From: a virus
Lineage: Duplodnaviria > Caudoviricetes
IMG/VR virus record: IMGVR_UViG_3300012973_000013
Location: 3,295 to 67,294 of that record
DNA length: 64,000 bases
Reading direction: 5' to 3' (one strand)
Shown here: positions 1-64,000 of the stretch, piece after piece
Position numbering within the stretch: position 1 is the stretch's first letter
How the letters are laid out: each line of letters begins with the position of its first letter
Notes under the pieces: generated by a model
The model's database searches: none
The model's input: only the letters and a program-made list of their open reading frames with translations
Told to the model about the DNA's origin: nothing
Position numbers and translations under genes: made by a program

Positions 1-586
1 CCCCGCCGGCCTCTGCGATGCGGCCGCGCAGCCTCTTGCGCCGGTCAGCGTTGAGGGTTTCGGCTACCGGCCAGCCGACGCGGTGAGCGCGCTCGTTGTA
101 GCCGTCGAAAGCTTCCTTCGCCTCGTCGCGCGCGGTATCCGAACGTAGTGAGGATACCTCTTCTCTAACTTCTAACTTCTGAACCTGCGCGCGATGCTTG
201 AGCCCGGCTTGATCTAACTCTCTGTTTTCGTTGGCTTCGGCAGCGTTTTCGGCTCGCTTTAGACCACCTTTCGAGCCATTTTCAGCGAGAATTCGAGCCG
301 TTTTCGCCGCGGTTTCGAGTTCCTTCTCCGCTCGGTGGTTCGTCAGATGGCCGTCAATCTCGACCAACTTTCCGGCCGCGACGAGCGCTTCTCGCAGGCT
401 CGACCACTTCCGCAGCGACACGCCGCACACGCCGGCGAGCCACCGAGCGTCATCCGGGATCGGCCCGCCGCGGTCGTAGATCAGATCGAGGCAGAGGCTA
501 TAGGCGCCCTTCTGTTCCAAGGTGAGCCCGAGCGAGCCGTGAACGAAGGCAGCGCCATAGCGCTTGTACCAGGGGCGCCCGCTCAT
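1..586 (-). CDS. DUF1376/YdaU-family phage replication initiator (runs off the window start)
   Basis: Manual translation from ATG 586 (ATGA overlap with the upstream stop): MSGRPWYKRYGAAFVHGSLGLTLEQKGAYSLCLDLIYDRGGPIPDDARWLAGVCG, typical of DUF1376. Absent from the ORF track because it has no stop in the window. Confidence 0.8.
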   Translation of the reverse strand, partial: MSGRPWYKRYGAAFVHGSLGLTLEQKGAYSLCLDLIYDRGGPIPDDARWLAGVCGVSLRKWSSLREALVAAGKLVEIDGHLTNHRAEKELETAAKTARILAENGSKGGLKRAENAAEANENRELDQAGLKHRAQVQKLEVREEVSSLRSDTARDEAKEAFDGYNERAHRVGWPVAETLNADRRKRLRGRIAEAGG

Positions 587-1140
587 GAACGCGCCGCCCA
601 TTGGGCCAGCGTCTTGTCCCGCTTCGACAAGTTGCAGGCAGCACAAGCCACGACGATGTTGCTGGCGGTGTCAGGGCCGCCGCGAGAGACCGGGAACAGA
701 TGATCGAAGTGGAACGGGCCATCTGTGTCGCCGCAATACACGCAGCAGCGCCCATCCCGCATAAGTGCCGCGACTTTTGCTGAACGCGGGATCGGCGACC
801 GCGTTGATGGCCTGCTAATCCGGATAAGGCCCTGATCAACAAGCCTCAGGCGACCGCTGCTGCTCTTAAAAAAGCGCAAGATTGCCGGCTTCGCCACCCG
901 CAGCTCTCGAAGGGCGCATCCAGTCATGCGAGCGAGTGCCGCGTCATCGTCCGGCAGTGACGGATCGATGCAGGCTTCGCTGAACTGCGTGTGTACCGCT
1001 TGCGATGCGGCGGCCCAGACGAGCCGCACCAGAATGCCCAGCTCCGAGATAGACAGGCCATCAATGCTCGGCGACTGCCCGATCGTAAGCGAAACGCTAT
1101 TTAGATTTGGCCACTCTCCGTTCCAATACTTGTCGCTCAA
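583..1140 (-). CDS. HNH endonuclease with DUF1376-like N-terminal region
   Basis: C-terminal CVYCG...FHFDHLFPVSRGG...NIVVACAACNLSK; N-terminal LPDDDAALARMTG resembles the DUF1376 motif. Confidence 0.8.
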   Translation of the reverse strand: MSDKYWNGEWPNLNSVSLTIGQSPSIDGLSISELGILVRLVWAAASQAVHTQFSEACIDPSLPDDDAALARMTGCALRELRVAKPAILRFFKSSSGRLRLVDQGLIRISRPSTRSPIPRSAKVAALMRDGRCCVYCGDTDGPFHFDHLFPVSRGGPDTASNIVVACAACNLSKRDKTLAQWAARS

Positions 1141-2549
1141 AACGGCCTCCTCTCAAGATCACGGACGACGTTGGAGGCAATGTCGCAGTAGGCTGTGATC
1201 GTCGCCGTCGGCCCCATGCGTTGCTTCAGGATCGAAAGCTCAATCTGGTTGGCCACCATCTCCAGACGGTGTTCCTCCTCCTCGGTGCGCACCTTGCGTT
1301 CGAGGTGGTAGCTCTCGCGGTAGACACCGACGACGACGTCGGCATCCTCCTCGATCGCCCCGGACCAACGCAGCGCCGACAGCGAGGGGCGCTTGTCGTC
1401 GCCGGTCTCGCTCGACCGGTTGAACTGGCAGAGCGCCAGCACGGCCACATCGAGCTCCTTCGCCAGCGGCTTCAGAGCATTCGAGACTTCGGTCGTCTCC
1501 TGCACCTTGTTTCCGGCATAGCGGTTCGACGCCTTGATGAGCCCCATGTGGTCGATGACGACGAGGTCGAGGCGCCTTCCGGTCTGCGCCATCTCGCGGG
1601 CGACGCGCCGGGCGCGGGCGACGATCTGCGAGACGGTGAGGCCCGGCTGTGGCTCGATCAGCAGCGGCAGGTGCTGCAACGACTGCTGCGCCTCAATCAG
1701 CCGCTCAAGGTCGTCGTCGGAGATCGACCCGCGCTGCGCCTCCGAGTACCGGATCGGCGCCGAATAGCTCCACGCGGCGTCCGTGAGGGCACGCAAGGCC
1801 AGTTGGTCGGCCGTCATCTCCTGGCTGACGTAGAGCACGCCGTGGCCCGCCCGGGCGGACGCCAGAGCCGCAGAGAGGGCAACGGCGCTTTTTCCCATGC
1901 TGGGCCGTCCGGCGAGCACGACCATATCGCCGCGGATCATGCCGAGCGTGGCGTTGTCCATGTCGCGGAGGCCCCACGTGCTGCCGACCAGGTGCTGCTT
2001 GGACTGCCGCCGCTTCTCGATGTCGGTCAGAGCATCGTGGGCTGCGTCCCTCACCATCACACGCCGGATGGATCGGCTGACGCGCGACGACACGACGGCG
2101 TCCAACTCGGCGATGGCCTCGGCCGCAATGCCGGCCGGGTTCTCGCTCCACGATGCGGACGTGACGCGGGCAATGGCAGCCTGCGAGGCCGAGACGATGC
2201 GCCGGCGATCCGATGCGTCCCTCACTGACCGGGCGGACGAGACCAGATTGACCGTGGTCGTCGCATTCGCCACGAGCCGCATGACGTACTGCATGGGCGA
2301 GAGGTCGCCGAAGCGGACAGTGCCGACAGAAGCCGCCAACAGGCTCGGCGAAACGCCACGGCCCGCCTTGGTCGCCTCGGCGATTTCCGTGAAGATGACG
2401 CCGTGCGACGGTTCGATGAAATCGCTGGCCTGCAGGTCGTCGCACGCCCCGATTTCATCGGGCCGCGACAGCAGAATGCCGAGCACTTCCTGTTCGATCG
2501 CGATGACTGCCGCGTCGTCAGCGGCGGAGCGACGGTGCACGGCGTTCAT
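1137..2549 (-). CDS. dnaB: DnaB-like replicative helicase
   Basis: Walker A LAGRPSMGKS, VIDHMGL, LCQFNR, LRWSGAIEEDAD, KQRMGP. Confidence 0.95.
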   Translation of the reverse strand: MNAVHRRSAADDAAVIAIEQEVLGILLSRPDEIGACDDLQASDFIEPSHGVIFTEIAEATKAGRGVSPSLLAASVGTVRFGDLSPMQYVMRLVANATTTVNLVSSARSVRDASDRRRIVSASQAAIARVTSASWSENPAGIAAEAIAELDAVVSSRVSRSIRRVMVRDAAHDALTDIEKRRQSKQHLVGSTWGLRDMDNATLGMIRGDMVVLAGRPSMGKSAVALSAALASARAGHGVLYVSQEMTADQLALRALTDAAWSYSAPIRYSEAQRGSISDDDLERLIEAQQSLQHLPLLIEPQPGLTVSQIVARARRVAREMAQTGRRLDLVVIDHMGLIKASNRYAGNKVQETTEVSNALKPLAKELDVAVLALCQFNRSSETGDDKRPSLSALRWSGAIEEDADVVVGVYRESYHLERKVRTEEEEHRLEMVANQIELSILKQRMGPTATITAYCDIASNVVRDLERRPF

Positions 2550-2767
2550 GCCGGCACCTCGCGGACCGCGATCTCATCGGCCACCTGATAGGCTGTTTCG
2601 GCCGCCATGCGGTCGCCCTCGATGCGCGAGAGTTCGTTGGCGGAGAACCAGATCAGGGACCGCAGCATTTCGATCTGCGCAGTTTCGCCGTGGCATTTCC
2701 GCATGCCGAGCGAGCCGTCGCGGACAAGCTGCCGGGCCGTGTCGATGACGTCTTCTTTCGAGGGCAT
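2546..2767 (-). CDS. Hypothetical protein
   Basis: ORF coupled to dnaB by an ATGA overlap; start trimmed to MPSKEDV. Confidence 0.55.
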   Translation of the reverse strand: MPSKEDVIDTARQLVRDGSLGMRKCHGETAQIEMLRSLIWFSANELSRIEGDRMAAETAYQVADEIAVREVPA

Positions 2768-2850
2768 TGCACTCCGCCGCGCTGTTGGGCAGAACATCTG
2801 TCTGGGCTGCTTCGCACCGGTTGGGAACCGGCATCGGCCAACTTTCCCCG

Positions 2851-3513
2851 CTAATGATCCGGGGATGCGTCTGATCTCACCGTGTAAGCGATGCGTCGAT
2901 GATGCTGGCAGTACGATGAGCCAACCTTGGCCTCGCCGCCGCAATAGCCAAAGTCGGCTTCGCGAGGATCGCCGATCGGCCATCGGCATGTGCGCAAGGT
3001 CAGATCCTGCACGTCGAATATTCTGGCGATACCGTGGCGGCGGTCGGTGTAGCCCGGTTCCGGCTTCACGCCGTCGATCGGCTTGCGCTTGAAGGTGAAT
3101 GCGATGTGCGGCGGGCGCTTGCCCGATGGCACGCTCACCGAAGCCGTCTTAATCCCCGCGTAGCCACCGACCGGGGCGCGGGCGAGCTTCAGGCCGGCCC
3201 GGGCGATGTAGCCGGCAACCTGCCCCTTGGTCATGCCGATCGCCGAGGCGATGGCGCGCGTGCTCTCACCAGCCTCGACCATCTCCCGGACCAGCGTGCA
3301 GCGATCCTCCGTCCAGACCGTGTTCGTCGGACCTCCCACCCGCCCACGGGGAGCAGCGCGAGGGTCGCCCTCACGACGACCGGCCTTGACGATTGCCATG
3401 ACGCGGCTGGCGTCGAGCGGATCGCCGAGGCGCTGGGAGATCACTGCCGGCTTGTACCCGCCGGCCCAGAGATTGAGCACGGCATCCGAATAGGGCGCCA
3501 GTCGCACAGTCAC
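2851..3513 (-). CDS. gcrA: GcrA-family transcription regulator
   Basis: WTEDRC...G.S.RAIA..IGMTKGQVAG helix-turn-helix and C-terminal LTLRTCRWPIGDP...FGYCG...YCQHHRRIAY. Confidence 0.85.
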   Translation of the reverse strand: MTVRLAPYSDAVLNLWAGGYKPAVISQRLGDPLDASRVMAIVKAGRREGDPRAAPRGRVGGPTNTVWTEDRCTLVREMVEAGESTRAIASAIGMTKGQVAGYIARAGLKLARAPVGGYAGIKTASVSVPSGKRPPHIAFTFKRKPIDGVKPEPGYTDRRHGIARIFDVQDLTLRTCRWPIGDPREADFGYCGGEAKVGSSYCQHHRRIAYTVRSDASPDH

Positions 3514-3959
3514 TCGCCGTACTCCTGCATCGGGCTCTTGGGGGCGGGCTCGGGTGGGAGGTCGAGGTCAAAGCGGCCCTCGTCGCCCGGCACGGCCGGC
3601 TTGCGGTAGCGGACGGCACCGCCCTTGCCGGCCTGCTCGGCCAGCTTCTCGCCGATCCTCTGTGCCTCCCGCATGGACCACGGCAGGCGGATCGACAGCG
3701 GCTCAGAGGCGCCCTGCTCGGCAATCCAGAGGAAAATTGCCTCGTTCGGAACCGGCACCATCGACAGGATCACCGCCTCGTCGGGAGGCGCGTCGAGCGG
3801 CTGCGGCCGGCCCTGCATCGTGGACGCCTGCCACATCCAGCCGAGCGCGACGCAGAACAGGATCGCGATCGTCAGCGGCCATTTGCGGAGGTAGGCGGCC
3901 AGCAGCCCGGCGCCGTAGGCTGCGATGATGATGGCGTGTGCTGCGAGGGTCGCGGTCAT
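3510..3959 (-). CDS. Membrane-anchored hypothetical protein (last gene of the MotA/ExbB-like module)
   Basis: Two N-terminal hydrophobic segments, then EAIFLWI...EPLSIRLPWS; 4-bp overlaps with both neighbours. Confidence 0.7.
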   Translation of the reverse strand: MTATLAAHAIIIAAYGAGLLAAYLRKWPLTIAILFCVALGWMWQASTMQGRPQPLDAPPDEAVILSMVPVPNEAIFLWIAEQGASEPLSIRLPWSMREAQRIGEKLAEQAGKGGAVRYRKPAVPGDEGRFDLDLPPEPAPKSPMQEYGE

Positions 3960-4822
3960 GCCGACACCTCAACGCTTGGGGCGTACCCTGAAATCTCACG
4001 CCCCTCGAAGCAGCACGGATGCGCGCCCCACCGAGGCGTGTTCGGCGGGCCTCCTTCGAGAAAAAGGACGGCTCCAGAGGGGAGCCGCGCAAAATCCGCG
4101 GAGAAGTGGTTGCGCGACAGGTCAAGCAGACCGTCGCACTCCGGCATGTTCAGCGGAAGCTTCTGCTCACGTATCAGCGCCGACGTCATGTTGCGCACGG
4201 CCGTGAGGTCCGCATCTGTGCGAGCATCATGCGGCAATGCCCGCTGCGGATAGTAGTTGGAGATGCCAATGATCTCATTGTCCCGCACAAATACGCGGTA
4301 CTCGACCGGGTAGCGGTCGACGACATCGAATGTCAGCCACGGCCTTGCCCAGGCTGAAATCCGCGGAAGCGGAAACTCCGCGATCAGGTCGAAAGCGCGG
4401 AAGTCGTCAACGCTGAGGTCCATGAGGCTGGGGTGCCATTCCGGCATCCCCTCGCTCAGCCGATACTTCACATACGCCATCGAGCAGCAGGACCACCGGA
4501 GCATCCAGCCGATCGGCATGCGCCGCTCGACGTCACGGACAGCAGCAAAGAGGGCGGGCACGTCCTCGTGTACGGGACCTTCGTTGTCGATGGCATCCCA
4601 CAAGTCGATCGTTGGCGCGGAGGCAATTTCCAGCGCAGGCACCGCCGGAACACCTGCGGCCTGGCACAACCGCATCCAGCAGCCCAAATCTAAAGGGGTG
4701 AAGCCATTCAGTCGGCCGCCAGCTTCGGTTGTGGCGGAGCGACGAGCGCGACCCGCCAAGACGGCGGCTTCGATGGCTTCGTCACTGAACATGCTGAGAA
4801 TGTCGCTGACGCCCGTCATCAC
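3956..4822 (-). CDS. ATP-grasp-like protein (CDC123/R2K-like)
   Basis: EYRVFVRDNEIIGISNYY, FSADF...G.VLFLEGGP and HPCCF resemble the C-terminal core of R2K/CDC123 ATP-grasp proteins. Confidence 0.55.
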   Translation of the reverse strand: MMTGVSDILSMFSDEAIEAAVLAGRARRSATTEAGGRLNGFTPLDLGCWMRLCQAAGVPAVPALEIASAPTIDLWDAIDNEGPVHEDVPALFAAVRDVERRMPIGWMLRWSCCSMAYVKYRLSEGMPEWHPSLMDLSVDDFRAFDLIAEFPLPRISAWARPWLTFDVVDRYPVEYRVFVRDNEIIGISNYYPQRALPHDARTDADLTAVRNMTSALIREQKLPLNMPECDGLLDLSRNHFSADFARLPSGAVLFLEGGPPNTPRWGAHPCCFEGREISGYAPSVEVSA

Positions 4823-5394
4823 TGCCTCTCGATTTTGGTGGTGATGTCGCCCACGGACCCGGAGACGACGCGGCCGCCCTCGTCCATGCGCCAGCGGGCC
4901 AGCGTCTGCTCGTCGCCGACGCTGCGGATGTTGACGGTGCCCCTGCGGATGGTCCGGGAAAAGCCGTTGGTGCGGATGATGATCGTGAAGGTCACCGGCA
5001 CCGGAAACGTCACGTCGCGCGCCGAGTAGCCGTGCGCATTGACGAGGTATTCACCGGCCGGAGTGCCGCGAGCGACCGCGAGTTCGCAGTTGTCGCTGTC
5101 GCCCGCCTTGTTGCCGAGGTCGTCGCGCAGGAGCGTCCACACGTTGCCGTCCCGGCGTTTGTAGCCGACCGGATCGTCGCCCGGCGCCACCGACCAGATG
5201 TCGATGTCTGCATCGACACCCAGCGGCCAGCAGGCGGAGACCTGGATGAGCCCCGGCGGCGGCTCGTCCTGCGCACGCGTCGGGTCATTGACCAGCGGCA
5301 GGATGATCAGGACGAGGAGCATGTAGAAGATGGCGATGTTTCCGAGTACGTCTCGGAAGAGGACCGCCGTGATGCGGTCACTCTGCATCGTCAT
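4819..5394 (-). CDS. ExbD/TolR-like single-pass membrane protein with a beta-rich soluble domain
   Basis: FRDVLGNIAIFYMLLVLIILP helix preceded by Asp, then DADIDIWSVAP...LLRDDLG...GEYLVNAH. Confidence 0.55.
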   Translation of the reverse strand: MTMQSDRITAVLFRDVLGNIAIFYMLLVLIILPLVNDPTRAQDEPPPGLIQVSACWPLGVDADIDIWSVAPGDDPVGYKRRDGNVWTLLRDDLGNKAGDSDNCELAVARGTPAGEYLVNAHGYSARDVTFPVPVTFTIIIRTNGFSRTIRRGTVNIRSVGDEQTLARWRMDEGGRVVSGSVGDITTKIERQ

Positions 5395-5827
5395 CAATCC
5401 CCGTCACGAGCTTGAATGTCAGGCGATGCACGCCGAGGAACAGGGCGACGATGCAGCCGATGATCGACGTCCCGAGGGCGATCTTCATGCCCTCAACGAT
5501 CAAGGCGACCATGCCCTTCAGTTCAGTGGCGCCGGACACCGTGACGATGCCGCCGAGCGCGATCATGATGCCGATCAGGGTGCCCAACAGTCCCAGCTGC
5601 ACCGCGTAGGACGCGATCGTGTTCACCGTCGCGAGGTAGCGGTTGTAGTCGTATTGCGACCGCCACGCTCCGATCATGTAGACCGAGCCGGCGATCCCCA
5701 GCAGCGCAATCGCCTGCGAGATGCCGGTGCGGTCGTAGAGGATGTAATCGTCAATCCAGCCCTGCCAGTACGCAGCGACCAGAGCGAGAGTGGCGATGGA
5801 CTGAATCGCCCAATACGAATAGGCCAT
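5378..5827 (-). CDS. MotA/TolQ/ExbB proton-channel-like membrane protein
   Basis: TM motifs QLGLLGTLIGIMIAL and GMKIALGTSIIG match the MotA/ExbB signature helices. Confidence 0.7.
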   Translation of the reverse strand: MAYSYWAIQSIATLALVAAYWQGWIDDYILYDRTGISQAIALLGIAGSVYMIGAWRSQYDYNRYLATVNTIASYAVQLGLLGTLIGIMIALGGIVTVSGATELKGMVALIVEGMKIALGTSIIGCIVALFLGVHRLTFKLVTGIDDDAE

Positions 5828-5842
5828 ATAGACCCCCTGTGT

Positions 5843-6295
5843 TCAGACGATGTTGCCGACTTGCTTCCAGACGGCGGCGGCGACCGGCGGCGGCAGGACC
5901 GCCACGGCCGGTGAACACGGCCCCTCGACGAGCACCCACAACTGCCCTGTTGCCCCGTCAGGCCCGCGGACCGGCAGCACGACGATGAGCGAGGCGGGGG
6001 CGATGGGTTGCTCCAGGACCACGCCCAGCGCTGCCCGCATTCTCGCCGCCATCGGACCAGCGACGACCATCCCGGCCTCACCGCTCTCCCGCAGTTGGTG
6101 TTCCACGGCCAGCAGAGCCGCGGACACGATCACCTCGCCCTCTGCGCACCGAGCGATTTCCTCTGCCAGAGGAGCCAGCAATACGTCCGGCTCATTCGTC
6201 CCGAACGGGTTCGGCGCCGGCACTGGCACGTCAGCAGCCCACGCGCCGATGGGCGCCAGGCAGAGGCACGCAATCGCAAGAAGGGCACGGCGCAT
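5843..6295 (-). CDS. Secreted hypothetical protein
   Basis: Signal peptide MRRALLAIACLCLAPIGAWA; RBS-like GGAG upstream. Confidence 0.65.
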   Translation of the reverse strand: MRRALLAIACLCLAPIGAWAADVPVPAPNPFGTNEPDVLLAPLAEEIARCAEGEVIVSAALLAVEHQLRESGEAGMVVAGPMAARMRAALGVVLEQPIAPASLIVVLPVRGPDGATGQLWVLVEGPCSPAVAVLPPPVAAAVWKQVGNIV

Positions 6296-6304
6296 GGCAG
6301 GCTC

Positions 6305-6571
6305 CTACGTGGTGGGGGTGGGGGTGGTGGGCTGGCGCCCGGAGAGCGTGGTCGATCGAGCCAAGGCGCGATCAGCCCGCCGGCGATCGTTGAGAGCCGC
6401 CCACAGTCTGCGGCGCCTCGCCTTGTAAGCAGGGTCGACCCTGCAGCGCAGATGGCTCGAGCTGCAGCCGAGTGCGCGGGCAATGCGCATCCACGACCAG
6501 CCGGCGGCGCGGAGCATCTGGACGTGCTCGGTGAAGGCAAGGGAGGGCGCCGGGAGCGCGTGCGCGTTCAT
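6305..6571 (-). CDS. Small HTH protein
   Basis: LRAAGWSWMRIARALGCS helix-turn-helix; coupled to the methyltransferase stop. Confidence 0.55.
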   Translation of the reverse strand: MNAHALPAPSLAFTEHVQMLRAAGWSWMRIARALGCSSSHLRCRVDPAYKARRRRLWAALNDRRRADRALARSTTLSGRQPTTPTPTT

Positions 6572-7809
6572 TCGGCGGCCTCGCGGTCGGCGAAGAGCGG
6601 GCCGGCGTCAGAGGTCTCACCTCGCGCTTTGATTGTCGCGTACCGACGCTCATCAGGGCCGCCGAGCACGAGCGACATGCGGCGCTCGATGTCGGCAAGG
6701 TACTGGGGCTCGCGCTCGATCAGGACGGCGTCGCAGCCCTCCCAGTAAGCCGCCTCTCCCGTCGTCCCGGTGCCGGCGAACGGGTCGAGGACGCGGCCCC
6801 TTGGCGGCGTCACCAGCCGCACCAGCCAGCGCATCAGGTCGACGGGTTTGACAGTCGGGTGCTTCGAGCCGAGGCGGTCATCCGCGTCCGCCTTGGCCGA
6901 GAAGAAGAACCGGGCAGCGGAGCCGGTGTCGCCTCGCGGATCCGCACGACCCGCGCGCTTTGGCATGTCTCCGTAAACATTGGCGAAGGGCGACGAGGGT
7001 TCGTTGCCCGTTACAACGCCCTGCTGACCGTTGCTCTCAGGAAATGCCGCCAGCACCTCATCGCTGCCGTCGTGGAGGACGTTCGCAGGGAAGCGGCCGA
7101 GCGCTTCTGCCTTCGCGATTGCCTCGCGCGCCCGCGCATCCCGGGCTGCCACAGCGCCGGCGTCGTGCTTCCACGGTCGGTCCCAGCCCCCTTCGCCGCA
7201 AAGCGTCCCCTTGGTCGATGGCTGGTTGATCCGGTCACTCGTCGCAATCCGGCAGCCGTCGATGTTGATCGCCCCCGTGCCCCAACGCAGCACGTTAGCG
7301 GCCACCGACCCTTCCGACAGCGGCCGGCGGGCAAGCGCGATCGGCTCCCACGCCGGCTTCAGCGCAGTGCCCCTGCCCTCGCCGATGTCACGGCTTTTCG
7401 GGAACCCCGTGGCGTAGGTCCACGCCAGCTGGTCGCGGATCTCGAACCCGGCGTCTTCGATCGCGCACGTCATCCGGTGATAGGTGCGCGTGCCGGAGAA
7501 GGCGACGAGGTGGCCACCGGGTTTCAGCACGCGCAGCACCTCGGCCCAGAATTCGGCCGCGAACGCTGTCTCGCCGGTGTCCCATTTCTGGCCCATGAAC
7601 CCGGCCGAGGCGCGGGCATACGCGCCGGTCTTGCCGGCCTTCGTGGGGGCCGCGTTGTCAGAGCCAAAGCGCTTGCTGATCGACACCAGCGCATACGGCG
7701 GGTCGGTCACCACGCTGTCGACGGACGAGTCGGGGAGCGACCGGATCACGTCCCGGCAGTCGCCGGCGTGCAGCACCACCCGGCCGTCGAGGAAGGTGCG
7801 CGCCGTCAC
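6568..7809 (-). CDS. Orphan N6-adenine/N4-cytosine DNA methyltransferase (beta class)
   Basis: DPPY near the N-terminus; HPTVKP and VLDPFAGTGTTG near the C-terminus; no adjacent restriction gene. Confidence 0.92.
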   Translation of the reverse strand: MTARTFLDGRVVLHAGDCRDVIRSLPDSSVDSVVTDPPYALVSISKRFGSDNAAPTKAGKTGAYARASAGFMGQKWDTGETAFAAEFWAEVLRVLKPGGHLVAFSGTRTYHRMTCAIEDAGFEIRDQLAWTYATGFPKSRDIGEGRGTALKPAWEPIALARRPLSEGSVAANVLRWGTGAINIDGCRIATSDRINQPSTKGTLCGEGGWDRPWKHDAGAVAARDARAREAIAKAEALGRFPANVLHDGSDEVLAAFPESNGQQGVVTGNEPSSPFANVYGDMPKRAGRADPRGDTGSAARFFFSAKADADDRLGSKHPTVKPVDLMRWLVRLVTPPRGRVLDPFAGTGTTGEAAYWEGCDAVLIEREPQYLADIERRMSLVLGGPDERRYATIKARGETSDAGPLFADREAAE

Positions 7810-8021
7810 TGCCCGCCCTCCCGCTCGGCCTGCGCCTTGACGAAGTGAGCCGCGTCCCGGAGGACGTAGAGGCGGTCGCGCATGCGGTGCAGTTCAGCCT
7901 CAGACGGGCGCTCGCCAGGCTTCTTGCCCCGGAGCACGTCGTAGTGGCCGCGCCGGTTGACGAAGCTCAGCTCCAGCTCGGACGCCATTTCTTGCAGGGT
8001 CGAGGCGGCGCGGCCGGTCAT
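7806..8021 (-). CDS. Hypothetical protein
   Basis: Start trimmed to MTGRAAS; overlaps both neighbours. Confidence 0.55.
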   Translation of the reverse strand: MTGRAASTLQEMASELELSFVNRRGHYDVLRGKKPGERPSEAELHRMRDRLYVLRDAAHFVKAQAEREGGQ

Positions 8022-8656
8022 TCCGCCGCCTCCGAGTGGCGGAAAAACTCGCCACGGAACTTTTCTGCCGCGGCGAGGTATGCTTTCGCCGCGCCCTCCC
8101 CCCGGTAGGCCGGACAGGCGGGATTGCGACGGTCCAGCCACGGCGGCATTTCCAGGTCGTCGTCCGTGATGCTGGTGGACGGGGCCGGCGCCCGCTGCGC
8201 TGCCTCGGGGGCTACGACCGCAGGCGCCTCGCTGGCAGCCGTTTCGCGGCTCTCCTGCTCGGCTGCCGGGGGCGCCGGGGTATGGATGGGGGTGATGGCG
8301 GGCTCGGCGACCATCTTCCCGGCGTCGGGAGAATGGTCCTCCCTCGCGCGTGCGGGTGCACGTGCACGCGTGGGAGGCTCAGAAGGGGCCGCGACAGGCG
8401 ACCCCGGCAGCATCCCGAGCGCGGCGAGGTACAGGTCCGCCAGCGTCTCGAATTCCGAGCGCTTGTCGGCGTCCTGCGCCCGGACCTTGATGACGTGGCG
8501 GAGCACCTTCACGTCGAAGCCGTTAGCCTTCGCCTCGGCGTAGATGTCGCGCAGATCGTCGGCGAGTTCGTCTCGCTCGGCGTTGACGCGCTCCAGCCGC
8601 TCGACGAAGGACTTCAGCTGACCGGCCGCGATGCCGGCGACGGTTTCTTCGGTCAT
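8018..8656 (-). CDS. GapR/DUF2312 (UPF0335) nucleoid-associated protein with Pro/Ala-rich C-terminal extension
   Basis: QLKSFVERLERV..E.D.L..D..DIYAEAKANGFDVKVLRHVIK...LYLAALGM. Confidence 0.85.
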   Translation of the reverse strand: MTEETVAGIAAGQLKSFVERLERVNAERDELADDLRDIYAEAKANGFDVKVLRHVIKVRAQDADKRSEFETLADLYLAALGMLPGSPVAAPSEPPTRARAPARAREDHSPDAGKMVAEPAITPIHTPAPPAAEQESRETAASEAPAVVAPEAAQRAPAPSTSITDDDLEMPPWLDRRNPACPAYRGEGAAKAYLAAAEKFRGEFFRHSEAAE

Positions 8657-9036
8657 GCTGCCTTGCTCCCGAGAATTTCGGCATCGAGCAGCCCCCACGC
8701 CCGGAGCGCGGCCACGGCCTCGTCGATGCTGCGAATGACTGCGACCGGCGCGCCGAGTGCTTCAGCAGCCTCGCGCCACGCCTTCTGATCAGGCGACAAC
8801 CGGCCCTTGGGGGCCTTCAATTCCATGCAGTAAGCGCGTCCACCGGGGCCGATGAACACGAGGTCAGGCACACCCTTGCGAACGCCGAGCCCGACGAACC
8901 GGGCGGCAGTGCGGCGGTCCCGGGGGCCACCGTTCGGCACGTGAAACCAGAGCGCGCGAGGACGTGTGCGGGTCAGCAAGCCAACGATGGCTCGCTGCAG
9001 ATCGTCCTCAGGGGTCTGGCGGCGCCCCATCGTCAC
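8653..9036 (-). CDS. VRR-NUC domain nuclease
   Basis: FHVPNGG...GVRKGVPDL...MELKAPKGRLSPDQKAW. Confidence 0.88.
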   Translation of the reverse strand: MTMGRRQTPEDDLQRAIVGLLTRTRPRALWFHVPNGGPRDRRTAARFVGLGVRKGVPDLVFIGPGGRAYCMELKAPKGRLSPDQKAWREAAEALGAPVAVIRSIDEAVAALRAWGLLDAEILGSKAA

Positions 9037-9395
9037 GCCTCGACGGTGGCGTTGAGGCGGGGGAGCCCCCTCGGGTTAACCCGCGGCCCGTGGTCAGCCA
9101 ACTCGACCGCGCGGTTCTCCCAGAACAGTCGCTTGATGCGCTGGCCGCGCCTCTTGATCGCGGTGAACGTGACGTCCCACCGAGGCCACTCGCCGTACAT
9201 GGCGTCGAGAGCGGCGCGCGCGTGCTCCTCCGACTTGAAGACCCCGCATTGCGCGAAGCTGCAGCCCGTCGGGAGGTGCGAGATGGTCCAGAGATCGGAG
9301 GCACCGCGCACCTCATGCACCGCCAGGTGCTTGTGCACGAATGCCTCGATCTCCATTGCGCCGGCGGTCGTGTGGATCTGGATCGTGCGCTTCAT
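9033..9395 (-). CDS. Hypothetical protein
   Basis: Start trimmed to MKRTIQ, which has a GGAGG RBS. Confidence 0.6.
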   Translation of the reverse strand: MKRTIQIHTTAGAMEIEAFVHKHLAVHEVRGASDLWTISHLPTGCSFAQCGVFKSEEHARAALDAMYGEWPRWDVTFTAIKRRGQRIKRLFWENRAVELADHGPRVNPRGLPRLNATVEA

Positions 9396-9544
9396 TCCCC
9401 GCCTCCCCTCGCCTGCTTGTCCCACCAGCGGGCCTTGGCCAGGATGCGATGGCCTCGCTCGGTCAGGGCGTTCGCCCGCCAGGCTGCGAAAAGGCACCAA
9501 AGGACACGTCGAAGTCGTCGAAACGCTGCCATCGTCAAAGGCAT
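9392..9544 (-). CDS. Small hypothetical protein (50 aa)
   Basis: Manual translation MPLTMAAFRRLRRVLWCLF...; fills the gap between neighbours with overlaps. Confidence 0.4.
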   Translation of the reverse strand: MPLTMAAFRRLRRVLWCLFAAWRANALTERGHRILAKARWWDKQARGGGE

Positions 9545-9873
9545 TCCCGCTCCCCCCGGAGAGCTGCAAGCTCGGCTTCAAGCTGCGCCATGCGTTCGGC
9601 GCGGACGGCATCGCTCACCCACGCCGGCGCCGACGGGTAAGCTGCGGCAATCGCGCTAGGCCCGTAGCAGTCGATCATGCGGATGAAGTGCGTAAGGCGC
9701 GGCGACGCGTCCCCGCCGAGCCAGTTCGCCACCGTGCGGGTGGTGACGTGCAGGTCGGCCGCCACATTCGCCGCTGTGTCATGCGGATAGATCGCTCGCA
9801 GGAAGGTCGCCAGACCGTCGGCGTCGGCGTCCAAAACTTTCCGTGGGCGATGAAACTTCTTTCTCGCAGCCAT
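9535..9873 (-). CDS. HTH regulator (CII-like position)
   Basis: TAANVAADLHVTTRTVANWLGG helix-turn-helix; start uncertain. Confidence 0.65.
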   Translation of the reverse strand: MAARKKFHRPRKVLDADADGLATFLRAIYPHDTAANVAADLHVTTRTVANWLGGDASPRLTHFIRMIDCYGPSAIAAAYPSAPAWVSDAVRAERMAQLEAELAALRGERECL

Positions 9874-10191
9874 GAAGGACTGATTCACTGCCGTGCTCCA
9901 CATTGGGACCACAGGCGAACGCGGCGCTGATGCCGCAACGAGATCGGAGGACACAGTGGACATGGTGGCGGCGCTCGACACTTCAGGCGCCCCCGGACTG
10001 GTGGTGGAAGGAAACGAGCCGGGCGAGCGTGGTGGCGAACCCGGCAGGACGTGGGTGAGTTTGGGCGAGGCTTCCGCTGTGGTGGTCGGACGCATCGCGA
10101 TGAGGATGAGGGCTGCCGGGCTGACGAGCGGGCAAAACCCGCCAGCCCGGCGCCTCCCCAGCCGAGGGGGAGAAGCTCGGCCAGAGATTGG

Positions 10192-10280
10192 GAAAGAGAA
10201 AGCCGACGCCGCCCGCGAACGAGCGGGCGCCGGCAGTTTGGACCACCCGGGAGGAATCGGACGCGGTGGCCGGTCGGAAC
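10192..10280 (-). ncRNA. Candidate suhB/MmgR-like small RNA
   Basis: Minus strand reads UUCCUCCC-N9-AAACU, then a GC-rich hairpin (10202-10234) and a U-rich tail, matching the recalled suhB architecture. Confidence 0.4.
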
Positions 10281-10281
10281 A

Positions 10282-10599
10282 TCAGTCGCGGGCCTCCGGC
10301 AGGAACAGCCGCGCGGCACGCTGTGAAGGCGACGGGTCTCCCATCAGGCGCGCAGTCAGGTCGCGGTCGTCCGGAAGCACCGGGATAGCGATTGGCGAGC
10401 ACGGGGCCACGCCCTGCGACTGGGCACGAGGGACGCGCGGCGTCGAGGTGTAGAGCCCGGCCCGCTTCAGCCGATCGGTGAGCGCGCCGGACGAAATCCC
10501 GATGCCTGCGGTGCACGCGGTCACCGTCTCGCCAGCAGCCACGCGGGCCGCGATGCGGCGCAACTCGTCGTCGGAGATCTGGTAGCGGCGCCCGGTCAT
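10282..10599 (-). CDS. HTH protein
   Basis: IAARVAAGETVTACTAGIGISSGALTDRLKRAG; start trimmed to MTGRRYQ. Confidence 0.6.
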   Translation of the reverse strand: MTGRRYQISDDELRRIAARVAAGETVTACTAGIGISSGALTDRLKRAGLYTSTPRVPRAQSQGVAPCSPIAIPVLPDDRDLTARLMGDPSPSQRAARLFLPEARD

Positions 10600-10754
10600 C
10601 AGGCACCCGCCAGATGCTGGCCGGCGAGGCACAGAGCGAGGGCGATGCCGACGCAGACGATGGTAAGCCCGCCGTCGTCCCGCGCGCCGGAATGCGCCGC
10701 GTGTGCAGCGACAGCGCCGGCCGCGAAGACGATGAGGATGCCGAGGGCGGTCAT
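10599..10754 (-). CDS. Small membrane peptide
   Basis: Manual translation MTALGILIVFAAGAVAA...LTIVCVGIALALCLAG. Confidence 0.45.
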   Translation of the reverse strand: MTALGILIVFAAGAVAAHAAHSGARDDGGLTIVCVGIALALCLAGQHLAGA

Positions 10755-10945
10755 CGATTAATCTCGCGCTTGACCGCCACGAAGTGGGCAATCGCCGAGA
10801 CGATTAGGACGCAGATGAGGAACGACAGATCGGTTGCCTCGCCCGCGGACCCACCCTTTCTGATGAGGGCGGACAGAGCGGGAACGAGGCCGAAGAAGAC
10901 GGCCAAGGCAACCAGACTGCCGATCAGCGTGTGCACCGAAGCCAT
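10751..10945 (-). CDS. Small two-TM membrane protein
   Basis: MASVHTLIGSLVALAVFFGLVPAL...LSFLICVLIVSAIAHFVAV. Confidence 0.55.
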   Translation of the reverse strand: MASVHTLIGSLVALAVFFGLVPALSALIRKGGSAGEATDLSFLICVLIVSAIAHFVAVKREINR

Positions 10946-11130
10946 CACGAGCGCCCCCGCGTCTCGGCGCTGTCGCCCGTGTACTCGTCGGGATCGCGGT
11001 CCAACTCGCTGTAGTGCTGCGGCACCGGCCGGCGACGGTCGAGCCACATCACAACGATGACGGCCAGACCCAGAGATGCCGCGGTGAACGAGGCAACCCA
11101 CACGGACGGCCAGTAGAGGACGTCAGACAT
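10945..11130 (-). CDS. Small membrane protein
   Basis: WPSVWVASFTAASLGLAVIVVMWL. Confidence 0.55.
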   Translation of the reverse strand: MSDVLYWPSVWVASFTAASLGLAVIVVMWLDRRRPVPQHYSELDRDPDEYTGDSAETRGRS

Positions 11131-11293
11131 CACGCACCCCCAGTTCCAGAGCGATCAGGTGCGCCATAGCCCCCTCGAGGGCGGCGCCAGCGCGCGGCCG
11201 GGATCGACCCAGCCGGAGCGTCGCGAAGACGATCGCCAGCCCAGAGGGGGCTGCGAGCGCGGCGACGACGGAAAGCGTTTGAGCGACGGTCAT
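11123..11293 (-). CDS. Small membrane peptide
   Basis: Manual translation MTVAQTLSVVAALAAPSGLAIVFATL...; ATGA overlap with the cro stop. Confidence 0.5.
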   Translation of the reverse strand: MTVAQTLSVVAALAAPSGLAIVFATLRLGRSRPRAGAALEGAMAHLIALELGVRDV

Positions 11294-11559
11294 GCTGCCT
11301 CCGAGGGGCGCACGGTCGCGGCGCCCTTCTGCGGGCGCTGCTTCCGGGGCGGGCGAAGCGTTGACAGCAGCTCGGCAGTGACGCCCCTCGCCAACGGCGC
11401 CTCAGCGACCGCTGACGCAGCCACGACCCGCGGCCAGTACTCAGGGGGGATCGAATTGCGGCGGCCCATCAGCGAAGCGTGCATGGGGGTGACGCCCACG
11501 ACGCGGGCGAACTTCGTCGGCCCGCCGAATGCCTTGATGATGTCGTTGTGCGTTCGCAT
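11290..11559 (-). CDS. cro: Cro-like repressor
   Basis: IIKAFGGPTKFARVVGVT...W motif; divergent from cI. Confidence 0.8.
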   Translation of the reverse strand: MRTHNDIIKAFGGPTKFARVVGVTPMHASLMGRRNSIPPEYWPRVVAASAVAEAPLARGVTAELLSTLRPPRKQRPQKGAATVRPSEAA

Positions 11560-11566
11560 GACCATG

Positions 11567-11594
11567 ATTGTACATATCGCACAGCCATCGTCAA
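11567..11594 (-). promoter_or_regulatory. Lytic promoter driving cro, with operator 11569-11583
   Basis: TTGACG-N16-TACAAT on the minus strand; palindrome TGTAC-N5-GCACA overlaps the spacer and -10. Confidence 0.75.
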
Positions 11595-11614
11595 TGCCAA
11601 ATGCACTGGCGGCC

Positions 11615-11629
11615 TGCGCATAGTGCGCG
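11615..11629. promoter_or_regulatory. Degenerate operator just upstream of the cI start
   Basis: TGCGC-ATAGT-GCGCG, a near match to TGTRC-N5-GYACA. Confidence 0.45.
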
Positions 11630-11631
11630 AC

Positions 11632-12321
11632 ATGGGAAAAGACCGAATCTTGATCGAGGAAGCCGCCCGCCGGCTCCGCGAAGCGCGCCAGAAGGCGAAG
11701 ATCGACAGCGCCGCCGAGGCAGCGCGGCGCTTCGGCTGGAACCCGAACACTTACGCCAGTCATGAGAACGGTAACCGCGGCTTCAGCCGCAGCGCCGCTC
11801 GTCAGTACGCTTCTGCGTATAAGGTGCCTTTGGCGTGGCTATTGAACGGATCCTCCGAACCTGCAACAGTTGAAGTCGTCAGGCAGGCTCCTGTCGTGGG
11901 GGAAGTCGCCGCTGGAGTGTGGCGGGAGGATGACGTGTGGGATGTCGGTAAATATGCCGACGTTCCTGTCGTAAATGGGCGTTTTGGGCATCTTCCGCAG
12001 TATGCCTTTCGTGTCTCCGGGGGGAGCATGGATCTACTGCGGATATTCGACGGCGACTTTGTCGTATGTGTCGAATATTGGGAAGCGCGAACTGCGCATG
12101 GTGATGGGGACGTGGTTGTAGTATGCAGGCGTCGCGGAGCGCTAGTTGAGCGGACCGTCAAGCAGATCGCGGCCGATGGCTCGTCAACGGAACTTTGGCC
12201 ACGCTCGTCGGATCCGCGCTTCCAATCGCCAATCGTAGTGAAGCCGGACGGCACCGATGCAGACGGCGCCCTGGTGGAAATTACGCACCTGGTCATCAGC
12301 GCGGTCAGAAACTTCACATAG
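11632..12321 (+). CDS. cI: CI-like repressor (XRE HTH + S24 autopeptidase)
   Basis: N-terminal AEAARRFGWNPNTYASHENG; VVGEVAAG cleavage-site motif; FRVSGGSM (Ser) and RTVK (Lys) catalytic dyad. Confidence 0.9.
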   Translation: MGKDRILIEEAARRLREARQKAKIDSAAEAARRFGWNPNTYASHENGNRGFSRSAARQYASAYKVPLAWLLNGSSEPATVEVVRQAPVVGEVAAGVWREDDVWDVGKYADVPVVNGRFGHLPQYAFRVSGGSMDLLRIFDGDFVVCVEYWEARTAHGDGDVVVVCRRRGALVERTVKQIAADGSSTELWPRSSDPRFQSPIVVKPDGTDADGALVEITHLVISAVRNFT

Positions 12322-12395
12322 CCCTCTCGCGGGCCGCTCTGGACACATAACGCGCAGGCCGTAAGGCCGGGCGCGATCTCCTGTCGCACATATCC

Positions 12396-12446
12396 TGTAC
12401 TTTTTGCACGATCGCCTATTGACGGCTCCTGTGCACTATGTACAAT
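12396..12446 (+). promoter_or_regulatory. Lytic promoter for the early recombination/int operon, with operators 12396-12410 and 12430-12444
   Basis: TTGACG (12419-24)-N16-TACAAT (12441-46); operators TGTAC-TTTTT-GCACG and TGTGC-ACTAT-GTACA. Confidence 0.78.
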
Positions 12447-12511
12447 CTCCCCATCGCTGCACAGCCAGCGCGCCGCCGGTCACCGGACCGGGGGCAGAGA
12501 GGGAGGCAGAG

Positions 12512-12805
12512 ATGGCCCGCGAAGTCTCGTTCAGGATCAGCATGAAGGACCGGGCCTTGGTCCGGCGCATCGTTAGCCGCGCCAATCAGGCCGGCCTCGT
12601 CGAGGACCGCCTGTCGTCCGAGATGGACCTGACGGCGACGCACGCGAACGGCAACCGGATGGACTTCGCCCGACTGCTCGCCGCCGACAACTTCAACTTC
12701 GTCCACGACTTCTGCGGCATCGCCCGACACCTCGACCGCGCGACCGGCAAGCTCGGGGACCACTTCCGCCCCCGCTTCTCTCAGCGCGAGCGCGCCGCCG
12801 CCTGA
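12512..12805 (+). CDS. Conserved phage protein (DUF6874-like)
   Basis: MDLTATHANG..MDFARLLAADNFNFVHDFCGIARHLDRATGKL; GGAGG RBS. Family name from memory. Confidence 0.6.
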   Translation: MAREVSFRISMKDRALVRRIVSRANQAGLVEDRLSSEMDLTATHANGNRMDFARLLAADNFNFVHDFCGIARHLDRATGKLGDHFRPRFSQRERAAA

Positions 12806-12869
12806 CACCACCCCCGGCATCAGGCCGGCCCGCCCCGCTGTCCCTGAGTGACACGCATAGGAGGCACGC

Positions 12870-13157
12870 ATGAGCTACGCCAGCGAACAAGCCATCCTGA
12901 ATACACAGTTCAACGCCGCGATGCTCGCCTGTTCGGCCGAGGAAGCGCGCGCCGCCCCGCACGTCCTGATGCGCCCGGAGCTGTTTGCCGATGGCACGGC
13001 GTGGTGCGCGCTCTACGGCGAGAATCTCGCCGTTGGCGTGTCTGGCTTCGGCGAGACGCCGGCCGCTGCGATGGCTGCCTTCGACAAGGAGTGGCGCGAG
13101 CAGCGGACGCCGACAGCAGCCCGCCTTGCCCGCACCCAGAGCGACCAGGGTCGATAG
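12870..13157 (+). CDS. Hypothetical protein
   Basis: Strong RBS; WCALYGENLAVGVSGFGETPAAA. Confidence 0.7.
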   Translation: MSYASEQAILNTQFNAAMLACSAEEARAAPHVLMRPELFADGTAWCALYGENLAVGVSGFGETPAAAMAAFDKEWREQRTPTAARLARTQSDQGR

Positions 13158-13166
13158 GAGGCACGC

Positions 13167-13496
13167 ATGAGCGATGACGTGAAGACGGAGCCGACGGCGA
13201 GGCCGTGGAGCGCAGAGCGAAGCGACGGCGGCACTTGGTACGTGCTGGAGGGTGTTTGGCCGCGCGTCGAGGTCGTGTGCGAGGGCTTTTCCGAGGAAGA
13301 CGCCCGGCTAATCGCTCAGGCGCCCGCCCTCCTAGAGGAACGGGACGCGCTGCGGGCGGCTCTGGCGACGGCCAGAAGCCAGGTTGTCACCCTTGGCGGC
13401 GACGTGACCGAGCACGACGGCAAGATCGTCAGCGACCCGATACAGGCCGCTGTCCTGTCCGTGATCGACGCCGCTCTCTCCCGTGCGGAGGCCTGA
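13167..13496 (+). CDS. Hypothetical protein
   Basis: Strong RBS; EEDARLIAQAPALLE motif common in phage early genes. Confidence 0.7.
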   Translation: MSDDVKTEPTARPWSAERSDGGTWYVLEGVWPRVEVVCEGFSEEDARLIAQAPALLEERDALRAALATARSQVVTLGGDVTEHDGKIVSDPIQAAVLSVIDAALSRAEA

Positions 13497-13499
13497 GCT

Positions 13500-13847
13500 A
13501 TGGGGGCGATTGACCTAGAGCGGCTTGAAACACTGTGGGGCCGGAGCAGTGAGAGCTTCGCCGACCGCATTGTCTTCGACAGCGCATACGAGGAAGCGTT
13601 CCCCACCCTAGTCGCCGCCGCAAAGTCCCACTCCGCCCTTGTGGAGGAACGGGGCGCGCTGAGGGCGAGGGTCGCGGCGCTGGAGAGCGCTGTCGCAGCC
13701 GAGCGCGAGGCGTGCGCCAAGATCTTCGCATCTGAACGCCTGAACCGAGAGGGCAACGAGGCGGCCTTCGAACTGGGAGCGTGCTGCGCGTCGCACAACA
13801 TCGAGGACGCCATCCGCGCTCGCGCTGCCCGCAGCGGGAGCGCCTGA
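13500..13847 (+). CDS. Hypothetical protein
   Basis: Operon-packed ORF with AEREACAK...IRAR motif. Confidence 0.6.
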   Translation: MGAIDLERLETLWGRSSESFADRIVFDSAYEEAFPTLVAAAKSHSALVEERGALRARVAALESAVAAEREACAKIFASERLNREGNEAAFELGACCASHNIEDAIRARAARSGSA

Positions 13848-13848
13848 C

Positions 13849-14046
13849 ATGGCCGATGCACCCGCCGAACAGGCGATGTCCTCGCCCCTGTACCGGGCGG
13901 CGAGCCGGTTCGCCTCGCTTTTCACCGTGGACCGCGACGGCGACCAGCCCCGCGTGACTATCCGGGCTGGTGACGATGCAGAGGAACTCATCGCGGCCCA
14001 CGAGGCGCTCGACGCAGCCCTCGAAGCAGAGCGCAAGGAGGGCTGA
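13849..14046 (+). CDS. Hypothetical protein
   Basis: Operon-packed ORF. Confidence 0.55.
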   Translation: MADAPAEQAMSSPLYRAASRFASLFTVDRDGDQPRVTIRAGDDAEELIAAHEALDAALEAERKEG

Positions 14047-14048
14047 CC

Positions 14049-14312
14049 GTGACCAATGCAAGCGCACAGACTGCGATCAAGCTGCCGGTGCGAGCCGTCG
14101 AAATGTCGGGCGGCAGTGGCTTCGACATCACGGACGACGATGAGCGCATCATCTGCACGACTTGGGGCAGCCGCGAGGAAGCCGAAGAGATTGCCGCCGT
14201 CTTTGCCGAACGCCCCTCCCTCCTCGCGGAGGTCGAGAGGCTGAGGGCGATCCTCGACCTGGCGGATTTGATCGACCACGCCAGCGCCGCCCTCTCTCGT
14301 GGGGAGGGCTGA
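14049..14312 (+). CDS. Hypothetical protein
   Basis: Operon-packed ORF with RBS. Confidence 0.6.
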   Translation: MTNASAQTAIKLPVRAVEMSGGSGFDITDDDERIICTTWGSREEAEEIAAVFAERPSLLAEVERLRAILDLADLIDHASAALSRGEG

Positions 14313-14314
14313 CC

Positions 14315-14659
14315 GTGAACCACTTCCGCACCATCACCCGCGCGCCGGACGACGCCGAGCCCAACTATGCCGGCCTGTCGTTCGACTACCCCGACGACGC
14401 GTTCAAGGTCGGCCTTGGCAGGCTCGCCGTCGAATTCGAGGCGGTCGTCGTCTGCCGCGGCGAAATCGAGGGCCGGTTCTACCCCGATCGGGTCGTGCTG
14501 ATCGACGTCTACGGCAACACGCAGACGTTCACGAGCGGCGGGTCGACGGACGCCCCGTGGCTTCGCGAGGCGGTGTTCAAGGCTGTCGATGACAACTGGA
14601 CCGCCATCGAGACGTGGTGCGTCGAGCAGGCCGAGGTCGAGCAGATGGAGGCCGCGTGA
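14315..14659 (+). CDS. Hypothetical protein
   Basis: GTG start after GGAGGG; same junction sequence as the previous gene. Confidence 0.6.
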   Translation: MNHFRTITRAPDDAEPNYAGLSFDYPDDAFKVGLGRLAVEFEAVVVCRGEIEGRFYPDRVVLIDVYGNTQTFTSGGSTDAPWLREAVFKAVDDNWTAIETWCVEQAEVEQMEAA

Positions 14660-14744
14660 TGCGCCCCCTCGCTGACCACCTCACCGATATTTTCACCGCC
14701 GCGGTGTTCGTCGCCGCCGGGCTGATCTGGAGCATCCCGCTGCC

Positions 14745-15371
14745 ATGACCGCTCTCGCCACTCGGAACGCAGCGCCCCTGCCGCCGGAACGCAAATTGCT
14801 GCTGGAGATGGAGGCGGTTCGCACCCTGCTGAAGGATGTGGCGGCACTCGCTGACGACGACGCGCTTCGCCTCGACGCGATCGAGGGCGAGACCGGCTTC
14901 AATGAAGCCGTCGCCCAAGTGCTGCTGTCGATCGACGAGGACGAGATCATCCTCGCCGGCATCAAGGCCCGCAAGGTGGATCTGAACACCCGCGAGGCCC
15001 GCTTCAAAGCGCGGATGGAGCGGAAACGGGCGCTCATCGAGCGCGCCATGATGGACGCCGAGATCAACACGCTCCAGCTGCCCCTCGCCACGCTGTCGCT
15101 GGTCCGCCGCGCGCCCGGCGTTGTCGTCACCGACGAGGCAGCGATCCCGTCGGAATATTTCGTGCAGCCGCCGGCGCCGCCGCCCGCACTCGACACCAGA
15201 GCACTCGCCGCGCGTCTGCGAGAGCGCGCTGCCGCAGTCGAAGCCGCGCACGCCCTTCCGAGCCCCGAGGAACGCCTCGCCGCGCTGGAAGCGGCTGGCC
15301 GGCGCCATCCCCCCATTCCTGGTGCGACCCTCGACAACGGATCGGCCAGCCTGACCGTGAGGCCGAAATGA
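14745..15371 (+). CDS. Siphovirus Gp157-like protein (recombination module)
   Basis: Coiled coil followed by TLSLVRR...VVVTDEAAIPSEYF...IPGATL; lies upstream of the recombinase. Confidence 0.7.
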   Translation: MTALATRNAAPLPPERKLLLEMEAVRTLLKDVAALADDDALRLDAIEGETGFNEAVAQVLLSIDEDEIILAGIKARKVDLNTREARFKARMERKRALIERAMMDAEINTLQLPLATLSLVRRAPGVVVTDEAAIPSEYFVQPPAPPPALDTRALAARLRERAAAVEAAHALPSPEERLAALEAAGRRHPPIPGATLDNGSASLTVRPK

Positions 15372-16309
15372 ACGCCGTCACCCGCATGCGCGGAGCCCTG
15401 AATGGGCACACCGACCGGCAGATCGTTCTCATCAGGAACACGATTGCCAAGGACTGCAACCCCGAGGAATTCGACCTGTTCCTCGCTGCGGCCAACAGCT
15501 ACGGCCTCGACCCGTTCCGCAAGCAGATCATCCCGCTCGTCTTCGGCAAGTTCGCCCGCGATCCGTCCAAGCGGCGCATGTCGATCGTCGTCTCTCGCGA
15601 CGGACTGCGCGTCATTGCACAGCGCTGCGGCAACTACCGGCCGGCATCCGAAAAGGCCGAGTGGGAGTTCGACCTTGAACTCATTAGCCCGCTGAACCCG
15701 AAGGGGATCGTCAGTTGCACGGTCTACCTGTGGCAGCAGGACAATCGCGGGGAGTGGTTCCGGGTCAAGGGCGAAGCGTCGTGGGACGAGTTCGCGCCGA
15801 TCGCAGACGAGTGGGCCGAGGGCGACGACGGCACGCGCCGGCCAACAGGCCACAAGACGCTCGACGCCTCCGGCAACTGGCCCCGCATGCCCAAGGTCAT
15901 GCTGGAGAAGTGCGCCGAGGCGCAGGCCCTGCGTGCCGGGTGGCCTGACCAGTTCGGTGGCCTCTACGTCGAGGAAGAGATGGCCAAGGCCACCTTCGTC
16001 GACATGACCGCCAGCGAAATCGTGGAGCACGCCGCCGAGGAGCGCCGCCTGAAGGCCATCGGCGCCGGCAACGACCTGATGGTCTGTTGGGGGGCTGACT
16101 TCGGGCTGGAGCGGGTCCCCGTCGGCCAGATGGCCGATCGCGTGATCGAGCACATCCGCGACCTCGAGCCCGCCGCCGTCGCCAAGTGGCAGGCGATGAA
16201 TGCCGAGCCGCTGCGCGAGTACTGGGCGAAGGCGCCCGGCGACGCCCTCCAACTCAAGAAGCTTCTCGAAGCAGCCGCCAAGCCGCGGCTCCAGCAGGAG
16301 ATCGCCTAA
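15368..16309 (+). CDS. bet: Bet/RecT-family single-strand annealing protein
   Basis: EFDLFLAAANSYGLDPFRKQI...SRDGLRVIA...W..MP.VML.KCAEAQALR.GWP. Confidence 0.85.
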   Translation: MNAVTRMRGALNGHTDRQIVLIRNTIAKDCNPEEFDLFLAAANSYGLDPFRKQIIPLVFGKFARDPSKRRMSIVVSRDGLRVIAQRCGNYRPASEKAEWEFDLELISPLNPKGIVSCTVYLWQQDNRGEWFRVKGEASWDEFAPIADEWAEGDDGTRRPTGHKTLDASGNWPRMPKVMLEKCAEAQALRAGWPDQFGGLYVEEEMAKATFVDMTASEIVEHAAEERRLKAIGAGNDLMVCWGADFGLERVPVGQMADRVIEHIRDLEPAAVAKWQAMNAEPLREYWAKAPGDALQLKKLLEAAAKPRLQQEIA

Positions 16310-16758
16310 TGTCCGGCTCAGTCAACAAGGTCATCCTCGTCGGCAACCTCGGCGCTGATCCCGAAATTCGGCGCACGCAGGACGGCCGCACCATCGCCAA
16401 CCTGCGCATCGCCACGTCGGAGACATGGCGGGACAAGAACAGCGGTGAACGCCGCGAGAAGACCGAGTGGCACACCGTCGTGATCTTCAACGAAGGTCTC
16501 GCCAAGATCGCCGAGCAGTACACCCGAAAGGGCTCAAAGATCTACGTCGAGGGCGCGCTGCAGACCCGCAAGTGGCAGGACAAGGACGGCAACGACCGGT
16601 ACTCGACCGAGGTCGTGCTGCAGGGCTTCAACTGCTCGCTGACCCTGCTCGACGGCAAGGACAAGGGCGACGACCGCCCGTCCAGCGGCTCGCGTGAACC
16701 CGATCGCCGCTCGCACCAGCGGCCGCTCGAAGACGACCTCGACGACGTCCCCTTCTAG
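16309..16758 (+). CDS. ssb: Single-stranded DNA-binding protein
   Basis: MSGSVNKVILVGNLGADPE...TEWH...acidic tail DDVPF. Confidence 0.97.
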   Translation: MSGSVNKVILVGNLGADPEIRRTQDGRTIANLRIATSETWRDKNSGERREKTEWHTVVIFNEGLAKIAEQYTRKGSKIYVEGALQTRKWQDKDGNDRYSTEVVLQGFNCSLTLLDGKDKGDDRPSSGSREPDRRSHQRPLEDDLDDVPF

Positions 16759-16767
16759 GAGCGAGGC

Positions 16768-17277
16768 ATGACCACGCCCTGCGTTTTCCGATGGGACGGC
16801 GACGCGATGGTTCCGACCACCGCGTTCATGCGCCGCCTGGCTGATCGCGAGTTCGTCGTCGGGCAGGACTACCGCCTCGTCGAGGAAGCCGAGCGCTCCA
16901 GCAAATCGCACCGGCATTTCTTCGCTGCCGTCGCCGAGGGGCACGCCAGCCTGCCGGAGCACCTGACGGAGCGGTTCCCGACGCCGGAGCACCTACGCCG
17001 TTATGCGCTGATCCGCGCCGGGTACTGCGACAGCCACACGCTGGTCTGTTCGTCGGCCGCCGAGGCGCGCCGGCTGGCCGCGTTCATCCGGCCGAGCGAC
17101 GAGTTCGCCGTCGTCACGGTCGAGGCCGCCACGATCACCCGCTACGTCGCCAAGTCGCAGTCGACGAGGGCGATGGGCGCGAAGGACTTCCAGCGATCGA
17201 AGGGCGATGTCCTCGACGTCATCGCCGGGATGCTCGACGTCCCCACCACGGCGCTCGCCAGTGCGGAGGCTGCGTGA
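16768..17277 (+). CDS. NinB/DUF1367-like protein
   Basis: ERSSKSHRHFFA...S.RAMGAKDFQRSK pattern; follows ssb. Confidence 0.55.
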   Translation: MTTPCVFRWDGDAMVPTTAFMRRLADREFVVGQDYRLVEEAERSSKSHRHFFAAVAEGHASLPEHLTERFPTPEHLRRYALIRAGYCDSHTLVCSSAAEARRLAAFIRPSDEFAVVTVEAATITRYVAKSQSTRAMGAKDFQRSKGDVLDVIAGMLDVPTTALASAEAA

Positions 17278-17279
17278 TG
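17238..17279 (+). repeat. 42-bp direct repeat, copy 1
   Basis: CGTCCCCACCACGGCGCTCGCCAG(T/C)GCGGAGGCTGCGTGATG; 41/42 identical to 17781-17822. Confidence 0.95.
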
Positions 17280-17768
17280 CATTTCTATACTTGCACTGGA
17301 TGCGTGGCCGAGAAGGCCGAATGCGAGCACCGCTCGCGGATCAAGGCCGCCGTCGCCAAGATGAGCGTCCGATCAGTCCGGCATACCTGCAAGGCGCGCG
17401 TGCCGCTCTACAGGCCCGGCGACGCGGTATTCGTCAAGACAGCCAACGACATGAACGCGCCGGAGGATGATTTCTGCATCGCCTGGTTCTCTGGTGTCTT
17501 TGTCGCGCAGAAGGGAAGGCTTGCCCTCGCGCATGTTGCTGACGGCACTGAGTGCGAAGACGGTGTGCGTACGTTCGTCGCCAATGGCAGCGGCGTGGTC
17601 AAGGTACCGCTGTCGCGCGTGAAACCCCGCCCCGGCGCGCCTGCGTCGGATGTTTCTCAGTGCCGCTGGTGCGCAGCCATGACGGCGATCGGGCAGAAGT
17701 GCGGCCGCGATCCTCACTACACGCCGCCGGGCGATTGCCAAGCCGCCCAGCGCGCCAAGGCCGCCTGA
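17274..17768 (+). CDS. Cys-rich hypothetical protein
   Basis: CTGC...C...C and CRWC...C motifs; lies between the 42-bp repeats. Confidence 0.65.
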   Translation: MMHFYTCTGCVAEKAECEHRSRIKAAVAKMSVRSVRHTCKARVPLYRPGDAVFVKTANDMNAPEDDFCIAWFSGVFVAQKGRLALAHVADGTECEDGVRTFVANGSGVVKVPLSRVKPRPGAPASDVSQCRWCAAMTAIGQKCGRDPHYTPPGDCQAAQRAKAA

Positions 17769-17780
17769 CATGACCGCCCG

Positions 17781-17822
17781 CGTCCCCACCACGGCGCTCG
17801 CCAGCGCGGAGGCTGCGTGATG
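17781..17822 (+). repeat. 42-bp direct repeat, copy 2
   Basis: See copy 1. Confidence 0.95.
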
Positions 17823-18071
17823 GCAGCTGACCGAACCCCAGTTAGGACGATCGCAGACCTCTCGACACTGGACGAAGCCGAAATCGTCGAGGGCTATATC
17901 GACGGGCTCGTCGGCTCCCCCTGCGGAGACAACCGCAGCCGGGCCTATTGGCACGGGCACCGCAATGCGCTTGCCGATCGCCACCAGATCGAAATTGACG
18001 GCGACATGCGCGCCCTCGCGGCCGAAATCGCGATGGTGCAGCAGTCCCCCGCGAGGGGGGCCGCCCCATGA
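17820..18071 (+). CDS. Hypothetical protein
   Basis: EIVEGYIDG...NRSRAYWHGHRN. Confidence 0.6.
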   Translation: MAADRTPVRTIADLSTLDEAEIVEGYIDGLVGSPCGDNRSRAYWHGHRNALADRHQIEIDGDMRALAAEIAMVQQSPARGAAP

Positions 18072-18508
18072 CCGCCCCCGGCACCACGCCCCGGCGCTCT
18101 CTGACGGACAAGCAGAAGCTGACCGTCATGGCCCGCTACTGCCGATGCCCGGGCCTGCCGGAACGAGACGTGAAGTGCGGGAAGCGCCTGCCCACGATGG
18201 CGGAGTGCGAGTTCGACCACGTTCACGCGAGGGCGCTCGGTGGCTCCGACGACTTGGACAACTACCGTCCGCTCTGCCCCGAGTGCCACGCGATCAAGAC
18301 GTTCGGCCGGCGCGGCGAGAAGACGGCAACGACCGCCGGCAGTGACATCGCGAACATCGCGAAGGCCCGCCGCAACGCCAAGGCCAACGCCGAATTCTGG
18401 TCCGCCCGGATGACCCGCGAGCCCGGCCAGAAGCGGGCAGCCCGCGGGAAGATCAAGAGCCGCCCATTCCCGAAGCGACAGCGGGCCGCCCCCGCCGTCC
18501 GCCGGTAG
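18068..18508 (+). CDS. HNH endonuclease
   Basis: C..C...EFDHVHARALGGSDDLDNYRPLCPECHAIKT. Confidence 0.88.
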   Translation: MTAPGTTPRRSLTDKQKLTVMARYCRCPGLPERDVKCGKRLPTMAECEFDHVHARALGGSDDLDNYRPLCPECHAIKTFGRRGEKTATTAGSDIANIAKARRNAKANAEFWSARMTREPGQKRAARGKIKSRPFPKRQRAAPAVRR

Positions 18509-18523
18509 CAGGAGACACGAGCG

Positions 18524-19192
18524 ATGACGATCAGACCCATCCTGTTCAGCGCCCCGATGGTCCGCGCCCTGCTCGACGGGCGGAAGACAATGACGCGGCG
18601 GGTGCTGAAGCCGCAGCCGGCCCGCCCCGCGTTCGGTGATGGCTACTGGTACGACGCCGGCGCGCCCGCCCGAGACATCATGGAGGGCGAACCGGAGATC
18701 ACGCGCTTCGCCCCCGGCGATCTGCTGTGGGTGCGGGAGACCTTCAGCGGGGTCCACGAGTACGAGCGCGAGAAGTGGCCGCCGTCCGCATGGTTTGCTG
18801 GCGACCCGCTCTGGTACTGGGCCGACGGCAACCCTGCTGATGGCGATTGGACCAAGCCGAAGCCCGGCATCCACATGCCCCGCTGGGCCTCCCGCCTCAC
18901 CCTCGCCGTCACGGCCGTCCGCGTTGAGCGGCTGCAGGACATCAGCGAGGCGGACGCCATTGCCGAGGGCATCGCCCGCTCGCCGCACGGCAACGGCGAC
19001 CAGTGGTGCAGCTACCCGCTCGGCACATCGGCGGCCGGCTGGCTCGACCCGCGCGAGAGCTACCGCGAACTTTGGAACAGCATCAACGGCGCCGGCGCCT
19101 GGGACGCTAACCCGTGGGTGGCGGTGATCAGTTTCGATGTCCACCGGGCCAACGTCGACACCCTCTCAGCCCAGCCCGAGGACCAGCGATGA
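18524..19192 (+). CDS. ASCH/PUA-like conserved phage protein
   Basis: RPILFSAPMVRALLDGRKTMTRR...IHMPRWASRLTL...RVERLQDISEADAIAEG...WDANPWV. Confidence 0.75.
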   Translation: MTIRPILFSAPMVRALLDGRKTMTRRVLKPQPARPAFGDGYWYDAGAPARDIMEGEPEITRFAPGDLLWVRETFSGVHEYEREKWPPSAWFAGDPLWYWADGNPADGDWTKPKPGIHMPRWASRLTLAVTAVRVERLQDISEADAIAEGIARSPHGNGDQWCSYPLGTSAAGWLDPRESYRELWNSINGAGAWDANPWVAVISFDVHRANVDTLSAQPEDQR

Positions 19193-19395
19193 GCGCCCCC
19201 ATCAGCGACGAGACGATCGGCGAGCTGCGGTGCACGCACTGCAACGACACCGGGATCGTCGCCATCCATTCCACCAGCGGACGCTACGCCGCGCCCGGCC
19301 CTGTGCCGGAGCGCGCCCGGAACTACGCCGAAGCGAAGTGCTGGTTCTGCGGCATCCACCCCGGCGGCTTCGACGGCCCGACAGGAGCGGATTGA
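19189..19395 (+). CDS. Small Zn-finger protein
   Basis: CTHC...CWFC. Confidence 0.55.
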   Translation: MSAPISDETIGELRCTHCNDTGIVAIHSTSGRYAAPGPVPERARNYAEAKCWFCGIHPGGFDGPTGAD

Positions 19396-19616
19396 GATGG
19401 CAATCCCGCGTCACGTTCGCCAGAAGCTGCCTAAAGCGGCGATGATCACAATCAGGTGGAACCGCTGGTCACATTGGTCAAGATGGCATGTTGCTCGGTT
19501 TCGACTAGCTAACTCTGTTCGATATGATCTTGGCCCTATTTCCATTCTACATCGCGCGCCGTGGCTAGAGCAATCAGCCCGCGCCCTCCACCCCCATCTA
19601 TTCAAGGCAGTGGATC

Positions 19617-20081
19617 ATGTCTGTCACCACATTCGAGCGCAACGCCAGCATCGCGGAGATGGCCGTCGAGATGGACCGGCGCGGGGCTGTGATCGAGGCT
19701 CTGGAGGCTGAACTCGACGCAGAGCGCCGTGCACGGGTGGAGGCGGAGCGGGAGCGGGATGTGGCGAGGGCCAAGCTCCGCAGCGGGCCTTTCAAATGGC
19801 CCGTCGCTCCCGCTGTCGATGGCCTTCGGGCCGAGCGAGACACCCTCGCAGAGCGCGTCAAAGCGCTGGAGGCGGGGCTGCGGGGTTTCTTCGAGGGGGT
19901 CAAGGGCGAGATATCCCGGTCGCAGCGTAGCTCACGCGAGGCCCAGCACAAGCGCGGCGCCAACAACGTGAACCGGTCGTACTCGAAAGCCTTCGCCGAT
20001 GGGCTCAGCGAGGCGCAGGCGATTGTTCACTCACATTTCCGCCGCGCCGCCCAGCATCTGGAGAGCAGCAATGCCGAGTGA
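19617..20081 (+). CDS. Coiled-coil hypothetical protein
   Basis: Heptad-rich ORF in the operon. Confidence 0.55.
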   Translation: MSVTTFERNASIAEMAVEMDRRGAVIEALEAELDAERRARVEAERERDVARAKLRSGPFKWPVAPAVDGLRAERDTLAERVKALEAGLRGFFEGVKGEISRSQRSSREAQHKRGANNVNRSYSKAFADGLSEAQAIVHSHFRRAAQHLESSNAE

Positions 20082-21234
20082 ACTGACGAACGCCCCGTCG
20101 CCCATGGCGAAGTCCATCGCCGGCATGGTCGGAGAGTGGTTCACCGGACCGAACCCGGTGAACCTAGAGCAACTGGCCGCGCTGATTGATCGCCGGATGG
20201 AACGGTTCGCCGCCTCCCGTCTCTCCGCCCCCACCGAGGATGCGGTGGAAGCCGTGGCGAGGGAGCCTTGGATACAGACCTATTCGGGAAAGAAATTCTT
20301 TCCGTCAGCACCCAAAACAGAGGATGTGGACATCCTCGACATCGCGCACGCACTGTCGATGCTGTGCCGCTACGGCGGCCACTGCAAGCAGTTCTACAGC
20401 GTCGCGGAGCACAGCGTCCACGCTTCCTACGCTGTTGCCTCAGAGCACGCTCTGTGGGCATTACTGCATGACGCCAGCGAAGCCTATCTCGTCGATGTGC
20501 CTCGGCCCATCAAGCCGCTCCTGACTGGCTACAAAGAACTTGAAGCTGGCATCATGCGTGCCGTCTGCGGCCGGTTTGGTCTGCCCAATGATCAGCCCGA
20601 AGACGTAGCGCGCGTCGACAAGGCGTTGCTGTATGACGAGCGGGTCGCCAACATGGCAATTGCGCCTGAGGCCTGGAGCACAGATGCGCCACCTGTCGGG
20701 GCGAAGTTACTTTTTTTGAGCCCACCAGACGCGGAAGCCGCATTCCTGGCGCGTTTCAACGAACTTTGCCCACAACACGCCCGCGCAGCCATCGCCGCTC
20801 TCCCCACCCCGCCAGGCGGAGGCGAGGCTATGCGGGAGGCGGCGGGGTGGGCCTTTCAGCCTCGTGTGCACGAGTGGATCATCGCCTGCTTCGGCGCCGA
20901 GATCGGCGCCGACAAGGTCGAGCGCAACCATCGCTTCCTGGAGGAGGCATTGGAGGCCGTCCAGTCTCTCGGCTGCACCGCCAGCGAAGCGCATCAACTC
21001 GTCGACTACGTCTATGGGCGGCCGGTCGGCGACCCCAGGCAGGAAGTCGGCGGCGTCCTCAACACGCTTGCGGCGCTCTGCACCGCCGCTGGCATCGACA
21101 TGGTCGAGTGTGGCGAGGCGGAGCTTCGCCGCGTCTGGACGAAGGTCGAGCAGATCAGGGCGAAGCAGGCTGCGAAGCCCAAGCATTCGCCGCTGCCCGG
21201 CCCGTCCCTTCCCACCCCGCCGCAGGAGGGCTGA
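20071..21234 (+). CDS. HD-domain (YfbR/YfdR-like) phosphohydrolase fused to a MazG-like NTP pyrophosphatase domain
   Basis: WIQTYSG...DIAHALSMLCRYGGH...YSVAEHS...LLHDASEAY, then ERNHRFLEEALE...QEVGGVLNTLAAL. Confidence 0.78.
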   Translation: MPSELTNAPSPMAKSIAGMVGEWFTGPNPVNLEQLAALIDRRMERFAASRLSAPTEDAVEAVAREPWIQTYSGKKFFPSAPKTEDVDILDIAHALSMLCRYGGHCKQFYSVAEHSVHASYAVASEHALWALLHDASEAYLVDVPRPIKPLLTGYKELEAGIMRAVCGRFGLPNDQPEDVARVDKALLYDERVANMAIAPEAWSTDAPPVGAKLLFLSPPDAEAAFLARFNELCPQHARAAIAALPTPPGGGEAMREAAGWAFQPRVHEWIIACFGAEIGADKVERNHRFLEEALEAVQSLGCTASEAHQLVDYVYGRPVGDPRQEVGGVLNTLAALCTAAGIDMVECGEAELRRVWTKVEQIRAKQAAKPKHSPLPGPSLPTPPQEG

Positions 21235-21387
21235 GACGGTGAGCCTTCACGCGAAACTTGAACAAGCAGAGGCCGCATGTCCATGCGGGTCGTACTGCGG
21301 ACAGTGCGGATCGCAGCTGCACAGCAGCTCCTCGCGCTGGTGGCGGCGCCTCCTGATCCGCATTTTACGAGCATTGGATCGCCGCCC

Positions 21388-21882
21388 ATGACCCTCACCG
21401 ACCTGATAGCGCGAGTGGAAGGGGCGAGCGGGGCCGATCGCGAGATCGACGGCCGCGTAATGTTCAGCCTGTTCGCCAAGCCCATGTGCGGGAGAGGATA
21501 CCTGTGGCCCGAGGACAATCCTTGTTGGTCGTTCGCCTTCCGGTTCGACCAATCCATGCGGGCGGCACGAACGGCGCATGACGAGACGATCGAATGGCAG
21601 CAGAGTGATGGTTCGTGGATTTTGATGAATAGCCTTCGTGTCCCGCCGCTCACCGCATCCATCGACGCAGTGGTGGCGCTGATCCGGCGTACACCGAGAG
21701 CGGAATACAGCGTAGCAGGGACCGAGGACTACGCAGAGGCCCACGTAAATTTCCCAGTCGATCCCGCTGTAGAGGACGGCGACTATTTTGAGGGGAGCAC
21801 GGGGTCTAAGTGTTATCCCCCCGCCCTCGCTCTCCTCCTTGCCTTCCTGCGCGCCTATCAGGCGAGGGCTGCAGCGGCATGA
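21388..21882 (+). CDS. Hypothetical protein
   Basis: LIARVEGASGADREID...TASIDA...ALALLLAFLRA, a recurrent Rhizobiales phage pattern. Confidence 0.65.
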   Translation: MTLTDLIARVEGASGADREIDGRVMFSLFAKPMCGRGYLWPEDNPCWSFAFRFDQSMRAARTAHDETIEWQQSDGSWILMNSLRVPPLTASIDAVVALIRRTPRAEYSVAGTEDYAEAHVNFPVDPAVEDGDYFEGSTGSKCYPPALALLLAFLRAYQARAAAA

Positions 21883-22298
21883 CCGAGCCCCCTCTCCGCT
21901 GCACCTGCGGCCGGCTGTACCGCGAGTGCTTCGACGTGGCCGTGGCCGACCCCACATGGGACCGCATCGCCCCGAGTGCAGACGGTGGCGTCCTCTGCGC
22001 TGGCTGCATGCACGATCGGCTCGTGGCTGCCGGTCTCGACCACTACGCGACCCCTGGCTGCATCACCAGCGGGCCTATGGCTGCGACACCGGTCATGGAA
22101 TCGGCATGGCGGGCTGCCGTCGGACGAGATCCGGGGCTCACCGATGCGGACGTGGAGCGGGCTGCTCGAGCGATCATGCGAGAGATCTGCGCGGCGTGGG
22201 GCCTCGCCACCGACGAGCACGGCGGCGACAGGATATGGCGGCACTACGAGAGCGCCGGACGCGCGGCCATATCGGCGTACCTGAGCACCGGAGGCTAG
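21879..22298 (+). CDS. Hypothetical protein
   Basis: Operon-packed ORF with Cys motifs. Confidence 0.55.
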   Translation: MTEPPLRCTCGRLYRECFDVAVADPTWDRIAPSADGGVLCAGCMHDRLVAAGLDHYATPGCITSGPMAATPVMESAWRAAVGRDPGLTDADVERAARAIMREICAAWGLATDEHGGDRIWRHYESAGRAAISAYLSTGG

Positions 22299-22299
22299 A

Positions 22300-22578
22300 G
22301 TGACCAAGCGCCCTCCCGACGCCGCCACTGACACGCCACTTTTTGTGAGCGACACGGCGCTGGCGCCCCTTCTCGGGGTCGGTGAGTCCAAGGCGCGCGC
22401 CGCTATCCGAGCTCTAGAGCGTGAAGGCTTCCCGCCGCGAGACCCGATCTTCGGCGGTCGCTATTGGCCGGCCGTCCGGGATTACCTTGACCGCCGAGCC
22501 GGTCTGCGCGTGCAATCCGCTCCCCTGCCCCTCGCTCCTGACGGGGCAGAGAATTGGGGAGACGAAGATGCGGCGTGA
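22300..22578 (+). CDS. Excisionase-like winged HTH
   Basis: LAPLLGVG...LEREGFPPRDPIFGGRYWPAVRDYLD; directly precedes the integrase. Confidence 0.7.
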   Translation: MTKRPPDAATDTPLFVSDTALAPLLGVGESKARAAIRALEREGFPPRDPIFGGRYWPAVRDYLDRRAGLRVQSAPLPLAPDGAENWGDEDAA

Positions 22579-23785
22579 TGCAGAGGCGCCCGGCCTCATC
22601 AAGATCAGGCGACCGAACGGCGTGGAGCTGTGGTGGTCGGCTGCCCGGGCCAGCAAGAAGCCGGAGGCCAAGACGTTCCGCCCCCGGACGGTCCGCCTAC
22701 GGGACGAGGCCCCCGACGCGGTCGCTCGCCGATGCGGCGAGTTGACCGCCGAGCTTGCAGCATGGGTCGAGGCCGAAGGTAAGTCAGGGCAGCGGACCGT
22801 CCGCTTCGACGGCACCGTGCGTTCGCTGAGCCGTCACTACGAGTCCCACCCCGACAGCCCACGTCGCGGCGTCAGCTTCGCTACGGGGCGCGTCTACGAC
22901 GTCGAGGCGAGGACGCTGGTTGACGCGGTTGGCGATCGTCGCGTCGACAGGATCACCGGCGCCGACCTCCGTCGCTGGCACGCGAACTTCGCGAAGCCGT
23001 CGAAGCCCGGCGGTGAACCTCGACTGCGCCGGGCACAGGGCGCCATGAAGGCGCTGCGGCGCATCGTGTCGTGGGGCGTGTCGATGCGCCTACCCGGTTG
23101 CCCGGAGATGAAGGCGATCCTCGCCGAGATGCGGTTCGCAATGCCCGCCGCCCGCGAACAGGCGCCGAGCTTCGATCAGGTCCTGTCGTTCATTGCAGCC
23201 GCTCACGAGGCGGGACGGCCATCACTCGCTATGGCAGCCGCACTGATGTTTGACACGTCCCTGCGTCAGACGGACGTGATCGGCAAGTGGGAGCCGGTGT
23301 CGGACGCAAAGCATCAGGGCGGCTATCACCACGCCGGCCGACGCTGGCATGGCGGGATCCTCTGGCAGGACATGGCGAACGGGGAACTGGCGAAGCGCAC
23401 GACGAAGACAGGCGCCAAGGCGCAGTACAACGTCGCGGATCTCCCGCTGGTCATGGCCGAGATTGAACGGACGCCGGAGGAACGACGAATCGGACCAATG
23501 GTGATCGACGAGGCGACAGGCCGGCCGTACCGGCACCGCTGGTTTGCGGCCCTTTGGCGGCGCGTTGCTCGCAAGGCTGGCATCCCCGACGCGATCTGGT
23601 CACGGGACACCCGAGCCGGCGCGATCACCGAGGCGTTCGATGCTGGCGCGCCGCTCGAGCACGTTCGTCAGATGGCGACGCATTCCGACCCGAAGGTCAC
23701 CGGTCGATACAACCGGGGATCGGCAGAGCAGACTTCGACCGTCGCCACGCTGAGGGCAAAGCACCGGGCGAAGAGAACGGACTAG
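22568..23785 (+). CDS. int: Tyrosine integrase
   Basis: TSLRQTD (R), TTKTG (K), RDTRAG (HxxR variant), ATHS (H), GRY (Y); adjacent to the tRNA-derived att core. Confidence 0.9.
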   Translation: MRRDAEAPGLIKIRRPNGVELWWSAARASKKPEAKTFRPRTVRLRDEAPDAVARRCGELTAELAAWVEAEGKSGQRTVRFDGTVRSLSRHYESHPDSPRRGVSFATGRVYDVEARTLVDAVGDRRVDRITGADLRRWHANFAKPSKPGGEPRLRRAQGAMKALRRIVSWGVSMRLPGCPEMKAILAEMRFAMPAAREQAPSFDQVLSFIAAAHEAGRPSLAMAAALMFDTSLRQTDVIGKWEPVSDAKHQGGYHHAGRRWHGGILWQDMANGELAKRTTKTGAKAQYNVADLPLVMAEIERTPEERRIGPMVIDEATGRPYRHRWFAALWRRVARKAGIPDAIWSRDTRAGAITEAFDAGAPLEHVRQMATHSDPKVTGRYNRGSAEQTSTVATLRAKHRAKRTD

Positions 23786-23816
23786 GAAACGGGTGGCGAA
23801 ACGGAGGGTGAAACAG
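23774..23816 (+). repeat. Putative integrase arm-type sites (GAAACGG at 12-bp period)
   Basis: AGAACGG 23774, GAAACGG 23786, GAAACGG 23798, GAAACAG 23810; inverted copies GCGTTTC 23927 and CCGTTTC 23955 on the other side of the core. Confidence 0.65.
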
Positions 23817-23851
23817 GATTAGCCGGCATTCTTCTAAGTCGTTGGAAACCT

Positions 23852-23900
23852 TGGCGACCCCGGCTGGACTCGAACCAGCGACCAACAGCTTAGAAGGCTG
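23852..23900 (-). other. att core: 3' half of tRNA-Arg(UCU), probable attP
   Basis: Minus strand CAGC-CTTCTAA-GCTG TTGGTC GCTGG-TTCGAGT-CCAGC CGGGGTCG CCA gives anticodon arm, T-arm and CCA; no D-arm or 5' acceptor strand upstream. Confidence 0.88.
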
Positions 23901-23993
23901 AGACAAGCCCTTGAGATCGCGAGGGCGCGTTTCTCGCCTGCCAGTCCTGCCCTTCCGTTTCGTCGCCTCCATTGATGGAGGTTACGGACGCAG

Positions 23994-24581
23994 ATGCCAC
24001 ACGCACAGATTGCAAGCGCCATCGAAGCCCGCCCCGGCGAGCACATCCGCACTGTCGCCATGCGAGCGGCCACTGCAGCGGACGAGCGCCACGAACCCGT
24101 CGAGTTCCTGTTCAACGACGTGCTGATGACGGTGGCGCCCGGGGCCGAGGCCGAATCTGTCGTCACCGAATACGAGGTGAAGTGCGAGGAGCGGCGCGCC
24201 GCTTACCGCGCCAGCCCCGAAGGAATCGCTGCTGCGAAGGCCCGCGCTGCGGAGATCGTCGCCAACCAGGCGGAGGTCGATGCGCTGATGGCCGAGTTGC
24301 CGACCGCCCGCAGCGACATCGACGTGATTGATTGGCTGTGCGCCTACGCGCGCGAGGCCGATGACATCGACGTGAAGGCGCCGCACGCGGCCGTAGCCGA
24401 CTATCTCGAAGGCCTCGGCTACCGGAGAGGCGAGAATGTCGGCCGCACGGACCTCGCCAACGACCGCGTCGGCATGGCCCGTTGGATCATCGGGCAGGCC
24501 CTCGACTTCCTTCGTCGCGGGTATCCGCCGCACGGCGTCATCCACCACTTCCGCGACAAGCATCGCGGGATGGCCGCATGA
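23994..24581 (+). CDS. Hypothetical protein
   Basis: GGAGG RBS; first gene past the att core. Confidence 0.7.
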   Translation: MPHAQIASAIEARPGEHIRTVAMRAATAADERHEPVEFLFNDVLMTVAPGAEAESVVTEYEVKCEERRAAYRASPEGIAAAKARAAEIVANQAEVDALMAELPTARSDIDVIDWLCAYAREADDIDVKAPHAAVADYLEGLGYRRGENVGRTDLANDRVGMARWIIGQALDFLRRGYPPHGVIHHFRDKHRGMAA

Positions 24582-25093
24582 CCCGCCCCGTCCTCTTCCT
24601 CGACATAGACGGCGTTCTCCTCGCCGGCCGGCACTGGCGGGACGGGCATCAAGCCCGCTACCCGGGCAAGGCCACGAAGACCGTGCCGCCGGAGATGCAG
24701 TGGCCGATGAACGAGCTGTGGCGGCGAGCACCGCACCGCATCGTCGTGTCGAGCACCTGGCGCAGGGACGACCACTGCCGCGATCATCTGCGAGCGGCCG
24801 GCATCGTTGCCCCGTTCCACGACGACTGGCGGACGCCGAGCGGACCCGTCACCCGAACGGACAGCATCCCCATGTCTCTGCGGCTGCGTCCGGCCAATAG
24901 CGACCGCGAGATCGCCGACTGGCTCCGTCGCCACCCCGAGGTCGCCCGCTACGCCATCGTGGACGATGACAACGACATGCTGGACGAGCAGCGGCCGTAC
25001 TTCGTCCGGACTGAATTCGAGGAAGGGCTGACTGCGGCGCACGTCGACCGTCTGGCCGCGATCCTCGGTGAACGATCGGAGCAGGCAGCATGA
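24578..25093 (+). CDS. HAD-superfamily phosphatase (Swiss-army-knife RNA-repair-like HAD)
   Basis: LFLDIDGVL, IVVSSTWR, IADWL, YAIVDD. Confidence 0.82.
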   Translation: MTRPVLFLDIDGVLLAGRHWRDGHQARYPGKATKTVPPEMQWPMNELWRRAPHRIVVSSTWRRDDHCRDHLRAAGIVAPFHDDWRTPSGPVTRTDSIPMSLRLRPANSDREIADWLRRHPEVARYAIVDDDNDMLDEQRPYFVRTEFEEGLTAAHVDRLAAILGERSEQAA

Positions 25094-25323
25094 CGCACGT
25101 ATGGGCGAAATGTGAGGAGTGCGGAGACCGATCGGTCGGGCGGATCTGCCCGCGCTGCCGTTACAACGCACTCGGCGGGCTCCCGGCCGACGACGAATTC
25201 GACAGATGGGGCGGGCGCGTTGTCCTCGCCGCAATGGTCTGCGTCTTCGTCCTGCCGATAGCAGTGGGGGTCATCGGACTTACCGCGAGCATCGTCATGT
25301 CGTCCTACGGAGCATGCGAATGA
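25090..25323 (+). CDS. Small Zn-ribbon + TM protein
   Basis: CEEC...CPRC followed by a hydrophobic helix. Confidence 0.55.
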   Translation: MTHVWAKCEECGDRSVGRICPRCRYNALGGLPADDEFDRWGGRVVLAAMVCVFVLPIAVGVIGLTASIVMSSYGACE

Positions 25324-25553
25324 CTGTTCTCACCTGCAAGCGTGACCGCCTCGTGGCTCTACTCAAAGAGCACGCTGCCCGCACCGAAAGCATGCTCGTC
25401 CGCGAACTCTGCTGGAACGCCGCGGATCGGATCGCAGAGTTAGAGGCCGAAGTGGCAGCCTACCGCAGCGCCGAGACGATCAGCATCCGTCTCACGCCAG
25501 CGGGAATCGAGGCTGCCAGCAAGCTCGGCGAGTGCAAGGGGGGCGCAGCGTGA
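25320..25553 (+). CDS. Hypothetical protein
   Basis: AADRIAELEAEV motif; ATGA overlap. Confidence 0.55.
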   Translation: MTVLTCKRDRLVALLKEHAARTESMLVRELCWNAADRIAELEAEVAAYRSAETISIRLTPAGIEAASKLGECKGGAA

Positions 25554-26080
25554 GCACGAGAGAAGCCGCCGCGATGGCCGCCGCGCTCGACCGCCTCATG
25601 TCCATAGCGCTTGGGCCGCCGGTCACCGCATTGGATGAGTACGACGAGATGCGCGCCGCCCACCGCCTCGTGCTCGGCATGAGCCGGGCAGGCTACGAAG
25701 CGATCAAGCGCGGGCGCCATGCCGAGCGCATGGCGCGGCTGTCTCTGGAGCACGCGGCGAAGATACGCCGTGGCGAAGCCCCGCTCCCTCTGCGCCCGCC
25801 CATGTCGCCCGGACTGCGGAAGCACCTCGACCAGCGAATCGCAGCCGATCGGGCGCTCGCCGCTGAACACCGGCCGGAGCCGGCCACCGCAGGGAAGGAC
25901 TCAGAGGATGGGCTGGAACAGCGTCGCAGTGATTCTCCACGATCATCTGCACGACATCGAGAAGGATGCCGCCTTTGGGGAGCGCATAGGCCGCGCCGTC
26001 CGAGGGTTCTCGATGCGGAAGCATCGCATCGGCGCCGACGAGGCAGACGCACGCACCGAAAACTGCGTTTCGATCGGTAG
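25550..26080 (+). CDS. Hypothetical protein (3' end overlaps the next gene)
   Basis: GTGA coupling at the start; the last ~170 nt overlap the next ORF, so the true end is uncertain. Confidence 0.4.
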   Translation: MSTREAAAMAAALDRLMSIALGPPVTALDEYDEMRAAHRLVLGMSRAGYEAIKRGRHAERMARLSLEHAAKIRRGEAPLPLRPPMSPGLRKHLDQRIAADRALAAEHRPEPATAGKDSEDGLEQRRSDSPRSSARHREGCRLWGAHRPRRPRVLDAEASHRRRRGRRTHRKLRFDR

Positions 26081-26288
26081 CCTGAAGGTGATCTCGCAGG
26101 ACCACGCCAGCGGGCGGCAGGTCGTGGTCGTCCACGGGAACACTGGTGTCGCACTCTGGGACGACGACTGCCCGCAATGGGCGGTCGACGCATGCGCCGC
26201 CGCGCTGGAGCGCAAGGGCTACAAGGTCACGAAGCGCAAGCCGAAGCCCTCCGCCTCCCGCGATCCCCAGCAACATGGAGAGGACTGA
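25908..26288 (+). CDS. Hypothetical protein
   Basis: MGWNSVAVILHD...QVVVVHGNTG; GAGG RBS. Confidence 0.65.
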   Translation: MGWNSVAVILHDHLHDIEKDAAFGERIGRAVRGFSMRKHRIGADEADARTENCVSIGSLKVISQDHASGRQVVVVHGNTGVALWDDDCPQWAVDACAAALERKGYKVTKRKPKPSASRDPQQHGED

Positions 26289-26476
26289 TGGGAACGACAC
26301 TGAGTGATGCGGAAGCGCAGGCTCTCATCCGCGCCGGCCAGTGGGTTGAACTCTCGGGTGACCGCATTTGGGACCTAGTCGCCCGCGGCCTCGCGATCAT
26401 CTCGCTCACCGATCAAGGCATGGACGTGCGCCTGCCCGGCCACGCCGCCCTCGCGAAGGAGAACACGCATGGCTGA
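26288..26476 (+). CDS. Hypothetical protein
   Basis: Operon-packed ORF ending AALAKENTHG. Confidence 0.55.
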   Translation: MGTTLSDAEAQALIRAGQWVELSGDRIWDLVARGLAIISLTDQGMDVRLPGHAALAKENTHG

Positions 26477-26726
26477 GACGAAGGGGAAGCTGAGGCCGAC
26501 GTTCCGCTACGTGCTGCAGTATCTGGTCGACAAAACCGACTGGGCCAGCGGGTACTCCCTGCCGGACGGCAACGGCCGGGCTGGCGGGGCGCGCGGCGAG
26601 GTGCTGTCGGAGATGAGGCGCCTCGGCCTGATCGAGTACGGCAAGGAGCCGAAGCGCTCGCACTACGGATGGCGCATCACCGAAGCGGGCCGCACCGCCC
26701 TCGCGAATGGAGGCCAGCATGGCTGA
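26469..26726 (+). CDS. Winged-helix-like protein
   Basis: LSEMRRLGLIEY...GWRITEAGRTAL. Confidence 0.6.
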   Translation: MAETKGKLRPTFRYVLQYLVDKTDWASGYSLPDGNGRAGGARGEVLSEMRRLGLIEYGKEPKRSHYGWRITEAGRTALANGGQHG

Positions 26727-26958
26727 GACGAGACTGACGGCAGAGGTTCTGACCGCGCTTCAATCACGCGACCAGTGCATCGCCGAACTCAAGGAAGCCG
26801 TCCACGTTCTAGCGGCAGCGGTCCTTGAAATTGCGGGCAAGGCCGTCGTGGAGGATTGCGAGCGTTGGTACGAGGAAGATGACAAGTACATCCCCGGCGT
26901 CCGCCTGAGCCACGGCGCCGCCTTGGCCGCTCTCGCGAAGGAGAACTCGGTTGGCTGA
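26719..26958 (+). CDS. Hypothetical protein
   Basis: Starts MAETRLTAE; ends AALAKENSVG. Confidence 0.55.
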   Translation: MAETRLTAEVLTALQSRDQCIAELKEAVHVLAAAVLEIAGKAVVEDCERWYEEDDKYIPGVRLSHGAALAALAKENSVG

Positions 26959-27427
26959 GCCCCCGCAGAACCTGACCGAGCGGAAGGATGAGATCGCGCT
27001 TCGCGACAAGACGCATCTTCTGCCTGACATTGCGGTGCAGCCGCCCGAGGGTGGGTCCGGGTACGAAGCCGCATTGTGGGCAGCTGGCGTGAAGGTGCGC
27101 GCGTACAAGACCTTCGGCTCATACCAAGGCGATTGGTGGGCGGAGGTCGAGTTGCCTGACGGTGAAATTGGCTTCGTCAACGGCTTCTTCGGTTCGTGCT
27201 CCCACTGCGACGCCTTCGAGGTGGAGTTCGGCTATTGGGACGCGGAGAATAGTCCGGACTACCTTCGCCGCCTTCGCGACTTCGGACGCCGCTACTTGAC
27301 CGACGTGAGGAGCGCTGACGCGGCGATAGCGGAAGCCTCCCGGAACATCGAATGGGACAGCGACGCCTCGGAGATGACCGACTGGCTTAAGGCCCGCGCC
27401 GTCCTACAGGAGACGAGCAATGGCTGA
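26951..27427 (+). CDS. Hypothetical protein
   Basis: FGSYQGDWWA...GFFGSCSHCDAFE. Confidence 0.65.
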   Translation: MAEPPQNLTERKDEIALRDKTHLLPDIAVQPPEGGSGYEAALWAAGVKVRAYKTFGSYQGDWWAEVELPDGEIGFVNGFFGSCSHCDAFEVEFGYWDAENSPDYLRRLRDFGRRYLTDVRSADAAIAEASRNIEWDSDASEMTDWLKARAVLQETSNG

Positions 27428-27773
27428 GACGAGACTGACGGCAGAGGAACTCGATAGGCTGGAGAGGCTGTGGTCCGCCAGACACGGCCAATACGCGTAT
27501 GCCGATATTGAGGCCGTCAAAGCTTTCCCTGCCCTTCTCGCCTCTGCCCGCGCTCTCCTCGCCGCCGAGGCAGAGCGGGACAGGCTGAGAAGGGCGCTGG
27601 AGAACGCAAAACGCGATGGCTTGAAGCGCAAGCGGCAGGAACTTGATCCGGACAGGTGGATGCACGGCCACAACGAGGGCTGGGTGGCCGGCATCGAATA
27701 CGCCCTGTCCGAAATCGAGAAGCAGGACATCGCCCGCGCCGCCCTCTCCCCGGAGCCCTCCCATGTCGACTGA
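27420..27773 (+). CDS. Hypothetical protein
   Basis: Starts MAETRLTAE; its first 28 nt are identical to 26719-26746. Confidence 0.6.
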   Translation: MAETRLTAEELDRLERLWSARHGQYAYADIEAVKAFPALLASARALLAAEAERDRLRRALENAKRDGLKRKRQELDPDRWMHGHNEGWVAGIEYALSEIEKQDIARAALSPEPSHVD

Positions 27774-28038
27774 GATGATCGAGCGGGCTGCGAAAGCGTG
27801 TCGCGATGCAATGCGCGAGCGCCGTCGCAGCACAGACCCGCAGGAAACTGAAGGCGAATACGCCGCCATCCTCGCCCGCGCCGTTATCAAAAGCCTGCGG
27901 GAGCCGAGCGAGGCGGTGTGCGATGCGGGTGCCGACTGCGCCAACGCCAACGGCGGCTATATTTCGGGTGGCGAGGCGCTCCTGACGTTCAACGTCATGA
28001 TCGACGCTATCCTAGCAGAGGAGAAGACGGATGGCTGA
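27763..28038 (+). CDS. Hypothetical protein, paralog A
   Basis: IERAA...ARAVIKSLREPSEAV...VMIDAILA. Confidence 0.65.
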   Translation: MSTEMIERAAKACRDAMRERRRSTDPQETEGEYAAILARAVIKSLREPSEAVCDAGADCANANGGYISGGEALLTFNVMIDAILAEEKTDG

Positions 28039-28441
28039 GGAAAGCACAATCGAAAGAGCGGCTCGCGAGGTCTGGGAGTGGGAGAGGATCTCCGGATCAT
28101 TCGACGAAGCGCTGGCCCAGTTCAAGGAAACGTCTGCGGCCGGTTGGCCTGACTTAGCCGAGGATAGCCCGATCGGGTACTGCATCCGGATCGCCCGAGC
28201 CGTCATCCGCGGCATTCGGGAGCCGAGCGAGGCTGTTATCGAGGAAGGCCGCTGGGCGCTCGTTGGGGACGCCTCGACGGCCGACGTGCGCAAGGCATGG
28301 ACGGTGATGGTAGACGCCATTCTGGCCGATGGGCGGGTTCCTGACGCGAGCGCTGACCAGTCTGCGGCCGAGGAGCAGGAACGGGCCGCCGCCAGCAATT
28401 GGGGCAGCCTCGCCTCGGCAATCACGGAGAAGCCGGGATGA
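28031..28441 (+). CDS. Hypothetical protein, paralog B
   Basis: IERAA...ARAVIRGIREPSEAV...VMVDAILA. Confidence 0.65.
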   Translation: MAEESTIERAAREVWEWERISGSFDEALAQFKETSAAGWPDLAEDSPIGYCIRIARAVIRGIREPSEAVIEEGRWALVGDASTADVRKAWTVMVDAILADGRVPDASADQSAAEEQERAAASNWGSLASAITEKPG

Positions 28442-28544
28442 TCGAGGCGATCGCATATGCTGCGGCCCGACGGGTCGCCGGCTTCTTACTCGTGTGCTTC
28501 ATCATCGGCGTTGTCGTCGGAGGCATCACCTGGATGGTCCTGTC

Positions 28545-28721
28545 ATGACCCCTGACCCCACCCCTATCGACCGAGCAGCACAGGCAGTGCGTGATATCGT
28601 GGGGCGGCTTCAGGCCGCGACGGAGGAGAACCGCGCTGCGACCGGGTTTGTCGACAGCGCTGACTATTGCGCGCTCGGCGCCGCCCGCGAATGCCTTGCA
28701 GCAGTGGAGGCACAGCGATGA
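28545..28721 (+). CDS. Hypothetical protein
   Basis: ATGA-coupled small ORF. Confidence 0.45.
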   Translation: MTPDPTPIDRAAQAVRDIVGRLQAATEENRAATGFVDSADYCALGAARECLAAVEAQR

Positions 28722-28942
28722 GGAAAGGCCGCGGCCGGAATTCCGGCATCGGAACAACTTCAACGGCTTGCGCAACTCTCGACGCCATCAGGGCGGAGAT
28801 CCGGCACGACATGGCTGAGGCTGCCGGCTTCGTGGCGCAGCGGAACAAGGCGACGACGGACTACGATCAAGGCCTGCTTGATGGCTTCGCGCTGTCCCTC
28901 GCCATCATCGACCGCCACATGAAGGCCCCTGCCCCCGAATGA
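28718..28942 (+). CDS. Hypothetical protein
   Basis: ATGA-coupled; an alternative start MAEAAG lies at 28811. Confidence 0.45.
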   Translation: MRKGRGRNSGIGTTSTACATLDAIRAEIRHDMAEAAGFVAQRNKATTDYDQGLLDGFALSLAIIDRHMKAPAPE

Positions 28943-29193
28943 CCGCCCCCGCCCCCGCCTCCCCTCGCGGACTGTCCTACGGCACGCTCGGCTCGCTGAT
29001 CGAGGGCGGCTACTCGCTCACCGCCTACTGTGCGTGCCGGCCGGGCTACGGGCGGAAGCTCGATCTGCCCGCCCTCGCCGCTCGCCTCGGCCCGGAGCAC
29101 TCCTGCATGTACCCGGACCTCTCTCCGAGGCTACGGTGCGAGCACTGCGGGGCGCATCCCGAGAGCTTCACGCTCTCTGTGGTGCGTCAGTGA
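28939..29193 (+). CDS. Small Zn-binding protein
   Basis: AYCAC...LDLPALAARLGPEH...LRCEHCG. Confidence 0.65.
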   Translation: MTAPAPASPRGLSYGTLGSLIEGGYSLTAYCACRPGYGRKLDLPALAARLGPEHSCMYPDLSPRLRCEHCGAHPESFTLSVVRQ

Positions 29194-29423
29194 CTGACCG
29201 ACCGCCTCGCCTCGGAGATCTGCCGCTCCGTCTCCGCATTGGCGGCGCGCTGTTCAAGACGGGCCTCCTGTAGCCCGACGATTGCCCCGTCGATCTCGTA
29301 GACCGCCCAGCCGGCCGACTCGGCGGCTTCGCAGAGAGCTTGGAACTGCGCCTCCATCGCTTCTTCGCAGGTGAGGTCGCGGTCTGGGTGATCGGGCGGA
29401 AGCGAGGGTGGCGGAACTGTCAT
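29187..29423 (-). CDS. Small acidic conserved protein
   Basis: PDRDLTCEEAME..FQAL...AESAGW; start trimmed to MTVPPP. Confidence 0.6.
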   Translation of the reverse strand: MTVPPPSLPPDHPDRDLTCEEAMEAQFQALCEAAESAGWAVYEIDGAIVGLQEARLEQRAANAETERQISEARRSVSH

Positions 29424-29571
29424 CCAAGTAGCATAGCGCGACGGCGAGTCGCAGAATAGCCCTGCGCCCTTGGGATGTGGTGGACGAAAGGAGGTAACGT
29501 TGGAAACTGCGGCCTTATGTATCAAGCGCACCAAGCCGCGAGGGGCGGCTGTGAGGGGGTGGGTGGCGGGG

Positions 29572-30474
29572 CTACTGGGGGCCGGGCTTGACTTCAGGAG
29601 GAAGCAACTCGTCATTCATTGCGCCTTCCTCCTTGGGCTTTTGCTGCTGCTTCAACTGGCATTTAATCTCGTCCTTGTGCAAGGCAGCAGTAGCGCCGAG
29701 CCAAGTCTCTTCATCCCAACTTTCTCCACCACTACCGGAATAGCGGAAGAATATCGCAATAACAAAACCCCCTTGAATTGGATTTCGCTCGAGCAGAGCA
29801 GTGTTCCCAACCCCCGATTTTCTCTCAATGAAGTAGTCCGCCTGTTGGCCGACAATCTGTCTGGTGCTGCTCGTGGTGCCCCCGCCCCCAGCAATCTTTC
29901 CTTTGAATTTAGCGAACGTGTGGACGCTCTCAATCGAGATGATTGCGGGGGTTGCCCCGGTATTCCGGAACTTCACCGACACGTCGTGGCTCCACCCATT
30001 TTCGGAGGGGGCAAACGTCACAGTTCCCTCGACGAATACGAGGTACGGTCGGAGTTGACGCTCGGACGTGCTCCTGATGAGTTCATTGGCGTTTACAGCG
30101 GCGTTAGCCTGTTTTCTGGTCAGGACCAAGGTGGCTACCAGCGCGACGGTGCCGACAAAAACGAGGATGGTTTGCAAGAGAGCGTACTTGGCCATCTCCA
30201 CAGTCGCGTCTTGCATCCCTTGCTGGGCGGCAAGATCGTCCAACTCGCGCTGCTCGGAACGCTTTTCTCGGCTATCGCGGGCCTCTGCCTCGGAGTCGCT
30301 CTCGATAATGATTACCGGAAGCGCCATAGGCTTGCTTGGGGCGGTTTCGCTGCCAGCACTCTCTTGGCCGCGCTGTCGGCCGTCGCCTTGGCCGTTTACG
30401 GCCACGGATGGGGCTAAGGCAGCTAGAAGCGTCAATCCAAACGCAACTGCTGCGCACCAAGAGCCGCCAGACAT
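29572..30474 (-). CDS. Membrane-anchored passenger protein
   Basis: Signal/TM, then TM ILVFVGTVALVATLVL, then RQLRPYL; AT-richer codon usage. Confidence 0.65.
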   Translation of the reverse strand: MSGGSWCAAVAFGLTLLAALAPSVAVNGQGDGRQRGQESAGSETAPSKPMALPVIIIESDSEAEARDSREKRSEQRELDDLAAQQGMQDATVEMAKYALLQTILVFVGTVALVATLVLTRKQANAAVNANELIRSTSERQLRPYLVFVEGTVTFAPSENGWSHDVSVKFRNTGATPAIISIESVHTFAKFKGKIAGGGGTTSSTRQIVGQQADYFIERKSGVGNTALLERNPIQGGFVIAIFFRYSGSGGESWDEETWLGATAALHKDEIKCQLKQQQKPKEEGAMNDELLPPEVKPGPQ

Positions 30475-30656
30475 TGCAGCAAGAACCCCGCCGTGAACTT
30501 CCCCCGGCTCACCTTATTCCGAAGGTTGCGCTCGTTCTCGTCAATTCCAATTGCTGCCAGCTTCTCGACGAGCTGCGCATAGGTCACGCCCCGCCGGGCC
30601 ATCTCACCCCTGAGAATGCCCTTCGCTCGTTCTTCCCAGTCCGTCCGCTCGACCAT
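30432..30656 (-). CDS. DUF6471-like small HTH regulator
   Basis: WEERAKGILRGEMARRGVTYAQLVEKL...ERNLRNKVSRGKFTAGFLLQCL; divergent from the transposase. Confidence 0.75.
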   Translation of the reverse strand: MVERTDWEERAKGILRGEMARRGVTYAQLVEKLAAIGIDENERNLRNKVSRGKFTAGFLLQCLAALGAQQLRLD

Positions 30657-30760
30657 GTCACGCCTCCTGATGCGAGTGTCATCATATAGCGTGCTTTCGC
30701 CCTTGACAACGTGACAGGGTATCATCATATCTAGTGCACACGCACTGGAAATGATGACAA

Positions 30761-31714
30761 ATGGCCCAGCACTTCCTCCTCTCCGCCGCCGCCCGCACCC
30801 TTTCGCTGAAGGCGATCTATCGGGACGGCGAGGACCGGGCATACACGACGTTCTGTGCGATCCGCTGGGCTGAGACCAACGGCGAGCCGGTGTGCCCGCG
30901 CTGCGGCTGCATGGACGCCTACGCGATCACCACCCGCCGCAAGTTCAAGTGCGCCGCCTGCGGCCACCAGTTTTCCGTCACGTCGGGCACCATCTTCGCC
31001 TCGCGCAAGATGAGCTTCACCGACCTGCTCGCCGCGATCTGCATCTTCGTCAACGCCGTGAAGGGCCTGTCAGCCCTCCAGCTTTCCCGCGACATCGACT
31101 GCCAGTACAAGACCGCCTTCGTCCTCGCCCACAAGCTCCGCGAGACGCTGGCAGCTGAGATTGCGGACGCCAAGCTGGACGGCGAAGTTGAGATCGACGG
31201 CGCCTACTTCGGCGGTCACATCCGCCCGAAGAACCTCGCCGAGCAGCGCGTTGACCGGCGCCGGGCCGAGCACCAGACCGGCACCCGCCGCGTCGTCATC
31301 GCCGCTCGTCAGCGTAAGGGCCGCACCGTTACCGTCGTCGCCCACACGGAAGCCGCCGGCGTCGACTTCGCCCGCGCGATCGTCCTGCCCGGCACCAAGG
31401 TCTATGCCGACGAGGCCGCTCACTGGGACGTGCTGGAAGCCCACTTCCCGACGGGCCGCATCAACCATTCCGAGGCGTACTCGGCGGACGGCGCCAACAC
31501 CAATCAGGCGGAAAGCTACTTCTCGCGTCTGCGCCGCATGATCGTCGGGCAGAACCACAAGGTCTCCGCCCGCTACCTCTACCAGTACGCGAATGAGGCG
31601 GCTTGGAAGGAAGACCACCGTCGCGAGGCGAACGGTGCGCAGGCCAGCCGCGCTCTTGGGCTGGCGCTGCACTCGCCGGTCAGCCGCCAGTGGGCGGGGT
31701 ATTGGCAGAGATAA
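30761..31714 (+). CDS. IS1595-family DDE transposase
   Basis: Zn ribbon CPRCG...CAAC; VEIDGAYFGG, VYADE, HSEAY...NTNQAESYFSRLRR. Confidence 0.93.
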   Translation: MAQHFLLSAAARTLSLKAIYRDGEDRAYTTFCAIRWAETNGEPVCPRCGCMDAYAITTRRKFKCAACGHQFSVTSGTIFASRKMSFTDLLAAICIFVNAVKGLSALQLSRDIDCQYKTAFVLAHKLRETLAAEIADAKLDGEVEIDGAYFGGHIRPKNLAEQRVDRRRAEHQTGTRRVVIAARQRKGRTVTVVAHTEAAGVDFARAIVLPGTKVYADEAAHWDVLEAHFPTGRINHSEAYSADGANTNQAESYFSRLRRMIVGQNHKVSARYLYQYANEAAWKEDHRREANGAQASRALGLALHSPVSRQWAGYWQR

Positions 31715-31803
31715 AATTTCGGTATGATTTCAACGCGTGATTGCGGGCGGGGAACCAATGGTGTTGACAGAAGTTTACGCGTTGCTTAGGTGTGTGGTGT
31801 CCA

Positions 31804-32043
31804 GTGGCTCCTAGGCAGCGGCACACCGACAAAGAGGTCGAAGCTGCTGTTGCATTCGCGGAAAGCTGCGGATGGCGCGTGGAAACAGGTCGCAATCATG
31901 CGAAGTTTAAACTGCTGTGCCCCCTCGCTGATCGTTCTGGGTGCGTGATCTACGTCTGGTCAACCCCACGGAACGCGGGGAACCATGCGCGACAAATTCT
32001 CAAAATGATCTCGAAGTGTACCTGCGGTGATGAGCATGAATGA
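31804..32043 (+). CDS. HicA-like small putative toxin
   Basis: GWRVETGRNHAKFKLLC...VWSTPRN.GNHARQI; overlaps the partner gene. Confidence 0.55.
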   Translation: MAPRQRHTDKEVEAAVAFAESCGWRVETGRNHAKFKLLCPLADRSGCVIYVWSTPRNAGNHARQILKMISKCTCGDEHE

Positions 32044-32587
32044 GCATCAATTTACGTTCCTTGTGTCGGGTGTTGACCCGCATTCGGATGATTTTGCTGA
32101 CCGCTTCTACGAGGCAGGCTGCGACGATGCTACGCTCATGTTAACGCATGGCTTCGTTGCAGTATGCTTTGCCCGAGAGGCGGATAATTTCGCACAGGCT
32201 GTTGTCTCTGCCTACCGAGACGTGCTCAAGGCCGGCGCTGTTGTGGAGCGGTTTGAGCCCGACTATTTGGTGAGCAAGGCTGAAATCGCACATCGAGCCA
32301 AATTGTCTAGGTCAGTGGTCAGTCTCTACGTTACCGGAGAACGTGGAATTGACTTCCCGCGTCCTCGCGCGAGGGTCACGTCATCCAGCCCGCTGTGGGA
32401 CTGGGTCGAAGTATCCAGTTGGCTGCATAAGCGTGACGTCCTTCCGTCCGAGATCGTCGTGAACGCTCGGCTAGCGCGAACCGTCAATTGGCTCGTACAG
32501 CGCGAACGGCCGGTTCCGGCGCCAGAAAAGGCGCTGCTGCGAAAGATGGAGAGCATCGCGAGGGAACCCGTGTTGGAACTCGCCTAA
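32027..32587 (+). CDS. HicB-like/HTH putative antitoxin
   Basis: N-terminal FYEAGCDDA...CFAREA.NF.QAV; C-terminal HTH LVSKAEIAHRAKLSRSVVSLY...FPRP...PLWDWVEV. Confidence 0.6.
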   Translation: MMSMNEHQFTFLVSGVDPHSDDFADRFYEAGCDDATLMLTHGFVAVCFAREADNFAQAVVSAYRDVLKAGAVVERFEPDYLVSKAEIAHRAKLSRSVVSLYVTGERGIDFPRPRARVTSSSPLWDWVEVSSWLHKRDVLPSEIVVNARLARTVNWLVQRERPVPAPEKALLRKMESIAREPVLELA

Positions 32588-32605
32588 GGCGTCTCGCAGG
32601 CGGAC

Positions 32606-33043
32606 CTACACCGCCCGCCACACGTACTCGCCCTTCACCTTCTCCGCCGTCCTCGCCACCAGCTTGACGTCCTGACACTGCCGCAACGCCTTGCCGATGC
32701 GGCGGACGACGTCGTTCATCATGCGCCGGTCGCGTGCATCCTTCCCCTCCGTCCTCACCAGCGCCTCCGCCATCTGGCGGGACGTGGACGGCCCGTGCTC
32801 TCTGAGGTGGCCTAGCAGGAACTGGCGAAGCTCGCCGCGGTAGAACAGCACGACGCGGGGAACGCGCGCGGTGAGCTTCACGGGGCCATCGTAGCCGAGC
32901 GTTTCCAGCACCCTGTCCATGCTCTCCAGATCGTTTGAGAGCACGGCCAGGTGCTCCCGTGTCTGGGCTATGGCTTCCATCATCTCCTCACGCTTGCGGA
33001 GAAGGCCGGAGATCGTGTTCGCGTAAGACTCGTGGGCATTCAA
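32606..33043 (-). CDS. Coiled-coil + winged-helix passenger protein
   Basis: TISGLLRKREEM...DLESMDRVL...FYRGELRQF...GPSTSRQMAE. Confidence 0.65.
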   Translation of the reverse strand: MNAHESYANTISGLLRKREEMMEAIAQTREHLAVLSNDLESMDRVLETLGYDGPVKLTARVPRVVLFYRGELRQFLLGHLREHGPSTSRQMAEALVRTEGKDARDRRMMNDVVRRIGKALRQCQDVKLVARTAEKVKGEYVWRAV

Positions 33044-33082
33044 GGTGTAGCCTCCCTCTGTGCGTTGCCGGGGGAGGATGAC

Positions 33083-33286
33083 GTGCCGACCTTCAATTCC
33101 ACTGCGATCCGCAGCGCGGACTACACTCCGCACACCCGTACCTTGCGCCTCTGGTTCGTCGAGAGCGGCGGCCCATACGACTACTACGGCGTGCCGCAGC
33201 GCGTTTACGACGGGCTCCTTCGCGCGTCGTCTAAGGGAACGTACTTCAACGAGTACATCAGGGATCAGTACAGCGTGAACCGGTAG
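33083..33286 (+). CDS. KTSC domain protein
   Basis: STAIRSADY...LRLWF..GG.YDYYGVP..VYDGLLRASSKGTYFNEYIRDQY. Confidence 0.9.
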   Translation: MPTFNSTAIRSADYTPHTRTLRLWFVESGGPYDYYGVPQRVYDGLLRASSKGTYFNEYIRDQYSVNR

Positions 33287-33398
33287 CCGGCGGCCACCCT
33301 GCCACGGCGGCGCCGAGGCGGCCCATCATGCGAAAACCGGCCGGTTTCTGCCACTTTCGCCTTGGTGCTCTTGATACATAAGGCCGGGCTAATGCTCG

Positions 33399-33683
33399 CT
33401 ACCCGGCCGGCCGCTCGCACTCCTTGTCGACCAGCCGCGCATACCCGGCGATGTCCGACCAGTGGTCGTAGAAATGCGGATCGCCGGCGAGGATGCGGCC
33501 CAGCTTGCAGGCCATCATCTCCAGCGCGTCGGCCTCGACTGGCGTCAGGTCGCCCCAGTTCGGAGCCGCGCGGAACACCCGCTTGATCTCCTGCGTCACG
33601 GCCGCCTGCGTCGGATAGTGGCCGTGGGTTGAGCCGCGAACGGCGATCAGGCTGTCGGTGCCGGCATCGGACGCGTCAGTCAT
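33399..33683 (-). CDS. DUF6378-like protein
   Basis: RGSTHGHY...KLGRILAGDP...DHWSDIAGYARL. Confidence 0.7.
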   Translation of the reverse strand: MTDASDAGTDSLIAVRGSTHGHYPTQAAVTQEIKRVFRAAPNWGDLTPVEADALEMMACKLGRILAGDPHFYDHWSDIAGYARLVDKECERPAG

Positions 33684-34098
33684 CGCCGCCCTCCACGGCC
33701 AGGAACAGCACCGGCTTGCCGGCGGCGCGGAACGCCTTGATCTCCAGCCCGACGCCGTAGCTCTCGCGCCAGCCCTCCATCTGCACGACGATGATGCCGT
33801 GCGCGGCGTTCATCATCGGCTCGTCGAGCGGCATCCAGACGGAGTGATCGAGCGGATCGAGCCCGCCGTGGATCGCGACGGGATGGCTGTGGGCAATCGG
33901 TGAGAACACGGCGAGGCCCTGTTCGACGAGCCGCGCCGACACCTTGGCCGCCTCCTCGAACGCCGCGTTGATCCCGCGCGGATGTTTGGAGTAAACGGTG
34001 GCGAGGTACCAGAACGAACCAACATCGGAAAGTTCACTGACGGTGCGATGCAGCCCGCCATCGTCATAGATCATGACCGTCACTTTACATGCCCCCAA
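33676..34098 (-). CDS. DUF1937/DUF4406 nucleoside-2-deoxyribosyltransferase-like protein
   Basis: YLATVYS...VFSPIAHSH...GWRESYGVGLEI..F...GKPV. Confidence 0.72.
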   Translation of the reverse strand: MGACKVTVMIYDDGGLHRTVSELSDVGSFWYLATVYSKHPRGINAAFEEAAKVSARLVEQGLAVFSPIAHSHPVAIHGGLDPLDHSVWMPLDEPMMNAAHGIIVVQMEGWRESYGVGLEIKAFRAAGKPVLFLAVEGGDD

Positions 34099-34682
34099 TT
34101 CTTCCTGCTGCGCACGGCTGCTATGGCATGCGTTGAGACGCCATATCGAGCCGCCAAGTCGACGTGGCGATCACGAGATGCTCTTATTGCGATAACCTGA
34201 CTTTCCGTCAGGATTGATCCTGCATGCGCCTCGCCCAGCAGCACGGGAGGCGGCAACGCCGTTCCCGCGGCGACCCTATCGGCGTGGTTTTCTACGTCTG
34301 TCCCCAAGTAAAGATGGTCTGGGTTGACGCAGGATCGGGTATTACACTTGTGCAGGACGTGCATACCGGCCGGGATTTCACCTTGGAAGGCGACCCAAGC
34401 TGCACGGTTCCCGTCCATGCGCTTCATTCGGAAGGTCAGCTGCGGATAGCCCTTCCCGTTGAGGGACTTGACCCAGATCCAGCACCCGCAATGGGGCACC
34501 GGCATCGAGTTCATCCGAATGCGCTCGTCGAGCGGGACATGAACCGAAACAGGCGTGCGGTCGCCTGCGCTACCAAGAGGGTCGCCGTATTTGCGGGCCT
34601 TTGCGTAGTGCGCAGGGCAGTACAAGCCCTTCCAGACCGACTTGTCGCAGCCATCAACGGCGCATATACGAACTTCAGCCAT
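34080..34682 (-). CDS. HNH homing endonuclease
   Basis: CWIW...GYP...NRAAW...GEIP.GMHVLHKCNTRSCVNPDHLYLGT..EN; N-terminal CAVDGC...C..HY. Confidence 0.9.
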   Translation of the reverse strand: MAEVRICAVDGCDKSVWKGLYCPAHYAKARKYGDPLGSAGDRTPVSVHVPLDERIRMNSMPVPHCGCWIWVKSLNGKGYPQLTFRMKRMDGNRAAWVAFQGEIPAGMHVLHKCNTRSCVNPDHLYLGTDVENHADRVAAGTALPPPVLLGEAHAGSILTESQVIAIRASRDRHVDLAARYGVSTHAIAAVRSRKNWGHVK

Positions 34683-34760
34683 GCCGTGCGCTCCTACGCT
34701 CGGGGTGGTCAGGGCCGGAGCCGGTGTTGCAAGCACCGCTTCGGCCCGAATAGTATAGCG

Positions 34761-36038
34761 CTACACAGCACGTGCTGCACGCTTTTTTGTTGGCGGCAGA
34801 TTGACTTGCACGCGCCCATCCTCCCCGTTTTCTCGATGGATGGTGATCGAGACCAAAGATTTGCCGGACCCGTACTTGCCGGAGTGGAAAGCGTCGACTT
34901 CGGCCAGCGACCGGAAGCACTCGACGCGCACGCCCAGCACCTCTTGCACCCGCATGTGATGCAGGTGGCCGTGCAGGAACAGGCGATAGTCCGTCTCGCC
35001 CCAGTCCTCCCGGCACTCGGTAGCCATCGCCCCGGCCATCTCGGCCGGCTTCAGTCGGTGGCCGTGGTGGGCGCCGATGAGCGTGGAGCCGAAGCGGAAG
35101 AACCAGTAGTCGGCCTCGCCGCCCTCGATTCGGACCCGGCTATTGCCGCGGAAATGCTGCACGAGGGCGACGTAGAGCGTGATCCAAGCGTTCCGGTCGT
35201 GGTTGCCGCGCAGGACCTTGACGATGACCAGGGCGTGCTTTGCCAGAGCGCTGTAGATGCCCTCGATCGCGAGCTGGATGCCGCAGATGATGACGGGCAG
35301 TTGGGTGTCCGATACCTGCAGAACGTGCTTGCTGGTCGGCGTCATCGCCAGGTCGTCGTCGGCGTGCGTCCAGTCGCCCAGTTGGAGGATGAGCGCAGTG
35401 CCGCTGTCGGGTGATCGCGCGAAAAGGTTCGTGGCCGTGTCGCGCAGTCGATCGGCGGCTAGGGCGAGATCAAAGTCGCCCTCGCAGGCATCCGCCGTAG
35501 CCCGTAGGCCGAGATGCACGTCGGCCCACGGGTAGATAGTCAGGCGGTTCTCGTCGACCTCGCCGGGCGCCGGGATGTCAGGTGCGCGGCACTCCCACTC
35601 CGCCAGCGCCGCCTCGACGGCAGCGGTGACCTCGCCCGTGCTGACCGGGCCATCCTCCCGCGTCTTCACCCATTGCGCTGTGACGCGGCCGTCTGCGTCG
35701 AGCAGCGCGGACACGCCTTTGACGACGTGACCGGCAGGGACCGCGAACTCGTCGCCAGGCTCCGGCTTCTGCTGGACGAACTGGCGACGGACCTCGCCGT
35801 CCTCGCCCAACTCGGTCGTGCTGCGCGAGACCCGGAAGCCCGGCAGAATGGGTGCGTAGCCCATCAGGCCCCGCTCGGCGGCGCGGGCGAGCCGGCAGGC
35901 CAGCGTCTGCCTCGGGATGCCGGCTGCGAGGGCTGCTGCTGTGATTGATCCGTGCTGCCCTCGAAGCGCGACGGCCTCGGCGAGTTCTTCGTCGGTGAGC
36001 GGTTGCCCCCGAGCGTACGACTGCGTGGAATTGCTCAC
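34761..36038 (-). CDS. Calcineurin-like metallophosphoesterase with N-terminal HTH
   Basis: ADVHLG, LGDWTH, RGNHD, HHGH, HGHLHH; N-terminal GSITAAALAAGIPRQTL. Confidence 0.85.
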   Translation of the reverse strand: MSNSTQSYARGQPLTDEELAEAVALRGQHGSITAAALAAGIPRQTLACRLARAAERGLMGYAPILPGFRVSRSTTELGEDGEVRRQFVQQKPEPGDEFAVPAGHVVKGVSALLDADGRVTAQWVKTREDGPVSTGEVTAAVEAALAEWECRAPDIPAPGEVDENRLTIYPWADVHLGLRATADACEGDFDLALAADRLRDTATNLFARSPDSGTALILQLGDWTHADDDLAMTPTSKHVLQVSDTQLPVIICGIQLAIEGIYSALAKHALVIVKVLRGNHDRNAWITLYVALVQHFRGNSRVRIEGGEADYWFFRFGSTLIGAHHGHRLKPAEMAGAMATECREDWGETDYRLFLHGHLHHMRVQEVLGVRVECFRSLAEVDAFHSGKYGSGKSLVSITIHRENGEDGRVQVNLPPTKKRAARAV

Positions 36039-36063
36039 GCGAGTACTCCTGCGCGGGGATGGA

Positions 36064-36303
36064 TCAGAGGGCCTTGGTTGCCCACGAGGCGAGGCGATCA
36101 GCCATCGCGCCGATGAACAGCAGGAAGCCGCCGAGCGCCGCGTACGCCTTCCAGCCCCCTCGCGCGGCCACGATGGTGTCGCGGATCTCGCGCACCTCTG
36201 ACCGCATTTCCTTGATGCTCTCGCGGAGTTCACCGCGGTCGCGAGCGAGCGATTCCACGCGGGCTTCGATCGTCGCCAAACGCTCTTCAGGGGTCGGTGC
36301 CAT
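36064..36303 (-). CDS. Coiled-coil + C-terminal TM lysis-associated protein (XhlA/holin-like)
   Basis: ERLATIEARVESL coiled coil followed by a TM; located in the lysis cassette. Confidence 0.6.
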   Translation of the reverse strand: MAPTPEERLATIEARVESLARDRGELRESIKEMRSEVREIRDTIVAARGGWKAYAALGGFLLFIGAMADRLASWATKAL

Positions 36304-36332
36304 GCGGCGCCCTCCTTGCGAGTTGGAGGGTG

Positions 36333-36533
36333 TCAGCCCTTGGCGCGGAGCCGGGCTAGCATGGTCGTCACCACCCGATAGGCCGGAGGAGCGAGCGCGA
36401 GCAGACCGCCCCCGATCAGTTCGACGTCGGCGGCGTTGGCGTAGCCGCGCGAGGCGAGCCACACGCCAGCGGCGGTGATGGCGTAGCGGAGAAGCTGAGG
36501 CCAAAGGGCCTGCTGGGCAGCAGTCGGATCCAT
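36333..36533 (-). CDS. Putative holin (Pam3-gp28-like)
   Basis: QLLRYAITAAGVWLASRG...LIGGGLLAL; two TMs; downstream of the endolysin. Confidence 0.65.
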   Translation of the reverse strand: MDPTAAQQALWPQLLRYAITAAGVWLASRGYANAADVELIGGGLLALAPPAYRVVTTMLARLRAKG

Positions 36534-36618
36534 AGGATGTCCTTTCAGGTGGTGAGGTGGAGGATGCAGAGGATGGCAAGCAGCGCGGCCGTGGTGAGCG
36601 CCGCGACGCGCCAGACGC

Positions 36619-36846
36619 TCACGCCGGCCCGCGAGCACGCGCCTCGTTGAGCGCCGCCCACGTCTCGTCGGTGACGACGCCGGAAGGGTCGAGGGACGCG
36701 AGCCGCTGGACGTTGCGGACGGCCTGACCGGTCGCCTCGTCGAATTGGCCGGTGACCCGGACGACGTGCCCGGCGGCGCGTAGGGCGCGCTGGAGCTCGA
36801 CGACGTGAGGTCCGCAGTCGCCGTCTTCGAGGATGGGATGGGCCAT
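36619..36846 (-). CDS. Stand-alone peptidoglycan-binding domain protein
   Basis: L..GD.GPHVVELQRALRAAG...VTGQFDEATGQAVRNVQ...GVVTDETWAAL. Confidence 0.8.
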   Translation of the reverse strand: MAHPILEDGDCGPHVVELQRALRAAGHVVRVTGQFDEATGQAVRNVQRLASLDPSGVVTDETWAALNEARARGPA

Positions 36847-36848
36847 CG

Positions 36849-38477
36849 TCAGGCTTCGTTGATTGACAGTTCGTCCGACGAGCGCACGAGCGGCGCCGGC
36901 GCAGTCGGCAGGTCGAAGGTCGTCGGCCAGCGGAGACCGAGCAGCCGGTCGCTCGCCAGCCAGGCATCGGTGACGGCATCGCTCTGGTTGCCGCCGCGGA
37001 TCAGCAGCGCGCCATCCGGACGAACGGCCCGGACGAAGCCGACGTGGCCGGAGGTGCCTGACTTGGCGCCCCGCCAGAACACGGCGATGGCGCCGACGGC
37101 CGGCGTGTCCAGCGGCCGGCCGAACCGCAGCCAGTTGCGCGCGAGGTAGGGATTGGCCGGCAGCGGCTCGTCCGGCAGCGTCAGGCCGATGGCCGTCTCG
37201 ACGAAGTCGCCGCAGTTCCCGGTGACGATGGCGCCGCCGTTGGGGTCTCGGATGATGATCCGGCCCTGCGGGACCGACACGCAGTACATCTTCCCCGAGA
37301 ACTCACGCTGAGAGATGTGCTTTGGCTGGATGCGACGCGCACCTCGGTTCGGGCCAATGCGGACTTCCCAGCATTCGCGTGTCGACAACTGAGAACTCTT
37401 TTTGCCAACGGAGACGTTCCATCCCGCGAACACAGCGAGGGTAAACAAGGCGTCCTTCGCGCTGTCGCTGGACGTGTAGAGATGGATGCGGCTCTGGTTA
37501 TCGTTGCCATCGAAGATGGCGTAGGCTCGCAAAAACGTCTCCGCCTCGCGTGCGTTGAAAGAATGAAGGAACGCCGTCGACAGCGACTTGCCCTCGGCGA
37601 AGGCGACCGCAAAGAAGTCCGGGATGCCGAAGGTCAGAGTGGTCAGAGGGGCGTGAGAGAGCGGACCATACGCCCGCTTCGCGACGTAGCAGTGCGACGG
37701 ACCAAGGGCCATCAGCGCCGCGATCTTGCGGGCTCGGGAGACCTGAAAGCTGCACTTGCCGCGATGGAAGCTGCCGTCGGACATGAACGCTGCGAGGAAT
37801 ACGAGTTCCTCGTCGGACAGCCCGCAGCCGCCGCTTAACCGACGCGCATGGGAAATTCTGATCCCGCCGGAACCCATCTCGTCCAGCGTGCCGAAAGCAG
37901 GCGCTTCGCCGGCGCGCCACTCTCCCCACCACCGATGCCCGACGTCGCAAGTGAGTTGAAGCGAACGGTGGTCGATGTCGAAGACCTCCCCCTCGTAGTC
38001 CTTCGAGACCGGGATGTAGGTGGTGGGCGAAATCTCGCCCCCCTCGGACACTTGGTAGACGCGGCTGGCAGTCAGCGCATCAAGCCGTTGCCACCCTTCC
38101 TCCGTGAGGATCTCCGTCTCGCCAGTGAAGCACCAGGGCAGCTTGGACGGGTCGCCGAGCGTCGTGCCGTCCGACCGCAGCCACTCCGACAGTTCGATGC
38201 GGTTGCGGGTCTCATGCAGCCCGAGCCGGCGCGTCGCCTCGGCGTACCACGGGGCGGTGAGGCTCACGGATTTCGGCTCCGTCGAGACACCGAACAGAGC
38301 CTCCAGCGTCTTCGGCCCGATCGTGCCCGGCCACTGGATTGCGAGGCCGCGGTCGGCCTGAAACGCCGCCACGGCCCGGCGCGTCACGGCGCCGGCAACA
38401 CCGTCGGCACCCCACGGCCCCACGTCGTAGCCGAGCGAAATCAGGCGCCGCTGAACGGCGCGAATGTCGATCGTCAT
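36849..38477 (-). CDS. Endolysin (PG-binding + NlpC/P60-CHAP, TIGR02594-like) interrupted by an intein
   Basis: N-terminal PG_binding_1 (VQRRLISLGYDVG..GADGVAG..T); the extein join reconstitutes PW/CGDFV; later GHVGFV and GGNQSD. Confidence 0.9.
   Translation of the reverse strand: MTIDIRAVQRRLISLGYDVGPWGADGVAGAVTRRAVAAFQADRGLAIQWPGTIGPKTLEALFGVSTEPKSVSLTAPWYAEATRRLGLHETRNRIELSEWLRSDGTTLGDPSKLPWCFTGETEILTEEGWQRLDALTASRVYQVSEGGEISPTTYIPVSKDYEGEVFDIDHRSLQLTCDVGHRWWGEWRAGEAPAFGTLDEMGSGGIRISHARRLSGGCGLSDEELVFLAAFMSDGSFHRGKCSFQVSRARKIAALMALGPSHCYVAKRAYGPLSHAPLTTLTFGIPDFFAVAFAEGKSLSTAFLHSFNAREAETFLRAYAIFDGNDNQSRIHLYTSSDSAKDALFTLAVFAGWNVSVGKKSSQLSTRECWEVRIGPNRGARRIQPKHISQREFSGKMYCVSVPQGRIIIRDPNGGAIVTGNCGDFVETAIGLTLPDEPLPANPYLARNWLRFGRPLDTPAVGAIAVFWRGAKSGTSGHVGFVRAVRPDGALLIRGGNQSDAVTDAWLASDRLLGLRWPTTFDLPTAPAPLVRSSDELSINEA
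37215..38132 (-). mobile_element. 306-aa intein with LAGLIDADG-type homing endonuclease
   Basis: Starts CFTGETEILTEEGW; block B LTCDVGHRWW; endonuclease motifs LAAFMSDGS and FLRAYAIFDG; block F MYCVSVP; ends IVTGN before Cys+1. Confidence 0.92.
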
Positions 38478-38588
38478 TTTCACTCCGATTGGTTGGGGGA
38501 CGCAGTTGCGCTATCGTCCCGCGTGTGCCCCGATGCTCGAATGACATTGGTCGTTCGACTGGGGAACGCGCATAGAAGGGCGGTCGAG

Positions 38589-38942
38589 ATGAGCAACGAG
38601 GACCAGAAGCGGGCGAACACCACAGCGTTTCGGAACATGCTCGCTCATGCGGCTACTAGCGACAAACAAATGCCGCTGGACTTTCTTGGTATAACCTATT
38701 CACTTGCAAGCATCGAACCAGAGCCTGGTATGTGGTATTTTGCGTCCAGTTGCCCGACTTGCAGACGGGATACGCCTCTACTCGAGGACCCGTCTAAGGG
38801 CGCGCTAGGAAACCCATTCAGCGGGGCGGGCGCAGTTCTTGTTGCTTGCGTATTTTGCGGGAACGAGGTGCGGGCTGGTAGCCAGGACATTCGTCCCACA
38901 CAATGGCACGTCGCTCGGGCTGCTCCGTCAACGACACGGTGA
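38589..38942 (+). CDS. Zn-ribbon moron protein
   Basis: CPTC...CVFC; opposite strand to the late operon; AT-richer. Confidence 0.6.
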   Translation: MSNEDQKRANTTAFRNMLAHAATSDKQMPLDFLGITYSLASIEPEPGMWYFASSCPTCRRDTPLLEDPSKGALGNPFSGAGAVLVACVFCGNEVRAGSQDIRPTQWHVARAAPSTTR

Positions 38943-39069
38943 TATCGCCCGCGGCGTCCCGCGTGTGCGGGGGATGCACCGATGGCCGAGGCCACGGAGG
39001 GGCGGCGATGCTCGGCTACCCGATCGACGTGGCGAGGGAAGAGGCTGAGGTACGGGCAAGGGGGCTGCC

Positions 39070-39714
39070 ATGAAACGTGCGGCGATTCGAAAGTGCAGGG
39101 ACCGGCTACACAGCGCCAGCACCAAATTGCAGGCTCTGCGCGAAGCCACGTCACAGCAGGCATTTAAAGTCTCGTGGATCGACTTCCTATTTCACTCCAA
39201 AGGCATCTACGATACCCTAAGGAAGGGAGCCGAAGGGTTCCCGGCTTCGGTAGAATGGGCAACAGGTAAGTACAACGCACGACTTGGCGACCCCCTCCTC
39301 AACTATATGGTGGAGGCCCGGAACGACGAAGAGCACGGACTCGGATCGTCACTGGAGCTTCAGCCCGAGCGCCACGAATTCGGCTTTGGTGGGGGTGGCT
39401 TCAGTGGCGGTGTGAGGCTCGACGGCGGGCAATTCAGAAACGTTATCGCATCTGGCCCGGTATTGTTCACCGGGCCGCTGCCGGCTGGAACTCGGGTAAG
39501 ATCACTCGATGGGCGGCCGGTGCAAGTGCGCTCAACGCCGGCCACGATTATGCTCATCCCGGTCACGCCTAGGCGCGGGCCGCCTATACCACCTCCAGGC
39601 CAACATCTTGGACAACCATTGACAGACGCCTCGCCACTCGCAGTGGCCGAACTGTTCTTGGTATATCTCGAAACGCTGGTCGCAGAAGCGGGCGGGCTGG
39701 TGCAGAGCGGCTGA
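39070..39714 (+). CDS. Hypothetical moron protein
   Basis: 214-aa ORF opposite to the late operon, AT-richer; LNYMVEARNDEEH motif. Confidence 0.65.
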   Translation: MKRAAIRKCRDRLHSASTKLQALREATSQQAFKVSWIDFLFHSKGIYDTLRKGAEGFPASVEWATGKYNARLGDPLLNYMVEARNDEEHGLGSSLELQPERHEFGFGGGGFSGGVRLDGGQFRNVIASGPVLFTGPLPAGTRVRSLDGRPVQVRSTPATIMLIPVTPRRGPPIPPPGQHLGQPLTDASPLAVAELFLVYLETLVAEAGGLVQSG

Positions 39715-39736
39715 TCTTGACCTTCGGGAACCCGCT

Positions 39737-40516
39737 TCAACTGCAGCGAGCGAGGATCTGACGGCTCACCAGCTCGCCATAGTCCGTGTTCGCGTGGGCG
39801 CAGCTTCCCTCGGCGCAGTACTCCGGCAGCAGATAACCGTCGCTGTCGCACGCTTCCTCCGGCGAGGGGATCACGTCGATGCCCTTTCGTGCACAGTGCT
39901 CGGCGAACAGGCTGGAGTGCAGCCGGTACAGCTTCAGGCGAACCGCCGGGCTCGCGATATCCACCGGATTGCCGCCGGTGAATTCGTCGTCAAGGTTCGC
40001 CTTGACGTAGGCATTGGATCTTGGCGGCGGCGGAGACTGCACGTGGACCACGGGAACGCCGCTGTGCTCGGCGATGAGGTCCAACAGCATCAGTTGCGCC
40101 TTGATGCGGTAGCTTAGCGTCATCTTGATCGCGGCGAACGGGATGATCTCCGCGGCACTATCCACCTGCGACGCACTGTCCCCGACGCCGTCGTAAAAAT
40201 CGAACGGCCGCGAATGATCCGAGATCGCCATGGCGAGGTGGGCATTACCGCCGATCGCACAGAACAGGCTGCCGGCCGGCGTGGCGTCCGGTGCACCACC
40301 GACACACACGATCCCCCGGCCGGCGTCGCCTTGCAGGAGCCGATCGACCAATCCGCCCATCACCTCCCGCACCTCGGATCCGATGCCGTCGAACCGCGGG
40401 AAGCACTTGCTCTCGCGGATGACCACGCCCCGGAACGCCGCTTCTTCGAGCCGTTGCGCTCCGCTCAGGATGGCCTTGGCGTGGCTATTGCCGATTACGG
40501 GGACCCTGGGATGCAT
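39737..40516 (-). CDS. SGNH/GDSL-like hydrolase-fold protein
   Basis: VIGNSHA (block I-like) and C-terminal HANTDYG (block V-like). Confidence 0.5.
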   Translation of the reverse strand: MHPRVPVIGNSHAKAILSGAQRLEEAAFRGVVIRESKCFPRFDGIGSEVREVMGGLVDRLLQGDAGRGIVCVGGAPDATPAGSLFCAIGGNAHLAMAISDHSRPFDFYDGVGDSASQVDSAAEIIPFAAIKMTLSYRIKAQLMLLDLIAEHSGVPVVHVQSPPPPRSNAYVKANLDDEFTGGNPVDIASPAVRLKLYRLHSSLFAEHCARKGIDVIPSPEEACDSDGYLLPEYCAEGSCAHANTDYGELVSRQILARCS

Positions 40517-40582
40517 CGTCTGCCCCTGTGGCGCACAAAGCGCCGGGGTTTGAGCGTAAGTCCGAAGATCACCGCTGCGCAA

Positions 40583-40798
40583 CTACTCGTCATCGTCCGG
40601 CCAGACACAGTCGGCGAGCGGGCGGGTCGGCATGGTGGCGAGCATGGCGTGATGCTGCTCGTGTGCCGGGTCGTCGAGGACGCGCGCCGGCAGGGCGTAA
40701 TCGCCGTCTGCGAGCAGGCGCGGCTCTAGCGCGGCGCCGGCGTCCGTCGGGCCGCGCACCGTCTCGGCGGTCGACGGGTCGAGGATAAGCATCAGCAT
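40583..40798 (-). CDS. Small tail-fibre-associated protein
   Basis: ALEPRLLADGDYALPARVLDDPAH; follows the fibre genes. Confidence 0.5.
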   Translation of the reverse strand: MLMLILDPSTAETVRGPTDAGAALEPRLLADGDYALPARVLDDPAHEQHHAMLATMPTRPLADCVWPDDDE

Positions 40799-41592
40799 CA
40801 GATTGCCCCGATGTGGTCGAGCCAGCCGCCGATAATGGCGTGCAGATCGGAGACGTTCTGCGCCGTCAGTCCGGCGCCGAAGCCCGCTGCAGCGACGTGC
40901 CGGGCGCTGAACAGGGTGCCGGCGCCGCAGATCCTCATCGTGGCGCTGGGGATCGCCACCGACGCGACGGCCTGCGGCGTGAGAAGCGTAGCGCCCCGGA
41001 AATTCGCCGCCTCGTTGGAGGCTACCCGCGACCAGCCATAGAGCCCCAGGCTGTCGGCAAACGTGTCGGTGACGCTTCCCGTCGTCGTGTTCGTTCGGCT
41101 GGTCTGCGCCGTCACGCTGCGCCCGATGAGCCGGCAGCCTGTGCCGTTGCCGATATCCGCCGTGGCAGCTGCACTGTCCGTCAACGACCACACCCAGATT
41201 GCGGCGCTGTTGAGGGTGTAGTGCCCGCCAGCGGTGCTTGGATTGATGCCGGTGTCAAAATAGGACGTCGCGCCATCGCCGGCGAAATAGCGGTCCGTCA
41301 CAACCGTCGGGGTATTTGTCGGCGTCAGCAGCGTGCCGGCCGGCGCGACAAGGTTGACGCGGCTCGCCGCTGCCGAGTGCTGCGGGATGTAGATGCTGTC
41401 ATGCTTCGACCACAGCCCCGCCGCGACGAGCGGCTTGACGAGGATGCGGTCCATATCGGCGAGGCGCTGGCTGCGAGCCGGCGAACCCGCAGCGACGAAC
41501 GCTCGCTGGACTCGGTGCGTCTCGATCGACAGAGCCGGCGGCCGACCGTAACCGGCGGCGATGGGGTAGCCGAGGCCCAGCGCGAGCGTCAT
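40798..41592 (-). CDS. Tail fibre/receptor-binding accessory protein (beta-sandwich)
   Basis: LVAAGLWSKHD...VNLVAP...FAGDGATSYFDTGINPS; Thr/Ala/Gly-rich. Confidence 0.6.
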   Translation of the reverse strand: MTLALGLGYPIAAGYGRPPALSIETHRVQRAFVAAGSPARSQRLADMDRILVKPLVAAGLWSKHDSIYIPQHSAAASRVNLVAPAGTLLTPTNTPTVVTDRYFAGDGATSYFDTGINPSTAGGHYTLNSAAIWVWSLTDSAAATADIGNGTGCRLIGRSVTAQTSRTNTTTGSVTDTFADSLGLYGWSRVASNEAANFRGATLLTPQAVASVAIPSATMRICGAGTLFSARHVAAAGFGAGLTAQNVSDLHAIIGGWLDHIGAI

Positions 41593-42254
41593 GCTGCAGC
41601 CGTCCCCTCGGACACCACCCACGCCGTCGCGGCGTTGATGTTGTCGATCGAGACGGTGCCGTTCTGCTTGGCCACCCGGTCGTCGCCGCTGTATTGAAAC
41701 GTGATTGTCGCGCCGGAGCCAGCCGCGAGAATGACCGCGCCGGCCCCCATCCGGCGGATCAGCATCGACCAGCCGCGTGCGATCGTGCTCGGGAATGTGA
41801 GCGTTACCGTCGAGGCGCTATTGACCACGAGCGCTTTGCCGAGATGCGTGTCGCCAATCGTCGTGTTCTCGGTAATGTCGACGATCGAGCTAGGCGCCCG
41901 CGTCGGGCCGCGCATGGACTTGCCCGCCGGCCATGTCCCGGACGCTTTCGGGCCGTAGAGGATGATCGCCTCGTTGTCGTCGTCGTAGCCGATTGCGAAA
42001 TCGCCATTGTTGGCGAAACCGTTGGACGGCGCGGACGCCCCGACAGCATAGACCCCTCGTCCCCGCAGCGACCGGCCTGCAGGCCAGCCCTCGGCCGTCT
42101 TCGGGCCGTAGATCAGGGCGACCTCGCCGGAGACGTACTGGATGCCGTAATCCCCGACGAGCCCGTCGTCGATTGTCGGCGCCGCCGTCAATTCGATGAC
42201 GCCACGCCCATCTCGGCCGACGGTCGTGACCGCAATCGCTACTGCATCGCTCAT
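41589..42254 (-). CDS. Tail fibre-associated protein
   Basis: Internal repeat GDYGI...IYGPK..EGWP.G.SLRG / GDFAI...LYGPK..GTWP.G.SMRG. Confidence 0.6.
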   Translation of the reverse strand: MSDAVAIAVTTVGRDGRGVIELTAAPTIDDGLVGDYGIQYVSGEVALIYGPKTAEGWPAGRSLRGRGVYAVGASAPSNGFANNGDFAIGYDDDNEAIILYGPKASGTWPAGKSMRGPTRAPSSIVDITENTTIGDTHLGKALVVNSASTVTLTFPSTIARGWSMLIRRMGAGAVILAAGSGATITFQYSGDDRVAKQNGTVSIDNINAATAWVVSEGTAAA

Positions 42255-42634
42255 TCGACACCTGTCGTGACTGCATCGGTGACGGACATGGCAAACCGGC
42301 CGGCGTTGATGCGGACCGTTCGAAACTCTTTGTTGATCAGCAGAAGATCACCGATCCACTTCTTGCCGCCGGTGAACTTCTCCTCGATCACTTCGAATGG
42401 GATGATGATCTCGGCGATCTTCTGAGTATCGTCTGTGATGACGAAGGAGCCATCGGCTGTGTTCGCGTCGAACACGGGCTCTTCGTCCTCGGCCTCCGTC
42501 AGCTTGAGGTGGGCGTGGATATCGTAGTCACTGAGCAGAACGTCCGGGTTGAAGACGTTTGCGAAGCTGAACCGCATCACAAACGGGGCGGAGTTTTCCG
42601 CAAACTCCCACGTCTTGATCAGGTTGACAGCCAT
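42251..42634 (-). CDS. Baseplate/fibre-attachment (BppU-like) protein
   Basis: Beta-rich ORF between fibre genes, ending V.DAVT. Confidence 0.45.
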   Translation of the reverse strand: MAVNLIKTWEFAENSAPFVMRFSFANVFNPDVLLSDYDIHAHLKLTEAEDEEPVFDANTADGSFVITDDTQKIAEIIIPFEVIEEKFTGGKKWIGDLLLINKEFRTVRINAGRFAMSVTDAVTTGVE

Positions 42635-42648
42635 GATCAACCCTCTCG

Positions 42649-43518
42649 TCAGCTAAACCGACCGATGTTGCGCTCGTAGTCGACGTCAGCGACTTCCTCG
42701 GGATCGCGCCCGGACTTCGCGACGTTTTCGCCAAAGGCGCGGAAGATCCTGAAATTTGTGTTTGCGTGCTGATCGGGATTGCTCAGACCCCACAGCGACT
42801 GCGTCACGCCGAGGTGGCCCAGCTTTGCAGAGAAATCACCAGTGTTGTTCCCCTCGTCCGCCCGGGAATCTGACAGAACTCCAAGGCTATCGCGCCAGCG
42901 TAGCCTCGCGCCCGAGCCATTACGCCAGAACGCTAGCTGCCCGATCCTTCCGTAGTGACCGGAGATATTGAAAAACCGCGTATCGACGTCGGTGCCGCCA
43001 TCGAGTTGCCTGCGGCTGGTCAGGTAGTCATTGCCACCGGACGTCCAGAATCCCATCGTCAGCAGGTCGACCTCAGGACCGACATAGCCTTGGCTGGTGG
43101 CCGTCCAGCAGATCACGGGGCGCGTCCCCGTCGCAGGCCAGTCGGATTCCGTCAGAAGGCGCAGGTAGACGCAGACGAGGAAGTGCTGATCCCCCTCGCC
43201 GCCATCCCAGATGTCCGCCGCGAAGTTGGCCGGGATCGTGACTTCAACCGGTTTGGACGTGACCGAGTTGAAAGCCATGCCTCCGCCGATGAGCGACACG
43301 GCCTGACCCGAAAAGATGTCGACGGCCCCGTCGGCCGTCTCGCTGATGTCCGGGACGACGTCGCCATCGACCGGGGCGACACCAGAGGGCCAGCCGTAGC
43401 GGTGGCCGAAGTCGTAAAGGAAGCCGACGCCGCCATTAGAGTCCCGAAGCAGTGCGTCACGGACGAGCGCCGGGGAGCCGGGAGGAGCCTCCCGGTCGGT
43501 ATGGATCACCACTGTCAT
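42649..43518 (-). CDS. Tail fibre-associated protein
   Basis: Operonic position directly after the main fibre; beta-rich composition. Confidence 0.55.
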   Translation of the reverse strand: MTVVIHTDREAPPGSPALVRDALLRDSNGGVGFLYDFGHRYGWPSGVAPVDGDVVPDISETADGAVDIFSGQAVSLIGGGMAFNSVTSKPVEVTIPANFAADIWDGGEGDQHFLVCVYLRLLTESDWPATGTRPVICWTATSQGYVGPEVDLLTMGFWTSGGNDYLTSRRQLDGGTDVDTRFFNISGHYGRIGQLAFWRNGSGARLRWRDSLGVLSDSRADEGNNTGDFSAKLGHLGVTQSLWGLSNPDQHANTNFRIFRAFGENVAKSGRDPEEVADVDYERNIGRFS

Positions 43519-43529
43519 TGGATCGCCTC

Positions 43530-45605
43530 TCAGCGTGTCGTCAGGAGGCGCCGCAGCACCCCGGAAATCACTTTGCCGCCGTCGCCGAAGCCGACCTCAC
43601 CGGTCGCGCTCGGATGAGCCCCGTCCGCTCCGAGCCATTTCCGCGAGGATGCCCAGTTGTACTGGCTCACCGTGTCGCCGAAGTAGCCCTGCAGATCCAA
43701 GAACGCGCACTTCTTGTCGACAGCAACCGCACGCGCATAGTCGGCAAAATCAAACATTGACGTAGATCGACCGAGCGCATTTTCTGGCGGCATCATAATG
43801 AGGACATCAGCCAGAGGGTCGACGACCCGAAGCCGGTCCGTCATGCTGGCGGTGCGGCTTCCGAACTCAGATGGCGCGATGCTGGCTTGGTCGTTCGTCC
43901 CGAACATGGAGATGATGAGCTTCGGCGCCATCGGCGTGATGCCGGACACCCACTCGGTTTCATCTTCTTCGAGGTACTGGCCGAGGTTCGCGCCGGACCT
44001 CGCGATCTTGTCGACGCGGACGCCGGAGCCGGAGCCCTTCGCGAACACACCGGTCAGGTCGACCGTGCCGTCGACAACCTCGATGCGGAGGGTAGTCGCG
44101 CCCGTCGGCATCCCCGTAAGGGTCACGAGATCGAGCGTGCCGTCGCCGGTCAGATCGAGCGTCGTCCACGACCCGCTATCCCAGCGGTAGCGAGCCTCGC
44201 CGTCCTCGGTGCCGAGGAAATAGAGGATCGCGGTCCCATTCCCGGCCGGATAGGCGATGGTGACCGGCGCCCCCGGCGTAGACGACCGAACCTTGCCACC
44301 ATCAGGCGTGGCGTAGCCCCGCCACGTCGGCGTCCAGTCGTCGGCACTGATGGTCAGGACGACATCGTCGCGCGCGTTTTTGTGTGCCTTGAGCGGCGTG
44401 TCGTCCTCGCCCCACGCAAATCCGGTGTAGCCCGCACCGGCATCGCCGAATTCGGCCTGCAGCTGCAATGTCAGCGCCTGGAGCCAGTATCGCTCGTTGT
44501 CGCTCCAGCTATCCCCGACCACGAGGATGGGCAGCTGCTTGACCACCCCGGCCTGGATGGACGCGATGGCATGGCGGGTCTGCCGCAGATACCAGTCGCC
44601 GAAGATCGGGCCGACCGGCTCGGAAGAACCGCCGCCGCCACCACCGCCGCCGCTGTCGATGTCCGACCAGACGATGTTGCCGTCCGGGTCGACCACGACG
44701 ATGTTGCCGTTCGATCCGTCGTCCCGATAATCCGGGTCGATCGCCGCCTCGAAGGGGCCTACGCGCGCGCTCACCACCGCCTTGGTGGTGAGCGGCGTCA
44801 TCAGGTCGGCGGCCGTGTTGGCCGTGCCAGCCAGCGCTTCCTCGACCGTCGCGACGTCGATGCCGAGATCCGCGATGGCCGGGTTGACGACCGGCTTGCC
44901 GTTGGCGCGCTGATAGACGGCGCAGATCCACGCATCCTCGCCGCCGCTGATCGAAATGAAAATGCCAGTGTCGTTGGCGGCGCGCGTGATGTTTGCGCCA
45001 CCCGGGAGGAGCAGCGTGGTCCCGTTGTGCGTGATCGTGCCGGCCCCGAGAAACCGCACCACCCGCGTCGCACCCGGCGTGGCGACCCCCAGAGCGTTGA
45101 TCGTCGCCGTGCCGGACACCTGCACGAATTTGCCGGTCGCTCCGGCGATATTTGTGGTCGAGGCTGACGCGATGTTGGTGGCGCGGGCTTCCTCGAAGTC
45201 GATCGCGGCTTTCAGCAGAGCGTCCGCCGCGTCGGCGTAGGCGGTCGTGGCAAGGCGGGTGCTGTTGTTCCCGGCCGTCTGCGTGGGCGCGGTCGGATCG
45301 CCCGTGAGGGCCGGCGAGGCGAGCGGCGCCTTCAAGTCGATCGCGGCCTGGAGCAGCGCCTTGTGGCTGTGCACGAACGCCGTCGTCGAGATGCGCGTGC
45401 TGTTGTTGCTGTCGCTCTGCGTCGGGGCGGTCGGATTGCCCGTCAGTTCCGCGTTGTTGAGCGGCGCCTTGGTGCCGAGTGACGTTTCCGCGGCCGCGAT
45501 CCGGCCCGTCAGGCTTTCAATTTCCTCGGCGACGTCCGCCGCAAACGCGCGCTTGGACACGCTCGGGTTAGCTTCAGCGGTCGGAGTCGTGCCGTTCGCA
45601 GCCAT
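43530..45605 (-). CDS. Tail fibre/spike with fibre repeats and a C-terminal SGNH esterase domain
   Basis: Two APL.S/N..LTG.PTAPTQ...NNSTR..TTA repeats; VVGDSWS, MFGTND, DGAHPS. Confidence 0.82.
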   Translation of the reverse strand: MAANGTTPTAEANPSVSKRAFAADVAEEIESLTGRIAAAETSLGTKAPLNNAELTGNPTAPTQSDSNNSTRISTTAFVHSHKALLQAAIDLKAPLASPALTGDPTAPTQTAGNNSTRLATTAYADAADALLKAAIDFEEARATNIASASTTNIAGATGKFVQVSGTATINALGVATPGATRVVRFLGAGTITHNGTTLLLPGGANITRAANDTGIFISISGGEDAWICAVYQRANGKPVVNPAIADLGIDVATVEEALAGTANTAADLMTPLTTKAVVSARVGPFEAAIDPDYRDDGSNGNIVVVDPDGNIVWSDIDSGGGGGGGGSSEPVGPIFGDWYLRQTRHAIASIQAGVVKQLPILVVGDSWSDNERYWLQALTLQLQAEFGDAGAGYTGFAWGEDDTPLKAHKNARDDVVLTISADDWTPTWRGYATPDGGKVRSSTPGAPVTIAYPAGNGTAILYFLGTEDGEARYRWDSGSWTTLDLTGDGTLDLVTLTGMPTGATTLRIEVVDGTVDLTGVFAKGSGSGVRVDKIARSGANLGQYLEEDETEWVSGITPMAPKLIISMFGTNDQASIAPSEFGSRTASMTDRLRVVDPLADVLIMMPPENALGRSTSMFDFADYARAVAVDKKCAFLDLQGYFGDTVSQYNWASSRKWLGADGAHPSATGEVGFGDGGKVISGVLRRLLTTR

Positions 45606-45649
45606 GACAGCTCCGTGAAATCAATCGGTTGATGGAAGGGATGGAGCCG

Positions 45650-48487
45650 TCAGGCCCAGAGCGATGGCGCTTCGTCGACCAGCTCGAGGTCCCACGTCAG
45701 ATCGTCAGCAGGCACCGCCGCCGCGATGATGCAGCGCCGCGCCGGGACCACGCCGGACGTCACGAGACAGCCGGCCACGAGGGTGTCGCCGGGGTCATCA
45801 AACGGCGTGGCGAAGTCGATGCGGTTCCGGTCGGCGCCGGACGGGCCACCCTCGACGGTCAGGATCGTGCCGTCCGTCAGGCGGATCGACACGACGAGTG
45901 GCGTCGACAGCCCGAACAGCGAGGTATCGCCGTCGAACATCGGATCATCCGGGTCCTCGCCGAAGAACGGCTCCTCCGGGTCACCCTCGGGGAACATCGG
46001 ATCGTCTGGATCGTCACCGAAGAACGGCTCGTCGGCATCAAGGCCGTCCTCGCCGAACAGCGGTCCCGCGATCTTCTCGTGGATCATGTCGTCGAGAAGC
46101 AGCGACGTGATCTGGTCGCTGGTGTTGACTTCCTTCGAGACCACCCTGCCCTGACTGACGTACCGGGCGACGATATCGCTCTGCAGCGCCACCAGATCCC
46201 CGCGTCGGCAGGTCAGCGCCTCGACGGGCGCCCGCAGCCGGTAGGTCCGGGAACGGAGCCGGGATTGCTTCAGGTCGAACGCTGCCCGCGCCTCGACGAG
46301 CGACTGTTTCGTCAGGCCGTCGTAGGTGATTTCCTCAAAGATCGACGCCGCGACATTGCCGCCGGAGCCGTCGGCGTTGTAGCCCTCGTCATAGACGGTG
46401 ACGAACGTCTCGCGGTAGTCCATAGCCTCGGCCCGGAACCGGGCGATGAACGCGTGTGGCCGAGCCGGGAACACCTTGCTGATGGCGTGATCCGCCGTGT
46501 TCCGGTGCGACAGCAACTGCACCGGAGCGTCGCCGCTGCGGTCCTTGTCCTCGATGACGCCCCAGATCTCCGACTTGTACGGCCGGGCGTAGCCGGCAGC
46601 CGCAATCAGCCCAAGCGCAGCATCGACACTCATTCCGCTCAGGACGGCGGAGATCTCCAGCCCGTCCGTGGCGCAGCGGTCCCGCCACGCCAGCAGCGCC
46701 GCATTGTCGACCCTAGCCTCTGGCAGAGTGCGGGCGTTGAGAGGCCCACGCAGCACGTCGCGGAAGTGCGGCGCCGGGTTCTTCGTCGTCTTCCAGTCCG
46801 TCCACGCCTCGTCTTCGTCGTCCCAGTCCCGGACGTAGCCCGAGAACAGTGCCGTCACCGGCTGGACGTTGCGGTTTTTTGCCTTGATCGCGATCAATGC
46901 GCAGCCGGTGCCGTTCACCGGAGGCGAGTTCCGCACCGAGGAAATCCGGGCGACATGCGCAGCCTGATAGAGGCCGAGTTGCGTCCGCGGCGCCTTGTGG
47001 ACACCGGTGTCCGTCCAGTAGTCGAACAGGGTCGGCGCCGACGTGCCGGTGTAGCCATCCGTGACATAGCCTGCCGGGTCGCCAACGCCAGAGCCGTCAG
47101 AACCGACGCGGGTGATCGAACCCTTCTTGATCTCGATGTCATAGATGGCCTTGTCGAAACCGGCTCCGGTCTGGAGATAGACGATCGCCTCGTGGCGCTT
47201 CAGGATCAGGTTCTGGACGCCGGTCGCGCCGTAGTTCGTGGCGTCGACATAGCGGGCGCCGGAGCCGCCGTAGAAGTGGCTATCCGCCTCCCAATCGTTC
47301 GGACCGGACAGAGCGCCGACCTGCGTGAAAGCCTGTCGGAAGCCGCGATCATCAGGCGGGGCCGTGGGGGTAGGCGCGCTATCCCACACGATTTTCACGC
47401 AGCGCCGAACCATTCCCGAGCGGCGGTTGACGATGTGAAGTTCGGGGAGGTTGATCCATGTGCTGTCGCCGCGCTCGCGGATGCGGATGCGAAGCGGCAA
47501 CACCATGAAGTTGTTGACCGATGTATCTCCTGATGTGTCGTAGATACCCTCGGGAAACATGAAGTTGATCCAGATTTCGTCGCAGGACATCCGTGAGGTA
47601 AAAGCGTGCCACTGCGGCGCCGCTGCACTCGGGTTGCTCTGGTCGATAAGGACCTGTGGTTCCTCGTCATCTGTCCTGAAGCCCGTCAATTCGACGGTTG
47701 GAGCCTCGGTGTGCGCGTAGCGCGTGATCAGGGAGAGCGGCTCGTCATCGTTCCAGCCCTCGCGGGTCTGGACGTTGAAATCCTCGATACGATCCTCGTC
47801 GACATCGCCGACCCGGATCGCCTCGATCTTGTGCGGGCCGGCGAGGCCGTAGACGACCTCGACGAACTCGTCGTCGCCGCGAAGCTCGATCAGCGGCTGC
47901 GTCAGAGCCGGCGGGGCGAACCGCAACGACCCCACGACGCGCGGAAGTGGGCCGCCCGGGGCCGCGACGTTGGCCGAGGCCGAGGCCGTGCCGCCCTTTT
48001 CGCGGTCCGGCGACTGCATGGAAGCCGGAGGCGGAGCGAGTGCGGAGACAGCAAGCCCGCCGGCAAGGCCGACCGCCGCGCCAGCAGCCGTCGCGCCCCA
48101 TGTGCCGGCAGCAAAACCCTCGCCCAGAAGAGCGAGGCCGGCCGGGCCGAGCGCTCCACCGGAGACAGCTGCCGCTGCAATCACGACCGCCAGCGACGCG
48201 ACCGTCGTCAGGACGTTTTTGGCGCCACCACCGCCACGACCGCCACCACCAGGGACGAGGCGGAGCACCACTTTCGTGCCCGCTTTCGGACGGACGAGCC
48301 GCCAGAAATCCCGGTCGATCGGGGCCCCGTTCAGATAGGCGGTGCCGACCTCCAGGAACCGGGCGTGCGGCAGGCTGCCGAACAGCGCAGCGCAATCAGC
48401 CAGCGTTTTCCCGGCCGGGATCGCTGCCGTAATCCCCTCCGTCGAGAAAGGATCACGCGACCAGGTCGCCTCGAACGTGGCGATCAT
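45650..48487 (-). CDS. Central tail/host-specificity protein (GpI-GpJ-like)
   Basis: N-terminal ubiquitin-like GpI region and TM-like stretch, GGPLPRVVG, TKNPA...RGD.V.L; start trimmed to MIATFE. Confidence 0.8.
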   Translation of the reverse strand: MIATFEATWSRDPFSTEGITAAIPAGKTLADCAALFGSLPHARFLEVGTAYLNGAPIDRDFWRLVRPKAGTKVVLRLVPGGGGRGGGGAKNVLTTVASLAVVIAAAAVSGGALGPAGLALLGEGFAAGTWGATAAGAAVGLAGGLAVSALAPPPASMQSPDREKGGTASASANVAAPGGPLPRVVGSLRFAPPALTQPLIELRGDDEFVEVVYGLAGPHKIEAIRVGDVDEDRIEDFNVQTREGWNDDEPLSLITRYAHTEAPTVELTGFRTDDEEPQVLIDQSNPSAAAPQWHAFTSRMSCDEIWINFMFPEGIYDTSGDTSVNNFMVLPLRIRIRERGDSTWINLPELHIVNRRSGMVRRCVKIVWDSAPTPTAPPDDRGFRQAFTQVGALSGPNDWEADSHFYGGSGARYVDATNYGATGVQNLILKRHEAIVYLQTGAGFDKAIYDIEIKKGSITRVGSDGSGVGDPAGYVTDGYTGTSAPTLFDYWTDTGVHKAPRTQLGLYQAAHVARISSVRNSPPVNGTGCALIAIKAKNRNVQPVTALFSGYVRDWDDEDEAWTDWKTTKNPAPHFRDVLRGPLNARTLPEARVDNAALLAWRDRCATDGLEISAVLSGMSVDAALGLIAAAGYARPYKSEIWGVIEDKDRSGDAPVQLLSHRNTADHAISKVFPARPHAFIARFRAEAMDYRETFVTVYDEGYNADGSGGNVAASIFEEITYDGLTKQSLVEARAAFDLKQSRLRSRTYRLRAPVEALTCRRGDLVALQSDIVARYVSQGRVVSKEVNTSDQITSLLLDDMIHEKIAGPLFGEDGLDADEPFFGDDPDDPMFPEGDPEEPFFGEDPDDPMFDGDTSLFGLSTPLVVSIRLTDGTILTVEGGPSGADRNRIDFATPFDDPGDTLVAGCLVTSGVVPARRCIIAAAVPADDLTWDLELVDEAPSLWA

Positions 48488-48900
48488 GCCAGCGCGTCGT
48501 GCCTGTAGATACCGACGATCCGGTGCCGCAGCGCCCGGTCGTCCATGCGCATGATGGTCGACAAGGACGCCTCCTGCGCGTGCAGCACCAAGCCCGGCGA
48601 GACGACGATTCCGACGTGCGCCGGAAGCCGGCGATCCGTCATCACGACAACATCGAGCGGACGTTCCGCCCCGGCCGGCACCAGCGTCGTCCACGGCGGG
48701 ATCAACAGGGCCTCGCCGATCCGGCGCAGCACCCGGTGCAGATCGTCTGCCGCCACCGTGTCGTGGCTCGGCAGGTCGATGCCGGCGACGTCGCGGTAGA
48801 TCAGCCTCGTCAGCCCCCAGCAGTCGACGCCGCTCCGATCACGGCCGCCGCTCACAAACGGCAGCCCGACGTAGCGCTCCGCCCAGCGAGTGCCGGTCAA
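48484..48900 (-). CDS. Tail-associated NlpC/P60 peptidase
   Basis: YVGLPFVSGGRDRSGVDCWGL...HVGIVV...LHA. Confidence 0.9.
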   Translation of the reverse strand: MTGTRWAERYVGLPFVSGGRDRSGVDCWGLTRLIYRDVAGIDLPSHDTVAADDLHRVLRRIGEALLIPPWTTLVPAGAERPLDVVVMTDRRLPAHVGIVVSPGLVLHAQEASLSTIMRMDDRALRHRIVGIYRHDALA

Positions 48901-49406
48901 AGGAACAGCCCCGGCGCCATGTCCTGCGTCGCTAGCGTTTTGGGCCACGGCTCGGCGCCGTAGTCCCGGAGGATCAGCGACCCGCCAACCATCTCCGACG
49001 TGATTTCGATCTCGACGAATTCCAGGTCACCGGCCTCGTATTCGACGTCTGGCGTTCCCGTCGGTGTCCGCGGATCCACCGTCAGGTCGAAGTCGCCGCT
49101 GTCGTAGATCCGGGCCGTCACCGTGGGAGAGCCGGTCAGACCCTCCACAGCTAGGCCGACGCGGCGGTCGACGTTCTGAACCGACAGCCGGGCCTCTGGC
49201 GTCCCGTCCGTGTCGGAGACCAATTCGATCTGAAACGGTGCGCCGAAGTAGCGCTCACCGCCGATGAGGAAATCCCTCGTGTCGTTGATGACCCGGATCG
49301 GCTTATCCAGTTCATCGTGCTCGAAGATCAGCGCGACCAGCACGATACGGCCGGAGGCTTCCGCCTCGATCGCTCGGCGGAAGCTGTTCGTAATCGGGCG
49401 GGGCAT
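48897..49406 (-). CDS. DUF1833-family minor tail protein
   Basis: EH.ELDKPIRVINDTRD...PFQIEL...ARLSVQNVDR. Confidence 0.8.
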   Translation of the reverse strand: MPRPITNSFRRAIEAEASGRIVLVALIFEHDELDKPIRVINDTRDFLIGGERYFGAPFQIELVSDTDGTPEARLSVQNVDRRVGLAVEGLTGSPTVTARIYDSGDFDLTVDPRTPTGTPDVEYEAGDLEFVEIEITSEMVGGSLILRDYGAEPWPKTLATQDMAPGLFL

Positions 49407-49409
49407 GGA

Positions 49410-49766
49410 TCAGAGCCGCTGCAGAACGACCGAAACGACGAAGGTGTCCGGGCCGAGGTTCGTGATGCTTGGCGCCTCGCCCACCGCAATCTTGAAATCT
49501 GCGCTCGCCTGCAGCAGCTCGTCGAAGTAGGTGAAGGGCAGCGAGCCCATCTCCAGATCGTCTTTCAGGAACGCGCGGAAGGTCAGGACCTGCGCCCGCG
49601 TCATCCACCACGACTTTTCCACGAGGTCCGGCACGTACGAGGACCGCCGCCGCGTCATCGAGGGGCCGGTATCCGGCGAAAACGACACGACGCCGAGCCC
49701 AACGCTGTCCCGCCACCCGTCTCGCCCGGAGATGGATGGAAGCGTCGCCGGCCACGGGGTCGCCAT
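49410..49766 (-). CDS. Distal tail protein
   Basis: WPATLP...FSPDTGPSMTRRRS...F..F...L..GSLPF; follows the tape measure. Confidence 0.7.
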   Translation of the reverse strand: MATPWPATLPSISGRDGWRDSVGLGVVSFSPDTGPSMTRRRSSYVPDLVEKSWWMTRAQVLTFRAFLKDDLEMGSLPFTYFDELLQASADFKIAVGEAPSITNLGPDTFVVSVVLQRL

Positions 49767-49767
49767 C

Positions 49768-52700
49768 TCAGGCGCGCCGCGTGTTCTGGACGGAAGCGCC
49801 AAACCGCGCCTTCATCGGGGCATCGTACTTGCCCTTCATCAGCGACTTGCCGATGTGGACGTCGATGATTTTCCCGATGTCGGTCTGGCGCTCCTCGGTC
49901 GCGACCTTCTCGCCCGACGAGTTGTAGATGTTCACCTGCGTCTCGCTGCTACGCGAGGCGCCGGAGGGGGCCATCGCCGCCATCTGCTCGCGGGTGAACA
50001 CGCCCTCCCCGCGTCGAAGAATGGCGGGCACCTCGTCGCCGGCGAGCCCGCCGGTGTGCATCCTGCGGGCGCCGGCGAAGACGTTGTCATTGACCGCGCG
50101 CATGGCCGCAGACGCACCGACAATGCCGCCAGTGTGCATGGTCGGCACGAGGTTGAGCGGCGCGGTGCTGCCGCCGAACAGGCTGGTGAAGAAGCCCCCG
50201 AGACCGCCCCCGCTCGGGGTGCCGCCGACGATGCTTGCGATGGCCTGGCCGAGCCCGCCGACCTGCGGCGTCGTGCTGGCGAGCGTGGCGCCGAGGCCCT
50301 GAAAGCTCTGTGTGGCGGTCTGCGCGGCCTGTGCGGCCTGAGCAGCAGCCGCGCCCATGTCGCCGGGACCACCGAACAGCGGCGCGCCTGAATAGACCGG
50401 CGGCGCCGGAGGGCCGAACTGGCCGAACGCGGCACCGAAGCGCGAGGGATCGGCCGGTGCCGGACCCGCGCGGGCGCCCCATGAATACGGGACCCACGCC
50501 GGATCTGCCGTCGGGTCGTTGCCGCGGTACTGTGTGAACTGCCCAAAGGCGCCGGCAAAGCGCGACGGGTCAGCCGGCGGGAGCGGCGGGCCGTAGGTGC
50601 CGTCATACGAGGGCGGCGCGTACTGATAGGATGGCTCGTAGCCCTCCCGTCCGATCGCACCTGCGGCGCCAGCCTGCGCGATGCCGGCGCCCATCGAGAC
50701 GACGTTCGGCACCCGAGCGCCGGGAGCATTGCTATTTGCGGCCGACGGGCCTCCGACCATGCCGGAGATCCACTGCCAGATCGGTCCGCCCGGGGAGGAT
50801 GCGATCCCACCCGGCGCATTCGGGTTGGCCGGCTGGAACAGTGCGTCGAGCGCCATGTCGAGCATGCGATCGGCGAGACGGTTCAGCGCATTCGCGAAGA
50901 TGGTTGCCGCATCAGCGCCGTTCCGCAGATCGGTGATCATCCCCTGCAGCATGGACCGGCCGGTCCGAGATGCCTCGTTGGTCTGGTCAAGGGCTTCCCG
51001 TCGATCGTATTCCGCCTGAGCGATTTTCGCGGCCGCCTCCGCACGCAGATCCGCTTCCTCGCGGATGCGTGCCATTTCCTGTTCAGTGACGACGCCATCG
51101 TTCTGCCGGGCGATGGTCAGTAGCTCGAGTTCGGCACGGTAGTGCTCGATCGCGTAAGCGGACTCGCCCCAGAGCGCGGCCTGCTCCTGCAGCACTTCGG
51201 TCTGCCGGCGGAATTCGTCCATCTGTGCGTTGAAATCCGTCTCCATCGGGAACGGATCTTCGGCGAGAGAGCGGAGCGGGCTCGGCTTCGGAAGGCGCAC
51301 CGACGCTTCGATCTCAGCCCGGCGGATCGCGGCGTCCGACCGACCGCGCGTGTCCGCATACTGTCGATAGCCGTCCAGAAGCGGAGTGCCGACCGACAGC
51401 CGATCAGCCTGCTCGCCGAGTGACTTGAATTGGGCTTCCACGTTAGCGAGCGGCCTGAGCAGCGCCGTAATTTCGATCGCCGCCTTGTCGAGCGCTCCCG
51501 AGAGGTCGGCCCGGGCAATCGCATTCACGGATTCGATCGCCGCCGCGAACTCCGGCCGGCCGGCCTGCATCGTCTGGCGAAGGCGAAGGATCGGCGCCTC
51601 AAACGCCGCGAACTCGGCATCGACGCGATACCGCATCGCCACTCGGTCGAGGGGCGCGCCGGCCTCGCGGCTCAGCAAGTTGCCGCCGACCGCGCCGAGG
51701 AAGTCACCAGCTCCACTGCGCATCAGCACCGCCGCCTCAGCGGCGCCACCGCGCGCCTGAACCAGCAGCGCCGTGCGGCTTGCGTCGGCATACTCGCGCA
51801 TGCCCTCAGCCGCCTCGCCGAACGCCTCCTTGAGGTCGCGGATCAACGCGGCATGCTTCTCCAGCGACTCATCGAGGGTCGGAGCACGGGACGCAAACGT
51901 CTCGTAGAGTGCTGTGGCCGCATAGGCAGCCGCGGTAAGCCCCGCCATCCAGAGCATCGTCGGATTGAGCAGGGCCGTCATAGCCTGGCCGAGGGCAGAG
52001 ATGGCCCCCTTGACGCCGCGGTTGCCCATGATCGCGGTGATCTGCTCGCCCTGAGACACCAGCACCATGAACGGGGACTGGCCCATCGCCAGCATCGTGC
52101 CGACGTCGCCGATCTGGCGGGAGAGGTTCGCGGCTTCGTGCGTGCTGAGCTTGATGCCGTCTGCCGCCTGCATCGCGGCGGGGCCGGTCGCTGACAGCGC
52201 GCTGTTCATGGACGCAATACGACGGGAAGCGTCGCCCTCTACCATAGCGGTTCGGCCCATCGACCCCATCGCCGCGAAGCCCGACGCGATCTTGCCTTGG
52301 TCTACCGCCGCACGAGCTCGTGTCGTCGCGGCCGCCAACTCCTGCGTAGTGATGACGCCGGCCGACGCCATCCGCTGGTATTCAGCGATTTCTCGGGTCA
52401 TCCGGTCGAATGCCGCGCCGGTGGGGTCCAACTCTCCACGCAACCTTGCTGCGGCGGCGGCCAGCCGCTCAGACTCGCGGCGGCCTTCCTCAAACACGGC
52501 CGCCGACGCGCTCGCCGTTCCAGCCCCGCGCCCGTAACCAAATCTATCGGCCATCGCCTGCTGCGACGTAGCCGCGTGCTGCGCGGCCCTCGCCTTGGCG
52601 ATCTCGTCCTGACGGGCGACCTCTGCCTCAAGTGCTGAATACGTGGCACCCCGCGAGGTGGCGGCCGCGCCGCCGATGCCCATGCGGCGGTTGAGTTCAG

Positions 52701-53202
52701 AATGGAACGTCTCGCCGATCTGGCCAGCGCGGACGCGCGCGATATCCTCCATTCGCTTCAGTTCAGTGTCGAAGACTGCGGCAGAGTCCCGCGCCGCGGA
52801 CCGCACAGAGTCCGTGACCCCGAGGAGCCTGTTGATCCCACTCTGATCAACGCTCGACGAAGGCGACCCGGCTGATGTCAGGCGCTGCCGGTTCAGTTCG
52901 ATCAGGCGCTGCATATTCGGCAGGCCCTGGGCGATGCCGGCATCGAGAGCGCGCTGCGTCCGCGTATACTGCTCCATCGCCCGCACAGAAGCATCGAGAG
53001 AGCGCCGGTTGCGTTCGACAGCATCCGCGACGGACAGGATTTTGCGGGTCTGGCTGTCCGTCACGGTCGCCATCTGACCGCCGGTCGTGGCGACCGCCTG
53101 CTGCGCCTGGGCGACGCCCTGAAGGTCTGCCTTGACCCTCTCCAGCCCGTCGGAGACGCCGCGCACGGTAACGGTGCGGATGGTGTTGAGCGATGTCGCC
53201 AT
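49768..53202 (-). CDS. Tail tape measure protein
   Basis: 1144 aa, Ala-rich; NLSRQIGDVGTMLAMGQSPFMVLVSQGEQI; C-terminal MHTGG...GLAGDEVPAILRRGEGV. Confidence 0.93.
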   Translation of the reverse strand: MATSLNTIRTVTVRGVSDGLERVKADLQGVAQAQQAVATTGGQMATVTDSQTRKILSVADAVERNRRSLDASVRAMEQYTRTQRALDAGIAQGLPNMQRLIELNRQRLTSAGSPSSSVDQSGINRLLGVTDSVRSAARDSAAVFDTELKRMEDIARVRAGQIGETFHSELNRRMGIGGAAATSRGATYSALEAEVARQDEIAKARAAQHAATSQQAMADRFGYGRGAGTASASAAVFEEGRRESERLAAAAARLRGELDPTGAAFDRMTREIAEYQRMASAGVITTQELAAATTRARAAVDQGKIASGFAAMGSMGRTAMVEGDASRRIASMNSALSATGPAAMQAADGIKLSTHEAANLSRQIGDVGTMLAMGQSPFMVLVSQGEQITAIMGNRGVKGAISALGQAMTALLNPTMLWMAGLTAAAYAATALYETFASRAPTLDESLEKHAALIRDLKEAFGEAAEGMREYADASRTALLVQARGGAAEAAVLMRSGAGDFLGAVGGNLLSREAGAPLDRVAMRYRVDAEFAAFEAPILRLRQTMQAGRPEFAAAIESVNAIARADLSGALDKAAIEITALLRPLANVEAQFKSLGEQADRLSVGTPLLDGYRQYADTRGRSDAAIRRAEIEASVRLPKPSPLRSLAEDPFPMETDFNAQMDEFRRQTEVLQEQAALWGESAYAIEHYRAELELLTIARQNDGVVTEQEMARIREEADLRAEAAAKIAQAEYDRREALDQTNEASRTGRSMLQGMITDLRNGADAATIFANALNRLADRMLDMALDALFQPANPNAPGGIASSPGGPIWQWISGMVGGPSAANSNAPGARVPNVVSMGAGIAQAGAAGAIGREGYEPSYQYAPPSYDGTYGPPLPPADPSRFAGAFGQFTQYRGNDPTADPAWVPYSWGARAGPAPADPSRFGAAFGQFGPPAPPVYSGAPLFGGPGDMGAAAAQAAQAAQTATQSFQGLGATLASTTPQVGGLGQAIASIVGGTPSGGGLGGFFTSLFGGSTAPLNLVPTMHTGGIVGASAAMRAVNDNVFAGARRMHTGGLAGDEVPAILRRGEGVFTREQMAAMAPSGASRSSETQVNIYNSSGEKVATEERQTDIGKIIDVHIGKSLMKGKYDAPMKARFGASVQNTRRA

Positions 53203-53552
53203 CAGCCCTTCCTCCCCGCCTCGTCTGCCTTGCGGCGCTGTTCCATGATCTCGGCTCGCACGGCCTCCATCGCGCGGATCAGCGCGAGGAACCGGTCGAA
53301 GTCGTCGAGATCGGTGATGTCGTAGCGGACGGCGTAGGCATGGATCGCTGTGAACGGGATCGGCCCCGCGCCGCTGAACCCTATCGACCGGTCGGTGCCG
53401 AGTTCCCAGAACGCCCGCCAGACAGACGTCAGGTGGCCGTGCAGATCAGGCCGCGCGTTCAGTGCAGGGATGTCCTGGCCTTCCTCGGCCAGCCCCTCCA
53501 GAAACTCAGCCCGCTCGCCCCAGCCGAGTTCCCAGCGGAGCGAGGCGGTTAG
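53202..53552 (-). CDS. Tail assembly chaperone GT (frameshift extension)
   Basis: The -1 frame after slippery G GGA AAC (53558-53552) is open to TGA 53202: ...WRAFWELGTDRSIGFSGAGPIPFTAIHAYA... Confidence 0.8.
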   Translation of the reverse strand, partial: LTASLRWELGWGERAEFLEGLAEEGQDIPALNARPDLHGHLTSVWRAFWELGTDRSIGFSGAGPIPFTAIHAYAVRYDITDLDDFDRFLALIRAMEAVRAEIMEQRRKADEAGRKG

Positions 53553-53950
53553 TTTCCCAGGTCGTCCGCGAGGTTGCCCGCGTCGCGATCGGCAACCGTC
53601 GTGGCCGCCCAGATCACTCCCTGCCGGAACGCGACGAGCTCCGGGTCGGAGAGGATCGACGTGGCTGCCTCGGCCGAGAATGCGACCGGCTCACCGGCAT
53701 CGTCGGAGACGTTCCGCCAGTCCAGCAGCACGGTTTCGACGAGCAGCCGAACGTCGATGCTGTCCATCTCGGCGACGTCCTTGCGCTTGTGACGCGGCAA
53801 GGCCGTGACGAGTTCCGTCTGACGCTTCCGATGATCGGCGTTGCCGAGCCCGCGCACCTTCAGCTCGATATCGCCGAGGCCGGGGATATCGGCGACCCAG
53901 TCTCCCTTTTCGAGCTTCGCGGCGTCGATCTTCAGCGAGGACAGCTTCAC
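53549..53950 (-). CDS. Tail assembly chaperone G
   Basis: G.W...PG.G...LKVRG.GN..H...LLDWRNV...; ends at the slippery site. Confidence 0.82.
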   Translation of the reverse strand: MKLSSLKIDAAKLEKGDWVADIPGLGDIELKVRGLGNADHRKRQTELVTALPRHKRKDVAEMDSIDVRLLVETVLLDWRNVSDDAGEPVAFSAEAATSILSDPELVAFRQGVIWAATTVADRDAGNLADDLGN

Positions 53951-54150
53951 GGGGTAATGTCCTTCTTCGCGCCCGCCGATACGGCAGGCTTGGGGGATGC
54001 GTCGACCGCGTGGCCCTTCGCGACGTAGAGCGCGGCCTCTGCTTCGGGGAGATTGACCGTCTGGCCTGCGGTGAAAGGCTGCCGGCCGTCCGGGCCGCCG
54101 GTGAACGTCTCGACGATGCGGACCGAGCGCATGGCGCCCGCCTTGCTCAT
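53947..54150 (-). CDS. Small virion-associated protein
   Basis: F.AGQTVNLPEAEAALYVAKGHA. Confidence 0.5.
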   Translation of the reverse strand: MSKAGAMRSVRIVETFTGGPDGRQPFTAGQTVNLPEAEAALYVAKGHAVDASPKPAVSAGAKKDITP

Positions 54151-55079
54151 CACGACACCGCGCGGGTGATCACGATCGAGGCCGAGTCATCGCCGCTGTA
54201 CAGCGCCCGGAACGGGATATTGACCATGACGTCGGAGCCCAGGCCGCCGATGACGCGACGGCCGGAGCCGAACTTCGCGACCGGGATCTCGATGGTGTAC
54301 TTCTCACTCGTCACCGTGCCGATCGTGACTTCGATCGCGGCGCTCTCGTGCGCCAGTACAGCCGCCATCAGGGCGTTGTTCTCGAAGTAGCACTCCAGAT
54401 TGCCGGTGATGTCGCAGCGGCCGAGGCCGGGCTCGGTCGTGTAGAGAGAGTCCACGACCGGGCGCCGGCGGACATTGCGATTGATCTGGAACTGCAGCCG
54501 GCTCACCTTCGGTGCCGGGTCAATCGAGCCCACCGTCAGCGAACCGACGGACGCTGCCGCGGTCATGATCGCCTTGACGTTCGGGGCCGTGTAGGTCGCG
54601 CTGGTAACGATCGACGTCGCCTGCGTCTCCTTCTGGCCGATCAGCCCGAACGAGCCGGTGATAGCCTGCCGGGCCGCGATATCGAGCGAGAAGCTGTCGA
54701 CCATGCAGCCGGTGAACCGGGAGAAGGCATCCGTCGTGCCGAGTTCGACGGTTTCCTCATAGGTGAAGGACCGGATCGTCATCCCGTTCTTCAGGACGTT
54801 CGTGCTCCACGTCCCGCCGAGGGCCGCTTCGAGTTCCACGTCAAACGAGCCATAGCTGAACTCGAAGTTGTACGGACCCTCGACGTCCTGCCCGAGCTGG
54901 AATTCGTCCGGGACGTTGCCGTCGGCTCGCAGTTCCTGCGAGGTCCCGGTCAGCTTGTTCGTGCCGAGCCCGGCGTTCGTCACTCGCGAGACGAGGAAGG
55001 TCGGCGTCGTCGGGGTGGTGCCGTAGGTGGACTCGGCGATACGCGCAATGCGGGTGCCGTCGGCGGTTCCAGTAGCCAT
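54150..55079 (-). CDS. Major tail tube protein
   Basis: ESTYGTTP...SQELRADG...FELGQDVEG...RSFTYE; Thr/Gly-rich; precedes the chaperones. Confidence 0.85.
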   Translation of the reverse strand: MATGTADGTRIARIAESTYGTTPTTPTFLVSRVTNAGLGTNKLTGTSQELRADGNVPDEFQLGQDVEGPYNFEFSYGSFDVELEAALGGTWSTNVLKNGMTIRSFTYEETVELGTTDAFSRFTGCMVDSFSLDIAARQAITGSFGLIGQKETQATSIVTSATYTAPNVKAIMTAAASVGSLTVGSIDPAPKVSRLQFQINRNVRRRPVVDSLYTTEPGLGRCDITGNLECYFENNALMAAVLAHESAAIEVTIGTVTSEKYTIEIPVAKFGSGRRVIGGLGSDVMVNIPFRALYSGDDSASIVITRAVS

Positions 55080-55126
55080 GAAAGGGCTCCATCAGGTGGG
55101 ACGGGCGCGTCTCACGACGGGCCAGG
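55071..55126 (-). promoter_or_regulatory. Conserved leader (hairpin + RBS), copy upstream of the major tail gene
   Basis: 23 nt identical to 59785-59807, plus a covarying hairpin. Confidence 0.7.
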
Positions 55127-55174
55127 TCGCCTTGCCGAAGGGCGAGGTTCAGTGGGCTGACGACGGCGTAGAGG

Positions 55175-55585
55175 TCAGCCGAAGTAGTCGAACCAGTACG
55201 GGACAGAAATTGAGACGCTTTCGTAAGCGCCTTGATGATTGCGCTCGTTGATGACGGGCGAAGTCGGCGCCCAAATTGTCACGCCGCCGAAGGTCTTTCC
55301 GCGAAAGATCGCGGCGATATCGTCTGCAAGCTCCAGCGCGGTATCGAGATCAGTTCCACTCTCGCCGCAGACCTGAATGCGGATGGTGCCGATCTCGCGC
55401 CAGACATTCGCGCCCGGCGCGCCGAACGTCTGCTGTTCCGAGTTGGAAACCGGGTACGTCACCCGCAGGTAGGTCGACCCGTCGGCCGGCACCGAGCCGG
55501 TCGGCCACGTCGAGACGATCGGGGGAATGTCGTCCTGTTCCGCGAGCATCGTCTCGACGGCATCGCGGACGGCTTTCATCACCAT
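55175..55585 (-). CDS. Tail terminator (DUF4128-like)
   Basis: YLRVTYP...GTIRIQV...ADDIAAIFRGK...VPY. Confidence 0.7.
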   Translation of the reverse strand: MVMKAVRDAVETMLAEQDDIPPIVSTWPTGSVPADGSTYLRVTYPVSNSEQQTFGAPGANVWREIGTIRIQVCGESGTDLDTALELADDIAAIFRGKTFGGVTIWAPTSPVINERNHQGAYESVSISVPYWFDYFG

Positions 55586-55589
55586 GAGA

Positions 55590-56252
55590 TCACCGATGCC
55601 TCGTGATGATGATCGCCGGCTGGCGGGTCAGGCGGTCAGTCCGCTTGACGCCCTTCTCGCGCGTCTTGGCTTTCGTCCCACCGGCCCACTGGCTGACGCC
55701 ACCGAAGTTCGCCGAGCGGTAGCCAAATCGGACTTTTGCGAACGCACCGAGCCGCTTGGCTGCGATTGCTGCGACGCCCTCGTAGACGCCATCGGGCGCC
55801 TGATCGGACAGGCCACGCTCAATCTTCCGCGCATAGGGCTGCGCGTTGATGAAGACTATCTCGTCGAAGGTCGCCGGGATCGGCGTCTCCGGGTCGATCT
55901 CCACCCCATCGACGAGCAGGAAGTGCGTCCGGGCATAGGCGCCAGTCAGAACCGGCGAGTGCTGCACCAGTTGCTGACCGATCCAGCGGATCGAGTCCTC
56001 CATCAGGTCGAACTCGGCGAGGATGGTGCCGCGGGGCGAGACTGTCTCCAGCGCCGCCCCGAGCCGGCCATCGACGTAGACGCGCTTCACCGGCGTCCGG
56101 CCGAGCGCCCTAGTGTTGATGTCCTCAGCCTCGTTGATGGCGAGGCGGGCTGCATCCGCTATCGCGGCGCTCACCGCCATCGGAGACAGATCCTCGGCGA
56201 GGATCAGTTCGATGTCGCGGTCGATGCTCTCGATCCGGGTCGAGACGGCCAT
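55590..56252 (-). CDS. Neck/tail completion protein (HK97 gp10-like)
   Basis: SPVLTGAY...FINAQPYARKIERGLSDQAPDG. Confidence 0.72.
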   Translation of the reverse strand: MAVSTRIESIDRDIELILAEDLSPMAVSAAIADAARLAINEAEDINTRALGRTPVKRVYVDGRLGAALETVSPRGTILAEFDLMEDSIRWIGQQLVQHSPVLTGAYARTHFLLVDGVEIDPETPIPATFDEIVFINAQPYARKIERGLSDQAPDGVYEGVAAIAAKRLGAFAKVRFGYRSANFGGVSQWAGGTKAKTREKGVKRTDRLTRQPAIIITRHR

Positions 56253-56653
56253 CAACGGCCGCCGGAAACGTGCAGTTCGTAGGCGATCAGAACGCCGCCG
56301 ATCCGCCGCGTGCTGTCGTCCACGAACTCGATCGTGCAGAGCGCGCCGCGCAGGACGACCTTATCGGCGCCCTTCTCCCGCAGGGGGAGGAAGTTGCTCG
56401 GGATGTCCTCGGCGAGCACGATGACCTTGCGGCGGCCCTGCTGTGAACCGTCGTCCATCTCGTCGCTCGAAGCGTCGATGACGCGGGCGCGGACGGTGAC
56501 CTCCGTCGGGATGACCGGCTCCTCGGGATCGGGTTCCGGTTCTTCATCGTCGCCCGGTGGGGGCGCCGCAGGCTGCTTCCGTTTGATCGTGACGAGTTCG
56601 CCCCCCGCCATGACGAGCCGGCGGTAGGTGGCGAGCGCCTTATCCGGGTCCAT
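56252..56653 (-). CDS. Head closure/head-tail joining protein
   Basis: Position after the connector; start trimmed to MDPDKAL. Confidence 0.65.
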   Translation of the reverse strand: MDPDKALATYRRLVMAGGELVTIKRKQPAAPPPGDDEEPEPDPEEPVIPTEVTVRARVIDASSDEMDDGSQQGRRKVIVLAEDIPSNFLPLREKGADKVVLRGALCTIEFVDDSTRRIGGVLIAYELHVSGGR

Positions 56654-57288
56654 CAGGCAAACGCCACGGACCGATATGGCGCCAGCATTTCGGTGACTTC
56701 CGCCGAGAACGGGCCCATGCCGGCCTTGGATAGCCCACCGACCCAGAACTCGTGCTCGGCGACGCCGTCGACCCGCTCCCGCTTCATCAGCGGGTCGCGA
56801 TCCTGCGACGACCACTGCTCACGGATGGCCGTGAGGCAGGCCATCTTCAGATCCTCCGGCACCGTGTTGAAGCCGGCCACAAACACGACGACGACCTTCC
56901 CCGAACCCCAGCGACGGTAGGTGTCGCCGTCGATGCGGTTGAGGAGCCCGTTGAACCCGTCAAGCTCGTAGTCGCCGGTTACCAGCGTCGCGCCAGCCTC
57001 GACGATACTCGTGACCGAAGCAGCAAAGCGCCGGGCGAGAACGAGGGTGCTGCTGCGGCAGTCCGGCCGGAATGTCTGCGTCAGGGTCTCCGCCCGAAGG
57101 CTCGGGACCGTCACGCCGGCAGCGGCCACACCGCACCAGCGCGAGATCATGTCCGACACCCGCAGTGCGAGCGCAGTCACGGCGCTGTCGCTCGTGTTCC
57201 CGGAGATACCGAGCGCGGCTTTCGCCTCGTCCACTGAAACCAGCGCGCGATCAGGCGCCGGCGTCGTGACGGTGAAGCTCGGGGGCAT
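56653..57288 (-). CDS. Head-tail connector (gp6-like)
   Basis: LVSVDEAKAALGI...AGFNTVPEDLK.AC...L.PYR. Confidence 0.8.
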   Translation of the reverse strand: MPPSFTVTTPAPDRALVSVDEAKAALGISGNTSDSAVTALALRVSDMISRWCGVAAAGVTVPSLRAETLTQTFRPDCRSSTLVLARRFAASVTSIVEAGATLVTGDYELDGFNGLLNRIDGDTYRRWGSGKVVVVFVAGFNTVPEDLKMACLTAIREQWSSQDRDPLMKRERVDGVAEHEFWVGGLSKAGMGPFSAEVTEMLAPYRSVAFA

Positions 57289-57294
57289 CGGACG

Positions 57295-57552
57295 TCACCA
57301 GACCGCGATGATGCTGGAAGCCGTGGTCGCGGTCTTCACGTGCGTCACCCGGATCGGGTACCAGCCGACCGGCACGTCGAGGAACGTGACCGTCTGGCCG
57401 CCATTCATGATGACGGTAAGGTCGCCGGTTTCCCCGATCCAGAGCGCGCGAGACGTCACGGCAAGCGGGGTATCATCGCTTTTCGAGACGACCGCAGCGT
57501 TCTCCGCCGGGGAGTTGAGGCCGGTCGTGAACGTCGAGAACGTGTCAGCCAT
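57295..57552 (-). CDS. Head spike base protein (RcGTA Rcc01079-like)
   Basis: D.F......L.SPAENA..V..SD...L...SRALWIG..GDLTV...G..VTF..VP.G..PIRVTHV..T. Confidence 0.75.
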   Translation of the reverse strand: MADTFSTFTTGLNSPAENAAVVSKSDDTPLAVTSRALWIGETGDLTVIMNGGQTVTFLDVPVGWYPIRVTHVKTATTASSIIAVW

Positions 57553-57574
57553 GATCCGACCTCAGTGCTGGCGG

Positions 57575-57808
57575 TTACGCGGTGGCGATGATGCCGACAC
57601 CACGAAGCGCGGCGAGGATGCCGTTGATCGCGGTCGCGATGCCGTCGTCGTCGGTGGCGTAGGTGCCGGACACGACGACGTCCGCGAGCGGCGCCGCCTG
57701 CGTTCCGGACGAGGGTACGAGCACGCCCCCGTCCATCTTCAGCGTGCCACGGACGACCCACTCGGTGGCGCCGGGCGAGTGATAGTTTCGAGCGCTGTAT
57801 TCGCTCAT
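57575..57808 (-). CDS. Head fibre-like protein
   Basis: Y.ARNYH.PG..EWVV.G.L...; C-terminal INGILAALRGVGII. Confidence 0.6.
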   Translation of the reverse strand: MSEYSARNYHSPGATEWVVRGTLKMDGGVLVPSSGTQAAPLADVVVSGTYATDDDGIATAINGILAALRGVGIIATA

Positions 57809-57867
57809 GATGCTGTTCTCCTGCGAACGGGGATGCCGCGGACGGGACTAGCCCGCCCGCACGGTCA

Positions 57868-58302
57868 TCACTGCGGCGGGTTCGCCGTCGGGGCGGAGGC
57901 CGGATTGCCGAGAACGGCGACACCGGCGATGAAGATGTTGCCACTGTCGTTGCCGCTCGGGGTCACCGTCATGCGGACGTAGCGCTTCATCCCGACGTAT
58001 CCGATCTTCCGGCATTCGACGTCGTCAGCCGCGGCGAAGCCGGCCAGGGCCTCGGTGCCGACGAGATAGGCATCGGCCACGGCGACATTGTCGCTCAGAC
58101 CCGAGTTGTCACCGTCCTCGACGAGCACCGCGAACGTCACGTCGGTGTCGGTATTCGTGCCGGTCACGATCACCAATTCGCAGGATTCGTACCCCGCGGT
58201 ATCGATGATGGACGAGACGATGGCGGTGTTGTTGGTGCGCGCCGCGATCGGAGCGATCAGCGGCACGAAGTGCAGGTTGTTGTGAATGTCACGAGACGGC
58301 AT
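57868..58302 (-). CDS. Capsid decoration/cement protein
   Basis: IDTAGYES...GYVGMKRYVR; follows the major capsid gene. Confidence 0.7.
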   Translation of the reverse strand: MPSRDIHNNLHFVPLIAPIAARTNNTAIVSSIIDTAGYESCELVIVTGTNTDTDVTFAVLVEDGDNSGLSDNVAVADAYLVGTEALAGFAAADDVECRKIGYVGMKRYVRMTVTPSGNDSGNIFIAGVAVLGNPASAPTANPPQ

Positions 58303-58336
58303 GGGTGCCACTCCAGATCGGGATGCGGGGGCGGCG

Positions 58337-58543
58337 CTACTTGCGCCGGTGAGGGATGCGCCGGGCCGCCGTTTCGGCTGGCGCGGGCTTGACGGCGATC
58401 TCGGTCGGCACGTCCCGCACCGGCACGCTGACGCGATCGACGCCGTCGCCAATCAGCCGGAGCAGTTCGTCTCGATCGATGACCTCGCCGGCAGACAGCG
58501 CGAAGCCGCTGCCGACGAGGTCGGTCGTGAGCCTGACGTTCAT
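58337..58543 (-). CDS. Small hypothetical virion protein
   Basis: Follows the capsid gene. Confidence 0.5.
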   Translation of the reverse strand: MNVRLTTDLVGSGFALSAGEVIDRDELLRLIGDGVDRVSVPVRDVPTEIAVKPAPAETAARRIPHRRK

Positions 58544-59793
58544 CAGTGCAGGAGCGCCTTCACGGCGCCGGCGTCGAGCAGTTCACCGTCGAGGCGGGTG
58601 AAGCCGATGAAGCCGACCTGGCCGTAGTCCGCGTAGCGCTCGACGAGGCGCTTCACGGCGAACTCGGCGACCATGCGGACCATGTAGCGGTTCATCGCAC
58701 CGAACAGGACGGAGCGATTGGTCGAACCGATGCCGGCCATCGCCTGGTTGATGGCGTAGCCATAGCCCAGGATCGTCGCCGGGGCGCCGCCACGGACGTC
58801 GGCGGGCTGCCAGATGTAGTTGCCCTCGCCGTCCTTCAGCTTGCGCAGCGCCTTCAGCGTGCCGTCGTTGAACATCCAGCGGACGCTCGGGTCGTTCCGA
58901 TAGGCCGGGTCGACCGAGTGCTCGAGGTTGATCATGTCGTCAAACGAGATGGCCGAAGCCGCAGCCGCAGCCGCGGTGCCCGCCGCCGTCACGATGCCGC
59001 GCGGCTTGGAGGCGCCGTCGCCGATCGTGAGGTGCTTGTTGCCGATGCGGCCGATACGCTCCGACATCGCGTCGCGGATGATCGCCTCGACGTCCAGAAT
59101 GGCATCCTGCAGCAGCTCGTCCGAAACGAGAACGACACCGGAGGTGTACTTGTAGGCGTCGAGCGTGCGGGTGCCGAACGCGACTTCCGAGGTGGAAACC
59201 TGCGTGTTCTCGGCGATCAGCGAGCCCTCGTTGGCGGTGTCGTCCATCGCCGGCATGGTGAGAGACGAGCCGGTCGCGGTCTGGATCATCCGCGTCACGC
59301 CCGGGTCCATCATCGGCCCCCAGGCCTTCAGCGACTTCACCAGCTCGGAGAGGAACGTGCCGTAGGTGAGGTAGCCGCCGGCGACGTTGTTGTTCGTCGC
59401 CTGCGCACGGTTCTCGGTGTCGCGATAGGCGCGGAGAGCCGAACGCTGCTCGGTGGTGAGACCGCCCTGGCCGAAACGCAGGTAGGCGCGGAAGGCATCG
59501 GCCTCACGCTGCTCGTCGGTGCGCTTGTCGTCCTTGCCGGACTCGGCGCGGCGATCCTCGCCCATCGGGCGGCGCTCGTCGGCGGCGTTCAGGTCGGCCT
59601 CACGCTTGGCGTGGGCTTCCTCGCGGGCGGCGCGGGCCTCGAACTTGTCGTAGTCGGCCATCGCGGCGTCGTATTCCGCCTCGATCTCCTTGGCGCGAGC
59701 CTCGGTCGTCTCGTCGGTGATCTCGTCGAGCTTGGAACGAGCCTCGGCGAGGATCTTCGCCTGCTTCTCGCGCAGTTCGGTCAGAGTAGCCAT
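58543..59793 (-). CDS. HK97-fold major capsid protein
   Basis: Coiled-coil delta domain; GGYL...; SDELLQDA; WMFND.T...LRKLKDGEG.YIWQP; F..FTRLDG. Confidence 0.95.
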   Translation of the reverse strand: MATLTELREKQAKILAEARSKLDEITDETTEARAKEIEAEYDAAMADYDKFEARAAREEAHAKREADLNAADERRPMGEDRRAESGKDDKRTDEQREADAFRAYLRFGQGGLTTEQRSALRAYRDTENRAQATNNNVAGGYLTYGTFLSELVKSLKAWGPMMDPGVTRMIQTATGSSLTMPAMDDTANEGSLIAENTQVSTSEVAFGTRTLDAYKYTSGVVLVSDELLQDAILDVEAIIRDAMSERIGRIGNKHLTIGDGASKPRGIVTAAGTAAAAAASAISFDDMINLEHSVDPAYRNDPSVRWMFNDGTLKALRKLKDGEGNYIWQPADVRGGAPATILGYGYAINQAMAGIGSTNRSVLFGAMNRYMVRMVAEFAVKRLVERYADYGQVGFIGFTRLDGELLDAGAVKALLH

Positions 59794-59840
59794 GAAAGGG
59801 CTCCATCTTTGGGACAGGCGCGCCGTCACGGCGGGCCGGG
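59785..59840 (-). promoter_or_regulatory. Conserved leader (hairpin + RBS), copy upstream of the major capsid gene
   Basis: Matches 55071-55126. Confidence 0.7.
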
Positions 59841-59888
59841 GGCCTTGCCCAAGGGCGAGGAAGGGCAAAGCGGGTACGGGGGAGCCCG

Positions 59889-60503
59889 TTACCTCGCCAG
59901 AGTGCGCTCGCGCAGCGCGTGCCGCATGCGGAGCTTTGCGCCGATGACCGGCGCGTGGTTCATCGCCGGGGTGTCATCGCCGCGATCGGCTTCACGCGCG
60001 GCACGATGCTCGTTCAGGGAACGAACGCCGATTTCAGTGTCCTCGTAGGCCGGGAAAGCCACAGCCGAGACCTCGTCGAACTCCAGCTCGTGGATGGTCC
60101 GCAGCGGCGGGTCGACCGTGTCATCCCAGGTCTGCTTCATCACCGTGAACCGGAATGACATTCCGCTGATGTCGCCCCGCTCGACGAGCGTCCAGAGGTC
60201 ACGGCCATCCGTCGTATCCGGGACGTCGATCTCGACCTTCAGGCCGCGGTCATCTTCCGCCAGGCGGAGCGTGCCTGCCTTGGTGCGGCCGATCACGCGA
60301 CCGGTGTCATGGTCGATCAGCGCGCGGACATCGCCACTGGCGATCGACTTCGAGAACGCACCGCGCTCGATCACCTCGTTGAAGTAGCCGCCGATATCGG
60401 CCACCGAACCGAACACGGCCGCGTAGCCGACCAGCGTCCGCTTGTCGGTCTCCGCCCTCGCCTCGACGCCAAGCGCGGCGCCGCGCTTCTCATGCTTCGC
60501 CAT
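59889..60503 (-). CDS. HK97-family prohead protease
   Basis: LVGYAAVF...EVIERGAF...LIDHD...GRT...GMSFRF...EVSAVAFPAYEDT. Confidence 0.93.
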   Translation of the reverse strand: MAKHEKRGAALGVEARAETDKRTLVGYAAVFGSVADIGGYFNEVIERGAFSKSIASGDVRALIDHDTGRVIGRTKAGTLRLAEDDRGLKVEIDVPDTTDGRDLWTLVERGDISGMSFRFTVMKQTWDDTVDPPLRTIHELEFDEVSAVAFPAYEDTEIGVRSLNEHRAAREADRGDDTPAMNHAPVIGAKLRMRHALRERTLAR

Positions 60504-61776
60504 TGGCATCATCCTCGGGTTCTGTCGGCTCGGCATCGCCCGTCGGAACCGGCGCCACCGCCTGCGTTCCGAGTGGCACAGTCGCGCCCTGCACGTAGAG
60601 GCGGTTCGCCTCCGGCCCGTACTGCGGCCAGTTTTCCATTCGACGGATTTCGTTCGGCGTGTTGATGCCGTTCTGCACCGCTGCCGCGTAACCCTCGAAC
60701 CGCGTCTTGAAGTCGCCGCGAAGCAGCCCGTCGACATTGAACTCGACGAAGTTCTTCCGATTGCGAGCCGAAAACAGCTTGAGGTTCAGTTCCTGCTCCC
60801 ACGCCTCGACCCACTGAGTCAGCGTGTGCTTGACGAAGTGCAGATCCTGTTGCTCGGTATTCGAGAACGTCCCGTGCGTCAGATCCTGCAGGAACACCGG
60901 AGGCAGGTTGTAGGCGCGCGCGATTTCCTCGATCTGGAAGCGCCGGGCGCTCTCCATCTGCGATTTTTCAGGGTCGATGCCGACTGGCTTCAGCTCGTGC
61001 CCTGCCGGCATGATCAGGACGTTCCGACGCTCCTCGTTGGCGTCTCGGATCGCCTTGGTGATGTCTGCCGACACCCTCGGCGCGGCTCCCGACGATGGCA
61101 TGGCGCCTTGCAGCACCAGCGGCGGAACGCCTCCGTTCGCAAAGAACCGCTGCGCGTAGTTTTCGAGAGCAACCGACAGGCCGATCGCCCCGCGCATCTG
61201 GTGAACCGGGTTGACGTGACTGACGCCGTCCGACTGCAGCATGTACGGGAGATCGATCACCTCGCTCGCTGCGTAAACGACCTCGCGCTTACCGTCCCGG
61301 TACCGGTAGAGCTTCCGACCTTCCTTGCGCTCGATCGTCGTCTTGTCGGTTTCGAGCGGCCACAGGTTCATCACCCGGCCGGCCTTGTTCCGCTCGATGA
61401 ACGCCAGCCCTCGCCCGCGGACGAGAATGTTGACCATCAGGTGCTTGCGGAACGCGAACGACGTCCACTCCGGGTTCGGGCTGTCGTGCAGAAGGTAGTA
61501 GAGCGGGTCACGATCGGCCGTCTCGTGCCCGTCCGTCGACCGCGCGAATAGCTGCAGCGGCAGTGAGGCGATGGTGCCGGAGAGGAAGTTCACCGCACAG
61601 CGACCCGCCGGCACCTCCATCAGCGTTTCCGCCGTGACGTTCACGGTTGCGACGCTGTTCCACTCGCCCACCATTTGATGCCACGACGTGACGTCGGACA
61701 GCGGAACCGAGGGGTTTTCGAGCGACCGCGTCTCCGCCGTCTCGTCTCGGCGGTTTCGACGCAGCCATTCGAACAT
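60490..61776 (-). CDS. HK97-family portal protein
   Basis: LLHDSPNPEWTS...EEIARAYNLPP...TFSNTEQQ...TPNEIRRMEN. Confidence 0.95.
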   Translation of the reverse strand: MFEWLRRNRRDETAETRSLENPSVPLSDVTSWHQMVGEWNSVATVNVTAETLMEVPAGRCAVNFLSGTIASLPLQLFARSTDGHETADRDPLYYLLHDSPNPEWTSFAFRKHLMVNILVRGRGLAFIERNKAGRVMNLWPLETDKTTIERKEGRKLYRYRDGKREVVYAASEVIDLPYMLQSDGVSHVNPVHQMRGAIGLSVALENYAQRFFANGGVPPLVLQGAMPSSGAAPRVSADITKAIRDANEERRNVLIMPAGHELKPVGIDPEKSQMESARRFQIEEIARAYNLPPVFLQDLTHGTFSNTEQQDLHFVKHTLTQWVEAWEQELNLKLFSARNRKNFVEFNVDGLLRGDFKTRFEGYAAAVQNGINTPNEIRRMENWPQYGPEANRLYVQGATVPLGTQAVAPVPTGDAEPTEPEDDANGEA

Positions 61777-63473
61777 CACAGTACCGCCAGGCTGAAGTTG
61801 GGGTCTTCCCAAGGGGAGATGCTTGGCGCGTTACCGACCATCATCCGCCCCATCGCCATGATCAGGGCCACCGGGCCGTCGATCTTGTTCTCGTGCCGCT
61901 CTTTCCGCGGGTACACGTTGTCCTTGGACAGGTCCGGCTTCGCGACGACGTTTGAGAGCATCCAAGTCATGGCCTCGTCGCCGTCGTGTGCGATCTTCCG
62001 TGCGCGGATCAGCGCCTCGACCTCTTTCATCGGCTCCGACATCGTTAGAACGGTCTGCCGGTACTCGACGCACGGCACCCCGGCGCCCTGCAGCTCGGTC
62101 ACCAGCATGGTCGCCTGAAACGGGTCGTAGGCGACCTCATCGACCTGCACGCCGTGGACCGAGCCGAGCGCCAGAAGGTCGTCGCGGATCTGCCCGAAGT
62201 CGATCATGTCGCCGTCGGTTACCGTGAGCAGCTTCTTGCGCTCCCATGCCTGGTAGTGCTCGTTCTCGCCGAGTTCCACCGTCTTCTCCGGCAGATACCA
62301 GCGGCCGAACATGGCAAACCCGCCGCCTGGCCTGCGGAACAGCAAGACCATCGCCGCTATGTCGACCTTCGATGCGAGATCAAGCCCCACAATGCAGGAC
62401 TGGCCGCGAAAATCCTCCAGCCTCAGACCGGGAACCGCGCTCTCCTGCCAGCGCTGGATGTTGAAGTATGCCTCCCGAGCCTGTACCCACTCGTTGAGGT
62501 GCTTCGTCTTGAACGCCGAGACCTTGCGGGCGTTGTTGATCGCGTCCCGCTGCATCGCGCGAAGGAAGTCAGCCTTCACCGAAACGTCGAAGTTCGGGTT
62601 GGCCTTCCTCAGTGCCGCCTCAGCGGTCCAGTCGTCCTCCGGGTCGATCCCGTACATCAGCGCGAAAACGTCGTCTGCCGGGGCGATACCCTCCAGCATC
62701 CGCCGCGCTTCGATCACCGCCGCATAGCACGGGCTCGAAATGTTGCTGCCGGCCGTCGTGATGATCAGTTGCAGCGCCTGCTCACGGGCGCCCATGCCCG
62801 TTTCCATCGCGGAAACCTGATCGTCCGTTTCGTGCTCGTGGTACTCATCATGGATCGAGCAGTGCGGGGACGAGCCATCGCCCGGCTTGCCGATCAGAGG
62901 TTCAAACCTGCTTTCGTTCGCGAGGATGTGGATGTTGCTCGCGTTGACCTGGATACCGGCAGCCGCGACAAGCTGCGGTGAACGCAGCGCCATGATGCGG
63001 GCCGGACGGAAGACCTCCCATGCCTGCTTTTCACTCGTGGCGCCGGAATAGACCTCGGCACCGTGCTCGCCGTCCATCGATAGCATGTAGAGCCCGACGC
63101 CGGCCGCCCAGATGCTCTTGCCGTTCTTCCTCGGCTCCAGAATGAGCGCCTTGCGAAACCGCCGGTAGCCATCCCGCTTCTTCACCCACCCGAACAGGCA
63201 CGCCGTCTTGAAGCACTGCCACGGCTCCAGCCGGATCCGCTCGCCCTTCGAAGCCCACTTGCCCTTCGTGTGCGGCAGTAGCTCCAGAAACCGGCACACC
63301 CTCTCTGCCTTGTCGGCATCGAAGCGGTATGGATAGTCCTTCGCCTTCTGCCGCGCGAGATCGTCGAGATGCCGCTGGCACGCCAGTCGGACCCATTTCC
63401 CCGCCGGAATCTTTCCCGCCGTCACGTCGCGGCAATATCGTTCGGCCGCTGCGACGTGCGGGTGCTTTGCCAT
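61776..63473 (-). CDS. terL: Terminase large subunit
   Basis: RLEPWQ; PRKNGKS Walker A; DEYHE; GLDLAS; KIDGPVA. Confidence 0.97.
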   Translation of the reverse strand: MAKHPHVAAAERYCRDVTAGKIPAGKWVRLACQRHLDDLARQKAKDYPYRFDADKAERVCRFLELLPHTKGKWASKGERIRLEPWQCFKTACLFGWVKKRDGYRRFRKALILEPRKNGKSIWAAGVGLYMLSMDGEHGAEVYSGATSEKQAWEVFRPARIMALRSPQLVAAAGIQVNASNIHILANESRFEPLIGKPGDGSSPHCSIHDEYHEHETDDQVSAMETGMGAREQALQLIITTAGSNISSPCYAAVIEARRMLEGIAPADDVFALMYGIDPEDDWTAEAALRKANPNFDVSVKADFLRAMQRDAINNARKVSAFKTKHLNEWVQAREAYFNIQRWQESAVPGLRLEDFRGQSCIVGLDLASKVDIAAMVLLFRRPGGGFAMFGRWYLPEKTVELGENEHYQAWERKKLLTVTDGDMIDFGQIRDDLLALGSVHGVQVDEVAYDPFQATMLVTELQGAGVPCVEYRQTVLTMSEPMKEVEALIRARKIAHDGDEAMTWMLSNVVAKPDLSKDNVYPRKERHENKIDGPVALIMAMGRMMVGNAPSISPWEDPNFSLAVL

Positions 63474-63476
63474 CGA

Positions 63477-63962
63477 CTACCCCATCAGAGCGGCGAAGGG
63501 GTTCGTCTCCTGCTGCTTGGTAGCGGAAACCTTCGACCGTGCGGCCGGCGTCAACCCCAGCTCTGACAGCAGCGAGTGCGCGTGCCGCATCGCCTCCGAT
63601 CGCTGCGCGACAACCGGATGACCGCGGATCATCTGCTTGACGACCCGGCCCTCGCCGTCGAACTCCTGCGACGTGATATAGGTCCGACCACCATCCTCGA
63701 CCATCGCAGTCGTAATCTCGACCTCCTCGAGCCGGGAGGCGCACTGCGCGAGAATGTCCCCGTCTGCCGTCGACAGGTAACCCATGCCCTCGATAAGGTC
63801 GCACAGCCCCACGTAGATCGCCGCCGCACGGGACGACAACCAAGCCGGTGCGACCGGCCTTCCCGCCGGCGCATCAGGTTCGTTCGGGTTGGCACGAGAC
63901 GGCCGCTCAGTCCCCGCGACGACCTTCAGTTTCGTAGGTTTGCGAGGGCGTCCTGCCGGCAT
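63477..63962 (-). CDS. terS: Terminase small subunit (P27-like)
   Basis: GRPRKPTKLK..GT...P.WL...ELGLTPAARSK. Confidence 0.93.
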   Translation of the reverse strand: MPAGRPRKPTKLKVVAGTERPSRANPNEPDAPAGRPVAPAWLSSRAAAIYVGLCDLIEGMGYLSTADGDILAQCASRLEEVEITTAMVEDGGRTYITSQEFDGEGRVVKQMIRGHPVVAQRSEAMRHAHSLLSELGLTPAARSKVSATKQQETNPFAALMG

Positions 63963-64000
63963 CAGATTTCGTCCCGATTATGGCTGCGCAGGATTTTGAC

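Follow-up and report, generated by a model that had tools for sequence, protein, structure and literature searches.

Ion-driven motors of the 5:2 type form a small and heavily studied class that includes flagellar stators, the Ton and Tol systems, gliding motors and Zorya, and to our knowledge all described members are cellular. Full-text searches for phage-encoded MotA, ExbB or TolQ gave nothing relevant, and no paper on the gene trio described below was found in the literature. MotA, ExbB and TolQ are absent from PMC4431377 and PMC7824862, and PMC12505986, which deals with "generic ion transporters", covers cellular homologues only. We analyzed a locus in the window, i.e. the whole stretch of 64,000 nucleotides examined, which belongs to a phage of about 67 kb. 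The reading we favor, with a probability of roughly 0.55, is that the locus carries a phage-borne copy of an envelope cassette of three genes, which is widespread and has no name; it would be a self-contained ion-driven transducer of the 5:2 type with a periplasmic output.

Gene arrangement and early-operon setting

The cassette region comprises five ORFs, all on the minus strand, and is preceded by a promoter:

11567..11594, minus strand: sigma-70-like promoter 5' of a Cro-like gene, TTGACG-16-TACAAT, 10 of 12 matches
5843..6295, minus strand: gene for an exported protein of 150 aa with a signal peptide ending AWA/AD, recognized from the ORF and its N-terminus
5378..5827, minus strand: A, minimal channel subunit of the MotA/TolQ/ExbB family, 149 aa, recognized by Pfam PF01618
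4819..5388, minus strand: B, 189-aa partner, ORF extendable to TTG 5397; no family model, described from conservation and a structural model
3956..4822, minus strand: C, 288-aa probable ATP-grasp protein of the R2K/CDC123 clade, suggested by sub-threshold Pfam matches and Atlas features
3510..3959, minus strand: D, 149-aa third subunit with a transmembrane (TM) hairpin, a small beta domain plus one helix and a Pro-rich tail; model pLDDT 91.2

A previous reading of the sequence had described four translationally coupled genes at 3510-5827 with a signal-peptide gene just 5' of them, and the ORFs and their overlaps confirm this arrangement. The gap between the end of the signal-peptide gene and A is 15 nt. 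A and B overlap by 11 nt when B is read from ATG 5388 and by 20 nt from TTG 5397; the ATG agrees with the length of the homologues (188–189 aa). Overlaps of 4 nt (ATGA or GTGA) are found at the B/C, C/D and D/GcrA-like junctions, and Shine-Dalgarno-like purine runs precede every start of the genes in the cassette region.

The setting in the early operon, also proposed before, was recovered as well, on the Cro side: the cassette is flanked by a CcrM-like methylase gene on one side and by GcrA-like and DnaB genes on the other. The promoter at 11567..11594 is divergent from the gene of a CI-like repressor with HTH and Peptidase_S24 domains (11479-12321), and no convincing terminator was found between this promoter and the cassette. 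It is probably the start of the early operon holding the cassette, and gene position predicts that the cassette of this phage is made early, alongside the replication genes. The endolysin region is located near 36.8–38.5 kb, far from the early cassette genes. Megablast of a 20-kb part of the window found no match among phage records, so that the host, which we take to be an alphaproteobacterium, is inferred only from a GC content of 66% and the presence of GcrA, CcrM and GapR genes.

The conserved trio and its proteins

In a set of 174 related loci B was present in 173, A in 162 and D, located 3' of B, in 164, nearly always in the order A-B-D on one strand. Across 80 species genomes A, B and D are the sole conserved neighbours, and one chromosomal site sits among acs, NAD kinase, glyA and uvrC. 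The expected joint conservation in other genomes is thus seen for three of the genes: the conserved unit is the A-B-D trio, in phages usually preceded by a gene for an exported protein, and not the module of four genes originally suggested. C had no homologue in any of the 174 other loci and its GC3 is lower (0.74 versus 0.85–0.90 for A, B and D), which marks it as an unrelated insertion between B and D, outside the conserved cassette. HNH, methylase or small ORFs occupy the A-B and B-D junctions in other phages. These junctions are therefore insertion spots, and the cassette tolerates cargo genes there, as the ATP-grasp insertion illustrates.

The cassette occurs in hundreds of phage contigs, in cultured phages, namely Rhizobium phage 16-3 and RHph_X2_25, RHph_N3_19 and RHph_I1_18, and at housekeeping chromosomal sites in Alphaproteobacteria. 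This distribution suggests that phages have acquired copies of an as yet unrecognised envelope function and reduced them in size. The partner families B and D are nameless in Pfam, NCBIfam and PHROGs, even though the B family counts 2162 cluster representatives at E<=1e-3. None of the five proteins, A to D and the exported one, has a family in PHROGs, and a tblastn search of 50,697 phage records returned B alone, with no match for A, C or D.

Protein A scores 34.2 bits against the Pfam family MotA_ExbB (PF01618; cut-off 22.9); the A proteins of the cultured phages reach 23.2–27.3 bits, that of phage 16-3 just 12.4. A profile of the A family matched only pentameric stator subunits in the PDB, namely ZorA (E 4e-7), MotA (0.014) and TolQ (0.46). 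Alignment of A to E. coli TolQ by hhalign (E 2e-4) places T83 on T145 and S121 on T178, at a low identity of 31% over 62 columns. The polar ion-pathway residues of the last two TM helices are accordingly found in A: among 147 relatives position 83, in the motif GLxG(T/N), carries T in 110 cases and N in 36, and among 148 position 121 carries T in 138 and S in 8. A neighbouring single-TM partner with a conserved membrane Asp is also present, since B overlaps A. By these sequence criteria A belongs to the MotA/TolQ/ExbB superfamily, as proposed in the sequence-only reading. The three TM helices given there have to be revised to four, arranged as in MotA, a count that comes from hydropathy and the family alignment and does not describe a fold. 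At the position of the cytoplasmic domain A retains only about 15–17 residues, and it ends in an acidic tail, DDDAE. The median length of the cytoplasmic loop, measured by motif and hydropathy, is 53 aa in genomes versus 7.5 aa in viral contigs, and phage A proteins are about 130–160 aa long; judged from these lengths, miniaturisation of A is specific to phages.

Protein B is predicted to consist of a short cytoplasmic N-terminus, one TM helix bearing the Asp of an FRDV motif, a linker rich in Pro and a beta-sandwich in the periplasm. The Asp had been placed just before the helix; it is located inside it, at the cytoplasmic N-terminal end as in TolR and ExbD, and is present in 153 of 155 distinct relatives. 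hhalign puts it on D23 of TolR (E 0.024, a weak match covering only the 23-residue helix) and on D32 of MotB (E 0.19, weak, 14 helix columns only). In the numbering of the 189-aa protein W54, D61, D63, D89, D90 and E102 are invariant and N100 is found in 155 of 158 sequences. The model of B (pLDDT 75) has a beta-rich C-terminal domain, in agreement with the earlier description, and the loops bearing the invariant acidic residues are poorly modelled with a pLDDT under 50. The best structural matches of this domain are to TerD, with middling Z scores of 7.7 over 121 residues and 6.7 over 125, a range also reachable by unrelated beta-sandwiches. The nearest named Atlas clusters, DUF2135/YfaP at 0.84, represent a lead only. 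No sequence match to B was found in Pfam, NCBIfam, PHROG or PDB, Foldseek against the PDB gave nothing at E<=1e-3, and among 21 members of the B family scanned none matched ExbD, OmpA, TerD, DUF2135 or any other Pfam family. The term ExbD-like consequently applies to the TM helix and its Asp and does not extend to the soluble domain, which shows no ExbD/TolR periplasmic domain and resembles a TerD-type sandwich most. By sequence models and hhalign B does not carry an OmpA-like, peptidoglycan-binding C-terminal domain either; in the fold search TerD-type sandwiches were listed at the top, and the lack of an OmpA-like fold from that list does not decide the matter by itself.

The model of D shows helices at residues 2–23 and 27–48, strands between 53 and 93 and a further helix at 96–112, so the earlier description as a protein with two TM helices stands. 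By the positive-inside rule, its soluble part should face the periplasm. P87 and P93 are conserved in 148 of about 150 relatives. No fusion of D to a lysozyme came to light: a search of proteins of 346–2000 aa gave nothing, tblastn of two D proteins against cultured phages returned unfused hypothetical proteins only, and none of the D proteins in the 174 loci is longer than about 200 aa. D has no family match in Pfam, PHROG or NCBIfam. Foldseek against the PDB returned nothing at E<=1e-3 and just weak OB-like matches with E of at least 0.03, and the VIA-align list for D is filled by the helical hairpin, with the beta domain barely covered. A marginal PADLOC match of D to pAgo (E 0.019) was judged meaningless; PADLOC gave no convincing defence match for B, C, D or the exported protein.

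For protein C the earlier label, ATP-grasp-like, agrees with its best matches. Its Pfam scores are all below the cut-off (R2K_3 25.1 versus 26.3 bits, R2K_2 20.0 versus 26.2, D123 12.5 versus 24), its Atlas features agree at 0.95–0.96 with D123/R2K clusters, many of them from phages, and the TM-score to an R2K_3 cluster is 0.56. No solved relative was found by sequence, and hydropathy revealed no hydrophobic segment or TM helix in C.

For the 150-aa exported protein no Pfam or PHROG match was obtained. It is conserved at the matching position in loci L001 and L005 with 49–55% identity and was also matched in L017. According to a crude script predictor the ORF 5' of A is signal-peptide-like in 50 of 82 viral loci compared with 6% of control ORFs, and a Trypsin_2 peptidase is encoded just 5' of A in 39 viral loci; these loci include many related phages, so the counts are not independent events. 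On the evidence of gene neighbourhood, the exported upstream gene is linked to the cassette as a phage-specific companion.

Proposed mechanism and alternative explanations

In the transducer we propose, A would be a four-helix subunit lacking a cytoplasmic domain and most likely assemble into a pentameric ring within an ion-driven complex of the 5:2 type. B would provide the central helices, with its invariant Asp opposite the conserved Thr/Asn and Thr/Ser of the last two helices of A. Uptake of a proton (or Na+) by this Asp and the ensuing ion flow would shift B against A. As no cytoplasmic face is left on A, delivery of the work would have to take place in the periplasm or the membrane. Likely outputs are the beta-sandwich of B, which probably binds Ca2+, and D, which would take a third-subunit role like that of TolA or TonB. 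The client in the phage is likely to be the exported protein encoded just 5' or the cell envelope itself. The 5:2 assembly and the Asp-Thr geometry are suggested by homology, and we likewise infer stoichiometry, ion coupling, topology, Ca2+ binding and biological role. Several observations speak against the mechanism: the alignments of the B helix to TolR and MotB are weak, the TerD similarity of B is middling, a quarter of the A family has Asn and not Thr at the key position 83, and neither a cytoplasmic domain in A nor a known peptidoglycan-binding or ExbD fold in B is available for anchoring or delivering force.

A more specific version is put forward tentatively. A core of the A5B2 type, driven by the proton motive force, together with D may act as a miniature Ton/Tol-like transducer that drives an exported phage protein in the periplasm or puts it in place there; this client would be a trypsin-like peptidase in many phages and, in the present one, a small exported protein. 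The phage would in this way use host membrane energy to remodel or breach the envelope or to keep out rival phages.

It seems unlikely to us that A and B make up a gated channel or leak for protons or cations, by which the phage would tune or lower the membrane potential for lysis timing, shut-off of host transport or blocking of DNA entry by other phages, the domains of B and D being only gates or sensors, e.g. for Ca2+. Such a function would suit an A protein that retains just the channel-forming helices and has lost the cytoplasmic output domain of other family members, as well as an invariant acidic cluster in a TerD-like fold, and the cassette adjoins lysis genes in at least one locus (LysC in L010). 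The housekeeping chromosomal copies, however, are hard to square with a depolarising device, and D, as a conserved third subunit that has a periplasmic domain of its own and ends in a Pro-rich tail, is more suggestive of an output element. The early position of the genes in this phage, remote from the endolysin region, also counts against a channel or leak.

We consider it improbable that the small A and B proteins are decoys that insert into or titrate host TolQRA, ExbBD-TonB, MotAB or Zorya and thereby poison these complexes, block superinfection via Tol/Ton routes or disarm Zorya. The two core helices of A do resemble ZorA, MotA and TolQ, the phage copies are truncated relative to the bacterial ones, and the genes are early by operon position. 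A decoy, however, would need neither matched partners of its own, B and D, nor the Asp and Thr that more than 150 sequences have kept, and the trio stands alone as a chromosomal gene set in many bacteria. Against the NCBIfam models for ZorA, TolQ and ExbB protein A reaches about 20 bits, with cut-offs of 100–700, its identity to host-type TolQ is low, and the ZorA tail, ZorB, ZorC and ZorD are all missing. The full set of partners with functional residues kept and the housekeeping chromosomal sites argue for a self-contained machine, and the decoy, anti-Zorya and PMF-tuning ideas of the sequence-only reading found no support.

RimK and tubulin ligases add amino acids to protein tails. That all four genes are one system, in which C as a ligase modifies a cassette protein, e.g. 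by adding amino acids to the acidic cytoplasmic tail of A, and so regulates the motor, is very improbable: C is translationally coupled on both sides, A offers the DDDAE end and a role as peptide ligases that modify proteins has been predicted for enzymes of the R2K clade (PMC4431377), but the closest relatives, L001–L005, keep the same acidic tails without C, no homologue of C occurs in the 174 loci, its GC3 is below that of its neighbours, and the A-B and B-D junctions are insertion spots in other phages.

If the transducer reading holds, the cassette would mark the first case of a 5:2 motor encoded by a virus and contain the smallest known stator. Since next to nothing is left of its cytoplasmic part, phage A would represent the class in its most reduced form and thus be a natural minimal system for what coupling of ion flow to work strictly needs. 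Direct testing is possible since carriers such as Rhizobium phage 16-3 and the RHph phages are cultured and genetically tractable.

Comparison with described systems

C resembles R2K-clade ATP-grasp proteins (CDC123/D123, R2K.2, R2K.3) in its sub-threshold matches to all three Pfam models and its Atlas neighbours, and differs from them by its seat inside a membrane-protein cassette, which none of the other loci examined shows. The soluble domain of B may resemble the Ca2+-binding domains of TerD and DUF2135 (YfaP-type): TerD gives its best structural alignment, and an invariant Asp/Asn/Glu cluster is present. Unlike these, B lacks a Pfam match to either family and its sandwich is attached to a stator-type TM helix; we know of no described TerD protein with such an attachment.

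Zorya ZorA (PDB 8vvn, 8qyd) is the best sequence match of solved structure for the core helices of A, and the PADLOC ZorA models match A weakly. Against the NCBIfam ZorA models A scores 17–23 bits, far under their cut-offs of 100–700. A Zorya defence system is characterized by a long ZorA tail, ZorB, and ZorC/D or ZorE; here the tail, the peptidoglycan-binding domain of ZorB, ZorC and ZorD are missing, and the cassette is found in phages and in housekeeping regions of chromosomes rather than in defence islands.

With MotAB/PomAB (PDB 8gqy, 6ysl, 6ykm) A shares the N-in plan of four helices and an ion pathway in the last two, and the A-family profile matches MotA chains in the PDB; B shares with MotB and PomB the conserved Asp near the cytoplasmic end of the helix. 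In contrast to MotA, A has no torque-generating cytoplasmic domain, and hhalign to E. coli MotA covered 18 columns at E 0.18. There is no plug or linker, and B lacks an OmpA-like peptidoglycan-binding domain. The cassette further differs from MotAB by its third subunit and the absence of a flagellar context.

As in TolQ-TolR-TolA and ExbB-ExbD-TonB, three inner-membrane genes are adjacent, and A belongs to the same Pfam family as TolQ and ExbB. Those two proteins combine three TM helices with a helical domain in the cytoplasm, whereas A packs four helices into 149 aa with nearly no cytoplasmic loop. B is comparable to TolR in its N-in single helix, an Asp at the position of D23 and the motif (F/L)xDV(L), but its predicted periplasmic domain is a TerD-like beta-sandwich without a Pfam ExbD match. 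D, a two-helix hairpin with a small beta domain, has no homology to TolA or TonB, and like them it is anchored in the membrane with a Pro-rich segment predicted to be periplasmic. The output of the cassette is presumably periplasmic as in Tol and Ton; unlike those systems, it is carried by phages.

Gene layout and the early operon

The four coupled genes and the upstream signal-peptide gene proposed in the sequence-only reading were all recovered as ORFs:

5843-6295, minus strand: exported-protein gene, an ORF with a signal peptide
5378-5827, minus strand: A, matching Pfam MotA_ExbB
4819-5388, minus strand: B, the single-TM partner; the ATG at 5388 agrees with homologues of 188-189 aa, and a TTG at 5397 is a possible extended start
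3956-4822, minus strand: C, a probable R2K-clade ATP-grasp protein, from sub-threshold matches
3510-3959, minus strand: D, a helical hairpin protein

The overlap is 11 nt between A and B and 4 nt at each of the B/C, C/D and D/GcrA-like junctions, and a purine-rich stretch precedes every start codon of the cassette genes. Hydropathy and structure models gave one strongly hydrophobic helix in B, none in C and a helical hairpin in D.

The virus record is linear, 67,294 bp long, about 80% complete (CheckV) and 66% GC; the window covers positions 3295-67294 of it. On the minus strand, the genes between about 11.6 kb and 0 look like the early operon on the Cro side of a temperate phage, judged from the following features:

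11479-12321, plus strand: CI-like repressor gene, HTH plus Peptidase_S24
11290-11763, divergent from the repressor gene: weakly Cro-like gene
11594-11567: predicted sigma-70-like promoter
8018-8698, minus strand: GapR-like DNA-binding protein
6568-7809, minus strand: CcrM-type N6/N4 DNA methylase
2851-3513, minus strand: GcrA-like regulator

From 5' to 3' the operon order is VRR-NUC, GapR-like, CcrM-type methylase, exported-protein gene, A, B, C, D, GcrA-like, DnaB, HNH and DUF1376. No convincing terminator was found inside this run, which holds three terminator-like sites where 4.3 would be expected by chance. A terminator-like hairpin of 8 pairs (6 GC) with a T-rich tail lies within the coding sequence of C (4068-4088, minus strand) and may mean nothing, since the region has fewer such sites than chance predicts. 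The divergent repressor and Cro-like genes, the promoter, the downstream gene order and the uninterrupted gene run thus support the earlier placement of the cassette in a lytic early operon.

The early operon holds homologues of three Caulobacter-type chromosome or cell-cycle factors (GcrA-like, CcrM-type methylase and GapR-like), and their presence points to an alphaproteobacterial host. The pairing of GcrA and methylase beside the cassette recurs in the related loci L001-L005. An ORF of 147 aa 3' of the GcrA-like gene (2546-2989, minus strand) gave no family match; called from its first ATG it overlaps the GcrA-like gene (2851-3513) by 139 nt, and its true start is probably further in.

Conservation of the A-B-D trio and the insertion of C

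Judged by word-based searches, which gave 6 clusters with A and 21 with B, the proteins seemed rare. With B as query, an exhaustive profile search returned 2162 cluster representatives at E<=1e-3, of which 508 reached E<=1e-30; almost all are about 190 aa long. Pattern scans matched 270 viral contigs and 219 species genomes, of which 80 each were taken for comparison, and profiles of A, B and D were run against every ORF in a total of 174 loci. B was present in 173 of these, D in 164 and A in 162, and with few exceptions the genes lie on one strand in the order A, B, D; the conserved unit is therefore these three genes. Around the trio no other conserved neighbor was found in the 80 species genomes. 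In Meinhardsimonia xiamenensis it sits among acetyl-CoA synthetase, NAD kinase, glyA and uvrC. Cultured phages carrying the trio include the temperate Rhizobium phage 16-3 (p038, p040, p042), RHph_X2_25, RHph_N3_19 and the 171-kb RHph_I1_18, in all of which the cassette genes are annotated as hypothetical. Neither B nor D has a family in Pfam, NCBIfam or PHROG.

In a different phage type with the cassette (L006-L008, 1-1106), a gene for an Acb1-family protein (Pfam PF23474) lies a few kb upstream and baseplate and tail-fibre genes lie downstream, so the cassette does not belong to a single genome module.

C is most likely an R2K/CDC123-type ATP-grasp ligase: its matches to all three Pfam R2K-clade models are sub-threshold (R2K_3 at 25.1 bits against a cut-off of 26.3), and the D123/R2K clusters that neighbor it in the Atlas, at 0.95-0.96, include several from phages. 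Ligases of this type have been predicted to modify proteins (PMC4431377). A homologue of C is absent from all 174 cassette loci. Among the closest relatives of the window's cassette, D directly follows B in L001-L003 and a methylase fills the gap between B and D in L005; in other phages HNH genes or small ORFs occupy the A|B and B|D junctions. The third-position GC content of C is 0.74, as against 0.85 for A, 0.89 for B and 0.90 for D. Given this absence, the lower GC3 and the occupation of the junctions by other genes elsewhere, we read both junctions as accepting cargo and C as such cargo, an insertion.

The junction inserts vary by phage between a DNA methylase, an HNH endonuclease and small ORFs of 60-90 aa (L005 2147-2848, L012 4550-5092, L011 4555-4743, L006 6570-6827). 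In the window's clade the C-terminal tail of A (5378-5392) is acidic, reading DDDAE, DDDGE or ADGE, and that of D (3510-3524) reads QEYGE. Some ATP-grasp ligases use such tails as substrates, but relatives that have no ATP-grasp gene retain the same tails on A and D.

Family and structure of A, B and D

A passes the Pfam MotA_ExbB model with 34.2 bits (cut-off 22.9). It had been described as a 3-TM protein, but hydropathy, charge distribution and the family alignment predict four helices in a MotA-like N-in plan instead. Against solved structures the family profile of A found ZorA (E 4e-7 and 2e-5), MotA (0.014 and 0.022) and TolQ (0.46), and matched almost only pentameric subunits of 5:2 motors, the sole stray being a rhomboid protease at E 0.12. 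Aligned with E. coli TolQ by hhalign (E 2e-4, 62 columns), the GLLGT of A falls on GLFGT, T83 on T145 and S121 on T178; T145 and T178 are the pair of TolQ threonines that line the proton path opposite TolR D23. The commonest residues among 147-148 distinct relatives are Thr (110) and Asn (36) at position 83, and Thr (138) and Ser (8) at position 121. A belongs to the MotA/TolQ/ExbB superfamily.

The Asp of B (FRDV) is conserved in 153 of 155 relatives, and weak helix-only alignments place it on TolR D23 (E 0.024) and MotB D32 (E 0.19). The proposed likeness to ExbD holds to this extent for the helix; beyond it, B is not in the ExbD/TolR, MotB or ZorB families. Downstream of a Pro-rich linker B is modelled as a beta-sandwich (pLDDT 75, strands 80-94). 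Structurally the sandwich comes closest, at middling scores, to TerD proteins, which bind Ca2+ (Z 7.7 and 6.7), and among named Atlas clusters to DUF2135/YfaP at 0.84, likewise a middling match and a lead only. A metal site in B is plausible, since D61, D63, D89, D90 and E102 are invariant and N100 is nearly so (189-aa numbering); the model is poor in the loops where these residues lie. D, which belongs to no known family, has a high-confidence model (pLDDT 91) in which a TM hairpin is followed by a small beta domain containing one helix and then by a Pro-rich tail; its only structural matches are weak and OB-like. The positive-inside rule would place the soluble parts of both B and D in the periplasm.

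Phage copies and the proposed mechanism

The loop between helices 2 and 3 of A has a median length of 53 residues in species genomes as compared to 7.5 in viral contigs; in the window's A it is about 17 residues long. Ten of the 77 species-genome copies scored (L095-L174) have the short phage-type loop and may be prophage copies in bacterial assemblies. A FastTree tree built from 158 distinct B sequences needs only 4 changes to explain the viral and genomic labels, against 53 for shuffled labels; given the different sampling of the two sets and the labels shared by relatives, no more can be read from it than that most phage copies form lineages of their own.

In 39 viral loci a gene just 5' of A, on the same strand, encodes a Trypsin_2 peptidase; none of the 80 species genomes has such a gene there. 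Among the viral loci L015-L094 the peptidase gene is found about 0.9-2.2 kb upstream of B, and it is also present as p036 of phage 16-3 (L011 2277-3176). A downstream protein of about 430 aa is common to most of the Trypsin_2 loci, many of which may therefore represent a single phage lineage. A crude signal-peptide script scored the ORF 5' of A as exported in 50 of 82 viral loci and in 9 of 48 genome loci, compared with 6% of the other ORFs in those viral loci; these counts overstate independence because many loci are related phages. The signal-peptide gene at 5843-6295 fits the pattern and is conserved only within the window's clade.

We favor, at a probability of roughly 55%, a self-contained ion-driven transducer of the MotA/ExbB class with periplasmic output, whose stoichiometry, coupling, topology and role we infer. 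A ring of A would enclose the helices of B, and the Asp of B would be protonated via the Thr/Asn path. Since A is without a cytoplasmic face, output would be in the periplasm, through the sandwich of B and through D as a TolA/TonB-like third subunit. The phage client would likely be the exported upstream protein or the envelope itself.

That the cassette is a regulated leak or channel seems to us unlikely. Still less probable is the earlier idea of a decoy for host Tol/Ton/Mot/Zorya complexes, which is weakened by the cassette's own conserved partners and catalytic residues, by its occurrence at housekeeping chromosomal sites and by very low scores to ZorA, TolQ and ExbB models. Of the four-gene module of the sequence-only reading, A, B and D are conserved together and C is not, and a four-gene system including the ligase is highly improbable.

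A literature search found no paper on the cassette, and neither phage-encoded homologues nor the A-B-D trio are treated in PMC12505986. By that paper's terminology the proposed transducer would count as a 'generic ion transporter', one that lacks a condensed cytoplasmic domain altogether.

Follow-up and report, generated by a model that had tools for sequence, protein, structure and literature searches.

The interrupted lysin gene

The window, the whole 64,000-nucleotide stretch of phage DNA that was analysed, carries on its minus strand a lysin gene interrupted in frame by an intein. The features of the locus are as follows:

36849..38477, minus strand: lysin precursor gene, 542 aa from the ATG at 38477, stop codon at 36849-36851
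38133..38477, minus strand: N-extein, ending ...GDPSKLPW: a PG_binding_1 domain and a linker, followed by the ~45 residues that open the TIGR02594/CHAP catalytic domain
37215..38132, minus strand: intein, 306 aa, from Cys1 (38130-38132) to Asn306 (37215-37217)
37212-37214, minus strand: codon of Cys+1, the C-extein nucleophile and predicted catalytic Cys of the peptidase after splicing
36852..37214, minus strand: C-extein, the remaining papain-like domain
37044-37046, minus strand: predicted catalytic His in GHVGF, an invariant column of the C-extein alignments
36984-36995, minus strand: conserved GGNQ of the C-extein, invariant columns
36619..36846, minus strand: downstream 75-aa ORF, outside the intein, with a PG_binding_1-like domain only, matched over its full length by PHROG endolysin families

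The 542 codons of the lysin are open throughout, with no interruption. An in-frame GTG at 38483 offers an alternative start that would give 544 aa (36849-38483, minus strand). The ATG at 38477, preceded 5 nt upstream by GGAG, is the likely start, in agreement with the 542-aa ORF of the initial annotation (36849-38477), and the database gene call (P0002) is also 542 aa long. Pfam recognized PG_binding_1 in the N-extein (8.4e-12) and CHAP in the C-extein (5e-7).

Junctions located by script (GTG numbering; a slash marks the junction) fell at PW/CFTGET, residue 118, and VTGN/CGDFV, residue 423, giving an insert of exactly 306 aa. When the precursor was aligned to the lysins of Rhizobium phage RR1-A and Roseobacter phage RDJL6, a single gap of exactly those 306 residues was seen, between an invariant W and an invariant C. 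The initial annotation had suggested looking for intein-less alleles and aligning them at PW/CG, and such alleles were found: the metagenomic allele P0175 (236 aa) lacks the insert, is 90% identical over the exteins (85% in the N-extein, 95% in the C-extein) and, like other intein-less alleles, runs ...LPW/CGDFVETAI... uninterrupted through the insertion point. The exact 306-aa gap together with an empty allele is far beyond chance, and confirms the earlier proposal that the NlpC/P60-CHAP motif PW-C-GDFV is split by a 306-aa intein at 37215-38132.

The intein is inserted where the DNA of the lysin gene is most conserved. Across 29 alleles the core reads ..TGG/TGCG....TTCG.., and the empty site in the L003:3923-4633 region reads ..CCGTGG/TGCGGCGAT.. 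At least 849 further short relatives were likewise free of the intein.

Fold, splicing motifs and class of the intein

Pfam, NCBIfam and phmmer gave no usable match to the insert, and its identification as an intein therefore rests on fold, relatives, motifs and a family profile. With the insert alone as query, no Pfam model (intein, Hint and LAGLIDADG models included) matched at E up to 10, NCBIfam intein_Nterm gave E=0.06, and the best phmmer match among PDB sequences had E=1.2. TIGR01445 scored 14.3 bits against a cut-off of 24.5, and the insert fell short of the curated intein models (Intein_splicing/Hint, TIGR01445/TIGR01443). This failure reflects the limits of the models, not a defining feature of inteins. 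The AF2 model of the insert (pLDDT 96.7, pTM 0.93) had the TliVMA, PhoVMA, PI-SceI and PI-PfuI inteins as its top Foldseek matches (E 8e-13 to 3e-8, probability 1.00), tblastn of the insert matched phage inteins with E to 1e-14, and 876 clusters were related to it. Alignment to Hint domains, on which the initial annotation had made its reading depend, thus succeeded by predicted fold (AF2/Foldseek) and failed by the Pfam Hint and intein models. The insert is confirmed as a full intein with a LAGLIDADG endonuclease, of the PI-SceI/TliVMA type as judged from its modelled fold. Its splicing motifs are:

38091..38132, minus strand: block A, CFTGETEILTEEGW, with Cys1 invariant in 86 relatives
37923..37952, minus strand: block B, TCDVGHRWWG, with Asp63 (B:7), His66 (B:10, invariant) and Trp68 (B:12)
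37248..37292, minus strand: block F, KMYCVSVPQGRIIIR, with Cys284 at F:4 (37281-37283) invariant in 86 relatives and the F:13 His absent
37215..37223, minus strand: end of block G, Thr304-Gly305-Asn306, the penultimate residue being Gly, not His, and this Gly invariant in the lineage

Across the 86 relatives C1, H66, C284, G305 and N306 are invariant, and C+1 is retained in 83 of 85. Every position that is invariant or nearly so is kept in the window's copy. Nucleophile 1 (C1), the block-B His (H66), the C-terminal Asn (N306) and the +1 nucleophile (C+1) are all present, and Gly305 stands in place of the usual penultimate His (G:6). A penultimate His is usual in inteins, not obligatory. Both histidines that commonly help the Asn to cyclise (G:6 and F:13) are missing from the lineage, and efficient splicing is therefore not assured. 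AceL NrdHF, an intein likewise devoid of both, splices in minutes (PMC7891396), and splicing tolerates a penultimate Gly in other phage inteins (PMC5050341, PMC7891396).

The two missing histidines, the silence of the Pfam models on the insert and an incomplete record (~80%) could be read as signs of a splicing-dead intein in a decaying or non-functional lysin, with lysis left to another enzyme, possibly encoded in the missing ~20% of the genome. We regard this as extremely improbable: the ORF is open through 542 codons, all positions (nearly) invariant in 86 relatives are retained, the extein catalytic residues are intact, other lysin families went undetected in the record, and the His-less signature is lineage-wide and found also in the fast-splicing AceL NrdHF (PMC7891396).

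The middle of the intein is occupied by an endonuclease domain:

37347..37835, minus strand: LAGLIDADG homing-endonuclease domain, intein residues ~100-262, placed by model secondary structure and I-DmoI/PI-SceI matches
37773-37805, minus strand: LAGLIDADG motif 1, LVFLAAFMSDG
37506-37535, minus strand: LAGLIDADG motif 2, FLRAYAIFDG

Foldseek matches over this domain were I-DmoI, I-Tsp061I and PI-SceI, and the model has the two-helix, acidic-ended, pseudo-dimeric LAGLIDADG arrangement, of alpha-beta-beta-alpha-beta-beta-alpha order. The endonuclease aspartates D119 and D208 are intact here and kept in 85 of 86 relatives; from its sequence, the endonuclease looks active.

In the family profile, block F falls opposite the region around Cys124 of AceL NrdHF, a class 3 intein (PMC7891396). 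The Cys at F:4 that is a feature of class 3 is present (C284), and the window's copy also has the other WCT residues, W68 (B:12) and T304 (G:5). The WCT triplet is nevertheless not a constant of the lineage, because both positions vary among the 86 relatives: W and F each occupy B:12 in 35 of them, and T occupies G:5 in 45. Some class 3 inteins keep a Ser at position 1. Operationally, class 3 is defined by the lack of a Cys/Ser/Thr nucleophile at position 1 (PMC7891396); since Cys1 is present and invariant (86/86 relatives), membership was rejected and the intein was not filed as class 3. In an improbable reading, the lineage would stand mechanistically between classes 1 and 3, with either Cys1 or the block-F Cys able to initiate splicing.

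The host enzyme and its genome context

On the precursor, Pfam CHAP scored 30.8 bits (cut-off 26), with a match that begins at Cys+1, and TIGR02594 scored 53.3 bits, below its cut-off of 70.55 because the intein splits the profile match. On the intein-less P0175 the TIGR02594 score rose to 71.4 bits, above 70.55, over profile positions 1-132 and residues 76-211. VIA-align of residues 72-217 of the intein-less form gave Z 9.6-11.9 to NlpC/P60 and CHAP structures, a clearer result than that of Foldseek on the intein-less allele model (E=3e-3 at best). In the P0175 model, C116 opens helix 116-127 and H172 opens strand 171-179, and the profile alignment, which starts at the Cys of CwlO (CSSFV), pairs both C+1 and GHVG with CwlO. 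The catalytic Cys is invariant in the intein-less alleles, and the extein catalytic residues are intact. A pseudogene reading of the lysin was rejected, its conserved residues all being intact.

Cys+1 is thus the predicted papain-like nucleophile of the lysin, as initially annotated: it is invariant in intein-less alleles, stands at the modelled start of the nucleophile helix and aligns to the CwlO Cys. The initial annotation had also held the lysin to be inactive until it splices. Before splicing, the precursor very probably has no activity, since its papain-like domain (spliced residues 72-217) is bisected at the start of the nucleophile helix, and such inactivity is usual for inteins at active sites. 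We know of no bond established as the one cleaved by TIGR02594 proteins.

Just upstream of the gene stand tail J-like and tail-fibre genes, the C-extein has a match in phrog_1259, annotated 'baseplate hub subunit and tail lysozyme', relatives of the intein also occur within CHAP proteins of 1072 and 1525 aa, and no clear holin is nearby. These features would suit a virion-associated (tail) hydrolase that acts on peptidoglycan during infection, with the interpretation of the intein unchanged. We consider this unlikely. The spliced 236-aa protein, with its N-terminal PG_binding_1, has the two-domain build usual for modular endolysins of Gram-negative-host phages (cf. AP3gp15, 5nm7), PHROG endolysin families match the N-extein, and ~1.2 kb with an opposite-strand ORF separates the lysin from the tail genes. 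No clear holin or spanin was recognised beside the lysin: the small downstream ORFs at 36333-36638 and 36064-36579 gave no PHROG match and have only weak hydrophobic stretches. Because no clear holin adjoins the gene, the choice of 'endolysin' over 'virion-associated lysin' is inferential, and we call the enzyme a probable endolysin. Elsewhere in the 67-kb IMG/VR record, which is about 80% complete, searches for Phage_lysozyme, SLT, Amidase_2 and M15_4 found none (the GH108 search controls were silent), and a gpK-like tail ORF holds the sole other NlpC/P60 domain.

Distribution, mobility and comparison with known systems

Inteins are usually associated with genes for replication, repair and packaging. 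The initial annotation accordingly took insertions in lysins to be unusual, and named their being common in this family as a finding that would tell against its reading. They are common: in about 95 of the best 150 clusters at 50% identity, out of 876 related clusters, the same intein was seen at an aromatic (W/Y)/C site in CHAP-like proteins. Sister inteins occur in RecT, PolA, primase and SNF2 genes. Two phage matches that seemingly included extein sequence (H7 and H13) were rejected, being inteins in other genes.

Distribution near the window's lysin is patchy. The nearest intein relatives, at most 48% identical, reside in lysins further removed from this one; over the exteins the closest relative is 90% identical and has an empty site, and none of 27 related lysin loci of IMG/VR held the intein. 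Pairwise identities of intein and extein correlated weakly (rho 0.32), and by this sequence comparison the histories of the two appear decoupled. No report of an intein in a lysin, CHAP protein or peptidoglycan hydrolase was found in the searchable full-text literature, and those intein-mentioning passages that were retrieved concerned other genes.

Empty near relatives, intein kin in distant lysins, an active-looking endonuclease and a site in the most conserved DNA argue for a selfish homing element. Very likely, a mobile LAGLIDADG intein, a constitutively splicing selfish passenger and not a regulator, invaded the probable endolysin gene of this phage. Lodged directly after the invariant Trp and before the catalytic Cys, it would have in this conserved stretch a stable target for its homing endonuclease, and imprecise deletion of the intein there would kill the enzyme. 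After translation the intein would excise itself, ligating ...LPW to CGDFV...: the N-junction would be attacked by Cys1 and/or the block-F Cys, the acyl group would then be transferred to Cys+1, and Asn306 would cyclise. The product would be a normal lysin of 236 aa in which the cysteine once at +1 acts as nucleophile, with lysis timing presumably unaffected, and the intein would spread via homing among divergent CHAP-type lysin genes of phages.

The initial annotation had instead proposed a redox- or metal-sensitive lysis timer. Splicing would then be a conditional, post-translational check on lysis: Cys1, Cys284 and Cys+1 would be sensitive to oxidation or zinc, or splicing would be slow, and active lysin would appear late or under permissive conditions only. 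The three cysteines are indeed invariant or nearly so in the lineage, and the window's lysin is the sole candidate endolysin found in the record. The block-F Cys of class 3 inteins is positioned between both junctions (PMC7891396), and in DnaBi1, a class 3 intein of M. smegmatis, H2O2 is a reversible inhibitor that acts by drawing the catalytic Cys into a disulfide (PMC6195587), and zinc is inhibitory too (PMC7360933). We nonetheless judge the timer very unlikely. The intein is missing from the 90%-identical lysin and from at least 849 further short relatives, and is therefore dispensable; its distribution is patchy and decoupled from the extein; and its endonuclease is conserved, which one would expect of a parasite that still moves but not of a switch that has been domesticated. 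Endolysins, moreover, build up in the reducing cytoplasm, and a holin normally sets the time of lysis. With no sequence sign favouring it over constitutive splicing, the timer is unsupported. Slow or conditional splicing more broadly, whether oxidation or zinc at the three junction cysteines brakes lysis or the lineage is a related class 1/class 3 intermediate, is in our view quite unlikely. For the biology of this phage the mundane answer, a selfish element tolerated by the lysin, is the most probable.

The finding matters beyond this phage. The intein belongs to a large population that resides in phage cell-wall hydrolases, always at the catalytic cysteine, and is undescribed in the searchable literature. 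Standard domain models overlook the lineage. Its host lysins carry annotations as oversized hypothetical or CHAP proteins, and a pipeline that mines for lysins would assign them a wrong size or drop them. Combining Cys1 with a class 3 block-F cysteine, the lineage is a natural test case for the origin of class 3 splicing. Because the lysin nucleophile is the +1 residue, enzyme activity would directly report splicing, a ready-made system.

Among solved structures, the best sequence match to the family profile was the AceL NrdHF split intein (PDB 6ZGQ; E 2.5e-6), which comes from a putative phage contig and has been shown by experiment to be class 3 (PMC7891396). The two have in common the phage setting and a C(V/L)xVP...VV....VTGN block F/G signature, in which F:4 is Cys, G:5 is Thr, G:6 is Gly and the F:13 His is missing. 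AceL NrdHF differs in having Ala1, Met at B:12 and Ser+1, in being naturally split and in lacking an in-frame endonuclease, whereas in the window's intein position 1 is an invariant Cys, B:12 is Trp, +1 is Cys and a LAGLIDADG domain is present. The mycobacteriophage Bethlehem gp51 (RDF) intein is also phage-borne and LAGLIDADG-containing, with Cys1 and a penultimate Gly that is functional: changing this Gly to His made precursor accumulate, and further phage class 1 inteins without a penultimate His exist (PMC5050341). Its host protein and insertion site are different, and the likeness noted is one of features.

In fold, the closest systems are PI-SceI (yeast VMA1), TliVMA, PhoVMA and PI-PfuI (PDB 1VDE, 7QSS, 7QSU, 7QST, 1DQ3), with Foldseek TM of 0.56-0.64 at a sequence identity of just 8-14%. 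All share a two-part build in which a LAGLIDADG endonuclease interrupts the HINT splicing domain between blocks B and F, together with Cys1, the block-B His, the terminal Asn, a +1 nucleophile, and insertion at a conserved active-site motif of the host protein. Unlike them, the window's intein has no extra DNA-recognition region, carries Gly, not His, before the terminal Asn and Cys, not Asp, at F:4, and resides in a cell-wall peptidase, their hosts being an ATPase or a polymerase.

The spliced lysin shares its fold with CwlO (8WT3), LytE (8I2D), Acd24020 (7CFL), LysK CHAPK (4CSH) and Tse1 (4EOB). As in TIGR02594/CHAP/NlpC-P60 peptidases, its predicted Cys opens a helix and its His lies in the GHVG strand; unlike the window's lysin, those members that have been solved or characterised all lack an intein. 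Some phage lysin genes are interrupted by group I introns, for example lysK of staphylococcal phage K and lysins of Streptococcus thermophilus phages. Like the window's intein, these are mobile self-splicing inserts removed to give an intact enzyme. The introns are excised from RNA, whereas the intein would be removed at the protein level, so that a full-length, probably inactive precursor protein is made.

The lysin precursor gene and its insert

The phage has a G+C content of 66%. The initial annotation placed the start of the lysin precursor at 38477, and this agrees with the public gene call of the precursor (P0002, 542 aa), which uses the same ATG.

Features of the lysin precursor and its intein (residues in intein numbering; Cys+1 is the first C-extein residue)
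36849-38483, minus strand: lysin precursor ORF from a GTG start, 544 aa
36849-38477, minus strand: lysin precursor ORF from the ATG at 38477, two codons inside the GTG; GGAG upstream at 5-nt spacing
Splicing block A: CFTGETEILTEEGW
Splicing block B: TCDVGHRWWG, with His66
LAGLIDADG helix 1: LVFLAAFMSDG
LAGLIDADG helix 2: FLRAYAIFDG
Splicing block F: KMYCVSVPQGRIIIR, with Cys284
Splicing block G: ..IVTGN, then Cys+1

In Pfam searches of the precursor, PG_binding_1 covered residues 6-63 and CHAP matched from residue 421. With NCBIfam, TIGR02594 was matched only in its C-terminal half (profile 58-132, 53 bits, under the cut-off), and intein_Nterm gave a sub-threshold match at residue 118. The intein edges, set by script at PW/CFTGET and VTGN/CGDFV, enclose exactly 306 residues (37215-38132), and the precursor minus the insert reads ...GDPSKLPW-CGDFVETAI... 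When 50,697 phage records were searched by tblastn, both flanks were matched by lysins from Rhizobium phage RR1-A, Roseobacter phage RDJL6 and three more; these matches span about 670-690 nt, in which the insert would not fit. Alignment with them left one 306-residue gap, preceded by an invariant Trp and followed by an invariant Cys, which bears out the proposed placement of the insert between the exteins of a lysin. No record in this search covered at least 80% of the precursor.

No Pfam model for inteins, Hint or LAGLIDADG matched the insert alone, and a phmmer search of PDB sequences found nothing significant. Searching 1.84 billion representatives exhaustively with HMMER recovered 876 clusters of relatives, and 53 of these reached E<=1e-30. 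An AlphaFold2 model built from an 86-sequence alignment (pLDDT 96.7, pTM 0.93) was matched best by Foldseek to the TliVMA, PhoVMA, PI-SceI and PI-PfuI inteins (E 8e-13 to 3e-8, probability 1.00), with a middle domain resembling I-DmoI-type LAGLIDADG enzymes. Thus, although Hint alignment, on which the initial annotation had staked its reading, was blank in Pfam and phmmer, the relatives, the model with its PI-SceI-type fold and the complete motif set identify a full intein. C1, H66, C284, G305 and N306 are invariant in the 86 relatives, Cys+1 is kept in 83/85 and the two endonuclease aspartates in 85/86. The window intein retains all nearly invariant positions and does not look degenerate. Because domain models are blank on a PI-SceI-like fold, automatic annotation will miss inteins of this lineage. 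Proteins carrying its relatives have the source name "hypothetical protein" or none.

Two neighbouring features were noted. A 75-aa ORF (36619-36846, minus strand), beginning 2 nt past the lysin stop codon, has a PG_binding_1-like domain alone; it may be what remains after lysin modules were exchanged, or a wall-binding protein in its own right. At 38484-39736, a 1.2-kb break in the minus-strand late operon separates tail genes from the lysin and holds a plus-strand ORF (39070-39714, 214 aa, phrog_23516, function unknown), a moron-like arrangement.

The intein within the catalytic domain

The best intein-less match was P0175, a metagenomic lysin allele of 236 aa with 95% identity in the C-extein, 85% in the N-extein and 90% overall. 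It clears the TIGR02594 cut-off across the whole profile (71.4 bits). W115, C116, H172 and a GGNQ block (P0175 numbering) are invariant in 40 intein-less relatives. In the AlphaFold model of P0175 (pLDDT 89.7), helix 116-127 has C116 in its first turn and strand 171-179 begins with H172, a predicted papain-like arrangement. The Foldseek match of this allele was weak; VIA-align gave Z 9.6-11.9 over residues 72-217 to the NlpC/P60 endopeptidases Acd24020, CwlO, LytE, MepS and RipA and to the CHAP domains of LysK (CHAPK), LysGH15 and Tse1. In the family profile, CSSFV and GHVG of CwlO line up with the +1 Cys and with the His of GHVG, and on the genome the Pfam match to CHAP begins at the Cys+1 codon. 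The invariance of C116, the model and the CwlO alignment support the original assignment of Cys+1 as the catalytic Cys. The intein thus splits the catalytic domain about 45 residues in, exactly at the predicted nucleophile.

Because of this interruption, we can safely infer that the unspliced precursor is inactive. That part of the initial annotation stands; the lysis timer built upon it finds no support. Three cysteines converge on the splice site, and the window lysin is the sole candidate endolysin found in the record. One class 3 intein with a block-F Cys is switched off reversibly by H2O2 via a disulfide (PMC6195587) and reportedly also by zinc (PMC7360933). However, near-identical empty alleles exist, so the intein is dispensable, and the data give no argument for a timer. 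In the classical view, the endolysin that builds up in the cytoplasm is already fully active, and lysis time is set by the holin; splicing would then be of consequence only if it took longer than the late period. We consider conditional splicing as a lysis timer very unlikely.

A virion-associated role for the lysin is a minor and improbable alternative: the lysin gene comes after tail genes, and PHROG and hydrophobicity searches identified no holin beside it. Such a role would leave the intein story unchanged. Domain searches of the record found no Phage_lysozyme, SLT, Amidase_2 or M15_4 domain, and one other NlpC/P60 domain, in a gpK-like tail ORF. This domain (PF00877, 40.5 bits; 48508-48867, minus strand) belongs to a paralogous cysteine peptidase that is uninterrupted by an intein. 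Its ORF (48484-48948) lies in the tail module and adjoins a J-like protein; the product resembles tail-tip proteins of the lambda gpK type.

Empty alleles and intein distribution

A C-extein query limited to short relatives found 849 or more proteins without the intein, each about 225-245 aa long. Many were labelled TIGR02594 or NlpC/P60 family and came from Hyphomicrobiales genomes (Xanthobacteraceae, Ancylobacter, Microvirga, Bosea, Methylopila), suggesting this order as the probable host group. The contigs of P0175 (L003-L005) match the window in the lysin gene alone; the lysin is thus a mosaic module, occurring with and without the insert.

Compared with window 33000-42000, L003 (ENA k141_26693) has 80-88% nucleotide identity in the lysin gene and unrelated flanking genes. 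Over the 33 codons 3' of the intein site (window 37115-37214, minus strand; L003:4268-4367), synonymous differences were 3/32, versus 64/181 in the rest of the lysin gene (Fisher p=0.003). Such near-identity on one flank of a homing site could be a trace of recombination or co-conversion, in either direction.

Intein-flanking residues were read for the best 150 of the 876 clusters. About 95 had the site (P/A/x)(W/Y)-C...GN-C(G/A/S)xF, in near kin of the window lysin, CHAP proteins beyond phmmer linkage and CHAP-containing proteins of 1072 and 1525 aa. About 45 more carried a sister intein in RecT (..AK-C...CGN-CAEA..; P0107, P0137, P0161 and others) with C1, the F:4 Cys and the penultimate Gly. 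Other sisters occupied family A DNA polymerase (PolA), Toprim primase and SNF2 helicase. By these counts, inteins at the catalytic Cys of phage lysins are widespread.

At 90% clustering, 28 further lysins carry a window-type intein, at 39-55% identity. The nearest relative of the window intein is 48% identical, and the lysins that host it share 36-55% C-extein identity with the window lysin; the closest kin of the window lysin itself (60-95%) are empty. The intein was absent from 27/27 related lysin loci in IMG/VR. Intein and extein identities correlated weakly (Spearman 0.32), and the intein site lies in the best-conserved DNA of the lysin gene (..TGG/TGCG....TTCG.., 29 alleles). Two other carriers have phage-like genomic surroundings. 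Relative to the host gene, the distribution is patchy. Combined with the retention of the endonuclease residues, this marks a homing element prone to invasion and loss, rather than a fixed regulatory device.

Comparison with known inteins

The element itself is of a textbook kind. Our literature search found no paper on inteins in this class of phage lysin gene, and according to Payne & Hatfull an intein interrupts 0/224 mycobacteriophage LysA genes (PMC3314691). The chief interest of this case is its unreported host range, together with the blind spot in domain models and a signature that mixes class 1 and class 3 features.

By family profile, the best solved relative is the AceL NrdHF intein (6ZGQ, E 2.5e-6), which comes from a putative phage contig, is proven to be class 3 and splices within minutes (PMC7891396). 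The window intein has the complete W-C-T triplet (W68, C284, T304). Class 3 is operationally defined by the absence of Cys at position 1 (PMC7891396), and by that definition the window intein falls outside it because Cys1 is present; Cys1 is invariant across the lineage, in which the W and T of the triplet vary. Since Cys1 and the block-F Cys are each invariant, the alignment suggests that both matter. The penultimate Gly is a functional variant in phage inteins (PMC5050341). The AceL NrdHF and window inteins are alike in Cys at F:4, Thr at G:5, Gly at G:6 and the absence of the F:13 His.
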